From positions 25,371,049 to 25,412,730 of the forward strand of contig NC_068987.1 in NCBI RefSeq assembly GCF_001194135.2: a DNA stretch of 41,682 nucleotides, read 5' to 3'. Position 1 is the first letter of the stretch, and each line of letters begins with the position of its first letter. Positions 1 to 41,682 of the stretch are shown here, piece by piece. The notes beneath the pieces are model-generated. The model searched no databases. It saw nothing but the letters and a program-made list of their open reading frames with translations, and had not been told where the DNA came from. Made by a program: the position numbers and the translations under genes. Source of the stretch: Octopus bimaculoides. Taxonomy: Eukaryota.

Positions 1-59
1 TATTAATGTAATCACATTGTCTCCCCCGCTGGGGGTTTTATTCAGTTAGATTATAGTCA

Positions 60-760
60 GTGAAAAAGCCCTTTCCTCTTTCGAGGAATCAAAATAATAA
101 TATATCTTCACCTGATACGTCCCGACTTTCGTAACTTTTAATGCATTCCTGACCACATCGTATAATGTCTGCTACTACATCTTTATGAACTACGTGAATT
201 TCTAGGACCTTTAAAAGTTTATTTCCTGTGTATGAATCCTCATAGAATTCTTCTCTATGAGTAAGAGTTTACTGAAGCATAAATTATACTCTTTCAAAGC
301 CTTTATATCTATGTACCGCTTGTTTAGTTTTGTGCAAATTAAATTTATGTATTTCCACTTTTTGCCTTCCCTAACGGTTTTACAAATTTTTGCATATTCC
401 ATCTTCTGAATACTGCCTTCTTTTCATTTTACTCCTTCACTTCGATAACTCGACTGTTTTCTGAAACGTTCTCTTTTTCAGCATGTTTCTTCCTTCCAAA
501 TCTCTTGAGTCCTGCGTCTGTAATAATGTCGATCATCTTGTCACAATGTGTTCCACATTTTGGTTTTTCTAGTTCATATCTTAAATCTTGACGTTTCTTT
601 TCTTTCTTTTTTTTTGTGTTATATTCATTTGGAAGACTTTATACACTTGTGGGCTTTTCTTTTTCTGACTAATTTAACTCTTTCCAGCATTATTAAGCTT
701 AAAGCTTATAATTACTATTTACCGAATTTTAACTCTTCGCCGTTTCTTAATTTAACGCTC
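60..760 (-). mobile_element. Decayed non-LTR retrotransposon (RTE-like) ORF2 relic, region between endonuclease and RT
   Basis: Minus-strand translation with stops and frameshifts gives Lys/Glu-rich segments such as KMEYAKICKTVREGKK, resembling the LINE EN-RT linker as I recall it. No intact catalytic motif seen. Confidence 0.3.
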
Positions 761-777
761 AATATTTAAATATTTAA

Positions 778-992
778 GTCGACGACCTGGCAGAATCGGT
801 AGCAAGCCGGACAAAATGCTTAGCGGTATTTCGTCAGTCTTTACGTTCCGAGTTCAAATTCCACCGCGGTTGACTTTGTCTTTCATCCATTCAGAATCGA
901 CAAAACAAGTACCAGTCAAGTACTGGGGTCGATGCAATTAATTATCCTCTCCCCAAAATTGCAGGCCTTTTGCCTGGAGTAGACAGGATTAA
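778..992 (+). mobile_element. tRNA-derived SINE, family A
   Basis: A-box-like CTGGCAGAATCGG, B-box GAGTTCAAATTCC, core TTTCATCC...CAAGTACCAGTCAAGTACTGGGGTCGATG, tail GTAGACAGGATTAAT. Matches other copies in the window. Confidence 0.85.
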
Positions 993-1205
993 TATTCTTT
1001 TCTACTCTAGACATAAGGTCCGAAATTTGGTGGGAGGAGGACCAGTCAGTTAGATCGACCTCATTACCAAACTGGTATTTAATTTATCGACTCTGAAAAG
1101 ATGAAAGTCAAAGTCGACCTTGGCGGAATTTGCACTGAGAACGTAAAGACAGACGAAAAACCGCTATGCATTTCGCCCGGCGTGCTAACGTTTCTGCGCG
1201 CCGCC
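989..1205 (-). mobile_element. tRNA-derived SINE, family A (tail-to-tail with 778-992)
   Basis: Reverse-complement copy (GATGAAAGTCAAAGTCGACCTTGGCGGAATTTG...CGTGCTAAC...CCGCC) aligning with the 40573-40774 copy. Confidence 0.85.
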
Positions 1206-1736
1206 TAAAACAGAATTAATATTAATATGAGAGAATGGTCATTCTCGTGCTAAACTATGAAGGAATTTTCACATCTTTCACTATGCTCTATTCGTTTGTC
1301 AATATAAAGTCTATTCCATTTTGTTTCTCCATTTCAAATTTTCATTTCCACAATCGATTCAGTTTTGTCTTGAAGAATGTGTACATGATTTTTAAGTATC
1401 TGTAACCTCCAAATTTAATTAGTATTACACCCTTGTTTTTCCAGTTGCCATTCTAAAATTTCCCATTGATTTTTTCTTGATTACCAGCTTTTGGTCTCAC
1501 CTTGGCATCAAATTCGCCTATATTTATTGTGTGTGTGTGTGTTTGTGTCTTTTCTTGGTTCAAGTTCTGTGAGGGTAAAATTAAAACAGCTATATAGCTA
1601 TATATGGTACATGTATGATCCATGGTGTTCTTCTGACAGTCTTTCGTCTCCTTATATCTACAAACTAACTGTGTAGGCGCAAAATCCCTTACCACAGTGT
1701 ATAGGTGGTATTGTTAAAAAATATTCCCTATTTTGT

Positions 1737-1976
1737 TCATGTATATATGTGTATATGTATGTATGTGTATATGTTTGTGCGTCTGTTTGTCCCTCAAACA
1801 TCGCTTGAAATTGATGCTGGTGTGTTTACGTTCCCGTAACTTGGTGGTTCGGCAAAAGAGACCGATAGAATAAGTACTAGGCTTTCAAAGAATAAGCTCT
1901 GGGGTCGATTTGTTCAACCAAAGATGGTGCTCCAGCATGGCCGCAGTCAAATGACTGAAACAAGTAAAAGAGTATA
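1737..1976 (+). mobile_element. SINE family B, 3' half
   Basis: From the internal TA/TG microsatellite to the tail CAGTCAAATGACTGAAACAAGTAAAAGAG. Aligns with 39660-39912. Confidence 0.85.
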
Positions 1977-2827
1977 TGTCGAGATGCATGTTCAAACTTG
2001 ACTGATGACGGCCGTTGTAGAAATCCTTACCACAACTTCATCGACTTTTATATTTTGAAAGTATTCTATACATGCCCGTTATGTTATCAAATAGAAAGGT
2101 GTATTTAAAAATATAACTAGTGTCCTGTGATAATATTTGATCTGCATACAAACATAAATATTCATGTCTTTCTCACTCAATATTAGTTCCTTTTTTTTCC
2201 ATATGAACCTTTGTCTCTCATATACCCTTCAAAGCTGCAAGTATGTAATTTTAAGTTTGCCCGAGAGCACATTACAAGTATGTGAAATACGTAATCGAAC
2301 ACAGCTCGTGTTTGTATATATGTGTGTTAATAAAACAGGCTTCGACAAGTTTAATTGAAAATACGACTTATCCTAGTTTTAACTTTATCTTATTAAGGAA
2401 TGCTCACATTTCCGTTTCGAACACTAAATTTCCTAAGATAATCGACATTCCATGATCTTCTGTGTCCTATCTTTTGGATTTAATGATTTTACAGACGATT
2501 GTTATTGATCTTTTACGTTCTAGGTGAGAATCATAAGAGTGCTGTTGCGTCTGTTTTACTTCCGTTACGTCAGACTTTTATCCACTGAATTAACTTCAAA
2601 CGACTATGTAATTTCCAAATTCAAATATTAAGATGAAAGTTACAAAATTAATGGTTCCGATACATTAGCCATATGTGTAGCACACTTTCTCATTGACAGA
2701 CTATGCATTTACAACAAAGAGCTGTTATATCATCACACTACACACCCCCAAATTAGATTGTAAATTACTAGTTGATAGCATAACTAACGTATGTAGAAAT
2801 GCTCTCAAAAGATTAGAGTAGTTGTAT

Positions 2828-3015
2828 AAGGGTTTTTAACATTGGCACATATCAAACGTTAATGGAGATTTATTATCATTATTTAGGCTACTGTGCTTAA
2901 CTAGTTCTTTTCATTACTGCCCCCATAATGATGACCTCAGCAGGATTCGAATCCTAACTAAAAAATTATAACTGAATATTGTAGAGCAATTTGTCCGACG
3001 TTCTACCGACTCTTT
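2828..3015 (-). mobile_element. Degraded family A-type SINE
   Basis: Reverse complement reads GAGTCGGTAGAACGTCGGACAAATTGC...GGATTCGAATCCTGCTGAGGTC (head plus B-box). Tail remnant TTGGCACA near 2841. Confidence 0.55.
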
Positions 3016-3519
3016 TAATGCACTAATCTCAAGGTAACTATAATGATGTCGAACTACGACGCAAAATTTTAAAACTGAAACACCTTAGCAATGCACCCTA
3101 ATTGTAAACTAAAACCTGACCTAACTGCTGCAAAGTAAAGTAAATACATAACGTCAATAGCATTAAAAAAAAATTAAATTTCAGTGATGTGATAACAAAT
3201 GAAACAACAAACATCATCATCATTTACACACTTCTCTCACCTACTGTAAAAACCAAATGCTAAAAAGCCCCTCTCTCCGCCATCAGTTCCTAACAGTTCT
3301 TCATTGTGACCTATTTTTATAAATCAATATTCCTCCATGAGCCCCTATCTCTCTATTTAAATATTTCAATAGCACAAAACAAAACAAACAATTTTCCAAA
3401 AATTTAATAAAATTAACATCTGATATTTTTTCCTGGGGAAATATTCTACAGTTTAAAGAAAATATCTGTACAGCAAATATGCTTTCCCTACAATATGTGG
3501 TGCGTGCTCGTGCAATGGT

Positions 3520-3760
3520 TTAGGAGAACTTTTTGAAGTCCAGACTAGATGCTTTGCGGTATGTAATTAGGCTCTTTGCATTCTGATAGCAAGTCTGCGG
3601 CGACACTAGTGCCATGCTGTTTCGGCTAGGGTCAGTGGTCTTTTTCTTGGATAGACATTGGTAGCGTGGAGAGAGGAAACATGTATGTATTGAGTAACTG
3701 CCAGGCTTCCACAAGAAAAACATTTCCCTAGTTTGCTCATTTATGTTCAGCTGCGTGGTT
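3520..3760 (-). mobile_element. Possible relic of the C-terminal restriction-like endonuclease of an R2/NeSL-type retrotransposon
   Basis: Frameshifted minus-strand peptides VFLVEA...LSTLPMS...PRKRPLTLAETA loosely resemble the RLE C-terminus (P-V-E-x-G...AETA). By-eye match only. Confidence 0.25.
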
Positions 3761-4335
3761 AAACTTGACTTGTAGAAATACTTACCATAATTTCCTCGAC
3801 TATTCTAATCATTTGAAAACCTATATACGTTAGTTATGCTATCAAATAGAAAGATTCTTTAAAAATATGAATAATCGTGTCTTGTGATATTATGGCTTTT
3901 TGTTTTAAACGCATAGTTCATCGGTGAGAAAGAATGGTATATGTATGGCATATGTATCAGACTCATTAGTTTTGCAGAATATAGTTTATTTGCTGTCATA
4001 TGGGTAACAATTTTACTTAAGTTTTCGAAAGTCTTTTATTTTCCCAACAATTTCGGTCATTATTCCACATGCCTGTCTATAGGTGAAGATAGACACGAAC
4101 TCTCAAATTGATGATAGTAAAATGTAATTTGAGGGAAATTTAACTACTTTTTTCCCCTCTAATATGCCGAGTGACCTTGCTGGCTGATGGCAATTGCCAT
4201 ACGGCTATGAGTGAAAAGTTAAACCTTAAATATTCTTGTGTGTAGCGTGCTATAACTGGTTAAACCTCGTTACAGGTCACTTTGACCACGGAGTTGTTAC
4301 AAGGACAAAAATAAAACATATGGAAGAGTAGCGCT

Positions 4336-4363
4336 TAATTAATTAATTAATTAATTAATTAAT
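4336..4363. repeat. (TTAA)n tetranucleotide microsatellite
   Basis: Direct reading. Confidence 0.9.
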
Positions 4364-5242
4364 TTTAATTTATTAATTATTCATTTATTTTTACATAGAC
4401 TTAACTGGAATAGGTAACAACAGCTAAGTTTTCTAATGTGAGAAGCGAGGAGTTACTCACTGATGCTAAAAATACGTAAATTAAAAAGAGATAGATTATC
4501 ATAATTCTGCTTCAATCCACCTGGAAATTTAGTGGTGCTTTGGATTATAGATATGGCAGGGAAATATACAAATGTTTAATTTAACCCTTCGGAAAAGTGG
4601 TTTTTACATGAACTTATTTCACACCCAACGCACACTAAGACCATTAAGTATTATGTGAAGTGTACTATGAAGATGGTTTGCTTCTACAATCACTGTACAC
4701 CTCCCTTCGATCCAACACAAATCGAATGTTCGTGCATCTTATATATTTTACTGACTTGCACATCAGCATTATTTATGCACGTTCGGATATGCAAGCGAGG
4801 TGGAACATGTATCAGTTAGTTGTTTCTAGTTTGGCTTAATTCTTTCTGTCAATACATTTCGATCGCTCAGAAACCGTGTTCAAATACATGCGAAGTTCTT
4901 TATTTTGCTTTCCTTGTATATATTTTTTTTCTTTTTTCCAGTCTTTGTTCTTCGTATTTTGTAAAACTTCTTATTCTCTTTCTTTTTTTCTTTCCCCTTG
5001 TTCATCTATTGAACCTATCAGTTTTCACTGAAGCGTGTGTTGTTGTATTGTAATAAATGTTTATGCACCAGTGCTGTCAAACCTGTTGTTGTTAACACAT
5101 AAACAAACAGCCATGGACCAGAAACTCAATGAACAGGTCATTTCAGGAGGTAGATATGTCTTCTGGGTTACGTATCCATCTCGTCATTAGTCAACCTGTA
5201 ACTCGTGTTAATATTCGAATCTGCATCCGATTGGTCTCCACC

Positions 5243-5356
5243 TCTTCTTCCTCCTCTTCTTCTTCTTCTTCTTCTTCTTCTTCTTCTTCTTCTTCTTCTT
5301 CTTCTTCTTCTTCTTCTTCTTCTTCTTCTTCTTCTTCTTCTTCTTCTTCTTCTTCT
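5243..5356. repeat. Long (TCT/GAA)n trinucleotide microsatellite next to an assembly gap
   Basis: More than 30 nearly pure units. N-gap at 5386-5713 follows. Confidence 0.95.
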
Positions 5357-5713
5357 GTTTCCTCTCTTTCTCTTTCCTCCCCACCNNNNNNNNNNNNNNN
5401 NNNNNNNNNNNNNNNNNNNNNNNNNNNNNNNNNNNNNNNNNNNNNNNNNNNNNNNNNNNNNNNNNNNNNNNNNNNNNNNNNNNNNNNNNNNNNNNNNNNN
5501 NNNNNNNNNNNNNNNNNNNNNNNNNNNNNNNNNNNNNNNNNNNNNNNNNNNNNNNNNNNNNNNNNNNNNNNNNNNNNNNNNNNNNNNNNNNNNNNNNNNN
5601 NNNNNNNNNNNNNNNNNNNNNNNNNNNNNNNNNNNNNNNNNNNNNNNNNNNNNNNNNNNNNNNNNNNNNNNNNNNNNNNNNNNNNNNNNNNNNNNNNNNN
5701 NNNNNNNNNNNNN

Positions 5714-5747
<34 letters not shown>

Positions 5748-5779
5748 TATTTATTACGGCTCACTTATAAATCATAAAT

Positions 5780-6109
5780 TGAACTTGTACTGTGTCGTCT
5801 GCTTTTTTCCCTCCATTCTCGACGTCATCTCACACCAACAGTGATACCTATCTCCCACTTCCTCTATATTTTCTCTTTTTCCTTTTCCTCATTCTTCTTT
5901 CACCTCTCTCGCGTCGTGTTAATCTTTTCTTTTATAATTCTGGCCCTTTTCCCCTTTCTATTCCAACTACTACATTTCCCACATTCTTCTTCTCTCTCTA
6001 CCGACATCTTTCATTTTGCCTCTTTCTACTACTTTGTACCTGGTTTGTTGGTTTTAATTTTTTTTTATTGTCTGTTACCTATTCTTGCTATTTTCTTCTC
6101 TCTCTCTGT

Positions 6110-6152
<43 letters not shown>

Positions 6153-6444
6153 ATCCAACACTCTTGCTTTCTCCTACTTCTTCCTTCCGCCATTCTCCGT
6201 TTTCCCTCCTTCACATTTTCCTTCCTTCCTCCGACATGTAGCCATTTTCTTCTTTTTCTCTATTTCGCTCTATTCCTTCTACTTCTTGCCATTGTCACAT
6301 CTTCTCTTTCTCCCATTTTCATCCAAATCCTTTTCGCCTTTCTCTTCTCTCTTCGTATTCCTTGCCGTACTCATCTCTCTTCCACTATTTCCTTCTCTCT
6401 CTTCTTACCATTCCTCCAGTTTTTAGTCATTCACATTGCTCTCT

Positions 6445-6496
<52 letters not shown>

Positions 6497-6720
6497 CTAC
6501 TCCAAGGCTTTATCATACCCTGGTTATTCGTTCCCTCTCTTCCTCTTTCTCCCAAACTCAGTCATTCTTCTATAAGCATTTTCTGTGTCCTCTTTCTCAG
6601 ACGATATTACCACCTCACACATTTGCCACCATTTTTCTTTTCTCTAACTCCCTTTACTGTGTACATATTTTTCTCCGCCAAACTCTTCCTCTTTTTATAT
6701 TTCTTCTCACACTACACTCA

Positions 6721-6762
<42 letters not shown>

Positions 6763-7700
6763 TCTCTTGTCTGGATCCATCTATCGTCTGCTATCGTCAG
6801 TCACGTGCCCTGCCATACCTCCAGTTTTCCTTCACCAGTCTGTCCCGTTCCAAATGTCTTTTGTAGCGCTGGAAATATTAACGGAGCGATTCTTCGATTA
6901 GCTATCGATTTTTTTGTTTTTTTGTCGTGCTTGTATTGTTTTCCTTTTTAAATTTTCTTCCTTACCTTCGTTTTTTTCCCTGAGAGCTAGAGAAAGAGAG
7001 AGCTAGATTTATGGATAGATAGGTAGATAGATAGACGGATGGATAGACAGATAGACAGACAGACAGACTGACAGACAGATAGGTAGATAGATAGATAGAC
7101 AGATGGATGGATGAACCCACCCTACTACATGTATTCCTTCATTCTTTCGTCTCTGTTGCTTTCATTCTTTCCTCTCTGTTCTTCATTATTTCATTTCGAT
7201 TCATTCTTTATTTCGCTTCTGTTTTTCATTCTTCCGCCTTTTTTTCTTCATTCTTTTCTTCTTCGTTCATTCGGTATTATTTCGTTTCTTCTTCATTATA
7301 TACCTTTCCTTTCTTTTTCCTTCACACCCTTCATTATTTCATCTTATTTTTTTCTTCTTCACCATATCTTTCTCATTTTCTTATTTACAGCCTTTTATCA
7401 TTTTAATATATCTTATTTTTTATCTCATTCTCTACCGGTTTCCACCCATAATTGATTCTCTGCCTTTCTCTCCTCTCTCTCTTATGTGGATCCTCTCTTC
7501 TCTCTTATATTCTCTCTCTTCCCTTCTTTCCTCTTTCTATTTCCTTCCTTTTTCTTCCTTCTACCTATTTCTTTTTCTTTTCCTTATTTGTTTTCCTTGT
7601 TTCTTTTCATTTTCTTTTCATTCTTTCCCTTGTTTTCTCATTCTTTTCCTTGTTTCTTTTTTTCTGCCAGTATCAACTTCTTTCTTTCTGTCTGTCTGTC
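5780..7700. repeat. Pyrimidine-rich low-complexity block with embedded (CT)n, (TATC)n and (GATA/GACA)n runs
   Basis: Strong C/T bias on the + strand explains the many overlapping Phe/Leu/Ser-rich ORFs. Confidence 0.85.
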
Positions 7701-8079
7701 AGTGTGTGTGCCTGTTTCTCTCCTTATAAGTGTATGTGTGTATACGTGCGTGTGTGTGTGTGTGTGTACAAAGAAAGATAGAGCTAGAGAAAGATAGAGC
7801 TAGAAAAAGAGAGAGCTAGAGAGAGAGAGAGAGAGAGAGGGAGAAGAGAGAGAGAGAGAGAGAGATTTGTGGATAGATATGTAGAAAGACAGACACATGG
7901 ATGGACAGACAGACTGACAAACAGATAGATAGATAGAAGATAGATAGATAGATAGATAGATAGATGAATGGACCCACCCTACTACATTTAATCCTGATTA
8001 ACTAAACCCAATCTTTATCTTTTCTTTTCTATAGAATTTGTTCCAAGAATTCTGAAGGAATTATCGATAGCTTTTATTA

Positions 8080-9225
8080 ATGCAGTCACCAGTGCTACTG
8101 ACAAGCACAACAATTACCACCACCCACCGCCACCTGCATCATCATCATCATCACCACCTGCACTGTCGTCACCATCACCTGCATCATAACACAACAAAGC
8201 AAACATCCCTATTACTGCATCAAAGCCACATCACCGCCGAATATCAACAAAACCATTTTTACCGCCACCACAACACCAACTACATTATCATCCCCAAACC
8301 ATACCACTACCACCAAGAATATCAGCGGCATTATAACCTCCCCCCACACATACATACACTCACACTTACACAGCACCATCAGTATTAACATCACCACAAT
8401 GCGCCCCAGTCCCGATGGTGCCACTACTGCGCCATGGACAAGGCACACCACCCTCTCCTGCATGCACCATCTCCACCATCACAACCACCACCATCAACAC
8501 AACCGTCACCACCACAGCCATCACCACCACCACCATCACCGATATCACAACCATCATTATCATTACTACCTCCATTACCATCACCACCGCCATACCAATA
8601 TCTCTATTATAACCCCCACCCAACAGCAATAACAATACCACCACCACCACTACCACCGTTCCGAGTACCACTAATACAACACCATCACCACCACCACCAT
8701 TAGTATGGTTACTAGTATTACTAACCATTTCACTACCACCACCACCATCGTCATCGCCATCAACACAATTATAACCACCGGGGTGCCACCAATGCAAATA
8801 CAGCCATTGCAGTACCACCCACCTCAGTACTACCACTACCATCATCACCACGACCCCCACGACCACCACGACAACGACCACTACCACCGCCGCCACCGCC
8901 ACTACTCCTACAGTAGCTAGTAATATTTCACTACCATCATCGTCACAATTATGAACACCAATAACACCAATTCCGTAATAACCACCACAGAACCACCACC
9001 ACCACAACCACCATCGCCGCCGCCGCCGCCGCCAGCACAATAGCTTGTAATAATAACTAGTTCATCACCACCACCGACAGCATAACCTTTATTACCACCA
9101 CCACCACTACCGCCCTTATTACCGCCACCCAACAAGCACGGTAGCTAGTATTATTAACCATTTCACCACCTATCACTACTACAATACTCAACCACCAACC
9201 AACTAACCAGCCAGTAGTTAGTTAT
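8080..9225. repeat. Degenerate (CAC/ACC/CAT)n low-complexity tract
   Basis: All frames give His-, Thr- or Pro-rich short ORFs broken by stops. No frame is maintained. Confidence 0.8.
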
Positions 9226-9240
9226 TAAACTCCTCTCTCT

Positions 9241-9281
<41 letters not shown>

Positions 9282-12200
9282 ATATAATATAATATACTAA
9301 AGTCTATATCAAACTGACTTCACAATATATATATTATCATCTGTTGTTGACCTCAATGTATTATTGTCTTTTCACCATCTGACCTCTATATATTGTTACA
9401 ACACATTCTCCATTCTTTTCAAACCACATTCATTTTTCTAGCCTTTTTTCTCCATCCTTCCTTCTTTCATTCATTCATTCATTCATTCATTCATTCATTC
9501 TTTTTGTTTTGTTTTGTTGTATTTCTCTTCACTCTTTCTTTTTCTCTCTAGATAAAAAAAAAAAAGAGAATTATTTTTTATCTTCGGCTTTTCGTTTTTT
9601 GTTTTCTCTTTCCGTTCGATTTTTTTTTCTTGCAATTTTCTTTTATCATTTTTTTCTTTCTCTCTTTCTCCTCTTTCTTTATTATAACCATCTTCCAGAC
9701 AATCATCATCACCTTCAACAGCACCACCAACAGCACCACCATCGAAACCACCACCATCATCCCCACTAATATTGTTTCCACTTTGATTGATTCTTGGCTT
9801 TTCAAACGAAACTAGTTCTCTTTTACCGTAATAATATAAAGCAAGCTTGTTTGATGGCGCTGCAGTAAAGATGTTGAAAAAGCAAACATAATTTGTGATT
9901 ATGTTATACTAGGAGTAACTTTAACATCATTGAAGCTGCTTCGATATTTCAAAACAAGACGGTCAGGAAGAGTAACAACAACTTCGCTTTACAACTATCA
10001 TTTGATCCATTTCTATATTGGTCGTACATGGAAGAAGAGAGACAAAATCCAGTTCTAAATTCAGTGAGCTGCTAGCAGAAGCAGATCAAAGTGCGTGCAG
10101 TGGAAATGAACTTGAAGTCACATATCTGCGAAACGAACCCGTAGTCACGTAACCATTTGGTTAAGTCTTTAGCCTCAACTTCAGCCCAACTGAAGGTCTG
10201 GCCTAGGCTGAACTAAAGTTTTCTGAATAAAATTTGGTAGACCAAGCTGTGAAAGTGTGTTAGAAAAAATCCATTCTTGTTTGGTAGATGGTTCACTCAC
10301 ACTCTCGTCTGCTTTATCACCATCTCCACCACCACTACATGACCTAGGAGTCATTTTAGCAGAGCAATTTGTAGTTTTGTTATAAGTCTTCAGAACTTGT
10401 AAGATAATTAAGTTATATTTTAACATGCACCGAATGAAAAATTTTGTAGTCTGATTAAAAGCATGCAATCTCATGGTAGTATCGGCCATTAATGTTATTA
10501 TTCTTGAAGGCAACTGTGAAGAAGAATCTTGATGTCGACCTTCAAATCTGAGACTGAAGTTTCGAAATATTCCAATGAACGTTACCGATTTCATATTTGT
10601 TCTGCTATAAAGAATAAGTGGTGAATTATTCGGAAGAATGTAATAAATAAATGACTAAATAAATAAGATATTCGACTGATGTATACCTACTTCTCAAGAT
10701 TATCTATTTAAAATAATGATGTTTCAACAATGCACATGACCAATAACTGAAGCGAAAGGAATTTGTATAATGTATGGGATCCCTTGTATTACCGGTACTT
10801 ATTTTCATCATCAGTCGAAAGGAATTTAACACAAAGTCAATTCCTGAAGTGTTGGATTGGTGGGGATGAGGCAGACGATACTAATTAGAGGATGGTATTT
10901 CGATCAGCGCTCCGCCATTTTCTCAAATAGTTTTTTAACAAGTCCGCAGATTTGAAGTGAGGGAACAGACGATTTTGTCGGGCCTAATACTTTAGATGAG
11001 ACCAGCTTGTTGATTCTCGTTGATGTCCAGAGTTTTCTGGGGAATTCTTTCACTCTTCGCTACCATTAATCCTCTACAAAACGCTACTAAAGAAGTGCTG
11101 TAGATCACATTCCCTTAGTAGTAAAGAGCGGTAAGCGCCTGATAACATTTCTGATAGCATACGCCTAGTTTTGATCTCCGCTTGAGCCAGCATTGCAGTT
11201 CCTTCAAAGAGATGAGCAGAGGAAAGCTGTGACTGACAAACAACAGTCACACCGACTAGTTGATGTCGTATGCCTAGGCAACAGCAAATGTCTACGCAAT
11301 ATCAGCCACGGCTAGTAATTGCAGTAAAGTATGATGAATGTAAGGTTAAATATTTCATAACATTTAGATACGATCTAATGATTTCTTTTTGCATAGTCAA
11401 CTGCCACTTATTTTATCGACCACGACAGAACTTGACTCATAATTTAAATGTATACACGATCCAACGATGACGTCTGGTTCAACTGATTATCATCACAGTT
11501 ATAGTCTGTCTATATTTGGATGTATTTAGCCTGTATGTTTCATAACTGTTGCATATGTCTCTTAGATATTGTGTGTTCGTATGTGTGCGTGCATGTCTAT
11601 GTGTGCGTGCATGTCTATGTGTACACGTGTGTGTGTTTCATGCAAAGTTTTCTGCGTTTGATATCGTATGTTTTATAAATATAGTGTGTCTTTGATATCC
11701 ATTTGATATATAAATTACTGTTCCGTGTTCCTTACATATTTTTCTTATCATCCAATCAAAATCCAACTGAACCAAATATAGTGTAACGTTTAGATTCCAC
11801 TTATATAATCATCTTACACACAGCAAACTCCTCATTTCTCTCTCTAATAATACCCCTCTCTTTCACCGATTGCTCCCCTATTTTAAAATCTTTCTGGTTT
11901 GTTATTCTCAAACCCAGTCTTTTATACCCAACCTCAATTTCAATCATTTTACAGTGAATACCGCCATCTTCGATTAACCTTTCGTGATGTGTATCTCTAT
12001 ATGATACAAACATTTATGTAATTGATGCCAAGTGTCTTCATTTCCCTTGGATGATCAATATCGTTATCCTATTTCTCTGAGGAACTAATGTGTAGACCAT
12101 ATCTTGTCTGGTTGATCGACAGTTAGGTTCTACTAGCTACTGTAAGTTATTGAGTCTTTGAATCACTACCTTCTGCGAGTCCTAGGATGAGAAATGCCCA

Positions 12201-12289
12201 AAAGCGAATAAAACGTTGATACATTGACACTGTCATGCTTGTGTGATTCCTATATCAGTGCCAAGCCTTAAGTCAATCCCAAAGAGACA

Positions 12290-12750
12290 GCTTTAGTTGA
12301 TTGCTACATATATATCTCTTCTTATCTAAGTAACTGCTACATAGACGTCATGTCTCATTAAGGTCACCGCTACATAGATGTCGTATCCTATCTAGGTGAC
12401 TGGTGTATGTACGTCTCACCTTATATTAGCGACTGCTCCATAGGTAACTCACTAGACTTACTAGTCAGTCGTTACATGTACATTCCGCTTGCAACATGGA
12501 ACCCTTGCCTCATGTACGTGATTACTGCTTAATATGCCTCGAATTTTTAAACAATTGCTGTATATCTGCCTCGACTTATCTGGAAGTGTGCTTGGTTAAC
12601 ACCTCACCTTATCTAAATGATTCATGCACCTCGTCTTATCGTAGTCTTATCCGAGTGACTGTTGCATAGATAGATGCCTGGCCTTTTCTGAATGGTTGCT
12701 ACATTGCTATTTCACTTTATCCGAGTAATTAGGCGGTTGCTATATAAACG
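12290..12750. repeat. Degenerate minisatellite, period about 33-34 bp
   Basis: Recurring GACTGCTACATAG...CTCRYCTTATCTAG-like units, e.g. TAACTGCTACATAGACGTC (12331), GTCACCGCTACATAGATGTC (12363), CGACTGCTCCATAGG (12430). Confidence 0.7.
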
Positions 12751-13441
12751 TTCAGCTTATATATAAGTAAGGGAAAGAATTCCCACTGTACATGCAGTCT
12801 TATGGAAAGGTATGTCAATATCTGTACAGTAGAATTTCTGCTGGAAATGGACATGCAGCGGATTAGAGATGTGTGTGTGTATGTGTATTTGAATGGATGT
12901 TGTTTGAGTGTGTAGTAGGGTGTGTAGTATGTAGAATGAATGTTGTTTGAGTGTGTAGTAGCTTGGTGCATGAAGAGTGCTTATTTTAGTCTGTTTGTGT
13001 GTATGTATGCTATTTATGCGAGTGAAAGTTGGAACGAATGTATGGAGGAAGCGGATGTTGGTAGGTATGTGTTTTCCTTGTGTGTTTGTCTGTGTCTGTA
13101 TCTGTGTATACGTGTACGAATAGTGCGTGTGTATTCGGTGCATAAATTTGAGTATTGGTGTGAGAATAGTGGATTCGTGTACGGTTTCTGAATGCGCACG
13201 TCAGAGAGTTCGTGTACGATTTATAATATGCATGTATACGTGTGTGCTAATCGAAGCAGGCAAGTATTGTGTTTGTGTGTTCGTCTAGGTAAGTAAGCAG
13301 TGAGTGTGTATGTACATACTTGCAACCAAAGCACGCGCATTAAACTGTCTTAACTAGTGTGTGCGTGTGTGTGTATTTATATACCTCACGGCCATTGTGT
13401 ACGTGAACACAATGGTTGTTTATAATGTGCACTTTCAAACA

Positions 13442-13479
<38 letters not shown>

Positions 13480-13545
13480 GCACATGTAAATGCTAGCGAG
13501 CGCAGTTTCTGTACATTTATATGATTACAACTGCTTTGTGTGTGT

Positions 13546-13589
<44 letters not shown>

Positions 13590-14200
13590 AATTTTCTCTG
13601 TGTTTCTGTGTCCTTACACCACCCATTGTCTTTGCGTGTATACATTTCTATTTTTTTTTTTTAATTCCATTTCATTTACTTACAACTTGTGTGGTGTGTT
13701 CGCATATGAGTATTCTTGTAAGTAAGTCTCCAAGAATTGAGTGCAAAATATTGTATGCGAATAAACGTGAATGGATTGCACGTGCATGTCCGGTAGCACA
13801 GTATTATGCACGCGCACGCGTGCATATGTATGCAGTCACATCAAAGCTTAGTATATACGGTCTCGCACAAATACACACACAGACACACATATATCTATAC
13901 AGACACGAATACACATACACGCATATTTACACACATGCATACAGGTTTCTATGTTTGTAGTTGTAGCTGGTGTATAAAATTAGTGCATAAATACAAGAAC
14001 CTGTGCGTTTTTGCTTCTATCTATAGATAAATAAATATGGTTATCTGAACTTCTGTGTGTCTATATATATATGCATGGATGCATTATGCATGACAACTGC
14101 ATGGATATATGCATATATTTGTGTGTACATATGCATCTCTCTCTCCCTTTCTGTGTGCATGTTTCTATGTATGTATATATACACAGATGCACATATATAT

Positions 14201-14257
<57 letters not shown>

Positions 14258-14460
14258 NNNNNNNNNNNNNNNNNNNNNNNNNNNNNNNNNNNNNNNNNNN
14301 NNNNNNNNNNNNNNNNNNNNNNNNNNNNNNNNNNNNNNNNNNNNNNNNNNNNNNNNNNNNNNNNNNNNNNNNNNNNNNNNNNNNNNNNNNNNNNNNNNNN
14401 NNNNNNNNNNNNNNNNNNNNNNNNNNNNNNNNNNNNNNNNNNNNNNNNNNNNNNNNNNNT

Positions 14461-14493
<33 letters not shown>

Positions 14494-14539
14494 CATGTAT
14501 ATTCATATGTGTATGTATTCATATACATGTGTGTGTATG

Positions 14540-14617
<78 letters not shown>

Positions 14618-14772
14618 CTGCATATGTATGTGTTAGGTATGGTTTGTAGCTTTAGAAATGTAGAAATGGTAAATGTGCCACACTACATATTTTTATTGCT
14701 GTGCATAGCAACATAGTGTCTTGAAGGAAATTTCAATATATGTAGTGTACGTGTGGTAGGGAGTGTGGTATG

Positions 14773-14970
14773 TGCGCATGCGCGTAGTGGATAATGCTTT
14801 CCCCTGTACACCATTGCTTATGACCGCTTCTTTCGCGTAGAGTAACTTGTACAGCGGTGCTGGTGGTGACGAGGGCAACTAAGAGGAAGGCCAGTCTAGA
14901 AAGAGGGGGGGGGTGAGGAGGCGTGGTGACTTGTGCTCACGTGATGTAGATCCGTGGTGTGTCACGTGAC
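14773..14970. promoter_or_regulatory. Candidate promoter/enhancer: NRF1-type palindrome plus two E-boxes
   Basis: TGCGCATGCGC 14773-14783, G-run near 14904-14913, TCACGTGA 14937-14944, GTCACGTGAC 14961-14970. Locally GC/CpG-richer and non-repetitive. Confidence 0.35.
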
Positions 14971-15756
14971 GAACATGGTATGCAGGAAGGCAACTTAACG
15001 TTTTGTCGAGGATGTGTGTGTCTGTGTGTGTTTGAATGCATGTATGTATATGTTAACGAACTCATAATATATTACTCACACTACGTGCGAAGAATGCGTT
15101 GAATATGCAAATCGGTCTTTCTGTTTTACTGAAGCTCTCAATATTTGTTCATTTATAACCAGTTTCTCAGTGAGCAGTTAAAGATGTAACTCATTCACTA
15201 ATGAAATGCCAACTCGGGATTGAAACTTTTTCGAACTGATACCGCCTGTTCTGTCCATGTTTACATGTATCTATTAATATGCAACTTTGGTTAGAATCAA
15301 TAGATATTTCCTATAGTACAGTGTAGCATTGAAGCAAGAAATGATTTGCATTATCTAATTGACTACAATCGCATTACTTTAAGTTTCACAGACGGGAGGA
15401 AAATCACTCCTGATCACACAGACGCCTTGTTCTCAGTGACAAGACTTCAACAGCTCCTTGTTATTGAATGAGTAGTGCTCTTTCTCATTGGCTGTTTTTG
15501 GTCACGCAGTGAGGTCGTAGCCGTCGATTACCAGCGATCAATTGCTGCTCATAGTTGACGAATGCTTTTTTACAAGCTTATCTATCTATCCCCACTTCTC
15601 TCTCCCCCTCTCTCTCTCTCTCTCTCTCCTCCCTCTCTCTCTCTCCCCCTCTCTCTCTCTCNNNNNNNNNNNNNNNNNNNNNNNNNNNNNNNNNNNNNNN
15701 NNNNNNNNNNNNNNNNNNNNNNNNNNNNNNNNNNNNNNNNNNNNNNNNNNNNNNNN

Positions 15757-15795
<39 letters not shown>

Positions 15796-15804
15796 TAACA
15801 TAAT

Positions 15805-15870
15805 TGGCTGCGTGGTAAGAAGCTAGCTTCTTAACCTGATGGTTCCGAGTTGTTTTGGGCACGCTTCCAT
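15805..15870 (+). mobile_element. Family B-type tRNA head fragment
   Basis: TGGCTGCGTGGTAAGAAGCTAGCTTCTTAACC...GGTTCCGAGTT matches the head at 39508-39560. Confidence 0.6.
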
Positions 15871-16152
15871 GTCTGGGTGATTTGTTGCCCTTGAACAGTC
15901 GGGTGCTGATACAGCCCCCTTCTTCCTCAAGCTGTCACATCCTGGATATTACGCCACACCAAGGATGAAGCGGCCGATAAAGTATCTGTGTCTGCTCGCG
16001 ACTACATAGGTCCCTAAAACAATTAGCGGAAGTATCGTGTATATTATCAAGCCATATACGCTCGCGAATGATGGTTAACTGTATTAAAGTTTTATACTAA
16101 CTCCAAGTAATTTTCATATAGGATTTGAATTCACAACTACAAAATAATGGTT

Positions 16153-16335
16153 TTTAATTTTGGCACAAGACCAGTAATTCTAAAGCCAGGTGAGTTAATA
16201 GATTACGTTGCCTAACTTGTACTCGAAAGGAGGAAAAGCACTGACGTCAGCGGAATTTGAACCCAGAACGTTAAAAAAAAACCCAGAAGAAATGCCGCTC
16301 AGCATTTTGTCCGACTTATTAGTAAATTTTCCACC
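16153..16335 (-). mobile_element. Degraded family A SINE
   Basis: TTTTGGCACAAGACCAG tail, GCGGAATTTGAACCCAGAACG (B-box, reverse strand), GCATTTTGTCCGAC. Confidence 0.7.
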
Positions 16336-17395
16336 TCATCATGAGTTTCTATAGATTTTGAGCTGTTTTTCTGGTTTTTATCATCACCCTGTAGGGTGTC
16401 CAAAAGTCACCCTCCTACCCAAAGAAGCACATATATTAAAAACATACATACCACTGCTGGTACATTGACAAAAGCCTTTGGGTCGGCGGAAACTTGTGTA
16501 AGCTTCGGTAAATGGGTACAGTGGGGAAACTCTGAGGAGTGGCTAATGCCGTTCTTACGTCATTGACTTAAATTGTCACCTGGCTTAACATCAGCACCTG
16601 GCCATTAGACTGTTTTAGCTGAGTGTTTATTGTTACAAGCATTCACCTATTTGAGGAAACCTTCCTTTGTCTTCTCAGAGAAAGTGAAATGATTTATACA
16701 TTTTACGCTATCTTGTGAACCTCCCGCCGATATTAACTTGCACTTTTCATCCTTACGATGGTCGATAAAGAAAGTATTGGTAAAGTACTAGGTTCGATTT
16801 AATCGATTATATCGATGTAATAAATTTGTAGTTTTGTGACCGTGCCCGAGTTGTATTTGAAATACGTCGCTCCAAGTTAATGAAATTCGTCAATTTGACT
16901 TGTAAAGTGTGGATGTACCGATGATTGATACATATTTGCAACGAAGTAGATTTGGTCAGCGATAATTCTGAGTTTGGGATATAAGTTCAGTAAAAAAAAA
17001 ACTAAATGTCAAGGATAAAAATTTTCGGCTGGTAGTTCAGCATTTGGCCGGAATAATGAATGTACACTACTGTACATGTTAACCATATTCTTCCTCTTTG
17101 TACAGAATGCTTCCAGTGTAATTCTTCCCCTCCATACACCACCGTCGATAATAAAGGAAGAGAGAAAGGGGTCTGCGTATTCTTTAATGGTCTCCTCTTA
17201 CTTCCGGTTTATATTGCAAATATTTGCTTTCGCTGCAAATAAAGCAAAGTTCTTTATAAACTTTAACCTTTTCTCTAAAAGGTTTCGGCTTTAATTATCA
17301 AAATAACCTTGACACCGTCCTTCCAATACATCTCCCATCGTCTTTCTCTTTCTATCTCTTTCTCTCTATATACTTCTTTCTGCCGTTTTCCCTTA

Positions 17396-17426
<31 letters not shown>

Positions 17427-17490
17427 CTTCCCCTTCTCCTCTTAACATTTCCATTCTTGTTCATTTCTCTTCTTTCTATCCATCCATCCA

Positions 17491-17531
<41 letters not shown>

Positions 17532-17644
17532 TTGTGCTAAATATTTCTATCTTTCCATTGTTCTCTCATCTTATCTTTTATTCTTCATTTCTCCATATCC
17601 TTCCCGTTAGAGCCAAAACGACGAACTACATTCCACCACATAGC

Positions 17645-17723
17645 TATTTGAGTACTTAGAAACTTATTTGAGTACTTAGAAACTTATTTGAGTACTTAGA
17701 AACTATTTGAGTACCTAGAAACT
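17645..17723. repeat. 20-bp tandem repeat TATTTGAGTACTTAGAAACT x4
   Basis: Two perfect units, one unit 1 bp shorter, one with a T>C change. Confidence 0.95.
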
Positions 17724-17924
17724 GCTAAATGTTGTTACACACATCTACCCTGGTACATTATCGCGTTGTACTCCGCTCACCGAATTACCGCTTTCCTATT
17801 TTAGTTCATTCAGATTTTTGTGCGTCGACCCATTAACTAAATTTCGATTCTGAATTAACGCCTCTACAGTTGTTTGGTTGGTACAAGTATTGTTTCAAAT
17901 TTACCTTTTTATAGACGTGGTATA

Positions 17925-18070
17925 TGGACGCAGTCGTTAAGTTTGTGTAGCAATTATGAGGTGCCATGTTTGACCTCACCTCGTGATATTTTGGACAAAA
18001 GTGTCTTTTAGCATAAGCCCGAGTCTATCCAAGCCTTGTGAGTTAGACTTAATTATACGATATCTGCGTG
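17925..18070 (+). mobile_element. Degraded 5' half of a family B SINE
   Basis: TTGGACAAAAGTGTCTTT...CCAAGCCTTGTGAGT corresponds to family B GGCAAGTGTCTTC...CCAAAGCCTTGTGAGT. Confidence 0.55.
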
Positions 18071-18686
18071 ATACCCCGTCGGGTGGATTGTATTTGTAAT
18101 ACAAAGGTCAAATTAAAAAAAAAACTCTGAGTTGTCAGTGGGGTCGCTCAGTCACACGTTAATTTAACGAGCAATTCAGATGAACGAATAATGATATAGT
18201 CATCGTTGAACTCGATGCAAGACCCATTACGTGGCCTTAATTATTTATTGTGCTCACCATATTACTGAGTTAGATGCTTACTCTACAGTCAAGTTATAAT
18301 GGTTTGGTCTTAGTTTTGATTTTCTTGTCAGTTGATCAAGTCAGGTAACTCGTATTTTCTTTATCGACCTCTGTGTTATGAAAAGCGAAGACGACTCTGA
18401 CTGGATTTCATCTCAGAGCACAGAGGAGAATGAGTACGTTGGTTTATTTATCTCGCTGTTATATATATATATATATATATATTTTTCATGTCCTTCTCAT
18501 TCTACCAACTTGCTGCACTTCACTAGTTATTATTATAAAATAGTACTGAAAGATTTATCACTTTGACATTTTCACCAGTTGAGCGAAATTTATCGGAATG
18601 ACATTCTGGAACATATTACCCCATTATCGTGAATTGAAATATGTGAGAATTAGAGGTCATAATTGGGTTCCTTTGAGGATTAGGAT

Positions 18687-18813
<127 letters not shown>

Positions 18814-18980
18814 TTTATTCCTCTCACATCCTGCAACATTATCATAAATAAATGTTTATATAGAATCAAGTTGGTATCGAGGTCTTTTGGAGCTAAGGCA
18901 GTAAATGTTTTCTCATTTTCATCAAATCATGATAAACTACCAAAACGAGGATAATATCTCTGCGTTTCGAAATATAAGGC

Positions 18981-19011
18981 TAATAATAATAATAATAGTA
19001 ATAATAATAAC

Positions 19012-19044
<33 letters not shown>
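18981..19044. repeat. (AAT)n microsatellite
   Basis: Direct reading. Confidence 0.9.
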
Positions 19045-19048
<4 letters not shown>

Positions 19049-19059
19049 GTTGGTGTTGT

Positions 19060-19405
19060 GGAATGATTTAGCCATCTCTGAGTTCAAACCCTGTTCAGAT
19101 TGACATTAACTTTCATCCTTCCGAGGTTTTAATTACTGAAGTCGATATAATCGACCGTTCTCTTTCATACCACTACAGAAAGATTTCTGGCCTTACGGTC
19201 GATGTAAGAATTAAGAATTTCCAACATAAGTACAAGGACAGAGATTTCAAAAGGATTGCTATCGACAATAGAAGCCCGTACTTGAATGGCACTTTATTTT
19301 TCGATCTCAGAAGGATTAAAGGTAAAGTTGATCTCATTGATTTCGGCAAGATTTGATCTCAGAACCGAAACTACTATCACAAAGCATTTTGATTCAGCCA
19401 ATGCG
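19060..19405. mobile_element. Two degraded family A fragments in opposite orientation (+ about 19060-19215, - about 19255-19405)
   Basis: TGAGTTCAAACCC...ACTTTCATCCTTCCGAGG on +. GAAGGATTAAAGGTAAAGTTGATCTC...GATTTGATCTCAGAAC is the reverse-strand core. Confidence 0.6.
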
Positions 19406-19876
19406 GGAATAAACACGCGCGTGAGCATCCTAATATTAATAACGTGTATATATATGTATGTATATATTTACGTGTATATATATATATATANNNNNNNNNN
19501 NNNNNNNNNNNNNNNNNNNNNNNNNNNNNNNNNNNNNNNNNNNNNNNNNNNNNNNNNNNNNNNNNNNNNNNNNNNNNNNNNNNNNNNNNNNNNNNNNNNN
19601 NNNNNNNNNNNNNNNNNNNNNNNNNNNNNNNNNNNNNNNNNNNNNNNNNNNNNNNNNNNNNNNNNNNNNNNNNNNNNNNNNNNNNNNNNNNNNNNNNNNN
19701 NNNNNNNNNNNNNNNNNNNNNNNNNNNNNNNNNNNNNNNNNNNNNNNNNNNNNNNNNNNNNNNNNNNNNNNNNNNNNNNNNNNNNNNNNNNNNNNNNNNN
19801 NNNNNNNNNNNNNNNNNNNNNNNNNNNNNNNNNNNNNNNNNNNNNNNNNNNNNNNNNNNNNNNNNNNNNNNNNNNN

Positions 19877-19924
<48 letters not shown>

Positions 19925-19956
19925 GTGTGTGTATATATATATATATATAGGTGCTA

Positions 19957-20092
19957 GTTCCGGGTTCAGTCCCACTTCGGCAAAAGATATTAAGCTTTGA
20001 AATAATAAGTCCTGGGGTCGATTTCTTCGACTAAAGGCGGTGCTCTAACATAGCTGCAGTCAAATGACTGAAACAAGTATAAGAATAAAAGA
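19957..20092 (+). mobile_element. Internally deleted family B SINE
   Basis: B-box GGGTTCAGTCCCACT is joined directly to TCGGCAAAAGA of the 3' part, followed by a normal family B tail. Confidence 0.8.
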
Positions 20093-20260
20093 AGATACAC
20101 GTGTATATATGTATGTATATAATACATATGTATATCCATGTATGTTTAAGTATATATTTACTTATATTGATGTTGCATGCATATAAATATATATATAACT
20201 CTAAGTACATGTATGCACATATAGAAGTAGATAAAAACAATTAGGCTTGACACATATATA

Positions 20261-20337
<77 letters not shown>

Positions 20338-21344
20338 TGCTTGCATGCATGTACAAGTATGTTTATCATAATCTAGACATAGGAGATAACATGTCCCTCA
20401 TTTTCATTTTGTAACATGGCTTCTTTTTCTTGTTTCTCACTTTTATACGGCCTCCTTTTCTGTCTCTTTTCTGTTATCTCCCTTTCCCAAACATCCGTTC
20501 TACACATGCACACACACGTGTACAGACATCTTTCTTACTGACATTTTCGTTATTGTCTGGTTTCTTCCACTTTCTAAAAAAATTTCGTGTTGTTTGTAGA
20601 AAGAAAAATCCAAAATAATGATTCCTTCCATTGGCACAAGGCCACTCAAAGAATTTAAATATTAGAATAGCATGGAAGAACTTAGCATATTTCATCTAAT
20701 AGTATATTCTTTTCGAACTAATTAGGAAAATAAAACGTCGTTGTGCATTTCACAGGCTGCAATAATTTTATATACGTCATAGTTATTTTTAGTGTTTTGT
20801 GAGTCGTCAAAAATGCATCATTATTAAATAAGTTTCATAGACTGTTATAAGTAGCATTTGCCTATAGAACAATGCTGAACGTTGAAGAGTATTTGATTGG
20901 ATTACAATATGGAGTTTCGACTGCTGTATATAATGTAAAATTATAGCATTTAAAGTACTCTTGTGTATTTGGTGCATCTATCATAACCGGAAAGGAATTG
21001 GATTATAAAATGAATGTATGTCGAATAAAAATGATTGAAAGTATTGAAATAGACAAAGGCTTCTGAAAACATAAAACCAAGATGACCTGTTGTCCATAAT
21101 ACAGATTGTCATTTTGTATGTATGCATGTATGTATGTATGTATGTATGTATGTAGGTAGGTAGGTAGGTAGGTAGGTAAGTATGTGTGTGTGTGCGAGGA
21201 ATACGATCAAATGGGTATAAGAGTGGAAAACTTTGTCGCAGTTTAGTTTAGAGTAAGGAACGCAATACAATAACTAATATCCCAGTAAATCAAATTCAGC
21301 GACATGATTTTCTGATCTTACATTTAACTATTTATCTATTATGT

Positions 21345-21534
21345 TTCATTTTTGGTTCAGTCATCCGGACCGCGGTCATGCTGGGGCAGCGTCTTCAAGC
21401 GTTCAGTCGAACAAATCGACCCTAGTGCTGATTTTTAAGTTTGGTGTTCTCTCGGTTTCTATTGCCGAACTGCTCAGTTACAAGGACGTGAACAAACCAA
21501 CGCCGTTTATTAAGCGGTGGTGAAGAAGAAATAC

Positions 21535-21572
<38 letters not shown>

Positions 21573-21577
21573 TACAC

Positions 21578-21614
<37 letters not shown>

Positions 21615-21736
21615 CACTACAGGCTTCTTTCGGTTTCTGGTTACAGATCAACCCACAAGGTGCCGCAATGTGGAACGGAACCTAAGACCACATGGTTGGG
21701 GTGCAAGCTTCTGTACCACACAACCACACCTGCGCC
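21345..21736 (-). mobile_element. Family B SINE with internal microsatellite and a short internal deletion
   Basis: Head CCACACAACCACACCTGCGCC at the right end, (CA)n(TA)n core, tail at the left end. Confidence 0.8.
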
Positions 21737-21907
21737 TGTATTTTATTTCCTTCAAAAAGGATCAAACATGGCTATAAGCACAATTTTGCTTCCTACCTTC
21801 CTCTTATAAATTTGTATTTTTAAGAGGAATATTTATGCTTGGATTTCCTAAGTTGATTTGGACATCAGAATGCTTTCTCTTTTTTGACTGGAATATAGTG
21901 CCTTTAA

Positions 21908-22150
21908 TGTGTGTGTGCGTGTGTGTGTTTGTGTTTCTGTTTGTCCTCCATTGCTGCTTGACAACCGGTATTAGTTAATGTCTCTGTAACATAGCGGCTC
22001 GTTACGAGGAACGGATAAAAGAAGTACCAGTTTTTTTTTTAAATAATAATAAAAATAAGCACTAGGGTCGACTCGTTTGATTTAAACCCTTCAAGGTGGT
22101 ACCCCAGCACGGTCGCAATCTAATGACTGGAACAGTTTAAAGATAGAAGA
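21908..22150 (+). mobile_element. Family B SINE, 3' half, diverged
   Basis: GTTTGTCCTCC...GCTTGACAACCGG...GGGTCGACTCGTTTGA...CCCCAGCACGGTCGCA...TAATGACTGGAACA. Confidence 0.75.
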
Positions 22151-22347
22151 TAAATATCTTTAATGATGTATTCTGCTCAACAACGGTAATGGAGACGACT
22201 CAGTTATCCCAATTAGTTGAATATTTGAATGGAGGGAATGCATTGGAAAATACGGTGACAACTGCAGACATGTTTATTTCTTGCTGGTCTTCATCAGTGC
22301 AGCATAGTCCTACAAATACTTATCAGATCGTTGATGAATAAGAGATA

Positions 22348-22773
22348 TACTCTTTACTCTCTCTTTTACTCTTTTACTTGTTTCAGTCATTTCACTGTGG
22401 CCATGCTGGAGCACCGCCTTTAGTCGAGCAAATCGACCCCAGGACTTATTCTTTGTAAGCCTAGTACTTATTCTATCGGTCTCTTTTGCCGAACCGCTAA
22501 GTTACGGGGACGTAAACACACCACCATCGGTTGTCAAGCGATGTTGGGGGGACAGACACAGACACACAAACATATACACACATACATATACATATATATA
22601 TACATATATACGACGGGCTTCTTTCAGTTTCCGTCTACCAGATCCACTCACAAGGCTTTGGTCGATCCAAGGCTATAGTAGAAGACACTTGCCCAAGATG
22701 CCACGCAGTGGGACTGAACCCAGAGCCATGTGGTTGGTAAGCAAGCTACTTACCACACAGCCACTCCGACGCC
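22348..22773 (-). mobile_element. Full-length, low-divergence family B SINE
   Basis: Complete head with A-box TGGCTGTGTGG and B-box GGGTTCAGTCCC on the minus strand, internal microsatellite, (AGTAAAAG)-type tail. Confidence 0.92.
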
Positions 22774-24392
22774 TATCAATATTTTGAGTGAAAAGAGGTG
22801 ACAATTATTCAAGGATGTCTTAAGTATGATATAGTATTAACTTATAATGCAAGCTCAAAATAGGCAGCCACTATACAACAATATTGACTTAAATAAGATA
22901 AGCTCTGTATTCAGCATACAAGATCAAAATAGCCACGATAACATTAAACGCAAGTATTCAACAAAGTGGAAACTTTTGATATGATAATAAAATCTACTTC
23001 AAATTATACTCAGCCGTCTTTAACAAAATTAAAGGTCTCATCATAAAATGTAGTTCGGGGTACATTGTCCACGGAAAGGGGGCGGGTGGTTTATGATAGG
23101 AAAGCCTTTGGCGTCAGATCTGTCTAAACAGGGCTGAGTTGTAGCTAATCAGCTACTACGCGATGTCCAAGTGACAAGATTATAGTCCGTGTAGGCAAAA
23201 GTTTGTTCAGTGTATCTGAAATAGAAATACATGGAAATGTTAGAATAAAGATTACATTGTTTGCGTTATCCATTTTAAAGATTATATATCTATAATAGAC
23301 TGCTAATACACATACATTGATAAAATCATTGGAAACGGTGTTAGCATATTTGTACTTTGCTCATTTTCATTATTGTGGCTGATGTCGTCGTCGTCGCCGT
23401 CGCCGTCGTCGTTTCCGTCAGCTTCATAATCTCTGTCATCATCAACGCTATCTTATTAAGCAGAGCTAAAATGTCAGGCACCTACACCTAAACCTTTGAA
23501 AACTTGGGATATTTGCCCAGAAAATGTTTGCTTCATTAAGCCTTATAGAAAATCAAACATAATTTGTTATGCTTATTGACAAATTTAACCGTGTCAGTAC
23601 AGAGATGGTTCTTTCGCTCTTTTGGAAAAAAAGATCTAATTTTTAAAATGGCTGTGTATTTTCAGAAGTAATTCAAATATAATTTCCTATAATGCTGTGA
23701 AAATTAAGGATAAAAATTTCTAAAAAGGAGGCGTCCGCTCACATAATTAGGTAAAAACGAAGACGTATTTATGACCAAAAGATCTTTTTGTCACTAAACT
23801 CTATGAAAATTAGGTAATTATTTTAGAGAATACTGGCTAAATTATCAAACAAGTCTTTCATTGACTTGTGGCTGAGGGAACACGAAGTACTACCCAGTAT
23901 GTATTTCACTGGATAAATCTTATGATAGATGAACATAGTATTATTATGATCCACTGAGTAATTCAGCCTTTTAATCCAACATAAATTCGAGACGATATAT
24001 AACCCTGATCGATTTGAGTTAGTTTGCTTCGAGATAGTTTTAGATTTTGCTTCCTTCTCATTTGTACTTAAACAAAATTAGGTCATTCTGTAGCTATGAA
24101 AAGACTGACGATTCGATTTTAGATCTTGTGTATTTTGCTTCTTTTTCTTTTTCTTTGTTTTTCTTTTTTCCTGCTTCTAGTTTTCTTCTTTACTGTTTCA
24201 ATTTCGTATCATTGCAGTTCTGTGTTTATCACCAGACATAGTTTTAAGCTTATTATTTTCAACTTCGCTTGATTGTTAATTATGAATCGATGTATTGACT
24301 TGAAGTAGGACTCAAAAGTAAAAAAAGAAAAATGAAAAAGAGGAAAACAACAGAAGCTTCTCTCGAGAACAAATTCCTTTCAGCATTTTTTT

Positions 24393-24787
24393 CTTTTATT
24401 CTTTATCTTTTACTTGCTTCAATCATTTGACTGCGGCCATGCTGGGGCACCGCCTTGAAGAATTTTTAGTCGAATGAATAGACCCTAGTACCTTTTTTAA
24501 GCTTGGTACTCATTCTATTGGAATATTTTGCCGAACCGCTAAGTTACGAGGTCGTGAACACACCAACACCGGATGTCAAGTGGTAGTGGGGGACAAACGC
24601 AAATACACACACACACGCACGAATATATATATATATATACATGACGGGTTCTTTCAGTTTCCGTCTACCAACAAATCCACTAACAAGGCTTTGGTTAGCC
24701 TGAGGCTATAATAGAGGACAGTTGCCCAAGGTTCCACGCAGTGGGACTGAACCCAGGACCATGTGGTTGGGAAGCAAACGTCTTAAC
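24393..24787 (-). mobile_element. Family B SINE, near full length
   Basis: Colinear with 22348-22773, more diverged, lacking the extreme 5' end. Confidence 0.88.
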
Positions 24788-25162
24788 GTATTTTAGAAAC
24801 AAAGAACACCGCTGGTTGGATTATTAACCGTCTATTACTAGTATTTACATTCTTGATACTACGAGGATAACAAGCAAACACTGGTTCAGTTATGATATCG
24901 TGAATATTCATAAATTAAATCGATGTGTTTAAACAAACCTGCAAAAGAATCTCTGACCTGTGTAATGTAAAGTAGCATAAGGTTTCAGCTGCGATCTGGT
25001 TGTTGATGACCCACCCCGTAAGTTAGTTGATAGAATAAATCCTATTTACAATTTGATAACTCGCCAAAATGGATGAAATCACAATTTGTGAAGTTTCAGT
25101 TTAAAATGTGTGTGCATGTGTGTGTGTGTAATGTAGGCATATATCTTTCTCTCTCCCTCACC

Positions 25163-25242
<80 letters not shown>

Positions 25243-25752
25243 NNNNNNNNNNNNNNNNNNNNNNNNNNNNNNNNNNNNNNNNNNNNNNNNNNNNNNNNNN
25301 NNNNNNNNNNNNNNNNNNNNNNNNNNNNNNNNNNNNNNNNNNNNNNNNNNNNNNNNNNNNNNNNNNNNNNNNNNNNNNNNNNNNNNNNNNNNNNNNNNNN
25401 NNNNNNNNNNNNNNNNNNNNNNNNNNNNNNNNNNNNNNNNNNNNNNNNNNNNNNNNNNNNNNNNNNNNNNNNNNNNNNNNNNNNNNNNNNNNNNNNNNNN
25501 NNNNNNNNNNNNNNNNNNNNNNNNNNNNNNNNNNNNNNNNNNNNNNNNNNNNNNNNNNNNNNNNNNNNNNNNNNNNNNNNNNNNNNNNNNNNNNNNNNNN
25601 NNNNNNNNNNNNNNNNNNNNNNNNNNNNNNNNNNNNNNNNNNNNNNNNNNNNNNNNNNNNNNNNNNNNNNNNNNNNNNNNNNNNNNNNNNNNNNNNNNNN
25701 NNNNNNNNNNNNNNNNNNNNNNNNNNNNNNNNNNNNNNNNNNNNNNNNNNNN

Positions 25753-25799
<47 letters not shown>

Positions 25800-26219
25800 C
25801 GTGTGAAATCACCTGAAGTTTCCGTAGGAACCATTAATGCCAGCACCCTTTCGTATAGACCCACTTAGCCAATTGTCGAACGAATCCGGTTCTAATATTG
25901 TGGTGCCGGATAAATAACTGCACTGAAGAACTAAAATATGAAGTAGCGGTGGTGGTGGTGGTGGTGATGAAGGATGTAGTGTTGGTCACATTCATGGCGA
26001 TTGTAGGATCACGCTGTTTTGGCTTGTGGTGGTGATGGTGGTGTGTTGCTTTCAGTGAGGCTGGCATTCTGGTTAATACGAGATTTGTATTAAAAATCTT
26101 GTCTAGTCTTGCGTTATGAAGATGAATATTGCCTCTCTGTTTCTCGCAGTCTGCTTCGTCCTCCTCTTCCCTCTCTCCCCACCACAAACAATTGTGCTTA
26201 TCTGTATGCGTGCGTGTGA

Positions 26220-26268
<49 letters not shown>

Positions 26269-26573
26269 TTTGTATGTACATACATATATGTGTGTGTGTG
26301 TGTGTGTGTGCATCCATTTGTATGTTCATGCATATATATGTGTATGTGTGTGTGTGTAAATGTATTCGTATGTTCATACATATATATGTATGTGTGCATG
26401 TACATATGTGTGTATTTGAACGTAAGCGTATGTACTATGAGAAGAAGGGGATGAGAACTTTATGAAGAGGTAATGATATAAGAAAAAGCAAAGGAAGACA
26501 TTTTTCTTGGTCTACAGCATAAATAATGGCTTCAACAGATTGTCTTGGAGATCAGGCAATATAGAAAGATAGC

Positions 26574-26631
<58 letters not shown>

Positions 26632-27003
26632 TAAGAAAGAAAGTCAGAGAGCAGGAGGAAGAGAATTGTTAAAAGAAAGGGAGAAGATGTTCCAATAGAG
26701 ACGTGAAGTAAAGAGTAAAGACGATAGATAGATGTAAGTAAGATATGTGAAGAGACTGCGTTGTGGTACAGCTGGAATGGCGGTGGGAAATGTAGCCTAT
26801 AAGCAAGCAGCACTAAATTTTTATGCAGATATAATATTATGTAAGTGGATCTCCGTCAGCCTCGGCGAGGTGTATGCCATGCGATCAATCAGATGAACTA
26901 GTTAATGAGTGATTTAGTGTCTCTGCTCCACTAACATTTGTATTTTTAACGTAATCATTTGGTAGAATTAGTGCTGGCGAGTTTCATTCTTATAATTACA
27001 GAC

Positions 27004-27053
<50 letters not shown>

Positions 27054-27498
27054 ACGGATTTTGTTAAATTCCTTCTTGTCAGCCGCTGGTTAAATGTGAA
27101 AATGATAAACACAAGCAGTGTGTTTTAACTGCGGGACTAAACGCTAGGTTGCATTATAATCTGTGGTTCATTGTTTCCGATGTTACTTTTTACCTAATTA
27201 NNNNNNNNNNNNNNNNNNNNNNNNNNNNNNNNNNNNNNNNNNNNNNNNNNNNNNNNNNNNNNNNNNNNNNNNNNNNNNNNNNNNNNNNNNNNNNNNNNNN
27301 NNNNNNNNNNNNNNNNNNNNNNNNNNNNNNNNNNNNNNNNNNNNNNNNNNNNNNNNNNNNNNNNNNNNNNNNNNNNNNNNNNNNNNNNNNNNNNNNNNNN
27401 NCTTCTTCTTACTATCTGTAGTTTAAACTAACGTTATAAAAACTTTTACTTTTCAGTTAGACTTGAAATTGCAACACTTTGTTTTTGTTGGATACACA

Positions 27499-27555
<57 letters not shown>

Positions 27556-27556
27556 C
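27499..27556. repeat. (ATT)n microsatellite
   Basis: Direct reading. Confidence 0.95.
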
Positions 27557-28469
27557 ATTCCATGTAGAAGTGAAGGGATGTTTTCGTCTGAGAGCTCCGC
27601 GAGTAAAGGTTTCTTAATGTTTTAAACTAAGTTTTATATTTACTGGCGATGAGCCATTTGCAATGTTTACCCGTGTTGCAAGATGGCTGCTTCAGGAATA
27701 ACAGGGAAGTCAGCACAGTGTAACAGCAATAGCCTCAGTAATGTAAATACATACGCCCTCAAATTATTTTCAAACACAAAAAAAAACAACAACAAAAAAG
27801 CAGAATTTAGAATAATCAGATAATGGGAAAGAAATCAAACGTGCAGGAAAATGTTCAGATTTAAACGCCTTCTGTTTACAATGGGAGACACAAACGATAA
27901 TAATGTTGAAAATGTTTATTTGAATGAAAAAACTGTACGAACATCGACAACAAAAACTACCAGGTTCCACCTTTGCAAATCTCATGAGTCAAAAGAAGCG
28001 ACTCATCTTCAGCCAATTCAAGAAAAAAGAGGTAAAGGAAGAAATTCGTTACAAAAGGTATTGCATCTTTACCCGACGAATTTATTGAGAAAAGGTCATG
28101 GAAGAAGGTGAAATACCTCTTTTATTTTTACAAGAAAGAAAAAAATTGGTTTGTTTCTGTATACCCTCGAAAGAAAAATTGAAGGAAACCATAGCCAATG
28201 TACGGCAAGATGCGTTCTCATTGGTTGATAGGAGTGGTCTTTAAGACCGATATTCAGGCAAGGAGTAAGGTAACGCTGATCCACTTCACATCTATAGGCT
28301 ATTGCCATAGTATTTGGCATGGTCTCACATGGTGGCATTGTCGTTGATCATTAGTTTGTCTTTTTGTAGTTACTTGTGCTCACAGTACACACATGACGTA
28401 AGCGCAAACGTGACCAGCAATAATATGTGGTCAGGTCGGTTTGCATCTCCAAGTTCTGTTAACGTTTGA

Positions 28470-28700
28470 TGATTACAAGGCTACTCTGGAGCTACACCTC
28501 ATTGAAGGAGTGGAGAGGCTTTCAATGGGAATGGCAGTGCAAGACAGAAGCCCTAGTTGCTCCACGCGTGGTATAAAAGGCTACATTCAGAAGAGCAAAA
28601 GAAAAACAGCAACAGAAGCAGCTGTACTAATAAGAGGAAGCGCCAGAGATTAAGACAGTGATTGTTTCCAGAGCACATCTGGTCTCTAATCTGAGCATAG
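28470..28700 (+). mobile_element. Possible relic of a non-LTR retrotransposon RLE C-terminus
   Basis: Frameshifted peptides EGVERL / EWQCKTEA / IQKSKRK...GSAR loosely resemble RLE-type ends. By-eye match only. Confidence 0.2.
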
Positions 28701-29759
28701 CTAGATCAGAAGCAAACGAAATTATCACATCTTCGGCGCTGTGAGCACTAGGAATTGATGATGACCAAGAAACCTTCAACACATGATTGGCCAAGAGTTA
28801 CAAAGGTAGGAAACCCTTTATGGTTGTGGAAAAAGAAAAAGCCTCAGGAGATTAGAAGAATATCGGAAACTCTCAGCAATGTAAAAGGGACAAAAGAAAG
28901 AGTGAGATCAGAAGAAAGATAAGCAAAAAGATGGAAATTTTTCCACTCTGTACGGATTTCCTGAAGTTAAATAAGACCCTCACTTAGTTTAAGTACTGGT
29001 CCTCAAAAGGAATGGACTATATATGACTAAGAAGAGTAAGGATGAGTCACAGGTGCCCTTAGACTGAAAACTACATAAGTGGACTATCGACTGCTCAAGG
29101 ATATCTATCACTCACTGTATGTACCTCTGTATGTTGAATAATTTGAGGATTTGACCTCATCAGTAACATTTCAACGTAATATACTTTAATGTTATAGGCT
29201 ATGAGCCTCCCGTGTGAAATATAGTTATATACCCTGATGAATTGAGCCATTGACATTTAAGTATGTGTTTTTCTAAGACATAATGCACAACAGCTGACAA
29301 CACACGAACTGCAAACCTTTCAATCGGTAACCCGGCAACACATTGACTCATCTTTCTAGCATTTGCCATTGTCATAAATCTTGAATATTCCTCTTCAGCT
29401 ACAAAATTATGAAGGTGGTTTGTAGTTGGAGAGAAGCTGGAATTTAAGTACTTTGGTTAATTACTTACAAATGAAAGATTATAATTGGTTGGTTTGGATG
29501 TTAATTATTCTTAAAATGGGTTTTTCTTATTAATTTTTAATTGCATTCATGGCTTTTCCATTCTCCTGAATACTTTCATCAACGAAGTCTGTAAATTAAT
29601 GTTGCAAAGACGTGGCCAATCTTAACTACATTATTTAACATCATCTAATAACGTAAATATTATTTATATTCATCCGTCTGTATGTACATATGTTGTATCG
29701 ACTAATGCAGAGTGTGTAGAACTGAAAAAACATAAATCCCCACCTGCTCCATCTCCGAA

Positions 29760-30255
29760 ATGAATAACGCTCTCATAAAGGAACAGTGGTGTGTTATAAA
29801 CTTTTGCGTCAGACTCGGTAAATCTGTGGATGAAACTATTCAGCTACTACAAGCGGCCTATAGTACAACTTCATTGAAAAAATCTACTGTGTATGACTGG
29901 TATCATAGGTTTGTAGAATTGAGAAATATACATAGAAAGGAAACAATAACAGAGGAAACAGTGGAGGAAGGAGAACAGTGTGTGGAAGGAGAACAGTGTG
30001 TGGAAGGAGTCAAGCAGGAAATGATGGAAGCTGAAAATGAACCAAGCGATGGAGAAAACCTGACAGTTCAGCAAAGGAACACTTCACAAACCGCTGTGCA
30101 AGAGAACAAGAGGGAATTTCATTCATATCGCAGACGAAGGAAGCACAATATAAAACTCACGACTTGGTCGAATATGTTGTGTTTTAAATCAAATGATAAT
30201 TCAGTTCTTTTGAAGTCTTACAAAGAAGCGCTTGATCTATCTTCGAATTATCCTG
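29760..30255 (+). CDS. Coding exon: mariner-transposase-derived N-terminal HTH (HTH_48-like) plus acidic linker and basic patch; candidate domesticated or fusion gene, exon 1
   Basis: EQWCVINFCVRLGKSVDETIQLLQAAYSTTSLKKSTVYDWYHRF fits the mariner HTH pattern EQRxxIKFCxxxGKSxxETxxxLxxAYGxxxLxxxxVYxWxxxF. Open for 165 codons. Donor CTG|GTAAGC at 30255/30256, phase 1. No SGRP, WVPHEL or DDD motifs follow. Confidence 0.75.
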
Positions 30256-30334
30256 GTAAGCTGGTTTTTAGTTGTCCATTTTGATGAATTATCTATGATA
30301 TTAGTTTAATGTAATACGTGTATGCTGTTCTTTA

Positions 30335-30530
30335 TTCCCAGGTTAGTTCTTATTCGTAGATATATGATAAAAGGCATTCCAGTCGTGGCTCTCATGTAAT
30401 TTTGCATCTCAAAGAATTTGTTGTCTAGTGTATCCTCCTTTTCTAAGAACGGTCGAGTGCGATTCGAATGGCATTTTTCTGCTATTTCTAAAAGTTGAAT
30501 GACAATGTAGACAATCCCTCGTTAGCGCGT
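30335..30530 (+). mobile_element. Short interspersed repeat, family C (unclassified)
   Basis: CCAGGTTAG...TATGATAAAAGGCATTCCAGTCGTG...CTGCTATTTCTA matches the motifs at 31280, 31945, 39140, 39370 and 39955. Confidence 0.6.
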
Positions 30531-30655
30531 GTGTATGTGATGTGAGTGTATATGTATGAAGTGACTGTGTGTCTGCATGTGAAGTGAGTGAGTACGTATG
30601 TGTGTGAGTGTAGGGTAAAGTGAGTACATATGTGTGTAAGTGTAGGATAATATGA

Positions 30656-30698
<43 letters not shown>

Positions 30699-31068
30699 GA
30701 CATCAGCATACTTAATAGACTAATCCCAATACATTTTAATTAATGGAAATTACACGATATTACTGATGAGAACACATTATCTTAATGACTAATCCTGGTC
30801 ACAAGACCAATGGTCGAATCTTATGCAGGTCTCTTATTACCTTTCTGTACAGGACATTTAATCCTGTCATTGTTCAATTTTTTTCTCGAGAATAGGTATT
30901 ACAATTATCTGGGGAAGTTGCCTGCCATAGACTGGAGTCTTGATCAAACGCTGATTGGTTTCATATCTCGCCATCATTTTGAAAACAGAACTCAACTTTT
31001 GACTTCTTTCTCTACGTATCTGTTTCATTCCTGACTCGTTTAGTTTAACTGCAATATTATTCAAGAAT

Positions 31069-31107
<39 letters not shown>

Positions 31108-31269
31108 ATGAATAATTATAAATTAACTGTTAATTAATGTAAATGACAAGACATTATAAGTAGGGTGATCATTTGACCGAAATGGAAGAGCGCCGGACTA
31201 AATGACTCGGAGCATTTAGTTTCGTTTTGTTTTGGTTTTCATAACTGTCGGATGTCAAAATTACTAGTC

Positions 31270-31990
31270 GTTGTTGTTGTTTAGCCCCAGGTCAACTCTG
31301 AACGGAAAGACCTATGATCAAAACCCTTCCACTTTTGACTAGCTTTAGGCGTAGCAAGAGAAGAGCAAGAAATAGCAGTTATGCGCAGGCGCATGCTAAG
31401 GAGCAGAAAATTTCCTCTGCCTTGTCATGCCCGTTCAATTGGGAAAGAAACGCTAAAAGAACCTAAGAAATTTCTTTTTACGTTATTGTGACTAATCTGC
31501 ATTTTCATGTCTTATTTCCCTTATTTACGGTAGTATGTGTGGAGGCGCAATGGCCCAGTGGTTAGGGCAGCGGACTCGCGGTCATAGGATCGCGGTTTCG
31601 ATTCCCAGACCGGGCGTTGTGAGTGTTTATTGAGCGAAAACACCTAAAAGCTCCACGAGGCTCCGGCAGGGGATGGTGGCGAACCCTGCTGTACTCTTTG
31701 GCCACAACTTTCTCTCACTCTTACTTCCTGTTTCTGTTGTACCTGTATTTCAAAGGGCCAGCCTTGTCACGCTGAATATCCCCGAGAACTACGTTAAGGG
31801 TACACGTGTCTGTGGAGTGCTCAGCCACTTGCACGTTAATTTCACGAGCAGGCTGTTCCGTTGATCGGATCAACTGGAACCCTCGACGTCGTAAGCGACG
31901 GAGTGCCAACACACACACGGTAGTATGTGATTTAAGGCGTGTTTGGTTGCTATTTCTAGCTGGCCCAGCAACCACATAGATGTTCTCTCC
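31270..31990 (+). mobile_element. Family C repeat interrupted by the young SINE and other sequence
   Basis: 5' motif GTTTAGCCCCAGGTCAACTCTG...TATGATCAAAAC at 31280-31330. 3' motif TTTGGTTGCTATTTCTAGCTGG at about 31942-31965. Confidence 0.55.
31540..31916 (+). mobile_element. Young tRNA-derived SINE with perfect 13-bp TSD (probably one of the published octopus OK/OR families; assignment needs a search)
   Basis: A-box TGGCCCAGTGG, B-box GGTTTCGATTCC, (AC)n tail. TSD ACGGTAGTATGTG at 31527-31539 and 31917-31929. Confidence 0.92.
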
Positions 31991-32306
31991 CTGGCTCACA
32001 TAATTACTAGTAATTAATTGAAGTTGATTTTATTAATTATGCTCTCTCTTCTCCAGAATTTGGCCTTATACTTAGAAGAGAAATAATAATTAATTATCAG
32101 TGAAAAGTCGTTTCAAACAGTTAAGGTTTCTCCGCCTCGAATCTTTGAATAACATGTATGGCATTTGGATATTGATAAACTGAAGACTAAATTAAACTAA
32201 TTAAATAATTTCCGTGCAAGCTATACGGAGAGGCATTAAGGAGAAAACTTAATTTAGAATAAAACTTTACATGTTATCTTCTCCTTCTATATGTGGTACA
32301 TTTCAG

Positions 32307-32457
32307 AATGTCAGATCGACATACTAAGAACGACTACGTGGTTAGCATGCATTGAAGTTGGTCGGTTGGAAGAAGCAGACGTAGAGATGGATAGAGGGTG
32401 GGGGGATCAATTTAATGAAATTTCAAGATTTAATTTGCAAATCGTAAAGAATGTTGG
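32307..32457 (+). CDS. Candidate exon 2 of the HTH-fusion gene (helical, TPR-like segment)
   Basis: Acceptor ...TACATTTCAG|AA at 32306 in phase 1 matches the 30255 donor. Reads ECQIDILRTTTWLACIEVGRLEEADVEMDRGWGDQFNEISRFNLQIVKNV. Donor GG|GTATGC at 32457 is phase 2. Confidence 0.5.
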
Positions 32458-32578
32458 GTATGCTAGGGGTACCCGCTTGTCCGTGAGCACTTGACACATT
32501 TGTGACTTTGTATTCATATCTCCTATTTGATACTTAATTGCATTTGGCTTTATTTATTTGTGGGTGAATGTTGTACAG

Positions 32579-32663
32579 TGTGACAACCACCATTGACCAA
32601 GCTTCGATTCTAAGTCGCGTCTATTACACTTTACATATATCATTTGTCCATCGGAGATGCTGA
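32579..32663 (+). CDS. Candidate terminal exon 3 of the HTH-fusion gene
   Basis: 121-bp intron 32458-32578 ends in TACAG. Phase 2 joins to GVTTTIDQASILSRVYYTLHISFVHRRC-stop (TGA 32661-32663). Spliced CDS is 496+151+85 = 732 nt, 243 aa. Confidence 0.4.
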
Positions 32664-32710
32664 CTGATCATACCGTTACGCATGCTTCGACGAACAATTC
32701 ACTCTTTATA

Positions 32711-32919
32711 AATATTGGCTTCAAATTTTGGCACAAGGCCAGTAAGTTCGAAGGAGAGCGTAAGCCGATTACACTGACACCAGTGTACTTATTTCATCGA
32801 TTCGGAAAGAATGAAAAGCAAAGTGATCCTCGGCGAAATTTGAACTCAGAACGTAAAGATGGACGAAATGCCATTAAGCATTTTGCCTGGCGTGTTAACG
32901 ATTCCGCCACCTCACCGTC
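32711..32919 (-). mobile_element. Family A SINE
   Basis: AATTTTGGCACAAGGCC tail, GAAATTTGAACTCAGAACGTAAAGATGGACGAAATGCC, head at the right end. Confidence 0.85.
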
Positions 32920-33040
32920 TTAACCCTTTTATAAATAGTAATTCTTGTGTTTATAACGGCGATGTTCATAAAAGATGGATGTAGTGGCGATTATTAAATA
33001 TGCTGTGTAAACTAATTTTTTGTTTTTTCATTGCCAAAAT

Positions 33041-33245
33041 TGAGTTCGGTTAGCAGAAATGTTAGAGGGTCGGACAAAGTGCTTGTGATATTTAGTTATA
33101 GCTTTATATGTTTTGAGTCCAAGTCCTTATATGTTTTGAGTCCAAGTCCTTATATGTTTTGAGTCCAAGTCCTTATATGTTTTGAGTCCAATTTCTGGCT
33201 ATGTTTCCTTTTCACACTTTTGTGAACGATAACATAAAGTACTTG
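33041..33245 (+). mobile_element. Degraded family A SINE with tandemly amplified B-box segment
   Basis: Head GCAGAAATGTTAGAGGGTCGGACAAAGTGCTT, then the 23-bp unit TTATATGTTTTGAGTCCAAGTCC x3.8 (33104-33191). Confidence 0.65.
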
Positions 33246-33497
33246 TCGATTTAATATTCCTATATAGTGTGAATTTCGAATTTACATAATTACTCATGCA
33301 CTGAATGACTGCGAGGTGTGAGAATGCGGTTTGCACAACTCGAAGGATGTGGAAATTGACGATTAGTTTATCGAATTACCGATTGAAACCTTATCAATGT
33401 GAATGATTAGAAGTGAAGTTGTTGCTAATAAATAACTTAACAATAGAGCATTAGCCTAAAATGAATAGAGGTATACTGCTGTTGTAGGTAATATATT

Positions 33498-33803
33498 TCA
33501 TCTTTTATTTGTTTCAGCCATGCTGGGGCACCGCTTTGAAAGGTTTTAATCGAACAAATTGACTCAAAGGTTTATTCTATTGGTCTCTTTTACTGAACTG
33601 CTAATTAAAAGTGACGTAAATAAACCAACACAGTTCGTAAAGTGGTGACGGGAGGCAAACACAAAGACGCGCGCGCACACGTACACATACGGCGGGTTTC
33701 TTTCAGTCTCCATCTATCTAATCCACTCACAAGAATTTGCTCGGTCTGGAGCTATTTTAAAAGACACTAGCGCAAGGTGTCACGCAGTGGGATTGAACTA
33801 AGA
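33498..33803 (-). mobile_element. Family B SINE, 5' end lost in the assembly gap
   Basis: Colinear with other family B copies up to CACGCAGTGGGATTGAAC, then the N-gap 33804-34193. Confidence 0.8.
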
Positions 33804-35294
33804 NNNNNNNNNNNNNNNNNNNNNNNNNNNNNNNNNNNNNNNNNNNNNNNNNNNNNNNNNNNNNNNNNNNNNNNNNNNNNNNNNNNNNNNNNNNNNNNNN
33901 NNNNNNNNNNNNNNNNNNNNNNNNNNNNNNNNNNNNNNNNNNNNNNNNNNNNNNNNNNNNNNNNNNNNNNNNNNNNNNNNNNNNNNNNNNNNNNNNNNNN
34001 NNNNNNNNNNNNNNNNNNNNNNNNNNNNNNNNNNNNNNNNNNNNNNNNNNNNNNNNNNNNNNNNNNNNNNNNNNNNNNNNNNNNNNNNNNNNNNNNNNNN
34101 NNNNNNNNNNNNNNNNNNNNNNNNNNNNNNNNNNNNNNNNNNNNNNNNNNNNNNNNNNNNNNNNNNNNNNNNNNNNNNNNNNNNNNNNNNNNNCCCCAAT
34201 TGAAAGGACGCCCACACCCACTAGCATATTCACATGCACACAGAGTTCAAATACAAATTAGAAATGTTGTACTAAGAAGCGAAAAACAGTTTGTGAAATG
34301 AAGAGATTGAGCACGTTATCACAGAGAAGAACAGATGAGGTCAAGTTATCGATAAAGTCACAGGAGTGTGGCAGAAGGACACTGACGAATCAACAGGTTC
34401 ATTTATCAGACGATTGATCGAAGAACTGATTCATTAGTTAATAAATTAATGAAAAATTTAAAAAGTGAATTTCATCTGGTGCGTGTGCTTTTACTAGTCA
34501 TAGACCCCCCCCCCCAAAAAAAAAATATAACGTATATTTTCTGGTGCTTGCGACTGTTTTAAAGTAGACTTACGTTTGTGAATATATGCATAGCTATCTA
34601 TCTATCTATCTATCTATCTATTTATCTCTAACAATCAATCGATCGATCGTTCGCTTAGGCATAGCAATACTAATAACATGGTGTAGAACTCAATATACAT
34701 ATTCTTCAGAACGTAGTGTTAGTCGAGTACTTCATGTCTGGGGTTCCGATGGAACTATAAAGTGCTACCCAGGCACTCAACTATGAGTCCACTGCTTCTT
34801 ATAGCAGAAACAGTTGTAAGCCAATGAAATTAATAAGATAATTCTTTATCCCTTTGTCATCTCTTTTTCTCATATATGGCAAAGGAATTTGAAAATTGTA
34901 TAAAGTAACCAGTAACTAGCTAAGACACAAAGTAGTTTACCATGTTAAACAGATGGTTTTGTTGTTTTTTATTATTTTCTGCCAATTTCATTATTCATAG
35001 ATTTAGAATGCAATATTATTATTAATGGTATTGTGCATGACACTTGTTAAATATTAACAATATTACTTTAGATTAAACTGCTAGTAATTAATTCCAATTA
35101 AGGTCGTTAGGTTAGAGATTATAATGAACAATACTTCTGGTCGAGTAATCAAAGTTATATTTAAAATACTAAGATAATAATCCTTGAGGAATTTAATTTG
35201 CGTGTTATTTTATGCATTAGGGATGATTTAATTCTTTGCGAAGTGAACCCTTTGCTTCGGTCTCCATTCTTCGTCAGGACATTTGTTTTTTTAA

Positions 35295-35688
35295 GGCGGC
35301 GAGCTAACACGAGTGTTAGCGAGTTGGGTAAAAAGTTCAGTGGCCTTTCGTCCGTCTTTACATTCTGAGTTCAAATTCCATCGAGGTCGACTTTGCCTTT
35401 CATCGTTTTCGGAGTTTGTGAAATACGTATCTATCTATCTATCGATCGATCGAGCGATAGCTTAGGCATTGTGATACTAATAACATGATGTAGAACTCAT
35501 TATACATATTCTTCAGAACGTAGTGTTATTCGAGTACTCCATGCTTGAGGCTCCGATAAAAGTATAAAGTATAAGCACTCAACTACGAGTCCACTGCAAC
35601 TTATAGCAGCTGAGCATTGGGATCAATATAATCGACTAGCCCCCTCTGTGAAAGTTTCAGGCCTTGTGCCTATAGTAGAAAGGATTAG
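35295..35688 (+). mobile_element. Family A SINE interrupted by an insert of about 180 bp
   Basis: Head GGCGGCGAGC, B-box GAGTTCAAATTCC, break after AAATACGTA (35429), resumption at CAGCTGAGCATTGGGATC (about 35607), tail GTAGAAAGGATT. Confidence 0.85.
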
Positions 35689-35720
35689 TTATTTTATTTA
35701 TTTATTCATTTATTTTATTA

Positions 35721-36190
35721 GGGCAAGGCGCTGGCAGAATCGTTAGCGAGTCGGACAAAATGCTTACTATCATTCCATCCGACTCTTTTTTGATTCTTAT
35801 TTCTTTATTGTCCACAAGGGGCTAAACATAGAGGGGACAAACAAGGACAGACAAAGGGGTTAAGTCGATTACATCGACCCCAGTGCGTAACTGGTACTTA
35901 ATTTCTCGACCCCGAAAGGATGAAAGGCAAAGTTGACCTCGGCGGAATTTGAACTCAGAACGTAACGGCAAACGAAATACCGCTAAGCATTTCGTCCGGA
36001 GTGCTAGCGTTTTTGCCAGCTCGCCGCCTCTTTACGTTCTGAATTCAGATTCCGTCGAAGTCGAAATTGTCTTTCATCATTTCGGGTTCGATGAAATAAG
36101 TACCAGTCAAGCACTGGGGTCGATGTCATTGACTAACCCCTGCCCTAACATTCCCGGCTTTGTACCTACAGTAGTAAGCACTATTATTAT
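35721..36190 (+). mobile_element. Family A SINE (outer element of a nested pair)
   Basis: Head 35721-35788 and remainder 36029-36190 rejoin into one contiguous copy. Confidence 0.85.
35789..36028 (-). mobile_element. Family A-type SINE with an alternative 3' tail, inserted antiparallel into the previous element
   Basis: Head GGCGGCGAGCTGGC ends at 36028 on the minus strand. The tail (rc of GATTCTTATTTCTTTATTGTCCACAAGGGGCTAAAC...) differs from other A copies. Short TSD (C)TCTTT at 35783-35788 and 36028-36033. Confidence 0.88.
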
Positions 36191-36458
36191 TTTTTCTTTT
36201 CTATTGCCAGTAGCTATGATGTTTAGAAATGCACTTCTTTTGGATGTGCAATGAAAAATTAATTGGTAACACCAAGATTGCTGAGTTTCAGACAACATCT
36301 TCATCAGTAATTTACATTCTGTGGTGTCAGGATTCTTATCTTTAATATTTTCCTCTTCTATTCTTTGCTGAGGTATCGCCTTTAAACAGGATTAATCCTC
36401 AGTTGTTGCTGGTGCTCATTTCCAGCTGAGGGCACTGAACTTAAGCAAGGTTCATATA

Positions 36459-36669
36459 CAGAGTGGCCCAAAAGTAGGTTTACAGTTATCACGTAAGCAC
36501 TTTAAATTTCTTTTAAAACATTTTAGTACATTTAAATTTCTATCTTACAAATTAACTAAATTACCATAGAATAATGATTTCATTTTTTTTTTATAATTAA
36601 GATCTAAAGTATTAATATATGAATACGAAAGAGATAGTTGAATAACTGTAAACCTACTTTTGGACCACC

Positions 36670-36672
<3 letters not shown>
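36459..36672. mobile_element. Tc1/mariner-superfamily MITE, 214 bp
   Basis: 31-bp TIRs CAGAGTGGCCCAAAAGTAGGTTTACAGTTAT (36459-36489) and the rc CAGGGTGGTCCAAAAGTAGGTTTACAGTTAT (36642-36672), 2 mismatches. TA on both sides, AT-rich non-coding interior. Confidence 0.92.
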
Positions 36673-36711
<39 letters not shown>

Positions 36712-37799
36712 NNNNNNNNNNNNNNNNNNNNNNATGTATGCATGTGTATATATGTGTTTTTATATTATTAATAAATTCATGAACTTATCAATAACATACT
36801 CAGGAAATCAATATTTAATATTTCGAAAAACATACATCCAATATGACACGGCAACATGATAAATTTAAAATATAAATATACGAAATATAAATATCAATAT
36901 GTATAAAAATCAGAATGTATGTATGTATGAAAAGAAATTCATATAGAGACAGTAAAGACAGCATTGAAAATCATAAAAAAAATAAAATGACAAATTTATA
37001 ACATAACAATAATTTTACATATTATAATGTGAAAGGGACTTTTGTATTATTCTTTATCTTACTCCACTAAATCGTGGTTTTAGTGTTCAGATCCACCGCA
37101 AGGGTTTCGTTACGTCTCTGAATAAGCTAGTTAATTTTATGCGGTCCGGTTTACTTAATGTATTAAAAGACATTTAGAACTTCCGAAAAACAATATTCGA
37201 CAGTTTGGCATTCTATCAAGGAAGACATGTTTTCTTTCGTCGCCTTATCACTTGACTAACCAACGTGGCATTTTGCCTATATGATCTGATTTTCTAAAAA
37301 GGATTAATTTAGCGATACCGTTCTAAGATGTGTCTTGTTCAATGTTGAATTTTCATGTAACTTTTGTATATGTAGGTTTCATGGCTTGCAAGACGCACCG
37401 CAATTTCCCAGGCTGACCTTGAACTAATTGAAGTAATTAAATACAAAATAAAAAAATACTCAGAATTTATAATTATTGGGGATTAATTGACTAATAACTC
37501 TAACGCTGTTGAATTTCTCACTACGTGCGGTTGTTCAAGCAATTCTTATATGTGTGTGTGTGTGTGTGTGTGTGCTTGCATATATGCAATCTATGTGTGT
37601 TGGAAAGAAAGTGAGAGACAGACAGACTGAATGAAAATGTCTGGATAGAGTGAACGAAGGTTTGAGCGAGATATTACAATCGAAGGTCAAGAACATACGC
37701 ATTCAGACCAGTTATAGATAATTTGGTTGACCTATTGGCAGAGATTGCCGGGATAAGCATTTCCATTGGCTTATATTTAGTCAAGGGTTGTATGGGAGG

Positions 37800-38340
37800 A
37801 TTTAAAGGGTTGTACATGAGCATGACTATAGTGGTAGTTATAATGGTGTTAGCTATATATGTTATCTGTAGTGTTATGTATGTGTGCTATTTGGTAGTAA
37901 TTGTGGTGACTGTTGTGATGTATCCGCTATGTGTTGTCTGTAGTAGTGGTAGTTGTGTTGGCAACGTATGGCGTTTGTCATGGCTGTAGTATTGGCTATA
38001 TGCACTTTCTGTAGTGGTGGCAACGGTGTTGGTTATGGATGCTGTCTGTTGTTGTGGTGGTAGTGGTGGTGAGAGATGAGGCTCTAATGATTGAGAATTG
38101 GCAGTGCTGACGGAAAAAAAGGTGAAGGTAAAAACTGATGAAGTATGAGTGTAGTGATGACGTTGATGATGATGATGATAATAATAGTAGGGATAGAAGT
38201 GTAGAGGCGGTGTTGTTGAAGTCTAGTCAAGTTATTAGGGGTGTAGAGGCTGTAGCGTTGGTTTTGAGGTGAAGATGTAGCAATGTTGATTCTAAAATAA
38301 TCTACGTAGAGGTGTGGAAGTAGTAGTGGTTGTAATGATT
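37800..38340. repeat. Degenerate (GTA/GTG/GAT)n low-complexity tract
   Basis: Val/Met-rich ORFs without a consistent frame. Confidence 0.7.
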
Positions 38341-38409
38341 TTGCATCAATTCTCGGTGTGACTAAAACTGTATAGCTAGGACTATATAGCTATTATACAG
38401 CGTCTTTCC

Positions 38410-39051
38410 TTACTCTTTTACTCTTTTACTTGTTTCAGTCATTTGACTGCGGCCATGCTGGAGCACCGCCTTTAGTCGAGCAAATCGACCCCAGGACTTA
38501 TTCTTTGTAAGCCTAGTACTTATACTATCGGTCTCTTTTGCCGAACCGACAAGTTACGGGGACGTAAACACACCACCATCGGTTGTCAAGCGATGTTGGG
38601 GGGACAAACACAGACACACAAACACACACACATATACAAATAAATATATACGACAGGCTTCTTTCAGTTTCCGTCTACCAAATCCACTCACANNNNNNNN
38701 NNTGCTGGAGCACCGCCTTTAGTCGAGCAAATCGACCCCAGGACTTATTCTTTGTAAGCCTAGTACTTATACTATCGGTCTCTTTTGCCGAACCGACAAG
38801 TTACGGGGACGTAAACACACCACCATCGGTTGTCAAGCGATGTTGGGGGGACAAACACAGACACACAAACACACACACATATACAAATAAATATATACGA
38901 CAGGCTTCTTTCAGTTTCCGTCTACCAAATCCACTCACAAGGCTTTGGTCGGCCCGTGGCTATAGTAGAAGACACTTGCCCAAGGTACCAAGCAGTGGGA
39001 ATGAACCCGAAACCATGTGGTTGGTAAGCAAGCTACTTACTACACAGCCAC
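38410..39051 (-). mobile_element. Family B SINE, low divergence; shown with a 237-bp duplication across a 10-N gap
   Basis: 38456-38692 is identical to 38703-38939, including private variants. The true element is about 400 bp. Confidence 0.9.
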
Positions 39052-39056
39052 TATGA

Positions 39057-40220
39057 TTTATAAATGATTTGAGGGAGATTTAGCTATGCTGGTCTTGTTG
39101 TTGGAAATAGTGGTGCTGTAGTTAGTATTATTGATGGTGTGGTTGTTTAGTCGCAGGTCAGCCTTGATTGACCAGATGTATGATCAAAGGCGTTGCTGCC
39201 ATGACCATTTCCTCCCTATTCCCGAGTATCAAATACTTAGAAATACATTATGTAACGTGTCACCTTTTGAAGCCAAGGGGGATTAATTTAAAAGAGATTT
39301 GAGATCTATTTCTAGCAGGTTATCTATGCAGAGGCTGTATCATTCACTTGGAGTGTTATTTTTGCTATTATTTAGCCCTAGGTCAATCTGGCTCAAGTAG
39401 GTTTACGGTCAAAGACATTCCACAGTGTCTTCTTAGGAAAAGTGTTTAGGATTATATTATCTAATGTGTCCATTTTTCAAAGACAGTATGAAGAATAGGC
39501 GCAGGAGTGGCTGTGTGGTAAGTAGCTTGCTTACCAAGAACCAACATGGTTCTGAGTTCAGTCCCACTGCGTGACACCGTGGGAAGGTGTCTTCTACTAT
39601 AGCCTCGGGCCGACCAAAGCCTTGTGAGTGGATTTGGTAGACGGAAACTGAAAGAAGCTCGTCGTATATATGTATATATATGTATGTGTGTGTATATGTT
39701 TGTGTGTCTGTGTTTGTCCCCCCACCATCGCTTGACAACCGATGCTGGTGTGTTTACGTCCCCGTAACATAGTGGTTCGGCAAAAGAGGCCGATAGAATA
39801 AGTACTAGGCTTACGAAGAATAAGTCCTGGGGTCGATTTGCTCGACTAAAGGTGGTGCTCCAGCATGGCCCCAGTCAAATGACTGAAACAAGTAAAAGAG
39901 TAAAAGAGTAAATAGAGAATTCAATGTTAGACACATGAAAGAAAGTGTTGCTGTTATTTAGCGCTAAGTCAGCCTTGATAGAGTAGACTTAGGATCAAAG
40001 CCCTTCCTATCATGACCATCCGTCGTTTTCAAACAATATGAACTCTGGATGTACAGAGTATAATTTGCACGAGATTTTGGTTACTATTTGTTGCTGCGCC
40101 CGAGATCAAACAAATCAAAGGACTACGATCAAAATTATTCTTGCCGTGACCACCTCCTTATTCAAGATCATAGCGTATATAATTTGACATAGTTTTGGTT
40201 GCTATTTGTAGCAGGTCAAT
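39057..40220 (+). mobile_element. Cluster of degraded family C repeats (about 4 copies) with a family B SINE inserted among them
   Basis: Recurring TTTAG(C/T)C...GGTCA...TGATCAAA and (G/C)TATTT(C/G)TAGCAGG motifs at about 39140, 39305, 39370, 39955, 40130 and 40200. Confidence 0.55.
39498..39912 (+). mobile_element. Full-length family B SINE
   Basis: GGCGCAGGAGTGGCTGTGTGG head, B-box GAGTTCAGTCCC, internal (TA/TG)n, tail GAAACAAGTAAAAGAGTAAAAGAGTAAA. Confidence 0.92.
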
Positions 40221-40572
40221 ATAATAAAAGTGTCATACTATTGAACTAACGACACAGTTTCCATTCTCGATTAAAAAACATTCTAATCACAATAATATAA
40301 ATCTTGCAGGTACCTAACCACATCTTTACTGCCTAGATTTACTATATTTACGTTACAGTTACCTCCAATTGTCATCTAGTTCTGTTTCTGAAATGCGTAC
40401 ATAATCCCAGACTGATTTTGATGAACTATAGATAATAGCGTTTTTTGATCCACTATACCACTGAAGTACTGGAGAATAAAAACGTTATGAGCTTAGTTTA
40501 GAAATAATAGTTTTTACAGAAAATATTTTGACAATTCTGTTTTTGTTTTTTTTTATACAATTCCTAATAATA

Positions 40573-40774
40573 TTCAATAATCTTTTCTACTAAAGGCAAA
40601 AGGCCTGAAATTTGGTGGGAGGAGACTAGTCGATTGCATCGACCTCAGTGTCTCACTGGTACTTAATTTATCGACCCCATAAGTATGAAAGGCAAAGTTG
40701 ACCTCGGCGGAATTTAAACTCAGAACGTAAAACATTTTTGCCCGGCATGCTAACGATTCTGCCAGCTCGCCGCC
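40573..40774 (-). mobile_element. Family A SINE with a short internal deletion
   Basis: ATAATCTTTTCTAC tail to GCCAGCTCGCCGCC head. Lacks the GACGAAATxCCGCTAAG segment. Confidence 0.88.
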
Positions 40775-40859
40775 TAATAACATTTAATCCAATTATAATG
40801 GGATTTTTTTTTCAAATATCGAAAGGCTACGAGGGTCCATCTGAGTGAAATAGGAATCA

Positions 40860-40896
40860 AAGAGGTCCACAGGTTAAAATGGTTGAGGGCCACTGC
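40860..40896. mobile_element. Possible hAT-type MITE terminus
   Basis: AAAATGGTTGAGGGCCACTG resembles the rc of a CAGTGGTTCTCAACC-type hAT TIR. The partner end was not found. Confidence 0.3.
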
Positions 40897-41159
40897 ACTA
40901 ATCATTTTATTTCTTTCATTTAAATCTTCCTTTCAGTAATCCCCCCCCCTAACACCTTTCCCTTTTCTCAATCATCACTTCACTGCTTATATCTGCTTTT
41001 CCTTCCATATATCTCCTTTGTTCTCCTTTCACTAATCTCCCCTTCTTCTACTTAGCTTTCACCGCTCCTCCTAATTTACTCCGCTTCTTTCTTTCTTTCG
41101 TCTTATCCTTTTTACTTTCTCTTCAACCTTCCACACCGGTTTCTTTTACTGCCGGTCCA

Positions 41160-41530
41160 TCTTCACGAACTACAGTTCGACAAACACCAGCACCACATAC
41201 ACTACCACTACCGATACCGACACCACCACCACCACCACCACCACTGCAACAACGACAACAACGAGCAACAATACCACCATCACCATCAACAGTAGCTATT
41301 TCTAACACTGCAGCTACCCACCACCACCACTACCACCAACACCACCACCACCTCCTCCACGACAACAACAACAACCAACGCTAACACTACAACGTCTACC
41401 ACAACAACTACACAAATAACAACACATATATCCTCCCACCACATACCAGCCATCAACAACGACTACACCTCGAACAAAAACTGCTACCGAAACCCCCATC
41501 GATGCCAACATCAGCAACACCACTACCATC
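41160..41530. repeat. Degenerate (ACC/ACA)n low-complexity tract
   Basis: Thr-, Pro- or His-rich in different frames, each broken by stops. Confidence 0.75.
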
Positions 41531-41682
41531 TAATTGATACTATACTAATGAACTATAAACGCAAAATAAATAACAGTTTGATGAATGAATGAAGGAGGTG
41601 GTTCTCGGTGCCCCCAACACTTCATAAACTGGATAGATTCCAGTATTGATTTAGGGCGGGGAGCATCATACGTTGACCATCG

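Follow-up and report, generated by a model that had tools for sequence, protein, structure and literature searches.

New transcription factors have repeatedly arisen from transposase DNA-binding domains that were domesticated by their hosts. The 41.7 kb stretch of Octopus bimaculoides DNA analyzed here (the window) contains an unannotated open reading frame (ORF) that begins like a mariner transposase, which raises the question of whether it is the debris of a transposon or a part of a host gene and, in the latter case, what the rest of the frame encodes. A sequence-only reading had proposed a fusion, in which a mariner helix-turn-helix (HTH) is spliced into a host protein of 243 aa. Our analysis leads to a different partition: the region probably constitutes the first coding exon of a gene that has escaped annotation, is fixed and apparently single-copy, and was domesticated from a mariner (Mos1-type) transposase.

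The ORF check of the window located a 174-aa ORF at 29760..30284 (+ strand, as are all features below), the only long stop-free stretch in the 41.7 kb that is not of low complexity. In a window of the same composition, 0.03 stop-free runs of 182 codons or more would be expected, and shuffling produced such a run in 6 of 200 cases. Because an in-frame stop lies at 29733-29735 and no AG intervenes before the ATG, this ATG is the first possible start. The frame stays open through codon 165 and then reaches CCTG|GTAAGC at 30255/30256, just as the earlier claim of a long open frame ending at a consensus donor had stated. The first coding exon, derived from the N-terminal DNA-binding region of a mariner transposase, accordingly spans 29760..30255 (ATG, 165 codons plus 1 nt, phase 1), and the putative splice donor GTAAGC (30256..30261) is identical in a sister species (CCTG|GTAAGC), whose sequence carries a 7-nt frame-breaking indel relative to the window immediately after the donor. 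A single-exon, read-through protein of 174 aa was rejected, since the post-donor tails differ between the species in frame and length and no poly(A) signal follows (neither AATAAA nor ATTAAA occurs for 1.9 kb past the read-through stop). Upstream of the ATG, a block at 28995..29759 retains a 60-nt sliding identity of 0.82-0.95 to the sister species, as compared with 0.72-0.75 farther upstream. Its conservation peaks at 29655-29714, where a TATA-like TATTTATAT is found; the block is a putative promoter and 5' UTR.

The N-terminal part of the exon encodes the first HTH (HTH_48; 29772..29939, residues ~5-60, with the Pfam core at residues 12-51 = 29793-29912). Pfam HTH_48 (PF17906) matched residues 12-51 with an E value of 8e-6 and 26.3 bits, above the curated cut-off of 24.1 bits, and HMMER thereby bears out the mariner N-terminal HTH claimed at residues ~8-52. 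An exhaustive HMMER search returned 120 proteins, all but two of which match residues ~5-60 only. AlphaFold2 (AF2) predicted a confident three-helix bundle for residues 1-60 (pLDDT 80-94; helices 3-18, 23-37 and 41-66), and the top Foldseek matches of this predicted HTH were 3HOS, 7S03, 5HOO and 4U7B (rmsd 1.0-1.2 A over 43-44 columns), the best being the Mos1 transposase and the SETMAR DNA-binding domain. A phmmer search of the model against the PDB gave only spurious designed-repeat matches and found no SETMAR chain. The LKKSTVYDW motif is common to exon 1 and autonomous mariners.

The similarity was said to break off where transposases continue with E.GR...D..RSGRP, and it does: window residues 50-60 read RFVELRNIHRKE, whereas transposases there read RFKEGRE..D..RSGRP. 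The linker motif GRE..D..RSGRP is missing from the window, and BLASTP places an 8-residue gap at RSGRPSTS. The following segment (ETITEETVEEGEQCV..., 29940..30005) appears to be an acidic relic of the inter-HTH linker that lacks the RSGRP motif and carries an in-frame 18-nt tandem duplication (29966-29983 and 29984-30001), which is absent from the sister species. In the sister-species orthologue, P0001, TETGETVKKVEQCV aligns with the transposase sequence TSRITEMIEKVQQLI, with an 8-10 residue gap at RSGRPSTS. From 30057 to 30254, hhalign delineates a strongly degenerate second-HTH region that runs to the exon end, aligning TAVQENKREFHSYRRRRKH to transposase HTH2. This region holds the basic patch RRRRK (30129-30143), once suggested as a nuclear localization signal; the patch is kept in the sister species but missing from a second, deeply diverged lineage described below, and the suggestion is not favored.

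Against 16 mariner N-termini, hhalign aligned window residues 4-156 with transposase residues 11-132, with an E value of 1e-22 across both HTHs, and plain BLASTP matched P0002 residues 12-140 to residues 2-127 of a full-length mariner (E 1e-12). When an HMM was applied to the tail only, the window scored 2.9 bits, a value equalled by 142 of 2000 shuffles and not significant alone, the sister species (P0001) scored 7.3 bits (4/2000) and the second lineage scored 8.3 bits, collinearly (1/2000). AF2 confidence was <50 for the second-HTH region of the window, and this region was left unfolded, at low confidence, even in the better-preserved second-lineage protein. The assertion that there is no second HTH is thus correct for the window copy taken by itself, in which none is recognizable, but not for the gene, since a vestige of the linker and second HTH occurs in the orthologue and is clear in the second lineage. 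These alignments assign the remainder of exon 1 to the mariner linker and second HTH, which are plain to see in the second lineage but vestigial in the window. Because the tail is collinear with these elements, the whole exon is a mariner DNA-binding domain in degenerate form that stops immediately ahead of the catalytic core, and the remaining 110 codons, previously taken for a non-transposase protein onto which the HTH had been grafted, yielded no host-derived part.

The exon is fixed at an orthologous locus. The sister-species contig aligns collinearly with window positions 27794-30309 (~2.5 kb), of which >1.3 kb is non-coding flank, and P0001 is 83% identical to the window over all 165 residues, with a nucleotide identity of 94.9% in the first HTH. 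A closest relative occurs in three species (L003, L004 and L015) of the second lineage, in which the exon also comprises 165 codons plus 1 nt and ends with CCGG|GTAAGT in the same phase. The nucleotide alignment between the lineages is restricted to 145 nt coding for the HTH, but the existence of this relative removes the earlier label "lineage-specific". In their first HTHs, the two lineages are each other's nearest neighbors with 67-73% identity, as compared with a next-best identity to anything else of <=51% for the window and <=62% for the second lineage, and they share a derived RFVE[LM]R. From these features, we infer that the two exons are orthologous rather than independently captured from one mariner subfamily. 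A third protein search, with a two-lineage profile, found no more orthologues. The public runs ERR123703xx and ERR129213xx belong to blocks of accessions given as PacBio DNA runs in published genome notes.

The frame is intact in five sequence types, and selection operates in the second lineage. There, dN/dS is 0.10-0.12 with 24 substitutions distributed 4/4/16 by codon position, and none of 20,000 neutral simulations reached the observed synonymous count (p below 5e-5). Between the lineages, dN in the HTH is 0.25 and dS is saturated. The constraint expected of orthologues under the sequence-only reading was evident as strong purifying selection in the second lineage (dN/dS ~0.1), but not in the octopus-type pair, where dN/dS is ~0.5 and not significantly <1 (excess of synonymous changes, p = 0.064).

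This last value leaves room for an unlikely, although the most viable, alternative: the window copy may be a relic, either a once-domesticated gene or an ancient, fixed piece of mariner, on which selection has ceased to act and whose frame is open by chance. The 43 substitutions of the octopus-type pair are spread evenly over the codon positions (19/11/13), the exon has lost the RSGRP motif and gained the 18-nt duplication, its second HTH has decayed, and the ORF is unannotated and absent from the protein collections and from every source searched, all of which would suit a relic. Set against this is the state of the frame. Exons of both lineages are free of frame-breaking indels, and the two species of the pair differ by one in-frame indel only, while all flanks carry indels. 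The open frame would survive the 43 substitutions of the pair by chance in 14% of cases, which, multiplied by an estimated 0.1-0.2 for escaping frameshifts, gives a joint neutral chance of roughly 0.02 (0.14 for stops). The exon is also far less diverged than the distal flank (9.0% versus 22.4%, Fisher p 7e-9), the donor is conserved, and the tail is open despite being unrecognizable against the other lineage, the chance of a random 108 codons of this composition staying open being 2e-4. Taken together, our conclusion is a domesticated transposase gene, with constraint relaxed in the window's lineage.

The exact three-exon protein of the sequence-only reading, in which the HTH is fused to host-derived sequence, is improbable. 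The model (29760-30255/32307-32457/32579-32663) keeps the frame, has GT/AG borders with a polypyrimidine tract of reasonable quality, and gives 243 aa; candidate exon 2 (32307..32457) is in frame with AG/GT borders, candidate exon 3 (32579..32663) is in frame and ends at TGA, neither is a repeat within the window, and the exon-1 donor is conserved. However, when all 243 aa were searched against 5.8 billion proteins, every match fell in exon 1, and no Pfam domain was detected in candidate exons 2 and 3. Among 641 downstream AG sites, 214 in the required phase open frames of at least 20 codons and 36 open frames of at least 50, so that the proposed continuation is one of 36 equally open choices; exons 2 and 3 and the 243-aa product are not upheld by any homologue or domain. 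In addition, the exon-1 tail is transposase-derived and not host-derived. No SET domain was found on the model or on neighboring ORFs, and a dispersed repeat begins ~100 nt downstream of candidate exon 3. The tail of the variant contig L014 was considered as exon 2 and rejected, as it has no window match by tblastx or blastn.

The earlier statement that there is no terminal inverted repeat (TIR) pair held in a search of 27400-33800, where no credible pair brackets the ORF and only low-complexity or chance pairs were seen, and the sister-species alignment crosses both sides of the ORF without a TIR-like boundary. Likewise confirming the reported lack of a DDD domain, a tblastn search of the whole window with 125 proteins and two complete mariner ORFs gave matches confined to 29736-30266, and no remnant of the DD34D catalytic domain (Transposase_1) anywhere in the window. 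Each species or sample contributed one sequence type, and no intermediate-identity copies appeared among 1.8 billion representative proteins, a patchy collection in which the window's own ORF is missing. A metagenome scan returned only degenerate full-length mariners, probably from host DNA. With the 2.5-kb orthologous flanks, the conserved donor and no second copy of exon 1 within the 41.7 kb window, these results agree with the view of a fixed, apparently single-copy exon rather than a decaying or multi-copy mariner. Introns are present in some Tc1/mariner elements, and HTH_48 is otherwise typical of transposons, but membership of the exon in a mobile element, be it a non-autonomous, multi-copy derivative of mariner or an intron-bearing autonomous mariner of which it would be exon 1, is scarcely credible given the missing TIRs, the absence of a catalytic domain from the 11.4 kb downstream as from the whole window, the single sequence type per species without diverged copies in the collections, flanks whose orthology extends far past the ORF in both lineages, and strong purifying selection between species.

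In the domestication that we propose, only the N-terminal DNA-binding region (first HTH, linker and second HTH) would have been kept, with its own start codon, and the gene would have been cut at a 5' splice site ~10-25 residues past this region, ahead of the first catalytic aspartate. Exon 1 is presumably transcribed and spliced from its donor. The well-preserved first HTH would provide sequence-specific DNA binding, and the protein may regulate transcription or serve as a repressor whose target sites would be derived from mariner TIRs. In the second lineage, the bipartite domain remains recognizable throughout and strong purifying selection acts on it, whereas the window's lineage has deleted the RSGRP motif, let the second HTH decay to an acidic and a basic stretch, acquired the 18-nt duplication and relaxed its constraint.

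Host-transposase fusion genes include SETMAR (primate SET-Hsmar1) and KRABINER (bat KRAB-Mlmar1) (Cosby et al., bioRxiv 10.1101/2020.05.07.082677), and the structure of the SETMAR DNA-binding domain is available (PMC9062482). As in both genes, a mariner DNA-binding domain is fixed at one locus as host coding sequence with a splice site at the edge of the transposase-derived part, and the first-HTH fold is that of SETMAR (7S03, the second-best PDB match). In SETMAR and KRABINER, however, the complete transposase, catalytic domain included, forms the C-terminus and is joined via an acceptor that precedes its ORF, whereas in the window exon the transposase part is N-terminal, supplies its own ATG, stops short of the catalytic core and ends at a donor. 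Also unlike these genes, the window gene showed no host domain (SET, KRAB) and no sequence-level SETMAR match, and, unlike in SETMAR, an in-frame stop lies ahead of its ATG and no acceptor separates the two. The Caenorhabditis F-box A2 family, which has captured a Mos1-type HTH (PMC12062965), resembles the window gene in that a host protein has kept just the first tri-helical mariner HTH in good condition, but the family is multicopy with F-box and FTH domains, whereas the window gene has one copy and no F-box. Over its N-terminal 130 residues, the window exon is collinear with autonomous mariners (Mos1, and degenerate full-length copies from L024-L027); unlike them, the window locus is single-copy and orthologous, and has no TIRs, DD34D or RSGRP. 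Finally, as in DNA-binding-only derivatives of Tc1/mariner/pogo elements (Pax paired domain, HTH-psq, CENP-B-like), the module is kept without catalysis, presumably as a DNA-binding regulator, but those genes derive from pogo/Tc1-type elements and the window exon from mariner. A molluscan survey that included Octopus (PMC10027918) has no entry for a gene derived from mariner HTH_48.

Only a handful of mariner cases have been documented (SETMAR, KRABINER and the nematode F-box family), and none from molluscs was found. The locus would add an unannotated example of unusual architecture, in which the transposase exon is N-terminal, brings its own start and ends at a donor, and would mean that cephalopod gene annotation currently misses short first exons of this type. 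Tentatively, the two lineages may share one old mariner domestication common to deeply diverged molluscs, possibly octopods and decapodiform cephalopods, with a first exon, made up of the transposase start codon and the entire bipartite domain, splicing from a donor at the domain border to exons farther downstream. If so, this donor-side splicing would be the reverse of the usual transposase capture via an upstream acceptor, and Lophotrochozoa would gain its first described regulator of mariner (HTH_48) origin. A lineage constraining both HTHs would then form a natural contrast with one in which the second HTH has decayed; the same gene would exist in two evolutionary states, one with the bipartite domain strongly constrained and the other with the first HTH alone preserved, and could therefore serve as a usable case for asking which part of the mariner DNA-binding region a host needs.

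The putative intron downstream of exon 1 contains a SINE-like insertion (31528..31929, insert 31540-31917). Scans for tRNA and Rfam families in the window and in the SINE found nothing. The insertion is bounded by a 12-bp target-site duplication, CGGTAGTATGTG, which occurs exactly twice in the window, with 0 expected.

An ATG-initiated open reading frame of 174 codons lies at 29760..30284 (+), within a stop-to-stop span of 182 codons, and every other long open frame in the 41.7-kb window is microsatellite-like low complexity. Stop-free runs of that span are expected 0.03 times per window of the same composition; 6 of 200 shuffles contained one. Residues 12−51 matched the Pfam family HTH_48 (PF17906, ‘HTH domain in Mos1 transposase’; E 8e-6) with a score of 26.3 bits, above the curated cut-off of 24.1 bits. 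AlphaFold2, run with a small alignment, predicted a confident three-helix bundle for residues 1−60 (pLDDT 80−94), with low confidence in the rest of the ORF. The top Foldseek matches in the PDB were the Mos1 transposase (3HOS, 5HOO, 4U7B and 3HOT) and the DNA-binding domain of SETMAR (7S03), with an rmsd of 1.0−1.2 Å over 43−44 columns and a probability of 0.94−0.99; the E-values were weak at this small domain size. Past residue 50, the ORF reads RFVELRNIHRKE where transposases have RFKEGRE..D..RSGRP, and the frame stays open to the consensus donor CCTG/GTAAGC at 30255/30256. No inverted-repeat pair bracketing the ORF was found. These results confirm what the sequence-only reading had observed, namely a mariner N-terminal HTH whose similarity to transposases stops at E.GR...D..RSGRP, in a frame that runs on to a donor and is not bracketed by terminal inverted repeats. 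Of 125 HTH_48 proteins fetched and two full-length mariner ORFs, none matched the window outside 29736−30266 in tblastn. Two low-complexity regions (8071−9144 and 40953−41589) mimic ORFs, both strands carrying stop-free runs as long as 231 codons; they are composed of CAC/CAT/ACC-type repeats, and their translations are rich in His, Thr and Pro.

The 243-aa product of the three-exon model proposed in that reading recovered a single protein among 5.8 billion, P0001 (174 aa, 80% identity), with the similarity confined to exon 1 (29760−30255, +). The window's own ORF is absent from the protein collection searched, and thus appears to be unannotated. The P0001 contigs (L001, L002 and L022, from three runs of one project) align with window 27794−30309, including >1.3 kb of non-coding upstream DNA. 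The nucleotide identity between the window and this sister species was about 0.72−0.78 in the distal flank, 0.82−0.95 in the proximal 800 nt upstream, 0.91 in exon 1 and 0.949 in the first HTH. Rather than a transposon copy, the P0001 locus is evidently the orthologous locus of a related species. Among 1.84 billion representatives, an exhaustive HMMER search gave 120 matches, of which only P0001 and P0002 (178 aa, E 1e-15, 56% identity to the window over residues 6−74) were close, the others covering only residues about 5−60. The P0002 cluster, hereafter the second lineage, contains five near-identical proteins from about 20 runs, in three sequence types (L003, L004−L013 and L015−L021) that are presumably three species. 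Only 145 nt encoding the HTH (70% identity) can still be aligned between the window and the second lineage, indicating a deep split. The first HTHs of both lineages are reciprocal nearest neighbors with a mutual identity of 67−73%, compared with ≤51% (window) and ≤62% (P0002) to any other match, and both have the derived motif RFVE[LM]R, which is RFKEGRE elsewhere. Judged by sequence, both lineages may go back to one domestication event; the second could be a decapodiform cephalopod lineage or that of another mollusc. Neither profile searching nor a scan of metagenomes added family members; both returned only ordinary degenerate mariners. The metagenome contigs L024 (1818−2900) and L026 (1834−2900) carry degenerate full-length mariners with in-frame stops, which have LKKSTVYDW in the HTH in common with the window gene and were used as a yardstick for transposase domains.

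The 110 codons after the HTH, which had been taken for non-transposase sequence onto which the HTH was grafted, are better read as mariner-derived. In plain BLASTP, residues 12−140 of P0002 aligned with residues 2−127 of a full-length mariner ORF (31% identity, E 1e-12), crossing both HTHs and reaching the ..FVLRQLTTD motif. An HMM restricted to the linker and second HTH, built from 20 mariner N-termini, was run on the tails only, that is, on exon 1 after the first HTH. The second-lineage tail was collinear with the HMM (positions 30−74 vs tail positions 31−75, REERPTTVRELTEVLHGSQGSAREFASVKVGMSTVGPRLQPKMV), with a score equalled by 1 of 2000 shuffles, and the sister-species tail matched at TETGETVKKVEQCV vs TSRTDENIEKVRDLI (equalled by 4/2000). 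The window tail, split by an 18-nt duplication, was not significant alone, 142 of 2000 shuffles being as good. Profile-profile alignment of the family with 16 mariner N-termini paired window residues 4−156 with transposase residues 11−132 (E 1e-22). From these three kinds of alignment, we take exon 1 to be the whole mariner DNA-binding region, ending shortly before the first catalytic aspartate. Even in P0002, the second HTH was not folded in the AlphaFold2 prediction, and its identification is therefore sequence-based. The window's lineage has lost the RSGRP motif by deletion, and its second HTH appears to have degenerated into one acidic and one basic stretch. The basic patch RRRRK (30129−30143) is conserved in the sister species, as RRRKR; the second lineage has no such patch.

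The orthologue dN/dS, which the sequence-only reading had named as a check on its proposal, indicated a constrained frame in the second lineage and gave a weak, non-significant signal in the window's pair. Over the whole exon, the second lineage showed a dN/dS of 0.10−0.12 (24 substitutions, 4/4/16 by codon position; HTH 0−0.12, tail 0.12−0.22), and none of 20,000 neutral simulations had as many synonymous changes. Between the lineages, the dN of the HTH was 0.25 and the dS was saturated. The window and the sister species differed by 43 substitutions (19/11/13), with a dN/dS of about 0.5; in neutral simulations, the synonymous excess had a p of 0.064 and the frame survived by chance in 14%. 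Against this weak signal, the divergence of exon 1 is far below that of the distal flank (Fisher p 7e-9) and also below that of the proximal flank (p 0.009), no frameshift separates the two species, and the window tail is open despite divergence beyond recognition from the second lineage (108 random codons of this composition stay open with probability 2e-4), suggesting some constraint in this pair. We read this as a reading frame maintained over the long term, on which constraint has relaxed in the lineage of the window; the window gene may also have lost its function recently.

The second-lineage ORF is exactly 165 codons plus 1 nt, ending CCGG/GTAAGT in the same phase as in the window, and its predicted proteins differ in sequence and length directly past the donor point. 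The donor CCTG/GTAAGC is identical in the window and the sister species, with a 7-nt indel directly after it. Indels are present in all flanks, and the sole one within the exons in all comparisons is an in-frame 18-nt tandem duplication (window 29966−30001). Neither AATAAA nor ATTAAA occurs within 1.9 kb past the read-through stop. Taken together, these features favor a real 5′ splice site at 30255/30256. Two second-lineage contigs (L014 1049−1409 and L023 1038−1177) share >99% identity with the other contigs across the upstream region and exon 1, and depart from the common intron at 2 nt and at 7 nt past the exon end, respectively; their tails match nothing fetched, and may stem from aberrant RNA, structural variants or assembly chimeras. 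As for the remainder of the three-exon model, it is in frame with GT/AG borders, but exons 2 (32307−32457) and 3 (32579−32663) have no homologue among the 5.8 billion proteins and no Pfam domain; they are not repeats within the window. Downstream of the donor, 214 of the 641 AG dinucleotides open the required phase for at least 20 codons and 36 for at least 50, so that an in-frame chain to a stop carries no evidential weight. These two exons are possible but unsupported.

Host-transposase fusions and domesticated transposases are a well-established kind, including SETMAR, KRABINER (bioRxiv 10.1101/2020.05.07.082677) and the Caenorhabditis F-box plus Mos1-HTH family (PMC12062965). In contrast to these, the window locus has its transposase part at the N-terminus with its own ATG, ends at a putative donor instead of being entered via an acceptor, and has neither a catalytic domain nor a recognized host domain. 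We rate it as a new case of this known kind, given that pogo-, hAT- and THAP-type genes and no mariner HTH_48 gene are listed in a survey of transcription factors derived from transposons, in which Octopus was covered (PMC10027918). The protein most likely binds DNA via its first HTH, which in Mos1 and SETMAR touches the inner part of the terminal inverted repeat (PMC9062482; 3HOS, 7S03). A fixed protein consisting of the DNA-binding domain only could regulate genes adjoining mariner-TIR-derived sites or, where a transposase of the cognate family is active, compete with it. With the minor-groove linker motif and the second HTH apparently lost, weaker or altered specificity is predicted in the window's lineage.

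About 50−100 nt upstream of the ATG, a 60-nt block (29655−29714) that includes TATTTATAT is 95% identical to the sister species, higher than most of exon 1, and is a candidate core promoter. Past the donor, window 31528−31929 holds a 378-nt G+C-rich, SINE-like insertion (31540−31917) with A-box/B-box-like motifs (TGGCCCAGTGG, GGTTTCGATTCC), a (CA)n tail and an exact 12-bp target-site duplication, CGGTAGTATGTG, on both sides; neither ARAGORN nor Rfam detected a tRNA in it. One dispersed repeat family, probably the main SINE of the genome, has at least six copies (21428−21806, 22338−22784, 24389−24798, 33517−33799, 38405−39053 and 39464−39874 (-)), 65−97% identical and each followed by a microsatellite. 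A second family occupies 774−912 (-), 1075−1210, 32761−32923, 35861−36029 and 40659−40775, one copy beginning about 100 nt past the stop of the proposed exon 3. Two 237-nt copies (38456−38692 and 38703−38939), 100% identical on either side of a 10-N gap (38693−38702), look like an artefact of assembly or gap closing instead of a biological duplication. In window 33104−33195, a 23-nt unit (TTATATGTTTTGAGTCCAAGTCC) is present in four tandem copies.
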